Source: Squalus acanthias
Taxonomy: Eukaryota
Length of the DNA: 64,000 nucleotides
Assembly: GCA_030390025.1 (NCBI GenBank)
Contig: CM059431.1
Span: 144,586,001 to 144,650,000 of the forward strand
Direction: 5' to 3'
Shown: positions 1 to 64,000 of the stretch, piece after piece
Layout: every line of letters starts with the position of its first letter
Position numbering within the stretch: position 1 is the first letter of the stretch
Position numbers and translations under genes: made by a program
Notes under the pieces: model-generated
Told to the model about the DNA's origin: nothing
Databases searched by the model: none
The model's input: the letters and a program-made list of their open reading frames with translations, nothing else

Positions 1-3000
1 TTAATTTTGCACACTAACCTCTTATGTGGGAGTTTTTGAAAGGCCTTCTGAAAATCCAAATACACCACATCTACTGGCTCTCCCTTATCTATTCTACCAG
101 TTACATCCTCAAAAAACTCCAGTAGGTTTGTCAAACTCGACTTCCCTTTCATAAATCCATGATGACTTTGTCTAATCCCGTTGATATTTTCTAAGTGTCC
201 TGGTATCACATCCTTGATATGAGACTCCAGCATTTTCCCTACTATTGATGTTAGCCTAAACGGTCTGTGGTTCCCTGTTTTCTCCCTCCCTCCTTTTTTA
301 AATAGCGGGGTTACATTTGCCACTCTCCACTCTGCAGGAAGTATTCCATAATCTATAGAATTTAGGAAGATGGCAACCAATGCCTCCACTATTTCCATGG
401 CTACCTCTTTTATTACTCTGGGATGCAGATTATCAGGACTTGGGGATTTATCGGCTTTCAGTACCATTAATGTCTCCAACACTATTTTTTTCGTAATACT
501 AATTTCCTTTAATTCCTCCTTCTCACTAGACCCTTGGTTCCTTAGCATTTCTGGGAAGTTATTTGTGTCCTCTACCGTGAAGACAGAACCAAATTATTTG
601 TTTAATTGCTCAGTCATTTCCTAGTTCCCAATTATACATTCTCCAGTTTCTGACTGTAAGGGACCAACATTTGTCTTCACTAATCTTTATCTTTTTGCAT
701 ATTTGTAGAAGCCACTTTTATGTTGCTTGACAGTTTACTCTCATGATCTATTTTTCCCTCTTAATCAATCTCTTGGTCCTGTTTTGCTGAATTCTAAACT
801 GCTCCCAATCCTCAGTCTTGCTACTTTTTTCTGGCCACTTTACATGACTCCTCTTTGGATCTAATATTATCCTTAATTTCTTTTTTAAGCCATGGTTGGG
901 CCGCTTTTCCTTTTGTGTTTTTGCGCCAGAAAGGAATGTATAAATGCTGCAACTCATGCAATCGTTCCTTAAATGTTAGCCATTGCCTATTCACTGTCAT
1001 GCCTTTTAATGAAGCACCCCAACCTATCATAGCCAACTCCCTCCTCAGACCTTCATAGTTTCCTTTGTTTAGATTTAGGACCCTAGTTTCGGATTGGACT
1101 ACCTCATTTTCCATCTTAATGAAGAATTCTGTCATGTTATGGTCACTCTTCCCTAAAGGACCCCGCACAACAACATTATTAATTAACCACTTCTCATTGC
1201 ACAATGCCCAATATTTGATAGCCTGTTCACTAGATGGCTCATCATCGCACTGGTCTAAAAGAAAATCTCGTACACACTCCAGGAATTCATCCTCCACAGT
1301 ATAATTGCAAATTTGGTTTGGCCAGTCTATATGCAGACTAAAGACACCCATGATTACTATAGTACGCTTGTTACATGCATCTCTAATTTCCTGTTTGATG
1401 CCGTTCCCTACATTACCACTTCTGTTTAGAGGCCTATATACAACTCCCACCAAAGTGGTCTGCCCCTTGGTGCTTCTTAGCTCCACCTTGTGTAATTCTA
1501 CATCTTGATTTTCTGAGCCAATATCCGTTCTCTCTATTGCTCTAATTTCATTCTTTACGAATAACGCCACCACACCTCATTTTCCTTTTTGCCTGTCCTT
1601 CCTAAATATGGAATATCCTTGGATATTCAGGTCTCAGCCTTGGTCACCCTGCAGCCATGTCTCCGTAATTGAAGTTATATCTATTTGCGCTGTTAATCCG
1701 TCTACCTTATTATGAATGCTTCGTGCATTCAGATACAGTGCCTTTAGATTTGTCTTTTTAACATTTTTAGACATCAAAATATTTTTGGTACTATGGCCCT
1801 ATTTGTCTTCCAATTATTTTGTTACCAGGACCCTATCTGTTAGTGCACTCTTTTGTTTGTGCGCTCTGTCCTTTCCTGACAAAATCTGGTTATCCTTACC
1901 CCAATCCCGTTCCTGCACTGCTTCCCTGTCTTTTCTATTTAGTATTCTATATTTCTCTACACCATGCCACCCCCCCACCCACCCCCCCGCCTCTTATTTA
2001 TTTTAAAGCCCTATCTGCCTCCCTAGTTATTCGATTCGCTACAGCTCTGGTCCCAGCATGGTTCACGGAACAGCTCTCTCTTTCCCCAGTACTGGTGCCA
2101 GTGCCCCACGAATCGAAACCCACTTCTCCCACACCAAACTTTGAGCCACGCATTCATCTCCCTGATCCTGTTGACCCTATGCCAATTTGCTCGTGGCTCA
2201 GGTAATAATCCACAGATTATTATCTTTGTGGTTCTGCTTTTTAATTCATTCCCTAGCTGCTCAAACGCTCTCAGCAGAACATCTTTCTTAGTCCTACCTA
2301 TGTCGTTGGTACCTACGTGGACCATGACAACTGGATCCTCCCCCTCCCACTCGAAGTACATCTCCAGCCCGGAGGAGATGTCCTTTACACTTGGCACCAG
2401 GTAGGCAACATAGCCTTCGGGACTCATGCTCCTGGCTGCAGAGAACAGTGTCTATCCCCCTAAAAATACTGTCGACTACAACAACCACCGTCCTTTTTAC
2501 TCCCTCCACTTGAACGGCGTCCTGCAGCACGGTGCAGTGGTCAGTTTGCTCGTCCTCCCTGCATGCCCCGCATTGTCCACAAGCGTTGCAAGAACCTCGA
2601 ATCTATTGACAAGTGCAGGGACTGAGGCTCCTGCAATCCAACTCCTGGATACCAGTACTTGTCCCACTCGCAGTCACAGCCTCCTGTCCCTGACCACGTG
2701 TCAATTCCAAAGTATTTAGTCTAAGGGGTGTGCCTGCCTCCTGGAGCAAAAGTCCAGTTAACATCCTCCCTTCCTGATGTCTCGCAATGTCTACAGCTCG
2801 TACTCCATCTCATAAATCGGAGATGAAGTTCCTCGATCTGCAGACACTTATCACAGATGTAATCGCCCTGGACTAAAATATTCACAAGCTCCCACATATT
2901 GCAGCAGCAACACATCTCCTGTTCTCCCATTATGTTATTTATTTAATTAATTAGTTTAATGGTAACCAAAGTATTTTTCTCGCTTAGTTTACTGAATTAA

Positions 3001-3320
3001 TTAAATTAAGCTTCGTTTTTAAAATTTAGTCATATGCTATATGTTAACTTAAACATTAGCCCACAGTCTCAACCAATCACTTACCTGACTTGCCTGTGAC
3101 GTCACACGGCAGTTGTCTCTTGTTGTTGCAGGTCTGCTGCTGCTTTTATCCCCGCTCTCAGGCCTCGGTCTGCTCCCGCTCAGGTCCGCCGCCACTCTGC
3201 AGGAGACGTTAGTAAAAGCAAGGCAAAGCAGCACCTCCTTCCCCATTTCACCGAACTTCCACACTTACCAAATGTCCATATTGTTCACTTTATGTCAAGC
3301 GTCACTCCGTGCCAAATGCA
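1..3320 (-). mobile_element. CR1 LINE, 5' portion, degenerate: ORF1 (zinc finger + SGNH esterase) and ORF2 endonuclease; runs off the left edge
   Basis: Minus ORFs: 2721-2930 CxxCxMW...YICDKC zinc finger; 2023-2530 VVVVDSIFRG/CCLPGAK/VHVGTNDIG esterase; 821-1573 VGVVYRP..LGKSDHNM APE endonuclease. Several stops and frameshifts. Confidence 0.9.
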
Positions 3321-3334
3321 CTCCAACCTCCCTT

Positions 3335-4140
3335 GTTTGTACTACTCAGATTTATGAGTCAGCTCGCTGGCAGTTCCTACACTTACACTAGACGATACCG
3401 TGCTCCTCCACTACAAGTGATATCCTACACTTACACTGGAGTTGACTGTGCTCCTCCTGTACTTTTTATATTCTACCCCTACAGTAGAGATGACCGTGCT
3501 CCTCCTGTACTATTTATACCCTACAACCACAGTAGAGATGACTGTGCTCCTTCTGTACTATTTATATCCTACACCTACAGTAGAGATCACCGTGCTCCTC
3601 CTATACTTTTTATATCCTGCAACTACAGTAGAGATGACCGTGCTCCTCCTGTACTATTTATATCCTACACCCACAGTAGAGATGACCGTGCTCTTCCTGT
3701 ACTATTTATATTCCAGACCTACAGTAGAGATGACCGTGCTCCTCCTGTGCTATTTATATCCTACACCTACAGTAGAGATGGCCGTGCTCCTTCTGTACAA
3801 TTTTTTTATCCTAGATCTAGAGTAGAGATAACTGTGCTCCTCTGGTACTCGTGATAGCCTATATTTACACCAGAGGTGAGCAAACTCCTTCGGTACTAGA
3901 GGTTCGCTAAACATACAGAAGCGTGGACCAAGCTCCTCCACCACTAGTGATACTTCTACACTTAAACTAGCGGTGTCAGTGCTTCTCCGGTAAGAGTATT
4001 ACCCTACACTTGCAGTATAGGTGAACGTGCTACTCCAGTACTATTCGTATCCTACACTTACAATAGAATTCATATTTCTCCTACAATATTAGTGGCAACC
4101 CAACCTTACACAAGAGTTAAACATTCTCTGGAACTAGAAA
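3335..4140 (-). repeat. 48/49-bp tandem satellite (homogeneous 48-bp core ~3440-3810)
   Basis: Unit agtagagatgaccgtgctcctcctgtactatttatatcctacacctac; its reverse complement aligns to the 49-bp unit at 25.4-26.2 kb. Confidence 0.9.
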
Positions 4141-4145
4141 TACCA

Positions 4146-4573
4146 GCTGGGTCTGTTTTCTTTGGAACAGAAGAGGCTGTGGGGAGACCTTATTGAGGTG
4201 TACAAAATTATGAGGGGCAGAGGTAAAGTGGATAGAAAGGACCTATTTCCCTTAGCAGAGGGGTCAAAAACCAGGGGGCACAGATTTTAAGTAATTGGTG
4301 GAAGATTTAGAGGGGATTTGAGGGGAAATCTATTCACCCAGAAAGTTTTGGGCATCTGGAACTCACTGCCTGAAACGTTGGTAGAGACAGGAACACTAAC
4401 TACAATAAAAAAGTACTTGGATGCGCACTTGGGATGCTATAACCTGCAGGGCTACGGACCAAGAGGTGGGAAGTGGAATTAGGCTGGATAGCTCTTTGTT
4501 GGCCGGCGCGGACACGATGGGCCGAAATGGACTCCTTCCGTGCTGTAACTTTCTATGAATGTATGATTCTATG
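4146..4573 (+). mobile_element. CR1 3' fragment
   Basis: ORF2 C-terminal remnant (GDLIEVYKIMRG-like) and (ATTCTATG)-type tail. Confidence 0.8.
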
Positions 4574-4830
4574 AAGTACCACTACACTTACACTGTGGTT
4601 CAGAGGCTAGACTGTGATTTTCATGTTATAAAAAGGAAATAGAGGCACTGAAAGAGGTGAAGAAGATATTTCAAGTTTTTATTCCAGAAATGTGAGATTA
4701 TACCTGTCAGGAAAGATTCTGCAATCCGCGGCACTTTGCTCTAGAAAAGAGAGTGCTGACGGGTGATCTGATAGAAGTCTTTAAAATTATGAATGGGTTT
4801 GATAGGGTAAACGAAGAGAAGACATTCCCA

Positions 4831-5565
4831 AATAACAACAGAAAACGCTGGAAAAACTCAGCAGGCCAGGCAGCATCCGTGGAGAGAGAAACAGAGTTAA
4901 CGTTTCAGGTCATAGAAACATAGAAACTAGGAGCAGGAGTAGGCCATTCGAGCCTGCTCCACCATTCAATACGATCATGGCTGATCATCCAAATCCAGTA
5001 CCCTGTCCCTGCTTTCCCACACAGAATCCCCATCGAGCCTGCACCGACACATATCCCACCCTAACCCCGTAACCCCACGTATTTAATTCCCCCTAACATA
5101 TCCCATCCTATCCCCGTAACACCACATATTTAATCCCCCCCTTACACTAAGGGTCAATTTATCATAGCCAAATCAACCTAACCCGCACATTTTTGGGAAG
5201 TGGGAGGAAACCAGAGCACCCGGAGAAAACCCACGCAGAATGTGCAAACTCCACACAGACAGTCACACCGAGGCCATATTCGAACCCGGGTCCCTGGCGC
5301 TGTGAGGCACCAGTGCTAACCACTATGCCACCGTGCCGTCAGAACTGGAAAAAAGCAGGAAATGAAATAGATTTAAAGCAAGTTAAATCTGGGAAAAAGG
5401 GGAGGGGATGAAAGAACAAAAGGAGAGATTAAGAGACATTGAGAGACATTAAGAGATAATCAAGGTAAGAGGATGTGTTGATATAACAGGTTGAGGCTAA
5501 ATGAAGTGTGAAATGCACTAGCAGAATGAAGGACAGCTGCCAGCTTCTGGGAGGGAAAAAAAAGC
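4831..5565 (-). mobile_element. Penelope-like element terminal fragment, interrupted by a SINE
   Basis: Minus strand gacctgaaacgttaactctgtttctctctccacggatgctgcc...ccagcgttttctg, a recurrent repeat (second partial copy ~7978-8050 +); flanked by an 11-bp TSD. Confidence 0.55.
4912..5337 (-). mobile_element. HE1-like tRNA-derived V-SINE with CR1-type 3' tail
   Basis: Minus strand starts GGCACGGTGGCATAGTGGTTAGCACT (A box), then GGTTCGAAT (B box), V-domain tgtgtggagtttgcacattct..tgggttttctccgggtgctc, and a CR1-like tail (TTTCTATG)n. Confidence 0.8.
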
Positions 5566-7384
5566 AGACATTCCCACTTGTGAGGAGAATAAAACTCGTG
5601 ACCATGAATATAATATAGACACTAATAAATCCAACAGGGAGTCCAGGAGAAACTTATTCAACAAGAGACTGTTTAGAATGTGGAATTCGCTACTACAAGG
5701 ATTAGTTGTGGCGAGTGACATCGATACATTTAAGAGGAAGCTCGGTAAATATATAAGAAAGAAAATAAGTGAAGGAGATGCTGATAAGTTTAGTTGAGTG
5801 AGGTGGGAGGAGGCTTGTGTGGAGCATAAACAGCGGCATGAACCAGTTGGACCGTATGGTCTGTTCCTGTGCTGTACATTCTATATAAATCTATATAAAC
5901 AATATCACAAACAATCTTTGTAACAGGTTCCTTGGAAAGACCGTGGAAGCAGTTAGAAATAACTAACTCAAATGAAAATTAGAGTGATTGCTTTCAGAAT
6001 GTAACATTTTGGGGAACGGTATATGAATAATTAGAGACAATGTCCTTCGGAAAGGCAGAAGTAAATTACAATGTCTGCTTGAGGTAATGTTGCTTTTTGA
6101 AATTTGAAGAGAGTGAAGCTATTTGCACCGAAATCTGTGTCTGTTCGGCAAACACAAGGAACATGTCCCGTAACATTATTTTTAACAACTGATTATTCAA
6201 TTTGCATTTAACACAATGCAGAATTAAAACTACGTCTTAGCATTCAGCCGAAATAAGACACTCATTTTTACATTGATGTAATTACGTTTCATTGTAGTTC
6301 AATTATCAGTGTAACTTCATACATTTATAATATATATTTGGTCAATGCTTTATTGTTATAAATATAGAGAACGGGGTGAAAATTTAGTGGGAAAACTTTC
6401 GCTATGCTGGATTGAAAGAATTGCCTAGGTGTGCTTGGAAATTTATTATGGATTGTAATTATAACGAAATTAAAGATACAAAAAAGGTGCTTGCGATTTC
6501 AGGTCGAATATCAGGCAGAACAAAGCGCTTCATCACCGCAGGAAAAATACGATCATCGATTTTGCCCAAATCCATTGCCCCAATTAAATTTCACGACGGG
6601 TAGAAAGTTTCCTTCAGAGGTTTCGTTTATTTTCGTTTTTTTCAGTGAATTATTAAAATCCACAACATGTGATTCGTGAAAACGAAGCAGTCCTTAAGTT
6701 TCAAAAGAAAAGAACCTCATGAACATGACATGAACGTATGATATTGATAGCTACAATAGAAATAAATTGAATTGTGGAAAATTGTTATCGATTCGGTGCC
6801 AGGATGGCTAACATGTCACAAATTTCCATTGCCAGATTTCAAAGTTATAAAGAGTGTTGTTTAGTCATTATTAAGTGAAATGTTGGCATTCTAATGCTTG
6901 TGGAACTAGCTTCTTATTCACTAAGGGTCGATTGCCCAGTCCTTATTTGGAACATAGCAACTTCACTGGGCATAGAAGTAAGCGTCATCAGTCCCAATAT
7001 TATTCCACAATCTGGTGCAAGGGAAGCCATAGTGAGACGGGGAGGCTCCCAGACTCATTCACCAACCAGAAGAGTAAACTGTCCAGGAATTCAGATGGGA
7101 AAAGCGAAAGCTCTGGGGGTAAGATTAAAGCATTTATATTATTCATTTATTCCTTCTCAAAAAGATCACAATTTCAACATGCAATGTTTTACTTTCAACA
7201 AGCCTTGCGTAAAATGGCTTCGAGCCACAAGTGTAGGGACTTCATCAATTAGCATGGAGTTTAGTTCCCGTCACTACTCGTAGCGAAATTGTAAAAAGCT
7301 TCAGTGTGATCACATGTAGAATTTCGCTGCGACTACCAACCTGGAGATATGTTCCTGAGTATATTTATGAGCTATACTTCTTAA

Positions 7385-7775
7385 AATCAATGCTGGCGAT
7401 ATAGGCCTCGCTAGCAAGGTCAGCATTTATTTCCCAGACCATTTCCCCATGAGAAAATCATGGTGCGCCTTCTTGTTGAACAGCTGCAATCCATGTGGTG
7501 AAGGTGCTCCCACAGTGCTGTCAGCCAAGGATCTCAAGGGTTTTAACCCAGTGACGATGAAGGAACGGCAGATATCTGCCCATGTCAGGATGGTGTGTGA
7601 CTTGGAGGGGAGATGATGCTGTACTCATGCGCCTGCTGCCGTTGTCCTTCTGGGTTGTGGATTTCACTGGTTTGGGCGGTGCTGTTGAAGAAGCCTTGGC
7701 GAGTTGCTGCAGTACATCCTGGTACACACTGCAGCCACGGTGATTGACGGAGTGAATGTTTGTGGTGGTGGACCA
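7385..7775 (-). mobile_element. Non-LTR retrotransposon family B (CR1/L2 group) 3' fragment
   Basis: Reverse complement of the 3' end seen at 29850-30120. Confidence 0.75.
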
Positions 7776-8274
7776 CAGGCCTATGTGTGCTGGAGAATTT
7801 CCTCCATGGTTATTGTCGTAAAAAAGGGTTGTTAGTCCAGTGACAATACTTCAGCTCATGATTCTTGCACGAGTGTGTTTTTATAAAATCATTCTTTATT
7901 ACATTGAACAATAACAGTATTAAATTTTATATATCTGTTCTCCAGTGTTATAGTAAATGACAAGATGACATCCACATTCGTTAACTCTGTTTCTCTCACC
8001 ACGGATGCTGCCTGATCTGCTAAGTGTTTCCAGCATTTCTGTTGTTATTGTAATTAATGCAACATGATTCCCCGGGCCGGAGTGTTCACTTTCCGCTCTA
8101 GACTGCCTGCATGTCTGCGGGCTTCCAACTGGCACAGAGAGCGGTCCCAACCCCAAGAGAACAACTCAGCTCGTGTTTCCCAGGCGACCAGCTCCATCCC
8201 TCCAGGCCTTCCGTGCGGCTGCGTGGCTCCTGACCAATCCGAGAACCCTTGGGAGCAACCGGGTGCTATTTTTT

Positions 8275-8815
8275 TAATATTCTTCCGGGATGTGCGCGTC
8301 GCTGGCAAGGCCAGCATTTATTGCCCATCCGTAATTGCCCTTGAGAAGGTGGTGGTGAGCCACCTTCTTGAACCGCTGCAGTCCGTGTGGTGAAGGTACT
8401 CGCACAGTGCAGTTAGGTAGGGAGTTGTAGGATTTTGACCCAGTGACGATGAAGGATCGGCGATATAATTATAAGTCAGGATGGTGTGTGACTTGAAGGG
8501 GAACTTGCAGGTGGTGGTGTTTCCACGCGCCTGCTGCCTTTGTCCTTCTAGGTCGTAGAGGTCGCGGGTTTGGGAGGTGTTTCCGAAGAAGTTTTGACGA
8601 GTTTCCCTATTGCATCCTGTAGATGGTACACACTAGAGCCATGGTACAGTACACTTGTGGTGGAGGGAGTGAATGGTTAAGGTGGTGGGTGGGGTGCCAG
8701 TCAAGCGGGCTGCTTTGTCATGGATGGTGTCAAGCATCTTGAGTGTTGTTGGAGCTGCACTCATCCAGGCAAGTGAATAGTATTCCATCACACTCCTTAC
8801 TTGTGCCTTGTAAAA
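8275..8815 (-). mobile_element. Non-LTR retrotransposon family B 3' fragment
   Basis: Reverse complement of 29590-30120. Confidence 0.8.
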
Positions 8816-9397
8816 GCTTGGTCTGTGCCTACGTATTACTTAGTTGCATGTTTTGCTGAGGCCGCGTTTTTAGGTGTTTACCCCGCTTTTCCTAGAAATT
8901 CGTCTCGGGAGGTGGCGCAAAACGGGCGGTTTCGGATTCAGTTCAATTGCGGTCAATATGGCTGAATATCAGGCGCTGCGTATAACTGGGCCGCCGCTCC
9001 GATACCGCCCGTCTTGTGTCACCCCCAGAGAGGAATTTCCAGGTAATTTTTCGGACTTTGCCTCTTTTCTACAATCTTTGTTTATAATACAGTAGGTAAG
9101 TCAATTTGTATCTTTTAGCGTGGTATATAGCGTCTTGGCAACTAATCTCTTATCAGCCTTTTTCCCGACCTGGTTTTTTATCAAGTTGTGTCCTTGAGTT
9201 TTCAAACTGTTTATGGTTCATACATCGAGACAAGATTCACGTTTCCCTTTCTCCTGCATCGGCTTTAACAGTAAATCGCCAACGGAAAGAATGCTGGGAC
9301 ACCTTGACCATTTAAATGATATTAAAACATTCTAACAATGCGTTAATCGAATCATCTCAATCAGCTTTCAACCAATTTTTACTTGTCTCTTACCTTG

Positions 9398-9480
9398 ATC
9401 TCTCTCTCTCTCTCCTCCTCTCTCTCTCTCTCTATCTCTCACTCATCTCTTTCTCTCCCTCCCCCCTCTCTCGCTCTCGC
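9398..9480. repeat. (CT)n microsatellite
   Basis: Imperfect CT run. Confidence 0.85.
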
Positions 9481-10054
9481 ACACACTGTTATATTTTGTA
9501 TTGTTTTATACATGTTAGCTTGTTTCCTCAGTGCGATACTTGTTCTCTTTTAGATTATGCAGATTCTGTTGGGAATAGTTCTCATAACAATCTGAATGGC
9601 TTTAATTCTGAATCCGAGATCGGTAGCAGGAGCAGATAGAACACAGTGGTGTGGCGGGCTGTCGGTGAGTTTATGTCCAATGTCTGTAGTAGAAACTGTT
9701 TGGAGGAACTTAAATCCGGTTAGAATTGATTGGATGAGATGTTAGACTTTTTGTTGCAATGTTATGCATTGAATTGTAGCGGCTCGCTTTAACATTCTTC
9801 TGATTGTCGCTATTTTACCGGAGGCATCAACTATTCTAAAGTGGATAACTTTCCGTTAAAATAGCGAACAAATGGGATGTTAGACGAACGAGAATTGCTA
9901 AGGTAAAGGAAGAAACACTAATATCTGCGCCCAGATTTATTTAAAATCCTCATGTATCGAGAACGTTATTTGTTTATTGATAACCTATTCAACGTTTAAT
10001 GGTCTGTGAATAATCAGCCAGAAAATTATACTTCAGAATTAAAGACTGTTGTTA

Positions 10055-10525
10055 TAGTTCACCAGAATTATACTGGGGTTAAACTTCTTTTAAAAAGAGG
10101 ACGGGTTGCATAGACTAGACTTGTATTCCCTCGAGTATAGAAGATTAAGCGGTCATCTAACTGAGGTGTTTAAGTTGATTAAACTCACTAATATGATTGA
10201 TAGAGAGAAACTATTTCCTCTGGTGGGGGAGTCCAGAATATAACTTTAAAATTAGTACTAGGCCATACATGTGTTATGTCAGAAAGCACTTCTTCAGGCA
10301 ATGGATATTGAAAATCCGGTGCTCTCTCGCTCCAATGGCTGTTGAGGGTAGGGGTCAGTTGAAAATTTCAAAACTGAGGCTGCTCGATGTATGTTGCTTG
10401 AGTTTGTTAAGGGTTAGGGAACCAAGGCAGGTAGATGAAGTTAAGTTATAGAACAACCATAATCTAATTAACTGGCGGAACAGGCTCGAGGGGCTGAATG
10501 ACCTAGTCATGATTCAGTGTTCCAA
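10055..10525 (+). mobile_element. CR1 3' fragment
   Basis: Degenerate LYSLEYRRLSGHL / KHFF motifs and CR1 3' UTR gaacaggctcgaggggctgaatg. Confidence 0.7.
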
Positions 10526-11789
10526 TAAATATACACAGGCTTCATCATGTGGAATTGATATGTCACATTTCTTTCCCAGTTTATACTTTCTGAGAGTCTG
10601 TGATGTATTGTGGGAAAGACATCATCTACAGGCCTTGTAAGTATCTCCACAATGACTCTCCATATAAACACCGCAGTCCATTGCACGGAATGCTGCTCTA
10701 ATTTGACATTCTGGTTGCTGAGCTGATTATGGACGTATTGGAAAAGTTACCTTTAACTGGGACTGTTCAGATATGTGGTAACCCGTATAATTGGGTGGGT
10801 CTTGGGGATGAAATTGCTGAATTGCCGGGTGGTAAAACAAGCGGTCATGCATCAGTCACCCGATTGACGTCCGGCCCGATATTCAGTTCTATTGATTTCA
10901 TAATCGGTAATGCCAGTTTTACCCTCACTAGGGGTAAATTTGGACTTCGTAGGTAGTAAAACGAGTCGGCAGCCAGTTTCAAGATCTGCCCCAATGTCTT
11001 TTACCCATCAGTTCCAGTTGTAATTCCAGACACTTGCTCTCATTGCACTTTTACGAGGCAAGAGTATTAAAGCTACTGGGACCCAAAACGGGTAGATGGA
11101 GTCAACCTAAAGATCAGAAATAATCTAACTGATTGAAGGAACAATTTGGTGGGTCTGAATTGCCTGCTCCTGATCTTATGTTCCTGTCTTCCTAATGAAT
11201 GTTTAGAAGAGACTATCTATGAATTTGTTTCATTGTTTTATCATTTGACTCTACCCCTGATCAGTGCAGTTTCCCACTACTCACACTGCTCACTGCGAAA
11301 TCCAAAATAGAAAAAATGCTTTCCTCTACAAATTGGATTGAAATAAATTTGTCTTTTATGCCACCTACATATGCTGCCATAGTAGGTCAACTTTTATTTT
11401 CAGAAACAAAATGAAATACTCTTATTTGACAGCTCTTTCAAAGAACCGGCACGGTCATTATGGAAAGGCCGCCTTGTGTGCTTTAAGATTCTATGATACT
11501 ATAGTTTTGCAATAAACCCGGTTGGTGTGGCATTTGGAGCTCATTAATGTCTTTAGATGGATGCTTTGAATTAGATACTGCGGCCAGACAGCTAATGGCA
11601 TTGTGAAGATCTACCAAATTCATATATTTTATAAATATTTTGCTTATTCTTGGAAGGTGTCGTCCTGTCTGGCGCTGAGTGCGTTCAGTGCCCTTCTTGG
11701 CGTAGCCAATCTGATCCTGTCTTACATTTACATCGAGGTTTGGACCCCACTCATTCTCTGCCTTCTGGTTTTACCTGCGATTCGTGGCC

Positions 11790-12265
11790 CACCACTTTGG
11801 CTGTAAGTACAGACTATATTTATCCAATTCCCTTTTGAAAGGTATTATAGAATCTGCACCCACCTCCCTTTCAGACAGTGCATTCCAGATCATAAAAACT
11901 CATTGCATAATTGTTGTCATCACGTCGCCTCTGGTTAATTTTCCAATGACCTTAAATCTGTGTCTCTGGATACCGAGCGCTCTGCCACTGGAACCAGTTT
12001 CTCCTTATTTTATCCATCAAACGCCTTCATGATTTTGAAGATTTCTTTAAAATTTCCCCTCAACATTCTTTGCTCGAAGGAGAACAACCCCAGTTTCTCT
12101 AATCTATCCACGTAACTGAAGTTTTTCATCCCAGGTACCTTTCTATAAAATTTCATCTGCACCCTCTCTAAGGCTTTGACATCCTTCCGAAAGTGTGGTG
12201 CCAAGTATTGGCCACAATACTCCAGCTGCAGCCTAAGTAATGCTTTATACAGGATTAGCATAACT
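11790..12265 (-). mobile_element. CR1 ORF2 C-terminal fragment
   Basis: LYKALLRLQLEYCGQYLAPHFRKDVKALERVQ. Confidence 0.8.
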
Positions 12266-12699
12266 CCCTTAATACATGAATAACAGTTTTAAATCAGCAC
12301 TCCCTCTGGCCGTGTTATTGTTGATTGAACAATTAAATAATTTTCTACAAAAAAACAATTGAGATTGCCCTTCACAGTACAGCTTTGCTTCACTTTCCAT
12401 TTCCCAGGCACAAACTGACATAATAAAACCAATCGGCGGATCAGCATGAGAGAGAATCAGTGAGAAATCTCTTTAGGAGGCGTTCTAATACCGCTTTGGG
12501 TTTCCATCTTACGAAGTGTAACCACAATACCCTATCAATTCAGCGTTTCAATGGGACGAGGGGACATCCTGTGAAGTCATGTATACAGGAAACAAGCTTG
12601 AAGTTAATATAAATTTTTAGAGTGGCAACATAAACTGCTTAACATCTCCAAATAGCTAACAAAAAATGTATTACATGGATCGTGTGAATCATGTTTATT

Positions 12700-13033
12700 T
12701 AAAGAGTAAATAAGGAAAATCTGATCTCAGTGGCAGAGCGTCGGTAACCAGAGGACACAGATTGAAGATAATTGGGAAAAGAACCAGCGGAGAAATGTGG
12801 ATAATTCGTTTTTTACACAGCGGCTTGTTATGATCTGGAATGCACTGCCTGAAAAAGTGGTGGAAGCAGATTCAATAATAACTTTGAAAAGTGAACTGGA
12901 TAAATACTTGAATCAAAAATGCGGGACTATGGGGAAAGAACAGGGGAGTGTGTTTAATTGGTTAACTCTTTCAAAGAGCAAGCACGGGCACAATGGGCCG
13001 ATTTGGACTCCTTCTGTTCTGTATCATTCTATG
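12700..13033 (+). mobile_element. CR1 3' fragment
   Basis: FFTQRLVMIWNALPEKVVEADS followed by an attctatg tail. Confidence 0.8.
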
Positions 13034-13446
13034 AGTCTATTAATTGGTACTGTGGAGATTAAAGCAATCTTCGGTCTGTTCGTACATTCTATGTGCACAA
13101 CCTGCTATAACATTTCAAGTTATATTTCCATCTGTTCACGTTTGAAATGAGCAGACGTCATGCGGTCATTGCACCAGCCGGCCTGTGGCGGCGCTGTAGC
13201 GCCTGCGTTTTGCGGCTGCCCCTTCCGCAGCCTGGAGTGAAGAAAAGCTTCAATGAATTGTTCTTCTAGACTTCCAACATTGCAGTCAGATTTGCTATGT
13301 AGCGGCAAAATTCAGACTTGCAAATGGGGGGTGAATTATAGTTCCACGCATTGGTCCATTAATTCCCTCCTCCACAATTAAATAACCTTTCAGCTGAAAA
13401 CATATTCTTGATGCCCTGTGGGAGGTCGCCTAATATTGAGAAAATG

Positions 13447-13580
13447 GGGCTGGAAATAACTGCGTTACACTCTTCCCGATTTTCTTTTCCAGTGAAGTAA
13501 ATTGGAGAGGAAAATCGGGAGTAGCGTAAAACGGGCTTCTGATGAAGATTCAGCTCTACTGGTGGAGATCAATTTCACTC
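13447..13580. mobile_element. Palindromic MITE-like element
   Basis: Arms tcccgattttcttttcca / tggagaggaaaatcggga around a short spacer. Confidence 0.5.
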
Positions 13581-14959
13581 GCAATATTCTTCATTGCTCC
13601 AAAATTGTCTAATTTTTACACTTCGATTTGAAATTCTCCTTGAATTGTGCTGTCGCTCTATGTACGACAGTTCTCGTTGTCTGAAGTCGTGTTATTTCTG
13701 ATTGCCCTGAACATGTTCTTGCCACTGATCCACAGATATACCGTTTCCATTTCGTACTCGTTCTCTACCTGTTGGGAATGCTGGAGCTGTTGGTATCAAT
13801 TGTCCTTTCCATTTTCGTAGGCAAAAAGTTCTGGAACCATTCCAAAATACTCGTCAATAAGGTATGTAGTTACAAGGCCAAATTAAGAAGTATTTTCCTC
13901 GGCTCTGCTGAGTATGGACTCTAAAAATTCAGAAATTGGTATTTCACCTCCCACAGATATTGCAATGAGAAATATTGTGCCAGGATTTACTAAAGCCAGC
14001 GGGCGATCGGCGACCACCATTCGTTAGACTTGCCCATGTCCATTTAATTTCTATGACCTTTTGTACCGGAAGCTGCAGTAGTAGATTAAAACTCTGTGGC
14101 GCCCTCTACAGGGCATATAGGCCCTGTGTGAACCGAGCAAGCAACTGTGCATCTCCTTCACCAATCATTTTGAATGACTGAAGATTGAACAGTGCAGATT
14201 CTGAAGCAGGAAGTCTAAGTTAGAATAGTGTATTCAACGTCAATCAGGTATTGAAAGCGAAATAAAGAAAGGGAAAGAAAGATTGGATTCAGAGAGAGAA
14301 AGAGAAAAGAGACAGAAAGAAAGATAAACTAATTGTTTTACATTTTTAATTTTAAAAATAATCTCCATCAATAATTAAAATCTGAAGGAATGAGACTCCA
14401 CAATCGTACAAGTTCATTTGGCAGGAATTAAAAATGATTACACTTTTAAAAATGATTCTTATACAGATATGGACAATCCCTAGCTTTCTGTGACGATATA
14501 AGTCCCTCTCTACTTTGCAAGTACAGGAAATTCACACAGCTCAGTGCAATTGAATGGAGAACCAGACAGCAGATGCCATTTTCGAGCAGCTCAGCGAATA
14601 GCGCTGGATCTCAGACAGTAACTCCAGGTTTTCGCGTTGAACTGCGCATCTGTGCTGGCTCGAAGTAGCTCTCTTATTTGTGAATAAATAACAGCCTCAC
14701 CATTGTTGTTAAAGTAAATTCTAGCCAATTATAACGTATGGCACGATTCTCATTTATCGAGGAATTTCACACATTACGAGAAGGAAATCATCATCATTCA
14801 CCTCATCTTGAATGTTTGCTTATTTATTTATTGGTCTGTTTATTTATTTACTATTTTCCAAAAATTCTCTTTTCCTTCACAGCCTTCCCATGAGCCTACT
14901 GATCAGGACAACCCCGCTCAAACACCAATCCCCAAGGTCCAACCTACAACAGTCTGATG

Positions 14960-15800
14960 CCAGCGTTGTCGAAAGGTTTTCAATGGTACAAATGGAGATC
15001 TTACAATGGGACACATACAGATGTAATTTAATGCAGTGCAGTGTGAATTGATGCATTTTAAAAGAAAGAACGAGGAGCGTATTTATAAACTAAATAGTCC
15101 AATTTTAAAGGGGGTGCAGGAACCGAGAGACGTGGGAGTTCAGTGACACACAACTTTGATGGGGGCAGGACAAACTGATAGAGCTGTTAACAGCATACGG
15201 GATAATTTGCTTTTTAAATAGAGGCACCGCGTACAAAAGCACGGAAGTTATGTTAAATCTCTGTAAATTATTGATTAGGCCTCAATTGGAGCATTGTGTC
15301 CAATTCTGAACACCACACTTTGGAGATGGTGCAGAGGAGGTTTACTCGAATGTTAGCAGTGATGAGGGGTTTCAGTTATGTGAGATTATTCTCCTTAGAG
15401 CAGGGAAGGAAAAGGGGAGCTTTAATAGAGGTGTTCAAAATGATGAAAAGATTTGATAGAATAAATTAGGAGAAGCTATTTCCACTAACAAAAGAATCGG
15501 TAAGCAATGGAAACAGATTTAATGTAATTAGCAAAAGAGCAAGAGTGGAGATGAGGAGAAATGTATTTACACAGCGAGTTGTTATGATCTGGAATACACT
15601 GCCTGAAAGGACGGTGGAAGCAGATTCAATAGTAACTTTCAAAAGGGAAGTGGATATTAACTTAAAACGGAAAGAAATGCAGGGCTATGGGGAAAGAGCA
15701 GGGAGTGGCTGTAATTGGATCGTTCTTCCAGAAATTCGGCACAGGCACGATTGGACCGAATGGCCTCTTTTGTGCTGTATCATTCTGTGATTCTATGATT
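14960..15800 (+). mobile_element. CR1 3' fragment
   Basis: MRRNVFTQRVVMIWNTLPE and (ATTCTRTG)n tail. Confidence 0.8.
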
Positions 15801-16299
15801 CAGCAAGAAGAGTATTTGGTGCAGTGGCGTCACAATCCACTTAATGAATGAACGACGTCATTTTTTCTGTCGAACAACGCGTGTTAAGCTAAAAAACCAG
15901 CTCATAAATTAACAGAATAAAGAGAAATTTGAGACATCTCACAAAGGTTTATATTGAGAAAATTTCCCTGGAATACAACAGTTACCAGGTCTTATTCTTT
16001 GGACTTTCTGTAGTGAACAACCTCGTTTATCTTTGATGCAGCAATTAATGTGTTACTTAAACGATTGAAATAAACTACCAATGACACTATTAATTTCTTG
16101 ACTTAAGACAAGCTTATTTTCTTCCTACAACTCCTGAAAATCCCCCCGCCTCACCTTTCACCCATAATGAGCTTCATTACTTGTTGGTGGCGGCGATCAG
16201 TCGGGCAATCGGGTGGGTGTCAACTCGACATTTCTCAGATGAGTGTTCACTCATACCTGGAGCTGGATTTCCCCACCGCACACACACAACACTCGCACT

Positions 16300-16497
16300 G
16301 GGGTAATTTTAACATAACAGGCCGGGCGGGAGACTGACAGGATCGGGTGGACAGCCAGTTTTACATCCTCCCCACCCCCGCCCCCTCGATATTACTCTTC
16401 GTTGTCTTCAATGACAGTAAACTCGGGCGGGGTGCAAAACCCGCGTTCACCCGATTCCATCAGCTTCAAGACCGCCAGGTTAAGTTAAAATTGCCTC
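16300..16497. mobile_element. Palindromic MITE (Harbinger-like ends)
   Basis: TIRs GGGGTAATTTTAAC (16300-16313) / GTTAAAATTGCCTC (16484-16497), 12/14 complementary, plus inner arms gatcgggtggac / gttcacccgatt. Confidence 0.6.
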
Positions 16498-17439
16498 CAA
16501 GAGCGGTAATCATTTTACCGTTCGCCCTCCCATCGAATTCTAAGCCAGTCTGGAACCTGGAACATTCCTACTCTGTGTGCATTAGCAATCAGCTGCTTAA
16601 ACGGACTGATTCATGGAATAGGAAATGCAGACGTTAGCTGGTGCACGTGTTCTGCCCATATCCCTGTATCCAATATCACCGGTCTGTCTTGAGTTATAAG
16701 GAACTGGCGCAGATGTTCAGTTCAAGACTGAAAGCCTGGGGAGAGGCCTTGCACTCAGCAGACGCCTGATTGGAAAATGTTATTTCCATTTTAAATTGGT
16801 TAACACCTCCGCTAAAGAAGAGGAATGTCTCAGGTTACATTCCTCCTCTAAGATCGCATGCGGTGGCCTCCAGCTCACAGAGACACAGGCATCTACAGGG
16901 AAATGATTGGGCTCTTCAGGAATGCTGTGGAAATGGAACGCTGCTGGGTAATTTGGTAGGAAACTACCAGCGAGTCAACAAAGTTATTCACAAGGAGCAA
17001 CATGGCACTGGCGTTCTTTATCAAAGTATTTGATAACACACCAGGAGGGGTAATTGTACCAAACCGGTTGTTCGGTAAACGTACGGGTTCTGGGTTCCCG
17101 TTCGTTTTATACTCCGCCCGATTTTCCGCTCCATTGAAATAAGGTTAAGATTAGCCCGGACTTTCTCTCCGATGGTTAGCTGCACAGTATTGGTATCGGA
17201 ATAGTTAACTCAATCACTTCAAGCAACGTCGCCTGTCATTCATGATATAAAGGTCAAAACCACCATTAAAACTGTACAGAGGGATTCTATTGTAAATATT
17301 ACGATTTAATGTAGTAATATCGCAAACAGTAATTGCTAGACTCACAACGGATCATTCAGTTGCACACACCTATTGCTGTTTCTGTGTGATAGATGTCCAG
17401 CTAAATGTAGTGGCCTAAAACAGGCGTTGAAACACTCAG

Positions 17440-18025
17440 CCTTGCTTTTGTTACCTCAGTCTGGACTATTCCAATGCTCTCCTGGCTGGCACTCCACCTT
17501 GCAACCTCGGTAAACTTCTGCTCATCCAATCTTCCGCTGCCTGCATTCTAACTCGCACCAATTCCCGTTCACAGATCACCCCCTGAACACACTGAATTAA
17601 ATTGACTCACGGCCTGGCAATGCCTCGATTTGAAAATTCCCATCCATGTTTTCAAATCCCTCCAGAGCCACGCCCTCTCTATCTCTGTAATCTGCTCCAG
17701 TCCCTACAAGCCACCGAGATATTTAGCTCCTACAATTCCCTCCTCATATGCAACTCGATTTTTTATCACCCCACCATTGGCGGCCGTCCCTTCAGCTGCA
17801 AAAGCTCTAAACCCTGATAACATATCCGAAACCTGTCAGGCTCTCTCTCTCTCCTCCACTAAGGCGCTGCTTAAACTCTACCTCTTTGACCAACCTTTTG
17901 GGCCTCTCTCCTAATATCTGCTTATGTGACTCCGTATCAAATGTTGTTTGATACTCTCTCCTGTGAAGCGCCTTGGAGCATTTTACTACGTTAAAGGCGC
18001 GATGTATATGCAGGATGTTGTTGAT
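17440..18025 (+). mobile_element. L2 LINE 3' fragment
   Basis: FVTSVLDYSNALLAG-like remnant; 3' end gttaaaggcgc..atatgcag..(gtt)n. Confidence 0.75.
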
Positions 18026-18414
18026 GATAATATGGATCAGCCACCCTTCATTAGTACCATCAGATTTTCGTTACACATTGTATAATCTGGGGGAGACATT
18101 GGTCTAGTGCCAGAAATGATCGCCAATTTGAACATACGCTCAAAGACGTAGGGCCGAAGGTCACTGAAAATGGGGCTTCTTGTTTTCTCCAATTAAAATC
18201 TACGAGCTTGCGACCCCAATTTTCCGATGCAGATCGTTGGTCGAGAAAAAGGAAAATTCGGCTGCACGGACAGCGAGCCTGCCCTTGGGGAATGGAGGGA
18301 GGCAAAATGTAAGAAGGTGAGCCCAGGTCCCAATCCTGCACCACCTGACTCCACATTAAGGCAAATGAAAAAATGTTTTACTTACCTTCTCTTGGCGGCC
18401 TCCCAAAGCCCCAT

Positions 18415-20404
18415 TGAGGACCATTACCGACAGAGACATTAGAAATTATAATGGGTAATAAGGAAATGGCAGAGACATTGAACAAATACTTTCTATCTGT
18501 TCTCACGAAAGAAGACATACAAAGCATTCCGGAAATAATGGGGAACCGCGGGTCTTGTGGGAATGAGGAACTAAAAGAAATAAGTATTAGTAAATAAATA
18601 GACTGGAGAAAGTAATGGGACTAAAAACAGACAAATCCCTTGGACCTGATGGCCTAAACCCTAGGGTTTTAAAAGAGGTGGCTGCAGAGATAGTGGATGC
18701 ATTGGTTTTGGTCTTCTAGAATTTTCTACTTTCAATAACGATCCCCACTAATTGGAAAGTGTCAAAAGTCACCCCGCTATTTAAGAAAGAAGCAAAAGAG
18801 AAAATTGGTCAATACAGGCCAGCTAGCCTGACAACAGTAGCAGAGAAAATGCCAGCAAAGAATCTATGATTTGGGACTTGGTAACAGGGCACTTAGAAAA
18901 TCATAATATGATTGGGCAGAGTCAATACGGATTTATGAAAGTCAAGCCGTGTTTGACAAATATAATACTGCTTTTGAGGTTGTAACTAGATTATATAAGG
19001 GGGAAACGGTGGATGTAGTCTATTTGTATTCCCAATAGGCATTCGTTAAGTTGCCACATAAAAGGTTGCTATGCAAGATAAGGGCTCATGGGTTTGGGGT
19101 AATATATTGACATGGATAGCGGATTGGTTAACCGACAGAAAACAGAGAGTAGGAATTAACCAGTTCATTTTCAGATTGGCAGGCTGTAATTTATGGGGAA
19201 CTGCAAGGGTCAGTGCTTGGGCGACAGCTGTTTACAATCTTAATCAATTGCTTAGATGAGGGTACGAGTAACGAAGGTTGCTGATAAAACAAAGCTAGGT
19301 GGGAAAGTAAGTTGTGAGGAAGATGCAAACAGGCTGGAAATGTATATCGACAGGTTAAGTGAGTGGGCAAGACGATGGCAGATGGAATTCACTGTGGAAA
19401 AATCTGAAGTTATCCACTTTGTTAGGAAAAATAGAAAAGCAGACGATTTTTAAATATTGGGAGATTGGAAAATGTTGTTATTCAGAGGGACCTGGGTGCT
19501 TTTGTACACAAATCACGGAAAGTTAACATGAAGGTGCAGCAAGCAATTAGGAAAGCAAATGGTATTTTAGCCTTCATTACAAAAAGATTGGAGTAAAAGA
19601 TTAGAGAAGTCTTACTGCCATTGTATGGGGCCTTGGCGAGACCACACCTTGTGCACTGTGTACAGTTTTCATCAATTTCAGCCATGGCACAGTTGGTAGC
19701 ACACTCGCCTCTGAGTCAGATTGATGTGCGTTGAAGTTCCACTCCAGGGACTTGAGCACATAAAGCTAGACTGACACACCAGTGCAGTGCTGCGGGAGTG
19801 CTGCACTGTCGGAGATGCCGTCTTTCGGATGAGACCTGAAACCGAGGTCCCGTCTGCTCTGTCAGGTGGACGTAAAAGATCCCATGGCACTATTTCGAAG
19901 ACGAGTAGGGGAGTTATCCCCGGTGTACCAACATAACAAAAACAGATCATTGCTGTTTGTGGGAGCTTGCTGAGTTTCCCACATTACAACAGTGATCCCA
20001 CTTCAAAAAAATTTCATTAACTATAAAGCACTTTGAGGCGTCTGGTGGTCGTGAAAGGTGCTATATAAATGCAACTCTTTCTTGCCTTACCTAAGGAAGG
20101 ATACACTTACCTTCGACGGGGTGCAACAAAGGTTCCCTTGACTGATTCATGGGATGAGGGGACGGTACATACTGGGGGTTGATTCACCAGGCTGGAGAGC
20201 CTATAACTAGGGGTCACAATCTTAGAATAAAGGGTCAGTCATTTAGGACTGAGATGAGGAGATATTTCCTCACTCAAATGGATGTGAATCTTTGGAATTC
20301 GCTACCCAATAGTGCTGTGGATGCTCAGTCTTTGACTACATTCAAGGCTGAGAGAGATTTTTGCATACTCAGGGAATCAAGCGATTTGGGGATTGTGCTG
20401 GAGT
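18415..20404 (+). mobile_element. Old CR1 ORF2 (RT region), degenerate; hosts a SINE and a young CR1
   Basis: DKSLGPDGL, WIADWLTDRKQRVGIN, ADKTKLGG remnants with many stops. Its 3' UTR resumes at ~22187. Confidence 0.85.
19677..20083 (+). mobile_element. SacSINE1-like Deu-domain SINE
   Basis: tRNA-like head tggcacagttggtagcac; Deu core gtgctgcactgtcggagatgccgtctttcggatgagac..gacgtaaaagatcccatggcacta; L2-like tail aaaggtgctatataaatgcaa. Confidence 0.8.
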
Positions 20405-22186
20405 TAGAACATAAGAACATAAGAACATAAGAAATAGGAGCAGGAGTAGGCCAATCGGCCCCTCGAGCCTGCTCCGCCATTCAATAAGATCATGGCTGAT
20501 CTGATCCTAACCGCCAATCTACTATCTATCACAGAACCATCTCCTGCATCTAACAGAATTGCACACACAAAATAGGAGCAGAATCAGGCTACACAGTCCC
20601 TGGGCCCGCTCCACTACCCACAGGGCCATGACCGATCCGAACCTAGACTCATGTCCAAATTCCTGCCCGCTCCCCGTAACCCTTAATGCCCTTTACTTCT
20701 AGGAAACTGTCTATTTCTGTTTTAAATTTAATTAATGTTGTAGCTTCTACAGCTTTTTGTGGCAGCATATTCCATGGACCTACCACCCTCTGAGTGAAGT
20801 AGTTCCTCCTCATCTCAGTTTTGAAAGAGCAGCCCCTTATTCTAAGACTATGTCCCCTAGTTCTCGTCTCACCCGTCATCGGGAACATCCTCCCCGCATC
20901 CACCCGATCCAACCCCTTCACAATCTTATATGTTTCAATAAGATCGCCTCTCATTCTTCTGAACTCCAATGAGTAGAGTCCCAATCTACCCAACCTCTCC
21001 TCATATGACCACCCCCTCATCCCCGGGATTAACCGAGTGAACCTTTTTTGCACTGCCTCGAGAGCAAGGATGTCTTTCCTTAAGTAAGGACACCAAAACT
21101 GTATGCAGTATTCCAGGTGCGGTCTCACCAATACCTTGTACAACTGAAGCAATACCTCCCTATTTTTATATTCTATCCCCCTAGCAATGAAAGCCAACAT
21201 TCCATTTGCCTTCTTAATCACTTGCTGCACCTGCATACTAACCTTTTGAGTTTCGTGCACCAGGACCCCCAGATCCCTTTGCACTTCAGTACTCTCCAGT
21301 TTCTTGCCATTAAGATAATAAATTGCTCTAGGATTTTTCCTGCCAAAGTGCATCACCTCACACTTTCCAGTGTTGTATTCCATCTGCCAAATCTCTGCCC
21401 ACTTACTTAGCCTGTCTATGTCCCCTTGCAGGATTTTTATGTCCTCCTCACTCACTACTTTCCCTCCCATCTTAGTATCATCTGCAAATTTTGATATGTT
21501 ACACTTGGTCCCTTCCTCCAAATCGTTAATATAGATTGTAAAGAGTTGGGGACCCAGCACTGACCCCTGTGGAACACCACTAGTTACTGATTGCCAGTCT
21601 GAGAATGAACCATTTATCCCAACTCTTTGCTTTCTGTTAGATAGCCAATCCTCTATCCATGCCAGAATATTACCCCCAATCCCGTGATTTTTTACCTTAA
21701 GCAATAATCTTTTGTGTGGCACCTTGTCAAATGCCTTTTGGAAGTCTAAATACACTACGTCCACTGGTTCCCCTTTATCCACTCTATATGTTACTTCCTC
21801 AAAGAACTCCAGCAAATTTGTCAAACATGACTTCCCCTTCGTAAAACCATGCTGACTTTGTCCTATTAAATTATGATTATCCAAATGTCCTGTTACTGTT
21901 TCCTTAATAATGGACTCCAAAATTTTACCTACCACAGATGTTAGGCTAACCGGTCTATAGTTACCAGCCTTCTGTCTACTGCCCTTTTTAAATAAGGGTG
22001 TTACATTAGCAGTTTCCCAGTCTGCCGGGACCTTAGCGGAATCCAGGGAGTTTTGAAAAATTATTATCAATGCATCTACAATCCCTACCGCCACTTCCTT
22101 CAAGACTCTAGGATGTAAGCCATCAGGTCCAGGTGATTTATCCGCCTTGAGTCCCATTATTTTACCGAGTACCACTTCCTTAGTGG
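20405..22186 (-). mobile_element. Young 5'-truncated CR1 LINE
   Basis: Uninterrupted RT ORF, 3' UTR, (GTTCTTAT)n tail, candidate TSD TAGAAC (20405-20410 / 22187-22192). Confidence 0.93.
20649..22175 (-). CDS. CR1 ORF2 reverse transcriptase, N-terminally truncated (508 aa open)
   Basis: KSPGPDG, YRPVSL, LDFQKAFDKV, GVPQGSVLGP, FADD motifs intact. Confidence 0.9.
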   Translation of the reverse strand: MVLGKIMGLKADKSPGPDGLHPRVLKEVAVGIVDALIIIFQNSLDSAKVPADWETANVTPLFKKGSRQKAGNYRPVSLTSVVGKILESIIKETVTGHLDNHNLIGQSQHGFTKGKSCLTNLLEFFEEVTYRVDKGEPVDVVYLDFQKAFDKVPHKRLLLKVKNHGIGGNILAWIEDWLSNRKQRVGINGSFSDWQSVTSGVPQGSVLGPQLFTIYINDLEEGTKCNISKFADDTKMGGKVVSEEDIKILQGDIDRLSKWAEIWQMEYNTGKCEVMHFGRKNPRAIYYLNGKKLESTEVQRDLGVLVHETQKVSMQVQQVIKKANGMLAFIARGIEYKNREVLLQLYKVLVRPHLEYCIQFWCPYLRKDILALEAVQKRFTRLIPGMRGWSYEERLGRLGLYSLEFRRMRGDLIETYKIVKGLDRVDAGRMFPMTGETRTRGHSLRIRGCSFKTEMRRNYFTQRVVGPWNMLPQKAVEATTLIKFKTEIDSFLEVKGIKGYGERAGIWT

Positions 22187-22224
22187 TAGAACCATGATCT
22201 TATTGAATACCGGAGCAGGGCCGA

Positions 22225-22580
22225 ATAGAATAATAGAATCATAGCAATTTATGACACAGAAGGAGATCATTCGACCCATCGTGTCTGTCCCGGCGGAGAA
22301 AGTGCCAGACTGCCTAACCCCACTTTCCAGCTCTTGGTCCGTTGCCCTACAGGTTACGGCACTTCAAGTCCATATCCAAGTACTTTTGAAATGTGACCAG
22401 TGCGTTTGCCTCTACCACACTTCTAGGCAGTGAGTTCCAGACCCCGCCACCCTCTGGGTGAAAAGGAGTCTCCCCTCTAATCCTTCTACCAATTACTCTA
22501 ATTTTATGCCCCCTTGTTACTGACTTCTCTGCTAAATGAAACAGGCCCTTCCTATCCAATCTATCTAGGACCCTCATAAT
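22225..22580 (-). mobile_element. CR1 3' fragment
   Basis: VWNSLPRSVVEANALVTFQKYLD plus tail. Confidence 0.75.
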
Positions 22581-22599
22581 TTCTTATGTCCTTGTATTC

Positions 22600-25500
22600 T
22601 TTCTTGTGTCCTCTAGTAAGTCTACCACTGGTGCTGCAAAACTGGTCAGTACTTGTGTTCCAGCAGTAGGTATTATACCAGTGCTGAAAAAGCAGAGTCC
22701 TCGCCAGTAGTGCATTAGATGGGTCTCCGTCAGTGCAACAAGAGTGGGGACTAGAACAGGAATAGAATCAGCTACAGCAATGGAAGAGCATTTTCACGTC
22801 TGGTGCTACTGCAGACAACGTATTACCAGAGGAGCACGGTCACATCTAGTGTATGTGTACGGGTACCAGTAGTTCCATAGAAGCAGTATCACCGCTGGTG
22901 TAAGTGAAGGGAACCACTAGTACCGCAAGACCACTTTCACCACCAGTGTAAGTGTATGGATACTGCTAGTACCGGAGGAGGACGGTCAGCTCTAGATTCA
23001 TAGAGTCATAGTTATACAGCACAGAAAGAGACCTTTCGGCCCATCGTGTCCGCGCCGGCCATCAAGCCCTCTCTATTCTAATCTCATTTTCCAGCAATTG
23101 GTCCGTAGACTTGTATGCGATGGCGTTTCAAGTGCTCAGCTAAATGCTTCTTGGATGCTGTGAGGGTTCCTGCCTCTAACACCCTTTCAGGCAGTGAGTT
23201 CCAGAATCCAACAACCCTTTGGGTGAAAAGGTTTTCCTCTAATTCCCTCTAAACCTCCCGCCCCTTAACTTGAAACTATGCCCCCTGGTTATTGACCCCT
23301 CTACTAAGGGGAAAAGATCCTTTCTTTCTACCCTATCTATGCCCTCATAACATTGCACACCTCAATCAGGTCCCCCCTCAGCCTTGTCTGCTCTAAGGAA
23401 AACAACCCCAGTTGTCCAGTCTCTCTTCATGGCTGAAGCGCTCAAGCCTAGGTAACATCCTGGTGAATCTCCTCTGCACCCTCTCCAATGCAATCACATC
23501 CTTCCGATAGTGTGGCGACCAGAACTGCACACAATATTCCAGCTGTGGCCTAACTAGCGTTCTGTACAGCTCCATCATTACATCCCTGCTCTTATATGCT
23601 ATGCCTCGGCTAATGAAGGGAAGTATCCCATATGCCTTTTTAACCACCTTATTTACCTGTCCTGTTGCCTTCAGTGATCTATGTAAATGCACACCAAAGG
23701 TCCCTCTGATCCACTGTCCTTCCTAGGGTCCTGCCATTCATTGTGTATCCCCTTGCCTTGTTAGTCCTCCAAAAATGCATCACCTCACACGTTCCATTTG
23801 CCACTGTTCTGCCCATCTAACCAACGCTTCTATTTCGTCCTGTAGCCTGAGGCTTCCCTCCTCGCTATTTACCACCCCACCAATTTTCGTGTCAGCTGCA
23901 AACATACTGATCATACCTCCTACATTCATATCTACATCATTAATGTACACTATAAACAGCAAAGGACCCAGCACCGATCCCTGCGGTACACCACTGGACA
24001 CAGGCTCCCAGTTACAAAAACAACCTTCGAACATCACGCTCTGCCTCCTGCCACTGAGCCAATTTTGGATCCAATGTGCTAAATTGCCCTGGATCCCATG
24101 GACTCTTACCTTCTTGACCAGTCTCCCATGCGGGACTTTGTCAAAAGCCTTACTGAAGTCCATGTAGACCACATCAGCTGCACTACCCTCATCCACACAC
24201 CGAGTCATCCCCTTGAAAAAAATTATCAAATTGGTCAGACATGATCTCCCCCTGACATAGCCATGCTGACTATCCTTGGTTAATCCTTGCCTCTCCAAGT
24301 GGAGACTAATTCTTTCCCTCAGAAATGTTTTCTATAATTTCCCGACCACTGATATTAGGCTCACTGACCTGTAAATCCCTGGTTTCTCCCTGCTACCCTT
24401 CTTGAATAATGGTACTACGTTAGTTGTCCTCCAGTCTTTTGGCCACTCCACTGTGGCCAGAGAGGTTCTGAAAATTTGGGTCAGAGCCCCTGCAAACTCC
24501 TCCCTTGCCTCACACAGCAGCCTGGGATACATCTCGTCTGGGCCTGGTGATTTATCCACTTTTAAGCCGGATAAAACCGCTAGTACCTCCTCGCTCTCAA
24601 TACTAATTTGTTCAAGTATATCGCAATCCACCTGCCTGATTTCTATGCCTACATCGACCTTCTCCATCGTGAACACAGATGCAAAATATTCATTTAAAAC
24701 CTCACTTATTCTTTTGGCTCCACACACAGATTGCCACTTTGGTCCCTGATGGGCCCTACTCTTTCCCTGGTTATCCTCTATTCCTTAATATACTTATAAA
24801 TCACCTTGGGATTTTCCTTTATTTTGCCCGCCAGTGTAAATGTTCGCTGCCTCTAATAACAAAATGGCACTGCCACTACAAGTTTAACTGTATGGATACC
24901 ACTATTACAGGAGGAGTGCTGTCACTTCTAGTATAAGTGTAGAATATCACTAGTATCGAAGGAGTACTGGTCTCCTCTCGTGTAAGTGTAGGTGTACCAC
25001 TGCACCCAGTGGAGCAAGTTCACCTCTAATATAATTATGGGATTACCACTGCTTCAGGAGGAGCCCGGTCATCTCGAGTGTAAGTGTAGATGTAGCTCTA
25101 GTACCAGAGGAGCACGGTCAGCTCGTGTGTAATTGTAGGTAACCATTAATACCAGAAGAGCACTGTCACTACCATTGTAAGTGTGCGGTTACCACTACTA
25201 CCGGTGGAGCACGGTCAGCTCCAGTGTATATGTAGGGGTACCAGTCGTATACGAGAAGCAGGAGCACCGCTCGTGTAAGATTAGGGAACCGCCAGAACAG
25301 GACGTTCACGTTCAGCACTAGTCTAAGTGCAGGGGTATCGCTAGTACCGAAAGAGCAAGGTCACCTCGAGTGTAAGTGCAGTGTACCACTCGTACTGAAT
25401 GAGCACTGTCTCCTCTAGTGTAAGTGTAGGGGTACCACTAGTACCAGGGGATCACTGTCTCCTCTAGTGTAAGTGCAGGGGTACCATTAGTACTGAAGGA

Positions 25501-26300
25501 GCACTGTCTCCTCTAGTGTAAGTGCAGGGGTACCATTAGTACGGAAGGAGTACTGTCTCCTCTAGTGTAAGTGTAGGGGCTCCACTAGTACTGAAGGAGC
25601 ACTGTCTCCTCAAGTGTAAGTGCAGGGCTACCACTAGTACTGAAGAAGCACTGTCTCCTCTAGTGTAAGTGCAGGGGTACCACTAGTACTGAAGGAGCAC
25701 TGTCTCCTCTAGTGTAGGTGCAGGGGTACCACTAGTACCAGGGCATCACTGTCTCCTCTTGTGTAAGTGCAGGGGTACCAATAGTACTGAAGGAGCACTA
25801 TCTCCTCTAGTGTAAGTGCAGGGGTACCACTAGTACGGCAGGAGCACTGTCTCCTCTAGTGTAATTGCAGGGGTACCGCTAGTACTGAAGGAGCACTGTC
25901 TCCTCTATTGTAAGTGTAGGGGCTCCACTAGTACTGAAGGAGCACTGTCTCCTCTAGTGTAAGTGCAGGGCTACCACTAGTACTAAAGAAGCACTGTCTC
26001 CTCTAGTATAAGTGCAGGGGTACCACTAACACTGAAGGAGCACTGTCTCCTCTAGTGTAAGTGCAGGGGTACCACTAATACTGAAAGGGCACTGTCTCCT
26101 CTAGTGTAAATGCAGGTGTACCGCTAGTACCAAGGGAGCACTGTCTCCTCTAGTTTAAGTGTAGGTGTACCAATTGTACCTGAGAAGCACGGTCACCTCG
26201 AGTTTAAGTGTAGGGAGCCCACAAGTACAGGGGGAGCACTCTCACCTCTAGTTTAACTGTGGGTTTACGACAACTACCAGAGGATTACAGATACCTTTAA
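22600..26300 (+). repeat. 49-bp tandem satellite (homogeneous core ~25400-26160; degenerate flanks; interrupted by CR1 at 22996-24835)
   Basis: Unit cctctagtgtaagtgcaggggtaccactagtactgaaggagcactgtct; cctctag at 25412, 25461, 25510 gives a period of 49. Confidence 0.93.
22996..24835 (-). mobile_element. CR1 ORF2 RT + 3' end, frameshifted
   Basis: KVDKSPGPDEMYPR, MDFSKAFDKVPH, GVPQGSVLGP, LVRPQLEYCVQFWSP in three ORF pieces. Confidence 0.9.
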
Positions 26301-26565
26301 TGCCGCATGTCTGCGGTCTTAACTAATACCGCAAGATTTGGTCACCGCCTGTTCTGGAGGGGTTGAAGCAATAAGATTAAGTCAAGGATAGGGCCAGGAC
26401 GTGTAGTGCTGGGGGAGTTGCCTTCACTGCTTCTGTTGTAAGAGGGTCAGCAGCAGTACCGGTAGATTGAACTCTCTAATTGTAAAGAATGTTTAATTGA
26501 GCATGTTGTTATTAAACTTTCCAATAACAATTTCTATTATTTCTTATCAGACAATAATAACTTGT

Positions 26566-26692
26566 CTGAGTCTATTTGTTAAATGACTGTAACTAATGCT
26601 AATTAGGATTTAACCTGATTGACTCCCTGGAGGATTGATGTGTGGATAAATATAGCTTCCCTTCCATTGCCTCAGCCGTGCGCCAGTCAGAG
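26566..26692 (+). promoter_or_regulatory. Conserved proximal promoter / 5' UTR block of GPCR paralog 1
   Basis: 122/127 identical to the reverse complement of ~41838-41964; ATAAATATA TATA-like box ~85 nt before the ATG. Confidence 0.7.
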
Positions 26693-26733
26693 TCTTTCAT
26701 CTCCGACAGAATTCATCGATTCTCCAGAAAATT

Positions 26734-28147
26734 ATGCAACTGACGATGCTGCAGATAAAAGAGATTTACTACCCCATTCTCGCAGCCTTCGGCGTACCTG
26801 GTGAGCCATTGTAACCTGTTTGTTGTTAGTCGGGGTTAACTGTAACCATGTATCCATGCACACACAGCCTGTTTGATAAGATTACCTGTTATCCGGACGT
26901 CAGCATTGCACAGTTGGCAGGTACGAACTCGTGAATCGCTTGTGTGCACATTCCACGTTCTGTGTAAGCAGAAAACATAAATGAAGTTACCATGTTTTTT
27001 GAAAATCAAGGAGTTTAGCCGATTTTCGGACCGTCTTGTCCCCCCGTGCAGAGTGAGCGCTGCACCAGCTCATTAAAATGTGTGGGTGGGTTTCCCAGGT
27101 AATGGCTCCAATGCTAATCCTGTTCTCACATTGCTCTGTGTTGATAATCAAACTGAATGTAGTAAGGTACTCTCCAGAGGGATCTCCATATATATTTTAA
27201 TCAGACACTGGAACATTATTTCTCTCCTCTCTCTTTCTTACAGCGAATTTGGTGACAATGGTGATTCTCTCCCGAGGAAACTGCGGCCTTTCCAAGTGTA
27301 TCTCTGTCTACATGGTGGCCATGGCAACAGCAGATCTACTCATCATGATTATCAATGTAATAGTGTATCATGTTTTATTTTATCATTTTCCACTGTCATT
27401 CCTGTACCACACTCCCGTGTGTAAGTTCATTCTATACATGACTGCTGTCAACCTCGATTTGTTTGTTTGGTTCACCGTCTCCTTCACATTTGACGGATGT
27501 GTTGTTATCTGCTGCCAGAAGTTTAAAGCAAAGTATTGCACCGAGAGAACTGCGGCCAGGGTTATAACAGCTTTCACGATCCTTAAGATTTTAAAGGATA
27601 TCCCCATTTTGTTTGCATTTCAACCTGAACAAATAATTAACAAGGTGCAGTGGGGCTGCCAGTCAAGTGTGGCTTTTTTTTCCTCTCCTCTAGGTGTAGC
27701 CTACCTCTGGTTTCACAGCGCCTGGGGCGTTTGGCTTCCTTTAATTTTAATTGTCTTGTTAAATTATTTGACAGTCAGACGTATTTTAGTTGCCGCAGAG
27801 CCCGAAAGGGACTCCGGGGACACAGGAGTGAGAATCAGAGAGATACAGAGACAGAGAACCGAAGGATATCCATCATATTACTCCTCACTGTATCGGGCAG
27901 TTTTGTACTGTTCTGGCTGACAGCTGCCGTGACTTTGGTAACTACCAGGATGACAAACCCCACTTATTACCGAGGTGACCGGACAGACCCTGGATATATC
28001 GCCACTGAAACCGCAGCCATGCTGAAGTTTTTGAGTGGCTTTCAAAACCCGTGTATTTATGCAGCCACCCAGAGCAAATTCAGAGAAGAGCTGAAGACTG
28101 TGGTGAAATCTCCCTGGATACTGATTCTGAGATTAGTTAGAAAATGA
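26734..28147 (+). pseudogene. GPR139/GPR142-like class A GPCR, two exons (26734-26800, 27244-28147), one frameshift
   Basis: Exon 1 MQLTMLQIKEIYYPILAAFGVP then G|gtgag; phase-1 intron ending ttacag; exon 2 ANLVTMVILSRGNCGLSKCISVYMVAMATADLL..SFTFDGCVVICC..NPCIYAATQSKFREEL. 1-nt deletion at ~27794. Confidence 0.88.
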
Positions 28148-28919
28148 GAATAAAAAGAATCAAGTCAAACCAAAGCTTCTTCATAACTAAAGCCCAATTT
28201 CAGTTCCCTTTCCACCTTAGAACGTCCTTCTTTCCGGTAATGTGAGACATGGGTGAGTTCTTGTGTGAACATTTCTTCTATTTTGTAGCATAAGTATGAT
28301 GTCTGCTTTACATTAGTGTTCTTCTTTCGCTGAGTGAACATAACCTATTCCTGCAAATTCATTACATTTCAATTTCAGGAATCAAAGATATCAATGTGAG
28401 ATTCAGCAATGGGGTCGGACATATGAGTAACAGAGGAATCCACCTTACACTGCAGATACTGGGATCGGGCGCGCCACTTTAAAATCATCAATAAAGATAC
28501 ATTCGGTGCCGAAACAATCCAAGGTCTTGCGATCACCGGTATTGATAACTTTCCTGGAGGTTTGGTGTGAATATTGCAGGTGCGGGTCTCTCTATCGGAC
28601 TCCATTCCTCATTGACAAATAGCGCGGGCTCTTGTCACGTGATCAGTGTTCGAAAGGAGGAAACAGCCAGAACTCGGCTCATCGATGTGACCTTTCACCT
28701 CTTTTGTCCCAGATACTGACTTAAAATCTCGATAGTGCGCTGTCTGGTGTATCTCACTCAGCACAAAGATGGAATCTACTCTTGTTTTGAGCTGTCGATA
28801 CAACTGTCATGAGTAATATTATTGATATTCCGACTCAATCAGTCTCCCAAACAAAATAGTAAAGGAATGTAAACTTGAATGATGTTTCATACAGTTCTTG
28901 ACTATTACAATTGTTGCAA

Positions 28920-30122
28920 GTTGCTGAATTCCAGAGGTGAGGTGAGAGTGACTGCCCTTGACATCAAGGCAGCATTTGACCGAGTCTGGCATCAATGAGC
29001 CCAAGTAAAACTGAATTCAATGGGAATCAGGGGGAAAACGCTCCACTGGCTGGAGTCATACCTAGCACAAAGGAAGATGGTTGTGGTGGTTGAAGGTCAA
29101 TCATCACAGCCCCAGGACATCGCTGTAGGAGTTCCTCAGGGCAGCGTCCTAGGCCCAACCATCTTCAGCTGCTTCATCAATGACCAATCCTCCAACATAA
29201 GGTCAGAAATGGGTATGTTCGCTGATGACTGCACAGTGTTCAGCGCCATTCACAACTCCACAGATAATGAAGCAGTCCATGCCCGCATGCAACAAGACCT
29301 GGACGACGTTCAGGCTTGGGCTGATAAATGGCAGGTAACATTCGGGCCACAGAACTGTCAGGCAATGACAATCTCCAACAAGCGAGAGTCTAACCACCTC
29401 CTCTTAACATTCAATGGCAGTACCTTCGCCGAATCCCCCACTATCTACATCCTGGGGGTCACCATTAACCAGAAACTTAACTGAAGCAGCCACACAAATA
29501 CTGTGGCATGAAGAGCAGATCTGAGGCTTGGTATTCTGCGGCGATTGTCTCACCTCCTGACTCCACAAAGCTTTTCCACCATCTACAAGGCACAAGCAAG
29601 GAGTGTGATGCAATACTCTCCACTTGCCTGGATGAGTGCGGCTCCAACAACACTCAGGAAGCTCAACACCATCCAGGAAAAAGCAGCCCGCTTGATTGGC
29701 ACCCCATCCATCACCTTAAACATTCACTCCCTCCACCACCGGCGTACTGTGGCTGCAGTGTGTACCATCTATAAGATGCACTGCAGCAACTCGCCAAGGC
29801 TTCTTCGGCAGCACCTCCCAAACCCGCGACACATTCTACCTAGAAGGACAAGGGCAGCAGGCGCATGGTAACACTACCACCTCCAATTTCCCCTCCAAGT
29901 CACACACCATCCTGACTTAGAAGAATATCGCCGATCCTTCATCGTCGCTGGGTCAAAATCCTGGAACTCCCTACCCTAACAGCACTGTGGGATTACCTTC
30001 ACCTCACGGACTGCAGCGGTTCAAGAAGGCGGCTCACCACCACCTTCTCGAGGACGACTAAGGATGGGCAATAAATGCTGGGATTGCCAGCGACGCCCAG
30101 ATCCCATCAACGAATAAAAAAT
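28920..30122 (+). mobile_element. Non-LTR retrotransposon family B (CR1/L2 group), 5'-truncated RT + 3' UTR, A-rich tail
   Basis: LDIKAAFDRVW, GVPQGSVLGPTIFSCFIND, MFADDCTV; internal stops. Confidence 0.88.
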
Positions 30123-30479
30123 ATTTATCTGTAAAAATCAGGCCAGAAATTCAGCTGAAATAAAACTGATATTAAGTGTTCTGCGTTTGGCTGATCATTT
30201 GCAGACGGTCAGAAAGAATCTTTGGTCATTACCGTCTTATTATGCGGTTACACATTGTTCCAAATAATAATTGAAAAATACCAACAACTTTGAATCAGTT
30301 ACAAATTTTTCATCGGTGATGTCGCCTCAATCTGCGAGGAACGAGAAGGAATGGGAGAAGATTGTCAATGGAAAAGAGCTGAAGGCTGTGGATGCTCAGT
30401 GAGCGAGATAGTTGTCCAAAAACTTAATTCAGAGAAAGTGTGTTTGCAGCTGGACAAATCCATGAAAAAACCAAAAGAT

Positions 30480-31075
30480 TTTTGTTTTTTATAGATGTGG
30501 GCATCAGTCACAAGAATAAACTAGTGATGATGAATCTTTAAAAAAGACTGGCGAGGCCACCGTTAGAACACCAGGTACAGCTTCGGCCCCCCATTGTGGA
30601 CAGGCCATTAAATCCACTGAGAGCCAACAGTATAGATACACCAGGATGGTGCCATGATTCAGAGCTATACTGATGGTGAGGGGCAATATATTGGGACTAT
30701 TTGCACTGGAGCAGCGAAAGCTAAGAGGAGATTCAATAGAGGTTTAAAAAATTCCGAATAGTTTCGGAAGAGTAAAGGGGGAAATATTAGTCCATCTAGT
30801 TTGGGGAGCGAGTAATAAAGGGTGATCGACTTCAAATGGTCACAAAGGGAATGAGCAGAGAGGATAGCAGAAATTGCTTAATGCAAACAGTTTCCGAACA
30901 TGGAATCTTTTGCCTCAGGGAATAGTTAAGGGAAAGTTAGATTCATATTGAAGCAGATAAATTAAATGGCTGTGGAGAGAGAGGAGGATAGTGCGAATAG
31001 TTTTTGATTGTTGTATCAAAGAACCCATTACAGATAGAATGGGTCACATGATCTACTCCCACCCAGTAAATATCT
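30480..31075 (+). mobile_element. Old CR1 3' fragment
   Basis: Degenerate VRPPLE / LGLFALEQRKLRGDSIEV motifs. Confidence 0.6.
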
Positions 31076-32288
31076 GAGTTTTTATACAGTTACTTCTGTT
31101 GGTAACATTTTCATTGTTTTTGTTACTAAGATACCCTCATCGCCGTTGCGATTCTGTTAAACAAAACATTAAAAATAAACTGGTACCAAGGAAGATTCCA
31201 GAGGTTCAATAGTTACTCGTCCCTTACAGGTTCCCATTTGTCGATAACCTACTTTCATTTTGTAATGAGCTGTCTGTGCAGTGCCAGAGCTCCCACCCAT
31301 CCCATAATTCCTCACCGTTTGTAGATGTGGAACATTGTCCGCTACTTCGTTAAAATCAGAATGGGTCATTCCAACTGCATTTCCCCTGCCCTACAGGCCA
31401 GTGATGTGTTTCAGAAACTCCAGCAGGTTAGTTAAAGATGACACATCGTCCCTCAAACCAATATAATTCCCTTTTACATTGCTCCTCTCCCAGGTGCTCA
31501 CCCACTGGATCTCTCCTGGCCTCATTTTAAACACTGGGATTATTTCAGCCACTGTCGGTTCCTCAAGAATCTTCTCTAATTGAGGAAATTTGCAGCAGTG
31601 TCAGTAAACCGGCAATTCTGTCAGTCCCCATACCTTTATCTCGCGGTGTCTGTATCTCTGGATTCCAGATTCCCATATTATGTGGTTGAACTCTGTAACT
31701 ATCGTTAAAAATCTATTGATCGCTGCCTCTCATACAAGCCTTCAATGATTCACTTGTGATCTACTCCGAATATTTACCAAGCGGCCTTTGCTGGGCCTTG
31801 CTATCTACCTGCTAGATTCGTTGGATAATGAAAAAGCTTTTTCTTAATCCTTAATATTGCTCCCGACATAATGACATGGACCCACGGTGCCTCCTATTGT
31901 CCTTTAAATGGAAACATACCTCTTAATTGCACACCCACTAGCACCTTCTTAACTACTTTCCACTTGTCTAATCTAGCTTTCGGAACTCCCAGACTTGCAC
32001 CATCGACGGAGTCTCACACGGACACGGGTGGATTATTGGAAAATTATGGAACCGCCTCCTCAGCTTTCATTCCATTGTCATTATTGGGCTGAAGTTCACG
32101 GACAACGCAAGCGGCATAGAATCATAGAATCAAAGGCCCATAAGGAGACCATGCGGCCTGTCGTGACTCTCTCGGCTCTTTGAACTAGGTATCCAATTAG
32201 TCCAACTCCGCTGCTGTTTTCCCACAGCCCAGCAACCCTTTCCTTTACAAGTATGTATCCAGTTCCCTTTTGAAGTTAATATTTAGTG

Positions 32289-32725
32289 TCAGCAGTGGCT
32301 CTGTGTTAGCACTCTCGCCTCTGCATCAGATGGCAGTGGGTTAAAGTCCCGCTCCAGAGACTTGAACAGAAAATCTATGCTGACACCTCAATGCAGTAAT
32401 GAGTGTGTGCTGCACTGTCGGAGGTGCCGCCTTTCGGATGGAACGTCAAACCGAGGCCACGTCTGCTCTGTCAGGAGGACATAAAAGATCCCACAGCACT
32501 TCTTCAAAGAAGAGCAGGGGAGGTCTCCACAGAGTCCTGAACAAAATTCATCCCTTCAACCAACATCACTAAAACAGATTATCTGGTCATTATCTCATTG
32601 CTGTTTGTGGGAGCTTGCTTTGTTCAAATTGACTACACCGCTTCCTACATTTCAAGACTACACTTCAAATATTACTTCATTGGCTGTAAAGCGCTTTAGG
32701 ATATCCTGAGATCGTGAAATGGAGC
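32289..32725 (+). mobile_element. SacSINE1-like Deu-domain SINE
   Basis: Aligns along its length with 19677-20083. Confidence 0.8.
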
Positions 32726-33369
32726 TGTGAACTTCTTCCCTTCCCTTTCAGGCAATGCATTCCAGATCGTAACAGCTCAGTATGTAAAAAAAAAAAATCC
32801 TCATCTCCTCGCTGGTTCATTTGCCAAATACCTTAATTTTGTAGCCGTGCTTAGCAACGCTCCTGCCAGTGGAAACGATGCTTTCTTATTTAATCAAAAC
32901 CCCTCATAATTTTGAACACATCTCCCCATAACATTCTCTGCTCGATGGAGAACGATCCCAGTTTCTGGCCATGTCGACAGTTTTCAAGTCTTTCACCCGC
33001 TGTGGTGAAGGCCCCGCCCGACACCTCACATCCGGGTACATCCAGTTTCACATTGATCTCTTTCTTGCTCAGTTTGGGAGATTATTCTTTCATTGTTCTG
33101 TATAATGATCAATTTAAGGTTAAGCAAAATACATTATTCGTATGTTAACCAATTCATTTTTGAAATGGAACCAATCTCTTCATTTAACGATTTATCGAAT
33201 CGCTGTTAATATCATTTCACCAATCGAAATTTAAAAGCGGAAACAATATACAATTGATACTTTATTAATTCAAAGTAGAGCTCTCACCATCTATTGATTT
33301 GTTCGACACTTCTCTCTCTCCTTCTCTTCATGGCCCCGCTCTCCTATTCCCTTTCTTTCTGTCGGATAA

Positions 33370-33850
33370 CACAATCTGCCAGATCCTAGTCCCATGGGTT
33401 TCCACACTCTGCCAAATCCCAGTCCCATGGGATCCCAAACTCTGCCAGTTCCCAGTCCCACGGGTTCCCGCACTCTGCCAGTTCCCAGTCCCACGGGTTC
33501 CTGCACGCTGCCAGATCCCAGTCCCAAGGGATCCCAAACTCTGCCAGATCCCTGTCCCATGGGTTCCCGCACTCTGCCAGATCCCAGTCTCACGGGTTCC
33601 CGCACTCTGCCAGATCCCAGTCTCACCGGTTCCCTCATTCTGCCGGATCCCAGTCCCACGGGTTTCCTCACTCTGCCGTATCCCAGTCCCACGGGTTCCC
33701 TCACTCTGTCGGATCCCAGTTCCACGGGTTCCCGCAATCTGCCAGATCCCAGTCCCACGGGTTCCGTTAATCTGCCGGATCCCAGTTCTACCGGTTTCCA
33801 CTCTCTGCCGGATCCCAGTTCCACGGGTTCCCTCACTCTGCCGGATCCCA
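33370..33850. repeat. 33-bp minisatellite (~14.5 units)
   Basis: Unit ctctgccagatcccagtcccacgggttcccgca; gives 11-aa repeat ORFs on both strands. Confidence 0.93.
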
Positions 33851-34959
33851 ACCCCGGTTGACGATCTACCTTTGTTCGAGAATTGTCCCTCGAATATCAG
33901 GGTAATAGAATACAATGATATCTATTATTGTTGTCAGAAGAATTGTTGGGCTTACCTCATTTGGACTGCGTGCACACTTCTGGCAACCTACTAATAGAAA
34001 GGATATTTCTGCACTTTATATGTGACACAGCTCAGTCCCAGAGCTTCCAGGGATTCACAATACCAGCTTTTGAAGAAATTATAGAAAATCCAGCTTTCTT
34101 TCTTTATAAAAGAGGAAATCCCCAGGTGATTTAATGTCAGTTTTAATGTTACGAGGATAATGCACACATGGCTCAAATTCTTCACTGTGGCAAGGAGTTC
34201 AATCATAAAGATCTACAAGTACAAAATGTGAAATTAAGCGCTAGACGGGAAGACGGGCGGGACTTTTCAGCTCACTGGGTAACTGTATTCTGTGTGTTAT
34301 TTACTGAATTACCAGGAGGGTCATTCGGCACAAACCTATTTATCCGCTTCTGGAGTTGACAACTATGTTATCGAAAGTTTATGACATGACAAACATAACC
34401 TTCTGTAAACAAACTGCAACATCCATGTGCTGCGTAACACAGGAAAAGGTAAACTGATGAACTTCAATCTGAGGAGTTTAACAATCAAGATATACAACGA
34501 AGAAAGCAAGAACATTGTCTTGAGAGAACCGAATAGCATCAAAAACATACCTTACTTGGAGTACACCTGCAACTATAATTACTGCCGTTTACGAGGCAAT
34601 AATAGGAACTCTATTAATTAACAGTATGTTGTTAAATTGCCGAATTAACCTAATCATCCTCACAGTTGTTAATGGGATAATCTGCGGTGTCTGTCCCTAC
34701 TTTAACAAATCCAAATCTGACATCCAAGTTATATGCGCTGTATTAAAGTTCACACAGAGGAATTCTGTCCTGCTGTGTTGAAGGGGCCCTACATACAATG
34801 CACAAAATCTCCTGTGTTGTGAATCCAAGTATCTTACCAAATCGTGGAGATGCCGCAGTTGGAAAGCTCGCTTTTAATATCCTGAAAGATAAATACTGAG
34901 GAATCAGACGAATCCTTCATTCACTACTGCAACTCCTCACTGAGGAATTGGAATAAAGT

Positions 34960-35100
34960 GGAGGAGGGGCGGGGTTATTCTGCATTGCAGAATTGAGAGT
35001 TAAACGGACTGACATGCACTAATACGCTGCTGCATTCTGGGAGTTGTAGTCCACCCGTGACAGAGACTCAAACTGAACTGGTGCATTATGGGAGACTGGT
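34960..35100. promoter_or_regulatory. Two ZNF143/Staf-type sites plus a GC box
   Basis: Minus strand GGACTACAACTCCCAGAATGCA (35031-35052) and ACCAGTCTCCCATAATGCAC (35081-35100); GGGGCGGGG at 34966-34974. Confidence 0.6.
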
Positions 35101-35614
35101 ACTCGGCTGAGCTTCTTGATTCTGAAAATTGAGCAAAGTATAAGGTTCCGGTTCCAGCAAGAGATGCACGGTTGGGGTGAAACTACAGGAGTCATTCCTC
35201 ACAGATAATTGCAGATAAACTCCTAATGTTTAGTTGCAATTTCAATTTTAAATTATTTTTATGAATGTAATAACTTTACTAATGCTTGGCTATAGTGCGT
35301 GATACGCTTCAATTGATCCACTAGCAATAATAAAAATTTGCTATAGTTTTCTGATTGATTCAAATGTCTCTTAAAGGAAATAACCCTTACTTGACTGTTA
35401 GTACTAATTGGTGAGAAAGGCTTCGCGGAGGGTTCACGTGAATTTGTGTCTTTCTCTGCAGTCTGAGATCTTCACTCTGAGCCCACATCTCCCAAAGTTG
35501 GTTCAGGATTCCATATCTGCTCCCAAGAATCGGCATCTTCGCTTTCTTTGTGCAGCATTTTTTAAATTTACACCCTACACTGCGACTGACTGCGAACAAT
35601 GGCATGGGATTTGA

Positions 35615-36560
35615 GAATCATAGAATCCTAAAATTATACAGTAAAGATGGAGACTATTTGCCCATGCTGCCTGTGCCGGCTCTTTGAAATAGATAACCAA
35701 TTCGTCCCACTCCTCTGCTACTTTTTCTTTTCCTTTATTTTGCCTCATGTCCCCGCTGTTTTTTGTGCCAATTACCTTAAATCTGTGTCCTCTGGTTACC
35801 GAGCAGTCTGCCCTGGAAACAATTTCTTCGAATTTCCTTTATCGAAACTATTCCTAATTTGTATTGAGTTTGGTGCTCCCTTGAATTATTTACCTAACAT
35901 TTATCTTAAGCTTCCTTTTTTTCTGTTATCAATTTTGAATTCAATTTTGGCTTCAATTTCGCTAACAGGTCTATCATGTAGTACTTTGTCAAACGCCTTT
36001 TTAAAGTCCATATACACAACATCAACTGCACGATCCTCATCAACCCTCTCAGTTACTTCATGAAAGGACTTGATCAAGTTAGTAAAACCTGATTCCCCAT
36101 TAAAAAATCAGTGCTGGCTTTCATTGATTAACCCACATTTTACAAGTGCCAATTAAGTTTCTGTCGGATTATTGTCTCTAAATGTTTCTGCACGACGTTA
36201 GGTTGACTGGCCGGTAGCTGCCAGGTTTATCCCTCTCCACCTTTTTGAACGGGTTGCAATATTTCCAGTCCACCACTACTGTGGCTTTTCTCCCATATCT
36301 AAGGAGGATTGGAAGAGTTTTTGACCCAGTGCCTCTCCAATTTCAACCCTTACTTCCCTCAGCTACCTAGTATACAGCCCATTTGCACCGGGTGACATTT
36401 GTACTTTGAGCACTTCCAACCTTTTAAGTACCTCCTCTTTGTTTATGATTTCCTATCCAATTTTTCTACTATCGCCTCCTTTACTGCGACATTGACAGCA
36501 TCCTTTTCCTTAGTGACGACACATGCAAAGTATTCGTTCAATATCGAAGCCATGCAGAAG
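35615..36560 (-). mobile_element. Fragmented old CR1
   Basis: Reverse complement of DVVYMDFKKAFDKV and LNEYFA motifs; CR1 tail at ~35615. Confidence 0.65.
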
Positions 36561-36939
36561 AAAATCTCCTTTTTGGTCTGTAATATGCCCCATCATTGAG
36601 AGTGCCATGCTCCCGGAGGATAACAGCACCATCTGCCTCTTCGCACCCTGCCCATGGCGACCAACATACTATCCTCCTGAACTCATTGTGGCTGCGGGTG
36701 ATCAGCTCCAGGAAAATGTGGTCGAGCAAATTTTCAGCGCTGGTGTGACTCCAGCCGCTTCTCAAGATCAGAAACTCTGAGCTTAAGTTAGAGCAGATGG
36801 AGGTGCTTCATGGACACGTGATTATCATGGACAGGTGAAGCGCCCTGGAGTTCCAACATGTCAAAGGAATATCCACTGTTGTTATCAATGTAAGTTGCAG
36901 CATCTAAATTCCATAGCGACAGAAATCAGTTTGAAAATA

Positions 36940-37036
36940 AAATAACATTAAACTAAATTAAACGAAAGTACATTAAACTAAATTAAATAGAAATAAATGA
37001 AATTCAATTAAATTAAATGCATTACGTTAAATTAAA
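36940..37036. repeat. (ATTAA)n-like AT-rich repeat
   Basis: Imperfect pentamer run. Confidence 0.6.
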
Positions 37037-40000
37037 TCTAGTGTGTTACATGGCACTTTAGGCATTACTGTACATGGTTGTTGGTAGGAACAGAATTACT
37101 GTCCAATTTGCATTGACCAGTAATATTTGTTCCAATTCTCTTATGTTCTTTGCTTGTAGATTTGTAGAGGGAACTGACATCATGGTGCTGACGGAGTTGG
37201 TGTTGGGTTTTACTCCCCTGACTTGTTGGTCCGGCGGAATTCCGAGACTGTGGAAACTAACATCTGGTCACTGAGAAAACCGAAGCATTCTGACACAGAC
37301 ACTGATCGGCGGCAACATTTCCTGTTGTAAAACAATCAGACTGTGACCTCACTTCCTGCGGCCCACCGTGAAGAGCGCCACAATCTGGAGTAGGGGGGTA
37401 TGATGACGTAGGGGGGCTTTAAGAGGTGAATCTGGTTCGCCACACTTCTGTCACTAACAGCCAATTGGTGCAACGCTCAGCCGATTCTGTGACATGTCAC
37501 CAATTATGTTCAGGTACTCCTGCATCTTTCACTCCTTGCAGTTTTTTTTATTCAGCAGTTTTGTTTTATTTTTGTATTTCAAGGATAACAAATGCATCGA
37601 TAATATTTATGATTTCTATTTTTTCGCGATCATTAGACTTGTGGACATCAACTCTTGGCATTTAATTTAACGCAAATTGTATTTAATACCGGCCAAGGTA
37701 AAGATCCCGTTAGATTCATCTAGCATTGAGTGGAACAAGTGAAAGATTCCGATGCTAAGTGCGGCCGTCAGACTCAGGATGGAACTCTGTAATCCTCCAC
37801 TAACAGTCTACAACCACAGAACTCTCTGCACTGTGATACAAACACATCCAACGTGATCATCGTGTTCCGACTTATAGATGCACAACGGAGAACTTCGCGT
37901 GAGTCACACCCCAACTATTCCAGGCTTTCTTTCTACCTCATTGTGCAATACATTTACAGCAAACATTTAAATCTGTTGCTGAGTCTAAGAATTTATGAGA
38001 GTCGGTTTCATCTACAGGAACTGAAATCTGACCCACCATCCAAATGCTGCCACTGCCCAACTGACTGTGATAGTAGAGTCTTAAAAGAATTGGTGGCTAC
38101 TTCACCAGTGTCGGCACTTTATCAATTAGTATTCGTAAAATAAGGAACAAGATCAATAACTCCGTATCTACTGAACTTTGCTCCGCTTTAGTTAATTCTG
38201 CCGAATAAGCCACAGGTTCAGGTGAACATTCCAACTTCGATGGGGGGTAAACTGCCGGTGGGATATTTTACACCCGGCCAATGGACGTTTTCATTAGAGT
38301 CAAAGGAAGGGAAATTCGGCCGGGTGTATGACTGGCGGACAGTCCGCTCCAGCCAGATTTTCGCCCAGGCCGAAATTGAAAATGACTCTATTTTCAGAAT
38401 ATTCAGGTTGCACTAAAGCCAAATGGATTGATCACTAAATTTACAACTTTTGTTTAAACAGCTAAAATTGTGGCCGCTGAAATGGTCCTTACATCTAGTC
38501 CTGGAGGTCTCGCTAGAAATAAAGAACTTGGGATGAAATTAACCACGGGAGCAGAGGCCAAACCGGCGGTGTCACATCGTTCGTCTGTTACACGCTGCGA
38601 TTGGGCGTTCCCTATAACAGGAAGTGATGTGATTCTGCCTTACTCCTTAAGACGAGTTTCTACCCCTTGCATTTATAAAGCGACTTTCAAGGCCCCCGGA
38701 CGTCTTAACGCTGCTCACAGCTAACAAATACTTTTAAAGTGTAGTTACTGCAGTAATGTCAGGAAATGCGTAAGACAATTGCGCACAGCAAGGTCCCGCA
38801 AGCAGCAATACGTTAAATGACCAGAAAGGATAAAATATGGCATGGACTTGGGAGACGAACCGACCGGTATCGCATCGATCGCCTGTTATACGCTGGGCCG
38901 ATATTCATTAGATTGACTTCACTAGAAATGAATATCGAGCCTGTCGTATAACGGTCGGCAAATGCGAATCGTCTGGTTTGCGATCCTTCCCGTGTCCAAT
39001 TGCACCCCCAATGATCTGTTGTAATTCTGTTTGTTCAGGAATAAATACTGACCAGGACTCCGGAAGATTAGAGATACCATGCAAGGCCGACTCGTGTAGC
39101 AATTAGGAACTCTTTGGCAAACCGAGAGCTGAATTACTGTTTTTCTTGTGGACCCTAACCCATAATAGACAGGCAGCGTAAGAGCTCTAATCTGAACTAC
39201 CACGGCCACTCCCCTCCCCTTGGGTTCAGGGCGGGAAATTCCCGCACTGGGCGCAAAACAACGGCATCAGGAGAACTACAGAAATCCGGTATATGATAGA
39301 AAGCACACAAACCGATTGTCCAAAATAAAACAACTTAAAAACAATAAATTTTAAAGGAAATTTCAACCAATATATGCGATGCCGATCGATCACGGAAAGC
39401 GTGTAAAGATGGAGTGAACACTGCGCTGGCTGTTTTCTATGTGTAACCGGGTACATTGAAGATCAGACCAGTGGAAGCAGTCCGCGACATCTCCTCTGCT
39501 GATCTTAAATATCCTGCAGTGTGAACGGTGGATTTGACCAATCCCAGGGGCAGCCCGTCCTTCACATCTTCCAATCACTAACCCAAACACCGCTGCTTAT
39601 ATTGGAAAACAGTTTCAGCTGAGGCACAAGAGGAGGGCGTAAACATTTTTAGTTAATTGGCTCAAGATTTCATCTGATGTCTTTGCACCGAGCAACGCTC
39701 TCAAACCCAGATCCCCTGTGGGGCCGGGCGGAGCTCCCAATACACCGCCTTACACTGGGGATACCCGGTCAACATCAGTTGGTAAAAGGCAGGGGGTATT
39801 ATATATTATTGTCTGTGTGGAAACACAAGCAGAGGATTGATCCATCTCAATACCTAACTATTACATTGTACAGATCGTTGAATTAACTGCATCGGATATT
39901 TAGGTTATTATAAATTCTTACATAGTTTTACTTGTTGATCCAGAACGCTGATTCAGATACATAGCAGTCAGATATCCCAGGAAAAATTTGGAAACAAATG

Positions 40001-40627
40001 AAACTTTATTTTAATGTTGCTGGACAGCCTTCGACTATTTCTCATTAATAGCGACGTCAGAAAAAAGCAGGTAAAACGAGCCAACTTCAGTTAACATTCA
40101 TAAAATGGTGAAACATCGCGACACTGTGAAGGAGACAGCGGCACCGCTCCTTAATCGCAGGAGACGGGATGAGGTGGTCGGTGCAGTTTCAATCAGTCCA
40201 AGCAACATTTTCAGCAAACCTGCGAGAAAAAGTAATGCCACCAGGATTTTAAAGTACCAAGTCTTACCCTAAATCTGGCGGATATTCCTGTCAATTACAC
40301 GGTAGAATTAAATTACAGTCCTCACTCTGCCATATATTAAACCCGTTGATCAAATATTCTATTCCATTATTAAACTTCATTCCTCACTGACACTTTTCAC
40401 ACTTTTCATGCTTGAGGCGGAAAGTCCCTATTTGTCAGGAGTCATCAGTGAACGAACTCTTGAAACCCATGGTCAATGTTGGGTTGAATGACACAAAGGG
40501 GCACAGATATAGTCGTGTACCTGAGCGATTTTACAAGAACCATCTTGATGTAGTTGTATGGAGAGAGAACTCCAAATCTAAACTGCAATAGGAACTAAAA
40601 GTGAATTCTAATTTTCCATAGCGAGCT

Positions 40628-41798
40628 CTAGTTCGTATTTCTTTTATTTTTAACCAATCTTCGAATCAGTGTACAGGGAGATTTCAGCACCTTCTTCAGT
40701 TCTTCTCTGAATTTCCTCTGGGTCGCTGCATAAATCCACGTGTTCAGACATGAACTCAAAAGCTTCAGCATGGCTCCGGTTTCGGTGGCGATATATCCAG
40801 GGTTTGTGCGGTCACCTCGGTAATAATTGGTGTTTGACAATCCGTAGTTGCAAAACTCACGACAGCTGTCAACCAAAACAGTACAAAGCTGCCCGAAATA
40901 GTGAAGAGTAAAATGATGGATTTCCTTCGATTGTTCTTTTACAAGGTCAGAACAGAGAACATTGTTATAACCGCGACCGCGGTTTTCTTGGTGCAATATT
41001 TAGTTTTAAACTTCTGGCAGCAGATAACTACACATCGGTCAAATGTGAAGGTGACGGTGAACCAAACAGACAAATATGTGGTGACAGTAGTGATGTACAG
41101 AATGAACTTACACACGGGAGTGTGGGACAGGAATGAAAGTGGAAAGTGATAACTGAAAATATAATACACCATTACATTGAAGATCATGACCAGTAGATCT
41201 GCTGTTGCCATGGCCACCATGTAGACAGAGATACACTTGGAAAGGCCGCAGTTTCCTCGGCAGAGAATCACAATTGTCACCAAGTTCGCTGTAAGAAAGA
41301 GAGAGGAGAGAAATAATGTTCCAGTGTATGACTGAAATAAATATAGAGATTGAGATCATTTAACTCCATTAAGGGTGATTATCAACACGGAGCAGTGTGA
41401 GAACAGGATTAGTATTGGAGCCATTAACTGGGAAACCCACCCACACATTTTAATGAGCTGCTGCAGCGCTCACTCTGCACGGGGTGTCAAGAGGGTCCGA
41501 AAATCCGCCAAAATCCTTGTGTTGCAGCTTCAAAGAACGTTGTAACATCAGTGAGGTTATCAGATTAAGGGGAACGCGGGAAGTGCTGGCATGCGGTTCA
41601 CGAGTTGGTTCCAGTCACTACAGACTGTGCTGACATCCGGTAAAACCGTCACCTTACCCAGCAAGTTGTAAGAACCGGGGGAGAGTTACAACCGATTACC
41701 AACAAACAGGTTACAATGGCTCACTCACCGGGAACACCGACGGCTGCTAGAATCCGGTAGTAAATCTCTTTTATCAGTAGAATAGTTGGTCGCTCCAT
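40628..41798 (-). pseudogene. GPR139/GPR142-like class A GPCR pseudogene, two exons (41798-41729, 41288-40628)
   Basis: Exon 1 MERPTILLIKEIYYRILAAVGVP G|gtgag; exon 2 ANLVTIVILCRGNCGLSKC..TFTFDRCVVICC; TAA at 40939-40941; ~258-nt deletion relative to paralog 1; 1-nt frameshift ~40844; C-terminus NTWIYAATQRKFREEL. Confidence 0.9.
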
Positions 41799-42249
41799 TT
41801 TCTGTGAGATTCGATGAATTCTTCAGGAGCTGAAAGTCTCTGACTGGCGCACGGCTGAGGCAATGGAAGGGAACCTATATTTATTCACAAATCAATCCTC
41901 CAGGGTGTCAATCAGGTTAAATCTTAATTAGCATTAGTTACAGTCATTTAACAAATAGACTCAGCTAGGTTGTATTGCTTATCTGAATGGTCAGATGAAG
42001 AGAAATGTGTGAAATTGTTATTGGAGAGTTTAACAAATATACAATTAAAAGATTGTTTACAAGTGAAAAATGCAATCTCGCAGTATTAGTGCTGTCTCTA
42101 TTCCTACAGGCCTGGTGAAGGATGCTCCCCTTATATTAATCGCCATGACCCTGCCTATTATTCACTGCTAATGCACCAAATTCTACAGAACAGGCGGTGA
42201 AACAAATCCTGCATTAATGGTGATAAATCCAGTCCAGCAGCATTAGCCA

Positions 42250-43540
42250 TGACCGTCTTCCTCCAGTACTATACATATCGCTACACTTATACTAGAGGTT
42301 ATTGCGCTCCTCCTGTACAAGTGGCACACCAACACTTACACTAGAGGTGACTGTGCTCCTCCGGTACAACTATTTACAATCTATATTAATGACCAGGATG
42401 AAGGGACCGAGTGTAATGTAGCCAAATTGGCTGATGATACAATGAGAGGTGGGAAAGCAAATTGTGTGGAGGACGCAAAGAATCCACAAAAGGATATAGA
42501 TAGGCTAAGTGTGTGGGCGAAAATCTGCCAGATGGAGTTTAATTTCTGAAAATGCGAGGTTATTAACTTTGGTAGGAAAAATAAAAACAATCAAATTATT
42601 ATTTAAATGATGAGAGATTACAAAATGCTGAGGTACAGAGGGATCTGGGGTCCTAGTACATGAATCAGAGAAAGGTAGCATGCAGGTACAGCAAGTAATT
42701 AGGAAGGCAAATGGAGTGTTGGCTATTATTGTAAAGGGAATGGAGTATAAAAGTAGGAAAGTCCTGTTACAGCTGTACAGGGCGTTGGTGAGACCAGACC
42801 TGGAGTACTGCGTACAGTTTTGGTCTCCTTATTTAAGGAAGGATATACTTACATTGGAGGCAGTTCAGAGAAGGTTCACGAGGTTGATTCCGGAGCTGAA
42901 GGGGTTGTCATATGAAGAAAGATTGAGCAGGTTGGGCTATACTCATTGGAGTTTAGAAGAATGAGAGGGGATCTTATTGAAACATATAATGGGCTTGACA
43001 GGGTAAATGCATAGAGGGTGTTTCCCCTCGTGGTGAAATCTAGAACTAGGGGGCATAATTTCAGAATAAGTGTGCACCCAATTAAATCGGAAATGAGGAG
43101 AAATTTCTTCTCTCAGAAGGTCGTGAATCTTTGGAATTCTCTTCCCCAGAGAGCTATGGCAGCTGGGTCATTGAATCTATATAAGGTGGAGAAAGAGAGA
43201 TGTTTGAAAGGTAAAGGAGTCAAGTGTTACGGGGAGCAGGCAGGGAAGTGCAGGTGAGGCCAAGTTCAGAGCGGCCATGATGTTATTGAATGGCGAGCGG
43301 GCTCGAGGGGCCAAATGACCTACTCCTGCTCCTATGTCTTATGTTCTTATGTTCTCCCGTACTAGTCGAACCCTTAATATTATCATAGAGTGTACCGTGC
43401 TTATCCGCTGTTAGTGGTATCCTACACTTACACGAGATGTAAGCGTGTTTCTCCTTCACTACTCTTTACAATAAACCTACACTGGAGGTGACCACGCTCA
43501 TCGGGTACTGGTGGTACACAACACTAGAGAGAGGTGAATA
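42250..43540 (-). repeat. Degenerate 49-bp satellite remnants upstream of GPCR paralog 2 (42250-42368, 43355-43540; continues at 48300-48415)
   Basis: cctacacttacactagaggtgactgtgctcctccggtac motifs are the reverse complement of the 49-bp unit. Confidence 0.75.
42369..43354 (+). mobile_element. CR1 3' part inserted in the satellite
   Basis: QLFTIYIND..LADDT..LVRPDLEYCVQFWSPYLRKD; (TTATGTTC)n tail. Confidence 0.88.
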
Positions 43541-43569
43541 TGTGGAAGCTGATGAAGAGATTCCGAATA

Positions 43570-43785
43570 ATGCACATGTTCACTGACGACACCCAACTCT
43601 ACCTCCCCACCACCTGTCCCGATCCCTCCGCTGTCTCTAACTCGTCAATTCGTGTCCAACATCCATTACTGCATGCGCAGAAATTGCCTCCAACTAAATA
43701 TTAGGAAGACCAAATCATTGTCTTCGGTCAACGGCACAAACACAATTCACTAGCCAGCAACTCCATCCCTGTCCCTACGATAAAT
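43570..43785 (+). mobile_element. L2 LINE fragment (left flank of Gypsy A)
   Basis: HMFTDDTQLYL..LQLNIRKT remnant. Confidence 0.6.
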
Positions 43786-43790
43786 GTAAC

Positions 43791-44005
43791 TGACGTAATA
43801 AAGACTCACTACGCACTTGAACATAAAGCAAGGTTTTAATCAACTTGTAACAAAACATGGAGGTCTGGTTAGCAGTCACTAGCTTCCTGTTTCCAGATTG
43901 TCTCTGCCCAAGGTGGGCCCATGCCTGAGTATTTATACTCCCTGGACGGCGCCCCAGCTGGCCGCCCAGTAGTACTTCCTGAGTTGTTACTTGCGATTTA
44001 TGACA
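43791..44005 (-). repeat. 3' LTR of Gypsy A
   Basis: 210/215 identical to 48079-48293. Confidence 0.95.
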
Positions 44006-44043
44006 TTCTTCCTCCCTAAAAGGTTTGGAAGTCCAGTCTTCCT

Positions 44044-47000
44044 TTAACGGACTAGGCGGACCAGAAATAGCCGCAGACGTTTAGCTCTCTGCTTGTGACT
44101 GGAAGGCACGTCTCCCCGGACCGTGTCCTGGTCCCTGGGGCGCTTGGCCCATCCCGGTAAGTCAGTAGAGTCCGCGTCATCTTGATCATCCTGTGGAGGA
44201 CTGGGAATATCATGACTCCGGGTGCGGGTCCCCACAGGTGCTGAGCTGGCCTCATCCCGGGTCATGGCTGGAGATTGTCCGGCATCCTGGTTTCGGGTGG
44301 CCATCCTACGGGGAGCGTCCAGCTCCCTGAGTTGATCCGGTAGTTTTGCCGGCAGATCCCCCGATGTCCCAGGCGGGGCGTCATTTACATAGGGGTGCGG
44401 AGTATTGATATCATTGTCGGGGGATCCTTCATCATTCGGGCCCGTGTGACTGGTTGGGCAGGGAGCTAGATCTCGGAGCGAGACGGTGGTCTCCCGGCCA
44501 TCAGGGTACCGTATATGCGCATACGTGGGGTTTACCTCCATTAACTCCACCTCGTCAATGAGAGGGTCGTTTTTGGCAGACCGGACGAACCTCCGGAGTA
44601 GTACCGGGCCTGGAGCCACCAACCATGACGGTAGAGACGTCCCATGTGTAGAGCGACGCCGGAATTTGAAGAATCGCTCATGAGGCGTGACATTAGTAGA
44701 TGTGGAGAGAAGAGACCTGATAGAGTGTAACGCGTCGGGGAGCACCGTTTCCCACTGCTGGTCCGGCAGGTTGCGTGACCTTAGTGCCAGACAGACAGCG
44801 TTCCAGATGATGGCATTGTATCGTTCAACCTGTCCGTTACCGATTGGGTGATATGGTGTCGTCCTACTTGAGGCGATTCCCCGTTGGGAGAGATAACTTT
44901 TAAGTTCACTCGACACTGCTATCAGTGTGGATAAAATTGGCCGTCCCGCAAAGGGAAAAGACCTGATCGAGGCATTTAATTACCGTAGAGGTAAGCATAT
45001 TAGGGCAGGGGAAGGCGAAGGGAAAGCGTGAATACTCGTCCACCAGCGTAGGTAGGTAGGTGTTCTTTGTCGACGAAGGCAATGGCCCTTTAAAGTCTAT
45101 GCTGAGCCTCTGCATAGGCTGCATTGCATGTATGAGTAAGCCATCTGATGGGCGAAAGAATTGTGGTTTCAATTCTGCACAAATCCTACAGGAGGAGCAT
45201 GTTTTCTTTACGTCCTCGGTTGAAAATGGTAGATTTTTGGAGCGCACAAAGTGCAACATGCGGGTCAGACCAGGATGGCATAAGTCCATATGCAAATCCG
45301 CCAGAGTCGACGTTGACATTGAGGAGCAAAATGCCCGTGTGAAGGTATCTGGGGCCACGTTCTGTTTGCCGGGTCGGTAACAGATAGTATATCCAAAGGC
45401 AGCCAGCTCCATCCTCCAGAGTTGAATTTTATTATTTTTGATTTTCGTGCGCCTCTGGTTATCCAACATGAAGGCCACAGAGCGCTGGTCAGTTATAAGC
45501 ATAAAATGACGCCGAGCAAGAAAATGACCCCATTGGCGTACAGCCTCGATGATGGCCGTAGCCTCCTTCTCGACGGGGGGGTAATGGAGCTCGCTACCCT
45601 GCAAGGTTCTGGATAGGAATGCCACGGGTCGGCCACCTTGATTCAAGGTAGCAGAGATCCCCACCTCCGATGCATCGCATTCGACCACAAAAGGAAGATT
45701 TTCGTCAATGGAGCGAAGCGTGGCTTTCTCCAGCTGTCGTTTGAGGAGGTTGAAGGCAGAAATAGCCGTAGCTTCCAATGGGAAAGACTTCGCATGGAGC
45801 CGGGGCTGTATTTTATCGGAGAAGTGTGGTATCCATTTTGCGTAATAAGCAAACATGCCAAGTGCCCGACGAAGAGAGCCGAGGTTCGTTGGGGGAGGGA
45901 GCTCCTGAAGTGGACGAAGTCGCTCTGGGTCCGGTTTAATAACACCGTTGCCCACCCAGTAGCCAAGAATGTTCACCGATGGCACCGACTTCACCGATTT
46001 GGATTCGTTTAACGTTAAGTGGCGACGGCGGAGTACGTCAAAAAATCTCTGAAGATTGGCGTCATGCTCCTTTTGATCATGGCCGGCAATAGTGATATTG
46101 TCTAAATACGGAAAGGTATCCGTCAAGTTCTCTTGCCGGACTAGGCCATCCATGGCCCGTTGGAAGACGGCCACCCCATTGGTGACCCCGAATGGAAGGC
46201 GGTGAAACTGGAAAAGCCGACCATTGGCCTCAAAGGCCGTATACTTCTTGTCAGAGTCTTGCAGTGGCACCTGATGGTACGCGCTTTTTAAATCGAAGGT
46301 CGAGAATACCTTGTATTTGGCAAGGTTGTTGACCATGTCATCTATGCGTGGCAGCGGGTAGGCATCCAGATCGGTATATAGATTAATAGTCTGCGAATAA
46401 TCGATACACAGACGTTTTTTATGTTGTTTTAAGGGATTCCTCACGATGACGACCTGAGCCCGCCAGGGAGATGAACATGGCTCGATAATATCGTCGACTA
46501 AAAGGCGAGAGATTTCCGCCTCAATAAACGCTCGATCATCTTGGCTAAAGCGCCGCGATTTTGTGGCTATGGGTTTACAGCGGGGGGGGGGCGAAGATTG
46601 GCAAATAGGGAGGGTTCACCGAGTAAGGCCGCCGAGAGTGCACAAAACGGCACCTTAGAAATGGTAAGCTCCGGCCTTGACCCTCCAAACTCAAAAGTGA
46701 TCTTCTTGTGCTGCTTCTGGAAGTCCTGTCCCAGAAGCACATCGCTGCATAAGTTTGCAAGTACTCCGAGCCGGGTGGAGAGATACGTGCGGCCGTTGAG
46801 GATGAGGTTGACCAGACAGAAGCCAGAAGAATTGGTGGTCAGAGTCGTCAGAGCCATTGCAATCTCCCTGTCCGAGGGATAAATGTGCAGTTTTAACCTG
46901 TTGACAGCCCGCTTACTAATGAAGCTGTCAGAGCTGCAGGAGTCGATTAGCGCGCTTAGAGTGTGCCCATTTACTGAAACCTTCGTGGCTGCATGGGACA

Positions 47001-47978
47001 AACTTTGGGGAAAAACAGCCGTGATGGGAGGAGGGGCAATTTTCCCTTCGGCAACTGTAGCCTTAACAGTAGTTCTTGGGGGAGGAGCAGCTCCATAGAT
47101 AGCAGCTGTGAAGCTAACAGGAGCTCTCGACCGGTATACTTTAGAGGAGAGGCCTTTCTTGTTAGCAAAGGCCCGTGACTGGCATACCTTGGAAAAGTGT
47201 CCTTTCTTGCTGCAATGATTGCAGGTCACATTACGAGCCGGGCAAAATTTTCTGTGATGGCACGCCCCTCCACAAAAGAAACACTTTCTTCCTGATTGCC
47301 AGGATGCTGCTAGGGCGGGGTCGTCATCAGCGAAGGCCTCTAGGGTAGGGTCGTCGTCTGTTAGAGTAGAGTCAACATCAGTGGGGGCATCCGCCCGAGA
47401 CCTACCGAAAGTTCATTAAAGGAGATAGCCGCCGCCTGTGCACGTGGTGGGAGATAAGTGTCTGCATTTTTCTTGGCCAAGTCCAAGGAACACGCCTGGT
47501 CATAAGCAGCCCGTAAATTGAGGATTTTATTTTCCAGCAGGCGCTGACGTATAAAAGGGGACGCGATTCCATTGATAAAGGAATCGCGGATTAGTTCCTG
47601 TTGATACTGTTCAGCTGAAACTGCTTTAAGGTTACAATCCTTGCTGAGCCTGCGAAGTTTCTGGAGAAATTCATCGAGTGATTCCCCAGGCTGCTGCCGA
47701 GTTGTGGCCAGTAGGTGTCGAGCAAAGATTTCATTTGGGGACTTGACATATAGCTGCTGTAAGATTTCGATAGCAGTGTCATAGTCTATACAGTCCTCAA
47801 TATAATCATACACATGAGGGGACACGTAGTTGATAAGCATTCGTAACTTATTAGGGACATCCGCCCCACATTCTTCAAGAAAGTTGCTAAAGGTACGAAA
47901 CCAATGCTTCCATACCTTTGCTGCCACAGGTGCATTCGGGTCCAGGTCGAGACGAGCGGGTCTAAGGAGTTTTTCCAT
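44044..47978 (-). pseudogene. Gypsy A gag-pol with three frameshifts (~47400, poly-G 46582-46591, ~44915)
   Basis: Gag MEKLLRPARLDLDPN, CCHC knuckles, PR ALIDSCS, RT FDLKSAYHQ/YLDN, RH VECDAS, IN HHCC + IDFKG/GQVER. Confidence 0.92.
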
Positions 47979-48078
47979 GATGGATCAGTTTCTTGCCCAA
48001 GTTCCCTTCTGTGGTTCGAGTTGCAGCTGGTTGTTCCGAATCATCCAAAGCGTGGAGACGATATCAAGTTGATTAAAT

Positions 48079-48293
48079 TGATGTAATAAAGACTCATTAC
48101 GCACTTGAACATAAAGCAAGGCTTTAATCAAATTGTAACAAAACATGGAGGTCTCGTTAGCAGTCACTAGCTTCCTGTTTCCAGATTGTCTCTGCCCAAG
48201 GTGGGCCCATGCCTGAGTATTTATACTCCCTGGACGGCGCCCCAGCTGGCCGCCCAGTAGTACTTCCTGAGTTGTTACTTGCGATTTATGACA
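48079..48293 (-). repeat. 5' LTR of Gypsy A
   Basis: TG..CA ends; minus-strand TATAAATA and ATTAAA. Confidence 0.95.
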
Positions 48294-48417
48294 GTAACTG
48301 TAACCTCCGATACTCCCTACACTTAGACTAGAGGTGACCGTGCTGCTCCGGTACTAGTGGCACCTACAGTTGCACGAGAAGTGACCACCCTCCTATGGTA
48401 TAGGTGGTACACAACAT

Positions 48418-50185
48418 TTTCTTTCGTTCCTGGAATGTGGGCGGCGCTAGCAAGTCCAGCATTTATTGCCCATCCCTAATTCCCCTTGAGAAGGTGGTGG
48501 GGAGCCGCCTTCTTGAAACAGCTGCAGTCAGTGTGGTGAAGTTTTACCAAAGTGCTGTTAGGGAGGAAGCTCTAGGAATTTGAGCCAGCGACGATGAAGA
48601 ATCGGCGATATATTTCAAAGTGAGGATGGTGTATGACTTGGTGTTAAAGTTGGAGGTGGTAGTGTTCCCATTCGCCTACTGCCCTTGTCCTTCTAGGTGG
48701 AAGAGGTCGCAGGTTTTTGAGTTGCAGTCGAAGAAACCTTGACAAGTTGCTGCAGGTTTTCCTGTAAATGGTACACACTGCTGCCATGGTACGCCGGTGG
48801 TGGAATGTTTAAGGTGGTGGATGGGGTGCCAACTAAACGGATCGCTTTGTCTTGAATCGTGTCGACCTTCTTGAGTGTTGTTGGAGCTGCACATATCCAC
48901 GCAAGTGCAGACTATTCCATCACACTCCTTACTTATGCCTTGTAGATGGTGGGAATGCTTTAGGGAGTCAGGAGGTGAGACACTCGCCGCAGAATACCCG
49001 GCCTTTGACCAGCTCTTATAGCCACAATATTTATTTGGCGTCTCCAGTTAAGTTTCTGGTCAAAGATGACTCCCAGGTTGTTATAGGTGGGAGATTCGGC
49101 GATTGTAATGCCGTTGAATGTCATGGGGCGGTGGTTAAACTCACTTTTTTTGAAGATAGTCATTGACTGGCACTTGGGTGGCGCGAATGTTACTTGCCAT
49201 CTTTCAGCCCAAGCCTGGATGTCGTCCAGGTCCTGCTACATGCCGGCATTGGCTGCTTTATTTTCTGAGGAGTTGTAGATGGAACTGAACACTGTGCAAT
49301 AATCAACGAACGTCTCCAATTCTGACCTTATATGAAGCAGCTGAAGATGGTTCGGTCTAGGACTCTGCACTCCTGCAGCGATGTCCTGAGGCTGAGGAGA
49401 TTGAACTCCAACAGCGACAGCAATCTTCTTTTGTGCTAGGTATCACTCCAGCCAGTGGAGAACTTTCCCCCGATTCCCATTGACATCAATTTTACAAGGG
49501 CTCCTTGATGACACACTCGGTCCAATGCTGCCTTGATGTCAAGCTCAGTCACTCTCACCTCACCTCTGGAATTCAGCTCCTTTGTCCATGTTTGGCTGAA
49601 AGCTGTAATGAGGTCAGGAGCCTAGTGGTCTTGGCAGAACCCAAACTGGGCATCAGTGAGCAGGTTATTGGTGAGTAAGTGCCACTTGATAGCACTGTCG
49701 ATTACACCTTCCATCACTTTGCTGATGATTGAGAGAAGACTGATGGGGTGGTAATTGGCTTCTTTGGATTTGCCCTGCTTTTTGTGGACAGGACATACAT
49801 GAGCAGTTTTCCACACGGTCTGGTGGATGCCAGTGTAGCAGCTGTACTGGAACTGTTTGGCTACATGCACAGCTAGTTCTGGACCACAATCTTCAGCACG
49901 ACAGCCGGGATGCTACCGGGTCCCATAGACTTGACTTATCCAGTGTGCTCATCCGTTCTGATATCAAGTGGAGTAAATCTAATTGGCTGAAGACTGGGTT
50001 CTGTGATGTTGGGGACCTCAGGAGGAGGTGGAGATGGATCATCCACTCGGCACTTCTGACTAAAGATGGTTGCAAAATCTTCAGCCTTGTCTTTTATACT
50101 TGCACGCTGGGGTCTTCCTTTATTTAGGATGGGGATGTTCACGGAGCCTCCTCCTCCCGTTAATTGCTTAATTTTCAGCACTATT
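48418..50185 (-). mobile_element. Non-LTR retrotransposon family B, degenerate RT + 3' end
   Basis: NYHPISLLSIISKVMEGVI..QFGF; 3' part matches 28920-30122. Confidence 0.85.
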
Positions 50186-50819
50186 CAATTTCAGAAGAGG
50201 TGACAGTGCGGAATGTGCGCTGGGAAAGTCTGGCGCTGATTTTCCGACGGTCGAATATTTCCAGCACTCACGCTGTCCACTGCATGAAAATGGAAGTGGA
50301 ATTCTGTTGGAATTTCCCGCTCTACCGTCCGTAGCACGACGCACAAAACCCCATCAGTGACAAGCTGCTTATTGCTAGGTGGCGGTTGTCAGGAGCGATT
50401 CTTATTCGATCCATTTTAATGGGATTGTGCACGTGGGGAAAATTTATTTCTGGAGATTCCATGTTTTTGGCCTTGTACTATCTCCAGCTCGCGAACAGTT
50501 TCTCCGTCACCACCGGTGCTGTGGGATATTTTGGACCTTCCCCTGCTCCTGTGTCCATGGAGAGCAGAAATAGGAGAATGACGAGGAGCAGCAGGGCAAG
50601 CAGACAGCTGGAGACTCGCTTCAGGAAGAAGTGTCCCAAGAGAACCCAGTTCCCACTGTCAGATATCTGTGACCGCAGGTCAGAGGTGGCACCGGAACTG
50701 AAATAAGACCAGAGACATCTGAAATATAAACCAGTCCGGTTATCCCGGAGCTCTGCTCCACAACTACCGAGCCTCCCAACGGAAAACATCCAGATTCTCT
50801 TTTTACGAAAAATTACCGA

Positions 50820-51320
50820 GAATCAATAGCACAGAAACAGAACATTCGGCCCAACTGATCCAGGCCGGTGTTTATGCTCCACACAAGCCTCCTGCCACCC
50901 TCCTTCAGGTTACCCTATCAGTACATCCTCATATTCCTCTCTCCCTCATGTACTTACATAGCTTCCCCTTAAATGCATCTAAGCTATTTGCTTCAATTAT
51001 TCCACAGTAGCGGGTTCCACATGCTCACTACTATCTGTGTAAATACGTTTCTCCTGAATTCCCAGTTGGATTTATTAGTGAATATCGACTATGGTCCCTA
51101 GTTTCGGATACTCTAGCAAGTGGAAACATCTTCTCTACATCTCCACTATCAAAGCCCTTCATAAGTTTAAAGCCCTCTATGAGGTCACCCATCAGCCTTC
51201 TCTTTTCTTGAGAAAAAAATCCCAGCCTGTTCAATTTTTCGTGATAGTTATATCCTCTCAGTTCTGATATAACTCTTGTAAATATTTGTTGAAACTTCTC
51301 CAGTGACTCTATATCCTTTT
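50820..51320 (-). mobile_element. CR1 3' fragment
   Basis: NRLGFFSQEKRRLMGDLIEGFKLMKGFD. Confidence 0.75.
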
Positions 51321-51944
51321 ATTAATACGTCTATCTCACCGGGACAACCCATCTTGGCCTAATTATTTCCGCTTATCCAAATAGAGTTAAAAATGAAAGG
51401 AAACCATTCTGTGTGCTTTCCTCTTTTGATAACCCGTGGTGCCCCTGCCGATTCCTACAATTATAGGCTCATTCATTTCAGTCTCTCGCCTCTCCTCATT
51501 GGGACTTCAGCACCAGGCGGTTCTGACCTGACTGACTGATGCTGTCCAGCACGTTTCTTGTGGGACTGAGGCGGCACTTCCTTAGATTTGGTGTTGGGTT
51601 ATTTCCCCTTTGAGAAGAAAGTGCAGAGTGTGAAGCCGCTCCGCTTGGCTTTATCTAGCAAGTAACTCAGGTTTCAGAAAGCGGTCCTTAATGTAGGTGA
51701 TAACAGGGGCAGAAAGCAGATAATAAGCGTCATGTGAGTCTTTCGCTGATTTCCGACATGTCCGTCTGATTGAAGGAAGGCCTGTCGGGACAGGACGGGG
51801 TTGGGTGAAGTGTATTGAGTCCCCCCTGCACTTTGCTATCCAGCTCTTCTGGTGATCAATGTAAAGAGGCCCGGTGACTGGCAATGGTGAACATGGTTAT
51901 TATAGCGCACTGTTACACGGGGCACTGACTCCTGTTACCTTGGC

Positions 51945-52145
51945 TGCTCCGAAGAGTTCACTGAAATTCTTCCACCTTTCAGTAATCAAGCAAGCTCTGC
52001 TGGAGGTGACAATCACTGCCAAGGACAACCTCCTCCCACTGGGCTTGGACCGTGCCCTCCGCGGCCCTCCTGCCCTCAGGACCATGAAGTCGGATGGTCC
52101 TTTTTTGAATTTCATACAGTAACAACAAGCTGAAGAGTGTGCGAA
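51945..52145 (-). pseudogene. Degenerate Myb/SANT-like DNA-binding domain, probably from a Harbinger transposon
   Basis: Two frames join to LLLYEIQKRTIRLHGPEGRRAAEGTVQAQWEEVVL/AVIVTSSRACLITERWKNFSEL, which fits the trihelix Myb/SANT-like pattern. Confidence 0.45.
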
Positions 52146-52617
52146 TGTGAGGGCTCAGTGTATGAGGAACCAGCATCCTGAGACACTGCTGTAATCCAGC
52201 GAGTTTCACAAATTGGACCCTGCATTTCCCATACCATTGCTGCAGCAAGTTCGGCACCACATTTCATGTTCAGCCCCAGCACGAGGTGGGATCCTAATAT
52301 CGGGTAAATGGGCCGAGTGTCTCCGCTAGATATTTGATTGGGGAAACCGGGAAAAGCACTGCCGGGATCACGGCGGGGTCACTCAGATGGGTGTAATTTC
52401 AGGTCGCAGTGCACTTGGGATGTTTATGAGCCAGCGAATTAAACCGAGCCCCCGGGACAGATATTTGTCCGTCCGCACTCGGGCGTAACGTAGCGATTAC
52501 ACAAAGCGCACAGAGCAAAACAGGACGAGGAGGATTCGCATGGAGCCAGGGAACTCGCCCAATGTCCCTCCATTAATTTTCGTCTAAGTGCACCGCCCAG
52601 GCACTACTTTACTTTTT

Positions 52618-52910
52618 CAAAAATTAATTTATGGGATCTGGGCGTCGCTGGCAAAGCCAGCATTTATTGCCCATCCCTAGTTGCCCTTGAGAACCGCTGC
52701 CATCCGTGTGTTGAAGGAAGGGAGGGAGTTCCAGACTTTTGACCCAGCGACGATGAAGGATCGGTGATATACTTCTAAGTCAGGATGGTGTGTGACTTGG
52801 AGGGGAACTTGGAGGTGATGGTGTTCCCATGCGCCTGTTGCCTTTGTCCTTCTAGGTAGAAGTGGTCGCGGATTTGGGAGGTGCTGCCGAAGAAGCCTTG
52901 GCGAGTTCCT
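52618..52910 (-). mobile_element. Non-LTR retrotransposon family B 3' fragment
   Basis: Matches 8275-8600. Confidence 0.8.
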
Positions 52911-53439
52911 CAGTGAATTTCCCCAGCGCTATGAGGGCTCATCATGGACTTTCCCTGCCGGTGGTTCACTGGACCTGACTCGGCTGGCGCGACCCTCTGA
53001 CGCCCGATTCTGCCCCGCTATATATTGTAAGTTTGATAGTTGAGAGCTGTTATTCTGTCCGCTCACCACATCCTCCCAGCCCGAAGGCCGCCGACTCAAT
53101 GCCCATTTCATGTTATTGTTTGGACTACAGGAAGCCCTACGATGCTTTGCTCTGAGTTTTATGGATCCACTGCCAGTGGACTGGGTTCTCGTGACTGAAT
53201 TAGGCACGTTACATAACTACATATGATTGACCAATAAAACGGGGGCTCTCGGTTTTCCAACCACCAGGCGGGGTTTCAGTGTAAACTCATTCTTTCCCCC
53301 TGGCAGGTGAAGCGCATGCGCTCTTTATAATGAACACTCGGGTATTCAGCATAACACCGCGAGCTGGAGCTGGCCTCATCCAAATGGTGGAGTGTTCTCC
53401 ACATCTGGATCATTCCCATCACGATCCCGTGATCCACGA

Positions 53440-56403
53440 ACAAAAAACAAAGGGCCAAACTAATTCATAAAAAATGTGAGCATAAAAAAAGCCTGAGGGT
53501 TTTATACCTTAATGCGAGAAGCATCAGGAACAAGGTAGATGAATTAGCTGTGGAAATAGAGGTTAATAATTATGATCTAATTGGGATTACGGAAACATGG
53601 TTGCAGGGTGAGCAGGGCTGGGAGCTTAACATACAGGGGTATTCAGTATTTAGGAAGGATCGACAAAAAAGAAAGGGAGGAGGGGTAGCATTGCTGGTAA
53701 AAGAGGGGATAAATGCAATTGAAAGGAAGGATATTAACTCAGTTAATACAGAATCTATATGGGTGGAGCTAAGAAATAACGAGGGGCGAAAAACATTAAT
53801 AGGAGTGGTATATAGGCCTCCAAATAGTAAAATAGAGGTTGGGGAGGGCATCACGAGGGAAATTAGAGAAGCGTGCAATAAGAGCACAGCTGTCATCATA
53901 GGTGACTTTAACTTACATATAGATTGGACTAGCCTAATCAGTAAAAATAATGAGGAGGAGGAATTCCTTGAGTGTTTAAGTGATAGTTATCTGGATCAAT
54001 ATGTCGAGGAACCAACTCGGGAACAGGCTATATTGCACTGGGTACTGTGCAATGAGAAGGGACTAATTAGTAATCTTGTTGTACGGGGACCCTTGGGTCA
54101 GAGCGATCATAACATGATCGATTTCTCACTCGAAATGGAGAGCGAAGAAATTGACTCAGAGACTAAGGTCCTGAATTTAAACAAGGGGAATTATGATGCC
54201 ATTAGACGGGAACTGAGTAGGTCTGATTGGACAACGTTCCTGGGAGGACTGGAGGTAGATAAACAATGGCAAGCATTTAAAGGTAGAATGACAAAATTGC
54301 AAAAATTGTTTATACCAATCTGGCATAAAAGGAAATCTAAAAAGGTGACTCAACCGTGGATAACAGGGGAAATTAGAGACAGCATAAAATCCAAAGATAG
54401 GGCGTATAAAATAGCCAAAAAAAGCGCCAGAGCGGAAGATTGGGAACAGTTTAAGATAGAGCAAAGGAGGACAAAGGGCTTAATCAAGAGGGGCAAAATA
54501 GCTTACGAAAGCAAGCTGGCGGAAAATATAAAAACTAACTCCAAAAGCTTTTATAAGTATATCAAGAGGAAAAGACTGGTGAAAACCAAAGTTGGTCCAT
54601 TGCAGTCAGATACGGGGGAATATATAACGGGAAATAAGGAAATGGCAGACCAACTAAATGCATACTTTGGGTCAGTCTTCACGAAGGAAGACACAAAAAA
54701 CCTCCCTGGGATATCGGGAAAAATAGGGACATTGGCAAAGGAAGAACTGACGCAACTCAATATCTCTAAGGATATGGTGTTAAGGAAGCTAAAGGGATTG
54801 AAGGCGGACAAATCCCCAGGGCCTGATAACATGCATCCTAGGGTACTGAAGGAGGTGGCCCTAGAGATAGCGGATGCACTAAGTATGATTTTTCAGAATT
54901 CATTAGACTCGGGAACAGTGCCCATGGATTGGAGGGTAGCTAACGTTACCCCACTATTCAAAAAGAGGGGTAGGGAAAAAGCAGGTAATTACAGACCTGT
55001 AAGCCTTACATCAGTTGTGGGCAAAATGCTGGAGTCCATCATTAAGGATGAAATAGCGGAGCACTTAGCAAATGGGGACAGGATAGGACAGAGTCAACAT
55101 GGATTTACAAAGGGTAAATCGTGCTTGACTAATCTATTGGAATTTTTTGAGGGAGTAACTGGTAAAATAGATGGGGGAGAGCCAGTAGATGTGGTGTACC
55201 TGGACTTCCAAAAGGCCTTCGACAAGGTCCCACATAAAAGATTAGCATGGAAAATTGAAGCTCATGGGATAAAGGGGAAAGTATTGACGTGGATAGAGAA
55301 CTGGCTGTCAGATAGAAAACAGAGAGTTGGAATAAACGGCTCATTTTCTGAATGGCAGGCAGTAACAAGTGGGGTACCACAGGGATCTGACCTGGGTCCC
55401 CAGCTGTTCACAATTTACATTAATGACCTGGATCAGGGAGTCGGATGCAGCATTTCCAAATTTGCAGACGACACTAAACTAGGAGGGGGGGTGGGCTCAG
55501 AGGAGGAGACCAGGAAGCTCCAGAGCGATTTGGACAGACTGGGTGATTGGGCGGATAAATGGCAGATGCACTATAATGTGGACAAGTGCGAAGTTATCCA
55601 CCTTGGGTGCAGGAACGGGAGGGCAAATTATTATTTAAATGGCAATAAATTGGGAGAGGGGGAAGTACAGAGAGACCTGGGTGTTCTTGTACACCAGTCA
55701 CTGAAGGCGAGCATGCAGGTGCAACAGGCGGTCAAGAAGGCAAACGGTATGCTGGCCTTCATAGCAAAAGGGTTGGAATACAGGAACAGGGATACCTTGC
55801 TGCAGCTGTACAGGGCACTGGTGAGACCACACCTCGAGTACTGTGTACAGTTTTGGTCGCCTCATCTGAGGAAAGATGTTCTTGCCATGGAGGGGGTGCA
55901 GCGGCGATTCACCAGGCTGATACCAGGAATGGTGGGATTGACCTATGAGGAGAGACTATGTAGTTTAGGGATGTACACACTGGAGTTTAGAAGATTGAGA
56001 GGGGACCTCATAGAAGTGTATAAAATTCTGACAGGTCTAGACAGACTAGATGCAGAAGGAATGTTTCCCTTGGCGGGTGAGAACAGAACTAGAGGACATA
56101 ATTTAAGGATAAGGGCTAAACCATTTAGGACAGAAATGAGGGTGAATTTCTTCACTCAGAGGGTGGTGAACCTGTGGAACTCATTGCCACAGAGGGCAGT
56201 GTACGCCAGCTCATTAAATATATTTAAGAGGGAATTAGATATATTTCTACAGGCAAAAGGGGTTAAGGGTTACGGAGAGAAGGCGGGGACGGGATACTGA
56301 ATTGGAGGATCAGCCATGATCTCATTAAATGGCGGAGCAGGCTCGAAGGGCCGGATGGCCTACTCCTGCTCCTATCTTCTATGTATCTATGTATCTATGT
56401 ATG
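53440..56403 (+). mobile_element. Young CR1 LINE, truncated just upstream of ORF2
   Basis: Complete open EN+RT ORF, 3' UTR, (TATGTATC)n tail; no ORF1 upstream. Confidence 0.95.
53481..56300 (+). CDS. CR1 ORF2: APE endonuclease + reverse transcriptase (frame open upstream of the called GTG at 53550)
   Basis: LRVLYLNARSIRNKVDEL, GITETW, VYRPP, GDFN, SDH, KSPGPD, LDFQKAFDKV, FADD. Confidence 0.92.
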   Translation, partial: HKKSLRVLYLNARSIRNKVDELAVEIEVNNYDLIGITETWLQGEQGWELNIQGYSVFRKDRQKRKGGGVALLVKEGINAIERKDINSVNTESIWVELRNNEGRKTLIGVVYRPPNSKIEVGEGITREIREACNKSTAVIIGDFNLHIDWTSLISKNNEEEEFLECLSDSYLDQYVEEPTREQAILHWVLCNEKGLISNLVVRGPLGQSDHNMIDFSLEMESEEIDSETKVLNLNKGNYDAIRRELSRSDWTTFLGGLEVDKQWQAFKGRMTKLQKLFIPIWHKRKSKKVTQPWITGEIRDSIKSKDRAYKIAKKSARAEDWEQFKIEQRRTKGLIKRGKIAYESKLAENIKTNSKSFYKYIKRKRLVKTKVGPLQSDTGEYITGNKEMADQLNAYFGSVFTKEDTKNLPGISGKIGTLAKEELTQLNISKDMVLRKLKGLKADKSPGPDNMHPRVLKEVALEIADALSMIFQNSLDSGTVPMDWRVANVTPLFKKRGREKAGNYRPVSLTSVVGKMLESIIKDEIAEHLANGDRIGQSQHGFTKGKSCLTNLLEFFEGVTGKIDGGEPVDVVYLDFQKAFDKVPHKRLAWKIEAHGIKGKVLTWIENWLSDRKQRVGINGSFSEWQAVTSGVPQGSDLGPQLFTIYINDLDQGVGCSISKFADDTKLGGGVGSEEETRKLQSDLDRLGDWADKWQMHYNVDKCEVIHLGCRNGRANYYLNGNKLGEGEVQRDLGVLVHQSLKASMQVQQAVKKANGMLAFIAKGLEYRNRDTLLQLYRALVRPHLEYCVQFWSPHLRKDVLAMEGVQRRFTRLIPGMVGLTYEERLCSLGMYTLEFRRLRGDLIEVYKILTGLDRLDAEGMFPLAGENRTRGHNLRIRAKPFRTEMRVNFFTQRVVNLWNSLPQRAVYASSLNIFKRELDIFLQAKGVKGYGEKAGTGY

Positions 56404-56949
56404 CTCAGTGCTCTCGTTGCTCAGGAGGTTTATTCTCTTCCAGCGAGGTAGATAATCTGCACTGTGGGATATTAAAGTGAGGCATCACATCCCTCCCTCT
56501 CGGTTTAATCATTATCACAACCCCTTTCACTGCCGCTACTTTCCGTCTTCTCTACAGCACAGACCGAGTCCGATCTGACATGGTGAACTCTGTAGGGACC
56601 AGTTGAGGGTCCATTAGTTGAGAACAGTCATTGAGCTGTGAGACTCTCTGCCCCACTGCTGATTACAGGTAAACGCGCTGTGAATCGGGATTGGATTCCT
56701 TTCCTGTGCTGACCCAGTAAACCGTGATGATCAGTGATTCAGCACAATTAATGGATTCAGTACAACCCAACCCCACTGATCATTGTAAATGGACCGAACC
56801 ACCTAGATACATGTGGGTGACGGGACTGGCCAGGATGGACTGATCATTACAATAGATTGATCACTGCAGCCCAATCCCACTGATCATTGTTAATGCGCTA
56901 TTTAGCTACATGTGGAAAAGGCCATTCAAAAGGATGGACTGCTCATTAC

Positions 56950-57860
56950 AACAACAATAACCTTCATTTATATACTGCATTTAATTTAGTAAAACGCCCC
57001 AAGATGCTTCACGTTAGCGGAATCAGACAAAACGGGATACCGAGCCAAAGAAGGAGATATTCGGACAGGTGATCAAAAGTTTGGTCAAAGACTTAGGTTT
57101 TAAGGAGCTCTTTAAAGGAGGAGAGATAGGTGGAGAGAGTTACGGAGGGAATTCCAGAGCTCAGAGCCTAAACAGCTGAAGGCACATCCGCCAATAGTGG
57201 GGAGAAGAAAGTAGGGATGCACAAGCGGCCAGATTTGGAGCAATGCAGATATCTCAGAGGACTGTATGGCTGGATAAGTTGACAGAGATAGGGGAGGTGG
57301 GGGCAAAGCAGCGAATTGAATACGAGGATTTATGTCTCTGAATCGAGACGTTGCTGGAGCATGAGCCAATGTATTTGAACGATAAAAGGGTGATGTGTGA
57401 ATGAGACTTGGTGCGAGTCAGGTTCTGGGCAGCAGAGTTTTGGGTGAGGTTATGTTTATGGAGGGTGGGAGATGGGAGGCCGGACAGGATGACATTGGAT
57501 AGTCAAGTCTGGAGGTGGCAAAAGCATGGAGGGTTCTGGCGACCGATGGAGCGGAGCTGGCAGATGTTCCGCAGTCTTTGAGATGGAGACGATATGAGGT
57601 CAGAAGCTGAGCTGGGGCGCCGGGTTTGCGAACATGATGGTTCAGCCTGAGACATTGGTCATGGAGATAAATTGAATCAGTGGCGAGTGAATGGAATTTG
57701 TGGCAGAGACCAACAACAATGGATTCAGTCTGACCAATATTTAATTGAAGGCTCATCCACGACTGCAGGTCAGACAAGCGGTTTGACAACACAGAGGCAG
57801 TGGAGGGGTCGAGAGAGGTGGTGGTGAGGTAGAACGGTGTATCGTCAGCATACATGTGGA
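56950..57860 (-). mobile_element. L2 LINE 3' part
   Basis: MYADDTPFYL..LQLNIGQTE..ATSRLDY, GGCAFSCLGSELWNSL; (TTG)n tail. Confidence 0.8.
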
Positions 57861-58400
57861 ATCATTCACGCCCTCCACAACTGGCATATCGTTTTTTGGA
57901 AATATATTACCTTTCCTTCATTGTAGCTGGGTCAAAATCCTAGAAATCCCTACCTAACAGGAATGTGGGAGTACCTTCACGACACGGACTGCAAGGGTTC
58001 AAGAAGGCAGAAATTGCAGGTGATGGTGACATTATTACTGGCTGTTGTATGATTGACTCCTCGCTCCTTTGCAATGTTAGGATGGTGTGTGACTTGGAGG
58101 TGGTGGTGTTCCCATGCGCCTGCTGCCCTTGTCCTTCTCAGTGATAGAGGTCGCGTGTTTGGGAGGTGCTGCCGAAGTAGCCTTGTCGAGTTGCTGCAGT
58201 GCATCTTGTAGATGGTACACACTGCAGCCACGGTACGCCAGTGGTGGAGGGAGTGATTGTTCAAGGTGGTTGACGGGGTGCCAATCAAGCGGGCTGCTTT
58301 TTCCAGATTGTGCCGAGCTTCTTGAGTGGTGTTGGTGCTACGCTCATCCAATCAGGTGTAGACTTTTCCATCAAAATCCTGACTTGTGGCTTGTAGATAT
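57860..58400. mobile_element. Two family B LINE fragments in opposite orientation
   Basis: 57860-58010 + 3' UTR; 58070-58400 - KAARLIGTPSTTLNNHSLHH. Confidence 0.7.
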
Positions 58401-58591
58401 TTTAAAGCTGAGATTTTTTTTAACCAAAGGTATTAAAGGATCTGGAGCAAAGGGATGCAAACGGAGATAGGTCGCAGAGCTCATTGAATGGTAGAAAGGC
58501 TCGAGGAGTTAAATGGACTGCCCCTGTTGCTATTCTCATTGTCTAATGTTCAGAGACGATTGTGGAGAAGAGAATCGCGATTTTAAAGCAG

Positions 58592-58664
58592 CGCCCGAAC
58601 AGGGACTTGAACTCAGGACATAGACATTAAAAGTCTGATACTCTACCGACTGAGCTATCCGGGC
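58592..58664 (-). tRNA. tRNA-Lys(UUU), degenerate, probable pseudogene
   Basis: GCCCGGATAGCTCAGTCGGTAGAGTATCAGACTTTTAATGTCTATGTCCTGAGTTCAAGTCCCTGTTCGGGCG (73 nt). Acceptor stem and A/B boxes are canonical; the anticodon 3' strand and T stem are mispaired. Confidence 0.85.
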
Positions 58665-58723
58665 TCACAAAAGGATTTTCCTTGGCTGCCGTGCATCAAT
58701 GCACCCTCTACTAATTCAATGTT

Positions 58724-58917
58724 TGTCGTAAGAATGAGCCTTACGCGTGGTGAACTTAAAGTAAGCTTTAATCCACTAAAAAGGTGCTACATACAAAAGA
58801 GGTCTTACTCTATGCCTCTCCAGGATCCAACGGAGCAGCACAGTATTTATCCTGGACTAATCACAGGAAGTGATGTAATAAAGTTCAAGTCACAGGAAGC
58901 TGTATTGTGTTGCCACA
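58724..58917 (-). repeat. 3' LTR of Gypsy B
   Basis: 190/194 identical to 63011-63204. Confidence 0.95.
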
Positions 58918-59377
58918 TTCTCCCCCCCCCAAAAGATTAGGAGGCCGGGATGAAGTTCGAGTCACAGGAAGCTGTATTGTGTTACCACATTCTCCCTCCA
59001 TTTCGTAGCCGCTGGACGAGGGAGAGCCGCACCCGTTTGGGTTCTCGTAGCGGTAGAGGGCCCTTAGCCCGTTTACCCGCCACGGGCCGTGGACCAGAGT
59101 CCGAGTGATCCAGCCCGCTCTGTGAGGGGTCAGGACGATCCTGACTGTGTACTGGTGCCCGAACGGGTGTCGGGCAGGGCTGTGATAGATCCGTTTCCGA
59201 GCGTATGGTACGGGGTGGATCGTGGCTGCGCGTGCGAGCCCCGATCGGCTCAAAATCAGTCTGCCCCAGGTCGGCACGCTGGAGTGAGGTACCAGCCGGC
59301 GTCAGATCCAGATCGTGATGAGAGGCACCTGGCGAGCCCAGAGATGTGCCTGGTACAATATCATCCCCTGGTGTCCC

Positions 59378-62300
59378 TCAATGTTTCGGCGGGCAGGGAG
59401 CCAGATCCCGTAATGACACGGTAGATTCCCGACCGTCAGGATACCGAATATAGGCGTAGGTAGGGTTGACGTCAGTGAGCTCAACCTCATCTACCAGGGG
59501 GTCATTCTTAGACGCCCGAACATATCTTCGGAGTAGCACTGGTCCCGGTGCAGTCAGCCACGACGGGAGAGATATCCCATAGGATGAGCGACGCTGAAAT
59601 CGGAAGAACCGTTCATGAGGCGTCGTATTTGTGGCGGTCGAAAGGAGGGACCGTGTGGGGTGTAATGCGTCTGGAAGTACTGCTTCCCATTGCTGGTTGG
59701 GTAGGCCCCGAGATCTCAAAGCCAGACGTACCGCATTCCAGATGATAGCGTTAAAACGCTCGACTTGCCCATTCCCGACCGGATGATAAGGCGTCGTTCT
59801 GCTGGCAGCAATACCCCGTTCCGAGAGATAGGCCTTGAGTTCTCCTGACATAAAAGAAGGGCCCCGATCCGAATGAACATAGGATGCCATGCCACAGAAA
59901 GCAAATACCTGCTCAAGGCAGCTGATAACCGTGGTCGTCAGCATATTGGGGCAGGGAAAGGCAAACGGAAAACGGGAATACTCATCGACCATGGTCAATA
60001 GATAAGTGTTGCGAGTTGAAGAGGGCAACGGCCCCTTAAAATCGATGCTAAGCCGTTGCATTGGCTGGGTCGCATATATGAGTATACCACCCGAGGGGCG
60101 GAAAAACTGAGGTTTCAATTCCGCACAGACTCTGCAGTCCGAGCACATCTTCTTTACATCCCCGGTAGAGAATGGGAGATTTCGGGACCGCACGAAGTGT
60201 AGCATGCGAGTAACGCCCGGATGACACAACCCATCATGGATGTCTACGAGCGTAGAGGGTGCCATGGCGGAGCAGAATGCTCGTGTGAGATAATCCGGAG
60301 CCACATTCTCCTTGCCAGGTCGATAGTGGATGGTGTAACCAAAAGAGGCCAATTCCAGCCGCCAAAGCTGGATTTTATTATTTTTAATTTTGGTCCGTTT
60401 TCGATTATCGAGCATGAAGGTGACCGATCGCTGGTCCGTGATTAAGGTAAAGTGCTGGCGAGCTAGGAGATGACTCCACTTCCGTACTGCCTCTATGATG
60501 GCTGTAGCTTCTTTCTCGACTGGAGGATAATGTAGCTCAGCCCCTTGAAAAGTCCTGGACAAAAATGCCACCGGACGACCTTCCTGATTCAGAGTGGCCG
60601 AGATCGCCACCTCCGAGGCATCACACTCAACAACAAAAGGAAGACTCTCATCGATGGAGTGAAGAGCCGCTTTCTCCAACTGTTTTTTCAGGAGGTTAAA
60701 GGCTGCAACAGCCGCTGTGTCTAGTGGGAATGTGCTGGCCTTCAGTAGAGGTTGGATTCGGTCCGAGAAGTTAGGAATCCATTTAGCATAGTATGCAAAC
60801 AGGCCGAGGGCCCGGCGCAAGGAGGCCGGATTCTTAGGTGGCGGGAGTTCTTGGAGTGGGCGAAGCCTTTCAGGGTCAGGTTTAATGATGCCATTGCCCA
60901 CACAATAGCCAAGGATGTTGATGGTTGGTTGTGACTCAATGGATTTAGCCGTATTTAATGTCAAATTACGGTGCTGGACTGCATCCCCAAATCGTTGGAG
61001 ATTGGCGTCATGTTCCCGCTGATTGCGACCTGCGACAGTAATATTGTCCAGATAAGGAAACGTATCCTTTAAGTCTTCCTGTTTGACCAGGTCATCCATT
61101 GCTCGCTGGAAGACAGCCACTCCATTAGTGACCCCAAAGGGGAGACGACAAAATTGATACAGCCGTCCATTGGCTTCAAAGGCCGTATACTGCTTGTCTG
61201 AGACCTTCAAGGGTACCTGATGATAGGCACTTTTCAGATCATATGTTGAGAACACCGTGTACTCAGCCAGTTTATTAACCATATCATCGATGCGCGGCAA
61301 TGGGTATGCGTCCAAGTCCGTATATTGATTGATGGTCTGTGAATAGTCAATGCACAGCCGCTTCTTGTGAGGTTGTAGAGGGTTCTTAACAATAACGACC
61401 TGGGTGCGCCATGGCGACGAACAAGGCTCGATGATATCCTCTGCTAAAAGCCGAGAAATCTCAGCCGCAATAAAAGACTGGTCTTCCTGACTGAAACGTC
61501 GTGACTTTGTTATAATCGGTTTGCATCGAGGAGGGATACTGGTAAACAGTGAGGGTTCATCCAGTGAAGCTGCTGACAATGCACAGAACGGTAATCGAGG
61601 TCGTATATTAGAAATAGTGAGTTCAGGTTTGGATCCGCCGAACTCAATGGTGAGCTTCTTATGCTGCTTTTGAAAATCTAGCCCTAAGATAAGATCACTA
61701 CATAAGTCCTTGAGCACCGAAAGCCGGGTGGAGGGATACCTGTGACCATTAAGTGTTATTTCAACCATACAAAAGCCAGAAATTCTGGTATTAAGTGATG
61801 ACTGAGCCATCGCAATTGCCTGGTCCGATGGGAAAACATGTAGCTTTAACTCTGCAACAATCTGTTCCCTAATGAAACTATCAGTGCTACCTGAGTCAAT
61901 TAAGGCATCTAAAGTATGTCCATTAATTGATGCTTTTGTAGCTGCATGGAATAGGTTCTGAGGACAAGCAGCTGTAATTGGTGTCGTTGCACAAAGAGTG
62001 GCTGAAACTCTAGGTGTGTTTCTTCGAGAGAAAACCCGAGAGGAAGCACGATAGATTTTAGCCGGAACATCTTGATAGGCCCTTACCGGGGCAGTTCGGT
62101 AGGACTTAGCTTGATAAGCCCTCGTAGAGGCTCTTGATAGGCAAACCTTTGCAAAATGACCCTTTTTGTTGCAATGACTGCAAAACGCATTGCGAGCAGG
62201 GCAGAATTTCCGAGGGTGAAACTCATCACCACAAAAGAAGCATTTCTTAGATTGCCAAGAGGCTGCCACAGTGGGGTCATCATCCTCTTCATCAGTGAAG

Positions 62301-62932
62301 TCATCAGATTGATCGTCAGGGATAAAGTCCTCCCTAATAGAGTTCACCTGTGGCCTCTTAAATTGCCTGACTGTAGTTAAGGCAGCAGACCGAGGTCTGG
62401 GCACTGTATAAAGGTCTGCATTTCTTTTTGCCAGATCTAGAGAGCAAGCCATGTCATATGCTCTCTGAAGCTCAAGTGTCTTACTTTCCAGTAGACGCTG
62501 GCGTATAAATGGGGAGGCAAGCCCGCAGATGAAAGCATCACGGATCATTTCTTCACGGTACAGCTCAGCTGAGGCCGCCTGAAATTTACAGTCCATACTA
62601 AGTCTGCGAAGCTCTTGGAGGAATTTATCAATGGATTCCTCCAGCCCTTGTTGGGCTGTAGCTAGTAGATGTCTGGCATAGACCTCATTCGGTGTCTTAG
62701 TATATAGTCTTTTAAGCATCCGAATTGCCTCCTCGTAACTGCCCCATTCCTCGACATACTGAAATACATTCGGGGTGACACAGTTGATGAGTATCCGCAA
62801 TTTTGAGTCATCATCAGACTTGCAATATTCGAGAAAATTGTCAAACGTGCGATACCAGTGTTTCCACACCTTACCGGCTGCTGGGGTGTTTGGGTCCAAG
62901 TCAAGACGCGATGGTTTAAGGATGTTTTCCAT
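59378..62932 (-). CDS. Gypsy B single-ORF Gag-Pol polyprotein (1184 aa)
   Basis: Two CCHC knuckles, PR ALIDSGS, RT YDLKSAYHQ/YLDN, RH VECDAS/EKE/TDQ, IN H-H-C-C and D(IDFKG)-D(HSDRG)-E(GQVER); no chromodomain. Confidence 0.96.
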   Translation of the reverse strand: MENILKPSRLDLDPNTPAAGKVWKHWYRTFDNFLEYCKSDDDSKLRILINCVTPNVFQYVEEWGSYEEAIRMLKRLYTKTPNEVYARHLLATAQQGLEESIDKFLQELRRLSMDCKFQAASAELYREEMIRDAFICGLASPFIRQRLLESKTLELQRAYDMACSLDLAKRNADLYTVPRPRSAALTTVRQFKRPQVNSIREDFIPDDQSDDFTDEEDDDPTVAASWQSKKCFFCGDEFHPRKFCPARNAFCSHCNKKGHFAKVCLSRASTRAYQAKSYRTAPVRAYQDVPAKIYRASSRVFSRRNTPRVSATLCATTPITAACPQNLFHAATKASINGHTLDALIDSGSTDSFIREQIVAELKLHVFPSDQAIAMAQSSLNTRISGFCMVEITLNGHRYPSTRLSVLKDLCSDLILGLDFQKQHKKLTIEFGGSKPELTISNIRPRLPFCALSAASLDEPSLFTSIPPRCKPIITKSRRFSQEDQSFIAAEISRLLAEDIIEPCSSPWRTQVVIVKNPLQPHKKRLCIDYSQTINQYTDLDAYPLPRIDDMVNKLAEYTVFSTYDLKSAYHQVPLKVSDKQYTAFEANGRLYQFCRLPFGVTNGVAVFQRAMDDLVKQEDLKDTFPYLDNITVAGRNQREHDANLQRFGDAVQHRNLTLNTAKSIESQPTINILGYCVGNGIIKPDPERLRPLQELPPPKNPASLRRALGLFAYYAKWIPNFSDRIQPLLKASTFPLDTAAVAAFNLLKKQLEKAALHSIDESLPFVVECDASEVAISATLNQEGRPVAFLSRTFQGAELHYPPVEKEATAIIEAVRKWSHLLARQHFTLITDQRSVTFMLDNRKRTKIKNNKIQLWRLELASFGYTIHYRPGKENVAPDYLTRAFCSAMAPSTLVDIHDGLCHPGVTRMLHFVRSRNLPFSTGDVKKMCSDCRVCAELKPQFFRPSGGILIYATQPMQRLSIDFKGPLPSSTRNTYLLTMVDEYSRFPFAFPCPNMLTTTVISCLEQVFAFCGMASYVHSDRGPSFMSGELKAYLSERGIAASRTTPYHPVGNGQVERFNAIIWNAVRLALRSRGLPNQQWEAVLPDALHPTRSLLSTATNTTPHERFFRFQRRSSYGISLPSWLTAPGPVLLRRYVRASKNDPLVDEVELTDVNPTYAYIRYPDGRESTVSLRDLAPCPPKH

Positions 62933-63010
62933 GATGGGTGATTCCCTGGATCCTTAGTTCCGAGTTCGTCCAAAAAGTTTGAGTGCGAAGTTTTTCAAAG
63001 TTGTTTAAAT

Positions 63011-63204
63011 TGTCGTAAGAATGAGCCTTACGCGTGGTGAACTTAAAGTAAGCTTTAATCAACTAAAAAGGTGCTACATACAAAAGAGGTCTTACTCTAT
63101 GCCTCTCCAGGATCCAACTGAGCAGCCCAGTATTTATCCTGGACTAATCACAGGAAGTGATGTAATAAAGTTCAAGTCACAGGAAGCTGTATTGTGTTAC
63201 CACA
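63011..63204 (-). repeat. 5' LTR of Gypsy B
   Basis: TG..CA ends; followed on the element strand by a non-tRNA PBS. Confidence 0.95.
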
Positions 63205-63399
63205 ATGTTCTTGTCCAGTAATCCCGCCTCTACAGCACATTTCACTCACAAGTTCAGACTGACTACCTCAAACCGGCTTCACTTCAGAAATGTTCTCTCT
63301 CCCGCAAACGACACGCTCTTTAGCAGTGGCCTCAGATGTGAGAACTGCGGTCCCCAAGATATCTGTATTGGATATTCAACTTTTCACCATATTTATTAT

Positions 63400-64000
63400 T
63401 GATTGGATGGTGCAATAGAGCGCTGTAGATCCAAGTTTGAAGATCGCACTAAGTTAGGAGGCACGGTAGTAGTGCGAATGGGAACGGGACATAACCAAAG
63501 GGACTGAGGCAGACGAAGTAAGCGGGCAAAATTATGTCAAATCGAGTTCATTGTGCGCAAGTGTGACATCATCCACTTTGAAACCAAGTAAGAGAGTTCG
63601 GAGTATTTTCTAAATAATGGGAAGCTATTAACTGCTGAGGAGCAAAGAGGTTTGTGAGTCCCAGTTCACAAATCATTATCAGCTAGTAGACATGGAGAAA
63701 AAGACATTTGATAAAGTCCCACATAAGGGACTGTTAGGTAAAGTTGAAGCTCGTGGAAGTGAAGACAAATTTTTGTCCTGGTTAGGAAATTGTTTGAGCG
63801 ACAGGAGAAACAGTGTATGGATAATGGGCAGATACTTTAATTGGCAGGATATGTCTAATGGTGTCTCTGAGGGATCCATTTTGGGACTTGAACTATTCAC
63901 CGTTTTTATTAACGAATTAGTTGGTGCGATTTACAGCCACACTTCCAACTTTGACGCTGTCACAAAGACTGCCGGCATTATTAGCAGTTTAGGTGGAAGC
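63400..64000 (+). mobile_element. Old CR1 RT fragments
   Basis: FDKVPHKGLL, NGVSEGSILGLELFTVFINEL remnants. Confidence 0.7.

Follow-up and report, generated by a model that had tools for sequence, protein, structure and literature searches.

Tf1 of Schizosaccharomyces pombe has been shown to self-prime through RNase H cleavage of a self-complementary LTR segment (PMC7175516, PMC10085805, PMC4600332). The primer is reported to be the first 11 nt of the mRNA, which RNase H releases by cutting between bases 11 and 12 (PMC7175516), and the junction is described as a "pretzel" of three duplexes in which each flank of the PBS pairs with the LTR downstream of the primer (PMC10085805). Self-priming has already been proposed outside the Tf1/sushi group, as a prediction for plant Tcn1 chromoviruses and for the TAR (Houba, Osr-1) group of Ty1/copia elements, where at least 10 nt of the LTR are reported to be complementary to a region that starts 0-5 nt past the 5' LTR (PMC6317226). 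Among Gypsy elements self-priming is tied to chromoviruses in the literature examined, and a search leaving aside subscription journals, Repbase and GyDB listed none that describes self-priming for an animal Gypsy clade outside the chromoviruses.

Here we analysed 64,000 nt of the forward strand of Squalus acanthias contig CM059431.1 (GCA_030390025.1, positions 144,586,001-144,650,000; hereafter the window), taken from a 3.7-Gb assembly. The window carries two Gypsy elements, A and B, both on the minus strand. Like Tf1/Tf2 of S. pombe, Tj1 of S. japonicus, Tosmo/Tcry and Tf1/sushi generally, these elements and their relatives have a PBS that lacks TGG and is complementary to an upstream LTR segment, and they have the Ty3/Gypsy domain order; with Tcn1 and TAR they share the signature of an LTR complementary to the post-LTR region. 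They differ from Tf1/sushi in having neither a chromodomain nor a Tf2-type SH3 domain, in an RT-RH that falls outside the chromovirus branch, in the absence of a detectable leader-side pretzel duplex (a U5-side helix being significant in A, subfamily A' and B only), in a pairing LTR segment (the arm) that has a poly(A)-type hexamer at its end and possibly lies inside the RNA, and in an RT that mostly carries YxDN. Tcn1 and TAR are chromovirus or copia elements of plant hosts, whereas the S. acanthias clade is non-chromoviral Gypsy.

Elements A and B and their LTR/PBS junctions

Element A occupies 43791-48293 (-), and LTR comparison delimits a 5' LTR at 48079-48293 and a 3' LTR at 43791-44005 (215 bp each, TG...CA, 5 differences between them), flanked by the target site duplication (TSD) GTTAC at 43786-43790 and 48294-48298. 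The gag-PR-RT-RH-IN coding region at 44044-47984 (-), recognized by its Pfam domains and devoid of a chromodomain, is split into four open pieces in this copy, and a polypurine tract (PPT) at 44006-44017 (-) is followed by AA and then by the TG of the 3' LTR. The 5' LTR ends ...TCA at 48079 and continues as A-TTTAATCAACTTG (48078-48065), in which 48078 is an unpaired spacer and 48065-48077 (-), positions +2 to +14 past the CA, form the PBS position. The complement of the PBS, here considered a candidate self-primer, lies in the LTR at 48123-48135 (-), where it matches at 12/13 positions; the 3' LTR copy at 43835-43847 matches at 13/13. The arm stops 44 nt before the LTR end, closing with the poly(A)-signal hexamer ATTAAA at 48123-48128. 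The description of this junction given by a sequence-only reading of the window, with no TGG and a PBS complement 44 nt from the LTR end, thus proved correct in both coordinates and letters. A TATAAA box at 48220-48225 (-), 102 nt 5' of the 3' end of the arm, is a putative promoter; if it is used, the RNA would start about 60 nt 5' of the arm. All four host families (A, A', B and a further one, C) have a TATA-like box, located 83-102 nt upstream of where the arm ends.

The single mismatch in the arm of A, at 48132, is private to the window copy, and the other top-scoring A copies pair at 13/13 in 29 of 29 cases. These copies belong to the 30 best of 944 candidate loci and are hence biased to young insertions; a separate pattern tally of the other copies gave 28 plus one spurious match. 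The fold of an A family copy had a z-score of -3.7, equalled by 1 of 200 shuffles, and the decayed window copy reached only z = -1.6. The pattern GATTAAA-N25-50-CAATTTAANC had 3452 matches in the genome versus 165 for the reversed control. The LTR/PBS pairing of A is not due to chance.

Element B occupies 58724-63204 (-), with 194-bp LTRs that differ at 4 positions (5' LTR 63011-63204, with its arm at 63054-63064; 3' LTR 58724-58917), the TSD AACAT and a single gag-pol ORF at 59378-62953 (-) encoding 1184 aa from the ATG with PR-RT-RH-IN, in which Pfam found neither a chromodomain nor a Tf2-type SH3 domain. The pairing claimed earlier for B holds for the family, where 28 of the 29 copies outside the window pair at 11/11; the PBS position of the window copy (62999-63009 (-)) is complementary at only 10/11.

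The genome-wide junction pattern search exposed family C, the third in this host. Subfamily A' is older than A, its LTRs being mostly 94-97% alike, and carries C in the arm (23/30 copies) and G in the PBS (30/30) at the positions occupied by T and A in A. The two sister subfamilies thus differ by a C-G versus a U-A pair. The arm T of some A' copies is mostly later CpG decay: we considered such arm-T/PBS-G copies as inherited intermediates of primer-templated PBS repair and rejected this, since 5 of the 6 with a readable 3' arm keep C in the 3' LTR, which indicates that the change occurred after insertion.

Conservation of the pairing across families

A metagenome scan for relatives retained 80 of 564 loci, of which 31 included the gag start. 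Six near-duplicates (L066, L068, L090, L096, L115 and L123) and four loci with too little upstream DNA were left out; among these four, L076 and L080 showed the pairing when the other contig end was read, and L062 and L083 showed no junction. The remaining 21 loci together with A, A', B and C gave 25 junctions; the LTR ends of the 21 were set from both LTRs in 11 cases (5 with an exact TSD) and by eye in 10. No relatives were found in viral_contigs.

The PBS of tRNA-primed Gypsy elements starts with TGG and is complementary to a tRNA 3' end. TGG was present at none of the 25 clade junctions, whereas 7 of the 8 outgroup Gypsy junctions taken from this host genome have it, and the eight outgroup junctions pair with their own LTR at only 6-7 of 12 positions. 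Over positions +2 to +13, 23 of the 25 clade junctions pair with their own LTR at 11/12 or better and the remaining two at 10/12; dinucleotide shuffles averaged 6.7-8.4 of 12 and reached the observed pairing in at most 3 of 300 cases. Pairing at 11/12 between the arm of one family and the PBS of another was seen in 76 of 600 combinations, because related families have common arms. The 25 junctions hold 20 distinct PBS 12-mers, and 289 of the 300 cells are Watson-Crick pairs compared with 216±5 when columns were shuffled.

Changes were counted on a tree that included 22 junctions (L092, L110 and L136 of the 25 having no usable RT), with RT-RH identities among families of 43-98% (median 55%). 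For positions +5 to +10 the tree required 26 arm changes and 26 PBS changes, which collapse to 27 joint changes, indicating that nearly all changes in the arm and the PBS were paired. Pairing is significant out to +17 and falls to chance level past it. The helix starts at +2 in 24 of 25 junctions and at +3 in the other, and +1 is unpaired in 24 of 25, while the loop between arm and PBS ranges from 20 to 67 nt. The helix start is thus fixed despite the variable loop, as a primer's would be. LTR/PBS complementarity, whose loss across families would have spoken against the earlier proposal of self-priming, is preserved by arm and PBS changing in pairs, the helix keeping a constant distance from the LTR end. 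The bases right after the arm are also conserved, a purine followed by C in 22 of 25 families.

Two pairs do not vary. At PBS position +11 all 25 junctions have a G-C pair with the G in the arm, its neighbours covarying freely, and the A-U pair at +3 is likewise invariant in 25/25; both are possible recognition determinants. A separate motif, YTACCT, which on the opposite strand would read as a 5' splice donor, occurs 24-56 nt 5' of the arm end in 7 of the 25 LTRs (L061, L063, L067, L085, L089, L118 and L120) against 1.2 in shuffles, the rows not being independent; A, B and C carry AGACC at the place where these seven relatives have YTACCT.

Inner helices of the junction

In A the loop contains a weak hairpin P2 (CTTG/CAAG, 48104-48120 (-)) and a U5 hairpin P3 (48082-48101 (-)), and the sequence-only reading had proposed that the lineage self-primes through a multi-helix junction built from these. 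Summed over the 25 families, P2 amounts to 113 bp (shuffle mean 103, maximum 122) and P3 to 120 bp (mean 110, maximum 126), so that the summed lengths, like the loop energy, lie inside the shuffle range on its favourable side. P2 is missing from the centroid fold of an A family copy. For P3 the p values are about 0.01 each in A, A' and B; in C, the family that is nearer to A than B is in the RT-RH tree, this hairpin is broken (p = 0.85). Each hairpin covariation proposed between A and B comes down to one base pair. The form cgtaaT..Attacg given as a consensus for A mixes private states of its LTRs: all 29 other copies read CGTAGT on the 5' strand, a G.U pair.

A stem of 4 bp that begins immediately past the arm was found in 17 of 25 families (A not among them) when 11.3 were expected, which was reached in 4 of 1000 shuffles with kinship not counted, and a 3-bp version of the test over the same 25 junctions showed no enrichment (19 versus 18.4). 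A leader-to-loop duplex of the Tf1 type was not detected in the 25 junctions (143 versus 143.5 in shuffles). The central arm/PBS helix is the conserved feature, and the multi-helix junction is at most loosely conserved; of the earlier proposal, the absence of a tRNA-type PBS and the kept LTR/PBS complementarity stand, and the inner helices do not rise above shuffles.

Placement of the lineage

Elements A and B show the Ty3/Gypsy characters of PR-RT-RH-IN order by Pfam, TG...CA LTRs, a PPT and a 5-bp TSD. Neither of the chromodomain profiles PF00385 and PF24626 matched any of the 6 ORF pieces of A and B, whereas both were detected in 3/3 reference elements, in agreement with the earlier description of a lineage without a chromodomain. 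In an RT-RH tree, a long branch (SH-aLRT 100) sets 45 clade rows apart from the rest, and 7 chromovirus-type rows (three chromodomain-bearing fungal-type and four plant-type, the latter labelled by eye from motifs) form another branch (SH-aLRT 97). Grouping the clade with the 3 fungal-type rows was rejected (p-AU 0.0037, 29 rows), placing the clade outside the chromoviruses relative to IMG/VR references, which stand in for Tf1 and sushi themselves; the trees come from quick searches and have long branches. Judged by these results, the clade would work like Tf1 and yet not be a member of Tf1/sushi. The fungal-type references gave a 10-bp pairing candidate in L313 only and are a poor positive control for pairing.

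Within the host genome there were 16 chromodomain matches, none with pol nearby, and the best match to a chromovirus-type RT was 39%, which is why IMG/VR elements served as references. The 120 best homologs share 43-58% identity across residues 1-700, and those with a name come from crustaceans and cnidarians; a search of the ESM Atlas returned only retrotransposon Gag clusters. The lineage shares short LTRs and a single ORF of about 1200 aa with the Cigr-1 clade and is possibly identical with it. That clade has been reported from Ciona and molluscs, and a reference table in the same source files the Cigr-1 element under Mag (PMC6238403).

Reverse transcriptase motif

In place of YxDD, the RT catalytic site reads YLDN in A, in B (61043-61054 (-)) and in family C. 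Among the 120 best homologs the last residue is N in 89 and D in 24, with 7 unmatched, and a literature search found no paper on a YxDN motif in RT. An RT with YxDN is evidently functional, the families being young and present in high copy number. A tie between YxDN and self-priming was ruled out, as L082 and L106 have YLDD and keep the pairing.

A model for priming and its alternatives

The LTR edge is where the primer of the minus strand has to end, since the primer defines the end that integrase uses, and the element's own arm is the only sequence found that anneals there. We consider it probable (about 0.78), judging from sequence comparison, that the clade carries out Tf1-like self-priming of minus-strand DNA in a separate animal Gypsy lineage. 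The conserved arm/PBS complementarity is observed, and in vivo the LTR arm of the genomic transcript would fold onto the PBS as a helix of 10-17 bp ending 1-2 nt from the LTR edge. A cut at the 3' end of the arm, by analogy with Tf1 most likely made by the element's RNase H (whose acidic residues are invariant in 81 proteins), would leave a 3'-OH, from which RT would extend over the approximately 45 nt of LTR between the cut and the PBS. In A a cut after 48124, giving a 2-nt spacer, is favoured over one after 48123, because the +3 pair is invariant, the +2 pair is missing in one family and the other end of the element reads PPT-AA-TG; this left end is shared by A, B and 11 of 14 relatives examined, several of them near-duplicates. 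If the 3' LTR is cleaved for polyadenylation roughly 10-30 nt beyond ATTAAA, strand transfer would have a short repeat to work with. Unlike in Tf1, the arm may be internal to the RNA, as suggested by the upstream TATA-like box and by pairing out to +17; three sets of assembled RNA contigs (X1, X2 and X9) show no transcript ends. The primer could also be copied into the cDNA as PBS, which by analogy with Tf1 could drive the paired changes; about half of Tf1 cDNAs are reported to bear a primer copy as PBS (PMC11042837). The A' copies examined for such an intermediate gave a negative result.

Much of this evidence is also expected if an element-derived primer acts in trans or from the other end, whether from a co-packaged RNA (its 3' LTR arm) or as a small RNA derived from an LTR, with no folding and cutting in cis. 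Since the arm is present in both LTRs, such a primer would produce identical complementarity and covariation; the arm also stops at the poly(A) hexamer, near the RNA 3' end, and the inner helices that could position a cut in cis are poorly conserved. We nevertheless regard it as improbable: the local helix is short-range and stable (z = -3.7 in the family copy) and would take the PBS first, and the conserved bases 3' of the arm together with the enriched stem there fit a cleavage site in cis. The helix might instead serve to hide the poly(A) signal of the 5' LTR while some other primer is used, for which the HIV-1 poly(A) hairpin is a retroviral precedent. The arm ends in ATTAAA in 11 families, AATAAA in 4 and variants such as GTTAAA in 10, and only the 5' LTR adjoins a PBS, so the helix can form there alone and would hide the 5' signal wherever the arm ends in A(A/T)TAAA. 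That the 10 families without a canonical hexamer retain the helix, that L064 and L069 have their canonical hexamer in the loop outside it, that hiding needs no partner strand at +2/+3 of the LTR end, where one is present in 25/25, and that the primer is left unnamed make masking as the sole function more doubtful still. Masking is plausible as a side effect or second role of the helix, and it does not account for the fixed register at the LTR edge.

Least likely of all, and in our view very improbable, is a PBS bound by one half of a host tRNA or by some other small RNA of the host, with the LTR match being secondary. Half-tRNA primers are reported in Ty1/copia lineages (PMC6317226), and the sampled host tRNAs cover three isotypes, most isotypes falling outside the sample. 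The best PBS match to these (tRNA-Lys, -Cys or -Gly) was 4-6 nt, an Rfam search gave only a match with E = 5, and the 20 PBS 12-mers follow their own LTR, including the paired change between two subfamilies of one host. Self-priming in cis can be extended to a fuller scenario, to which we give tentative credence well short of even: self-priming would have evolved independently in a widespread non-chromoviral animal Gypsy lineage whose RT usually has Asn for the second catalytic Asp, the primer would be an internal LTR segment that doubles as poly(A) signal in a junction without a pretzel, and one helix would block 5' polyadenylation, set the primer end and fix a very short R.

If self-priming is correct, priming without tRNA either has several origins or is ancestral, and a second young, high-copy lineage using it would be available in a vertebrate-sized genome with relatives in invertebrates. 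This would bear on whether hairpin priming preceded tRNA priming, an open question raised earlier (PMC3601003), and the elements would presumably be without the site targeted by tRNA-derived fragments. For a test on a short RNA, the naturally covarying pairs already supply the disruptive and compensatory changes. The YxDN polymerase site poses a separate enzymology question.

Other features of the window and the genome

At about 58954-58992 (-) B has a private insertion of 39 nt that repeats AA and the beginning of the LTR directly after an upstream PPT-like purine run. It is missing from the B copies L144 and L145 and resembles the product of template switching at a cryptic PPT. L145 (G000:C1:566000-575600) itself consists of head-to-tail tandem B elements with single shared LTRs, a period of 4247 and 100% identity; such shared-LTR tandems are described for Tf1/Tf2 (PMC11042837). 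A tRNA-Lys-like sequence, identified by eye, adjoins the 3' LTR of B on its downstream side (about 58590-58665 (-)). Elsewhere in the host, L316 and L317 (G000:C19 and C4) belong to another high-copy Gypsy family with 241-bp LTRs and without TGG directly after the LTR. The window further contains a 955-aa endonuclease-RT ORF at 53433-56300 (+), assigned by inspection to a CR1-like LINE, and tandem arrays at 3327-4145, 24847-26368 and 33273-33899 with periods of 48, 49 and 33 bp, respectively.

Follow-up and report, generated by a model that had tools for sequence, protein, structure and literature searches.

An LTR retrotransposon in a 64,000-nt stretch of Squalus acanthias DNA (the window: GCA_030390025.1, contig CM059431.1, positions 144,586,001–144,650,000), here called element B, carries at its primer-binding site (PBS) the complement of a motif in its own LTR, and the same arrangement recurs with family-specific sequences across a broad lineage of animal Gypsy elements. 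As judged from sequence comparison, this constitutes a real and well-supported structural signature of self-priming outside the chromodomain-bearing elements. Our best reading is that the lineage would represent a new variant on a known mechanism, Tf1-like self-priming without a chromodomain. We regard it as very likely that the primer derives from the element itself by one route or another, and as moderately probable that minus-strand DNA is primed by the element's own RNA through fold-back, an RNase H cut after the motif, and re-writing of the PBS. The literature examined links self-priming in Ty3/gypsy to the Tf1/sushi chromoviruses. If real, a second self-priming lineage that is widespread in animals would mean that LTR elements escape dependence on tRNA repeatedly, and annotation tools that demand a tRNA PBS would miss such a lineage.

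Element B (58724–63204, minus strand, as are all its features below) is a Ty3/Gypsy (Metaviridae) LTR retrotransposon, young, with a single ORF and without env. Its LTRs (5′ LTR 63011–63204, 194 nt, TG...CA; 3′ LTR 58724–58917) differ at 4 of 194 nt and are thus 97.9% identical; the 5-bp target site duplication ATGTT flanks the copy (63205–63209 and 58719–58723), and a polypurine tract lies at 58918–58930. The ORF (59378–62932, 1184 aa) encodes gag-PR-RT-RNase H-IN with two Cys/His knuckles. Pfam positions place PR, RT, RNase H, and IN in Ty3/gypsy order, and Ty3 Gag-Pol is the best PDB match of the protein (E 3e-58). A scan of the ORF, the downstream tail frame, and five full-length relatives detected no Chromo family. 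An in-frame stop (59378–59380) divides the integrase from that tail frame, which is Pro-rich (58982–59377); in relatives, unlike element B, the Pro-rich tail lies inside the ORF. [quoted passage not shown] About 55 nt from the left end of the element, ARAGORN reports a tRNA-like gene with a stop anticodon (58591–58664, minus), probably a tRNA-derived repeat. The window also contains a LINE endonuclease-RT ORF of 955 aa (53433–56300, plus), numerous LINE fragments, and tandem arrays (33, 48, and 49 nt).

Read along the element strand, the 5′ LTR (63204–63011) is followed by a single unpaired spacer A (63010) and then by TTTAAACAACT at 63009–62999. This position adjoins the LTR end, where a primer must bind according to published accounts (PMC7175516, PMC6317226), and it contains no TGG. 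The LTR holds the motif AGTTGATTAAA at 63064–63054, separated from the LTR end by 43 nt, its last bases being ATTAAA, a variant poly(A) signal; this candidate self-primer pairs with the PBS at 10 of 11 positions, the single mismatch falling at 63004. Two inner hairpins appear in the predicted fold: P2, CTTA/TAAG, directly 3′ of the motif (within 63053–63041), and P3, CGTAAG/CTTACG, just before the LTR end (63032–63014). An earlier note made from the letters alone had described this geometry and both hairpins, and every feature that it named was recovered. The motif copy in the 3′ LTR (58767–58777) carries a further change, at the equivalent of 63061, and pairs with the PBS at 9 of 11 positions.

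Dinucleotide shuffles of the element B LTR, with spacers of 0–3 nt allowed, reached 10/11 in 23 of 2,000 cases and 11/11 in none. Fold energy is ordinary relative to shuffles for element B alone (z −1.2 and −1.7), and no single copy, whether of element B or of the related element A described below, falls beyond shuffles (z −1.1 to −1.7). Rfam returned two weak, chance-level matches in the priming region and none at gathering score.

The mismatch at 63004 was compared with four public sequencing runs (four of the 24 listed, from four coded organisms and four studies, as assembled contigs only) over 62760–63260. In all four, the entire depth at 63004 (1, 1, 8, and 2 contigs) carries the base that pairs with the LTR motif, which makes the mismatch private to this copy; contigs lose rare variants, so the comparison reflects the common state only. 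The earlier note's reading of the mismatch as post-insertion decay agrees with this result and with covariation of the helix across distant families. The same comparison listed 14 variant sites inside the LTR, none in the motif or the two stems, a weak indication given a rough chance estimate of ~0.06 and the origin of many sites in one subfamily. In runs of seven coded organisms, family B was represented by 0.47–0.74 of sampled words, which suggests that it is common to related species or has spread between them.

Element A (43791–48293, minus; LTRs 43791–44005 and 48079–48293; target site duplication GTAAC; coding region in several frames) has the same geometry. Its PBS position (48065–48077, minus) pairs 13/13 with the motif in its 3′ LTR (43835–43847) and 12/13 with that in its 5′ LTR (48123–48135). 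The earlier note had counted the agreement between A and B as independent support, which overstates it. Their RT–RNase H regions are 80.7% identical in amino acids and 70.5% in nucleotides, the two are sisters in the tree (support 0.997), and they carry the same PBS 11-mer by descent, so that element A adds weak support for B. Nor are the remaining parts of the two LTRs uniformly "hardly alignable," as had been claimed: The description fits the part upstream of the motif, where 10 of 200 shuffles equaled the alignment, but not the part from motif to LTR end, where 41 identities in 56–57 nt were equaled by 0 of 200. The CTTA/TAAG hairpin of B has a different register in A, and the LTR alignment contains one two-sided change in CGTAAG/CTTACG.

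The evidence that carries the argument comes from more distant relatives. A protein search yielded 259, of which 120 were listed (47–67% identity); named relatives among the matches listed come from corals, an anemone, a snail, a fluke, a nematode, and crustaceans. The viral contigs searched yielded no relatives. With an alignment of 42 relatives, we fetched 80 metagenome and 13 genome-bin loci regardless of their PBS. Of these 93 loci, 41 were testable, and the 52 without a gag-start match having 130 nt upstream were left out. When each was searched blindly for its best helix, 31 of the 41 exceeded all 20 of their dinucleotide shuffles. The 10 misses comprise two loci with a wrong gag start, which hold 15- and 14-bp helices and were added by hand (L035 and L061, respectively); one with two mismatches, also added to the helix set (L066); two in which only the 3′ LTR pairs with the PBS, at 12/14 (L064, L065); a decayed copy (L015); three with weak gag matches (L018, L046, L080); and one for which the blind search found no helix partner (L055). 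Comparison of 5′ and 3′ repeats placed the LTR end at most 3 nt from the junction used in 12 of the 15 loci checked for a repeat pair; of the exceptions, L002 and L008 were over-extended, and the repeat of L081 is an assembly overlap. An RT–RNase H tree, restricted to best segments of at least 150 aa (L039 dropped), recovers one lineage on a long branch, apart from outgroups at 30–33% identity. Two observations stand beside this survey. Loci L081–L093 are animal Gypsy elements within bacterial genome bins, most likely host contamination, and L029:1-140 seems to differ in geometry, its helix beginning 2 nt inside the leader and enclosing a longer loop of ~75 nt.

Copies with the helix number 36, namely 34 loci together with A and B, and form 23 families, each represented by its best-pairing member; one copy with a mutated LTR end (L011) does not serve as a representative. 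Because the set was picked for having the helix and for its best pairing, the per-position counts are inflated: Counted from the motif 3′ end, Watson–Crick pairs occur in 21–23 of 23 families at positions −1 to −13, in 14–16 at −14 to −16, and in at most 7, the background level, from −17 onward. The spacer forms a Watson–Crick pair in none. Helix length ranges from 11 to 19 bp by family (11 bp in element B) and loop length from 24 to 68 nt.

Pairing persists while the paired sequences change. The 23 families have 20 distinct PBS 11-mers, and the PBS 12-mer matches its own LTR at 12/12 in 17 of 23 families, vs. 1 of 506 pairings with the LTRs of other families. Across positions −1 to −11, 248 of 253 cells are paired and 5 unpaired; 49 differ from the commonest pair on both sides, although these are not independent events since the families are related. 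Positions −1 to −4 and −10 are conserved (G at −10 in 21/23), whereas −5 to −9 and −11 vary with matching LTR changes. Complementarity and the fixed register hold in families down to 41% RT identity. TGG is absent within 0–5 nt of the LTR end in all 23 families; distant Gypsy elements of the same locus set (L088, L089, L092; 30–33% identity) have TGG sites. The element's own LTR is the only complement that tracks the primer-binding site from family to family, a first clue to the mechanism.

The sequence flanking the motif is patterned as well. The base after the motif is G or A in 21/23 families, mostly followed by CC, and RCCT is followed by AGGY—the counterpart of P2 in relatives—in 11 of 14 families (against a mean of 2.0 and a maximum of 7 in 2,000 null draws), so that a hairpin often stacks at the putative cut; taken individually, P2 from position +1 is significant in 4 of 23. 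In 14 of 23 families the last bases of the motif are ATTAAA or AATAAA, a second canonical hexamer lies within the loop in 3 of 23, and families such as L074 and L061 retain the helix with no canonical hexamer at the motif.

We propose the following route for priming. In vivo, the LTR motif would fold back on the PBS position of the same transcript, forming a helix of 11–19 bp whose 3′ end lies one nucleotide from the end of U5. The RNA would be cut right after the last A of the motif (in element B between 63054 and 63053), where the helix meets the short hairpin. The most likely nuclease is the RNase H that the element encodes, by analogy with Tf1; in element B, the RNase H motifs retain their acidic residues. 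Supporting stem-loops between primer and PBS are reportedly required in Tf1. The new 3′-OH would be extended across the spacer and U5, and plus-strand synthesis would later copy the primer, so that the PBS would be re-written from the LTR motif in each cycle and the two would stay complementary. Probably the helix also conceals the poly(A) hexamer of the 5′ LTR, but not that of the 3′ LTR. One locus (L023) shares 99.2% identity with L003 yet differs by one change that stands in both LTR motifs and by a complementary one in the PBS, as expected if the primer is copied into the PBS; this is a single copy, and selection alone could enrich it. Another (L002), in which both LTRs carry a motif change, has an unchanged PBS and could be either an intermediate or a counter-example to templating. 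The structure is short (66 nt in element B) and has many natural two-sided variants, which makes it directly testable how the cutting of an RNA duplex yields a primer.

Of the alternatives, the one that survives best keeps the primer element-derived and dispenses with the fold-back cut: It could be a short R RNA, ended early at the poly(A) signal of the 5′ LTR and trimmed by host nucleases, or the 3′ copy of R, from the same genome or from one packaged with it, annealing to the PBS. We consider this possible though fairly unlikely. It explains the covariation and the L023 pattern equally well, the variable helix length fits trimming, and with a hexamer at the motif end in 14 of 23 families, short 5′-LTR transcripts would contain the motif. 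Poly(A) cleavage normally occurs 10–30 nt beyond the hexamer, however, and a short R RNA would be expected to end past the hexamer rather than at it. The sharp 3′ boundary of the pairing (spacer 0/23), together with (G/A)CC and the RCCT...AGGY hairpin, favors a structure-guided cut, and the loop is held to 24–68 nt.

It is improbable that the helix merely masks the poly(A) signal of the 5′ LTR while some host RNA primes. Masking would be neatly asymmetric, limited to the 5′ copy because the partner strand lies outside the LTR, and it would account for the overlap with the hexamer (14/23) and for the scarcity of a second canonical hexamer in the loop (3/23). Against this, no single host RNA can follow 20 distinct PBS 11-mers that change in step with each LTR; TGG is absent, a fixed 1-nt spacer is not needed for masking, and the helix is kept in families, L074 and L061 among them, that have no canonical hexamer at the motif.

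Priming by a host tRNA fragment or other small RNA, with the LTR match as a secondary, U5-IR-like competitor, seems to us very unlikely. Half-tRNA priming is reported for some copia elements (PMC6317226), described insect Mag elements use tRNA PBSs (PMC3286476), and the conservation of positions −1 to −4 and −10 might be read in its favor, but positions −5 to −9 and −11 vary by family with matching changes in the LTR, and the region has no Rfam match at gathering score. For coincidence, or for an inverted repeat of AT-rich DNA that has no function, it can be said that a single copy reaches 10/11 in ~1% of shuffles and that A and B are not independent. The blind test and a fixed register with family-specific complementarity down to 41% RT identity contradict this reading, and we give it hardly any weight.

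Within the proposed fold-back scheme, the odds are about even that the primer is the 5′ end of the transcript, as in Tf1, or an internal segment. Three observations can be counted for a 5′ end: No TATA box recurs at one distance (7 TATA-like matches in 23 families, scattered from −103 to −35), G occupies −10 in nearly every family, and a mismatch at −14 persists, uncorrected in all five copies of one family. For an internal primer count helices of up to 19 bp, acceptor-like sites, and an upstream TATA-like box: In element B, GATAAATAC in U3 (63130–63138), which may serve as a promoter element, is also present in the LTR of element A, and this sole TATA-like box that the two share lies 85–103 nt upstream of the motif 3′ end. 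Acceptor-like YAG sites upstream of the motif are weakly enriched over the 23 families (23/1,000). Separately, six loci (L049, L068, L071, L061, L005, L034) have a pyrimidine tract plus YAG within ~50 nt upstream of the motif 3′ end, accompanied in L061 and L005 by a branch-point-like word; these sites could be cis- or trans-splice acceptors. A primer joined by splicing need not be invoked, since the partner of the PBS is uninterrupted at the DNA level.

The lineage is also unusual in its reverse transcriptase. The catalytic motif is of the YxDN rather than the YxDD type in element B (YLDN, residues 634–637 of P0001, ORF 59378–62932, minus), in element A, and in 93 of the 120 homologues listed among the 259; 25 of those 120 retain the second aspartate, and 2 could not be aligned. 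YxDN also occurs in young copies with open frames (among loci L001–L085). The idea that YxDN is necessary for self-priming was rejected, since members with YLDD (L005, L006, L068, L079) pair with their own LTRs too. The substitution is that of the laboratory mutant D211N of Ty1 RT, for which PMC2148107 describes 223-fold slower polymerization, blocked transposition, and partial rescue by suppressors in RNase H. Unlike in that mutant, YxDN is here the natural majority state, and a natural YxDN site bears on why Ty1 D211N fails and how the RNase H domain rescues it. A more ambitious account, which we hold only tentatively and think rather doubtful, is that an old, pan-animal, non-chromovirus lineage evolved self-priming by itself, with an internal primer that doubles as poly(A) signal and an RT without the second YxDD aspartate. 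A single helix would then prevent premature polyadenylation in the 5′ LTR and, after a cut where it meets the hairpin, also furnish the primer.

The lineage is probably a Cigr-1/Mag-related branch of Ty3/gypsy; the name is a lead, drawn from general features and host overlap. A size of ~4.2–4.5 kb, short LTRs, a single ORF, and the double knuckle fit Cigr-1/Mag. Biomphalaria glabrata has a multi-copy relative of 1219 aa; for the same host, the supplement of PMC6238403 files Cigr-1 under Mag with five Cigr-1 families. The snail also has Mag AB and C families. A search of supplements, including that of PMC13524379, with peptide and DNA motifs gave no match that would name the clade; these supplements list names, and no peptide in them matched. 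The mosquito Mag elements described in PMC3286476 have tRNA-Leu/Ser/Arg PBSs, unlike the present lineage, in which none of 23 families has a TGG. In the literature searched, which did not extend to Repbase Reports, the Gypsy Database, or most subscription journals, we found no description of self-priming, or of natural YxDN, in such a lineage, so an earlier mention is possible.

Among known systems, the TAR lineage of Ty1/copia (Houba, Osr-1) offers a parallel outside Tf1/sushi, its self-priming having likewise been predicted from PBS–LTR complementarity (PMC6317226); unlike element B and its relatives, TAR belongs to the copia superfamily, to plants, and to a different domain order. The closest likeness is to Tf1 and Tf2 of Schizosaccharomyces pombe, Tj1 of S. 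japonicus, and Tf1/sushi elements including Tcn1, which the available accounts describe as having a PBS complementary to their own LTR in place of a tRNA PBS (PMC7175516, PMC4600332, PMC5341516, PMC6317226). In Tf1, the PBS is bound by bases 1–11 of the transcript, which RNase H severs from base 12 (PMC7175516); element B likewise has 11 bp, and its fold-back geometry would aim the primer at U5. The lineage of B is not filed under Tf1/sushi because the search for a chromodomain found none; it differs further in its two Gag Cys/His knuckles and its predominantly YxDN RT. Where Tf1 has a fixed 11 bp, the helix here varies from 11 to 19 bp by family. The Tf1 primer is the transcript 5′ end, a role for which the present motif is a candidate. 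The motif of this lineage usually ends in a poly(A) hexamer.
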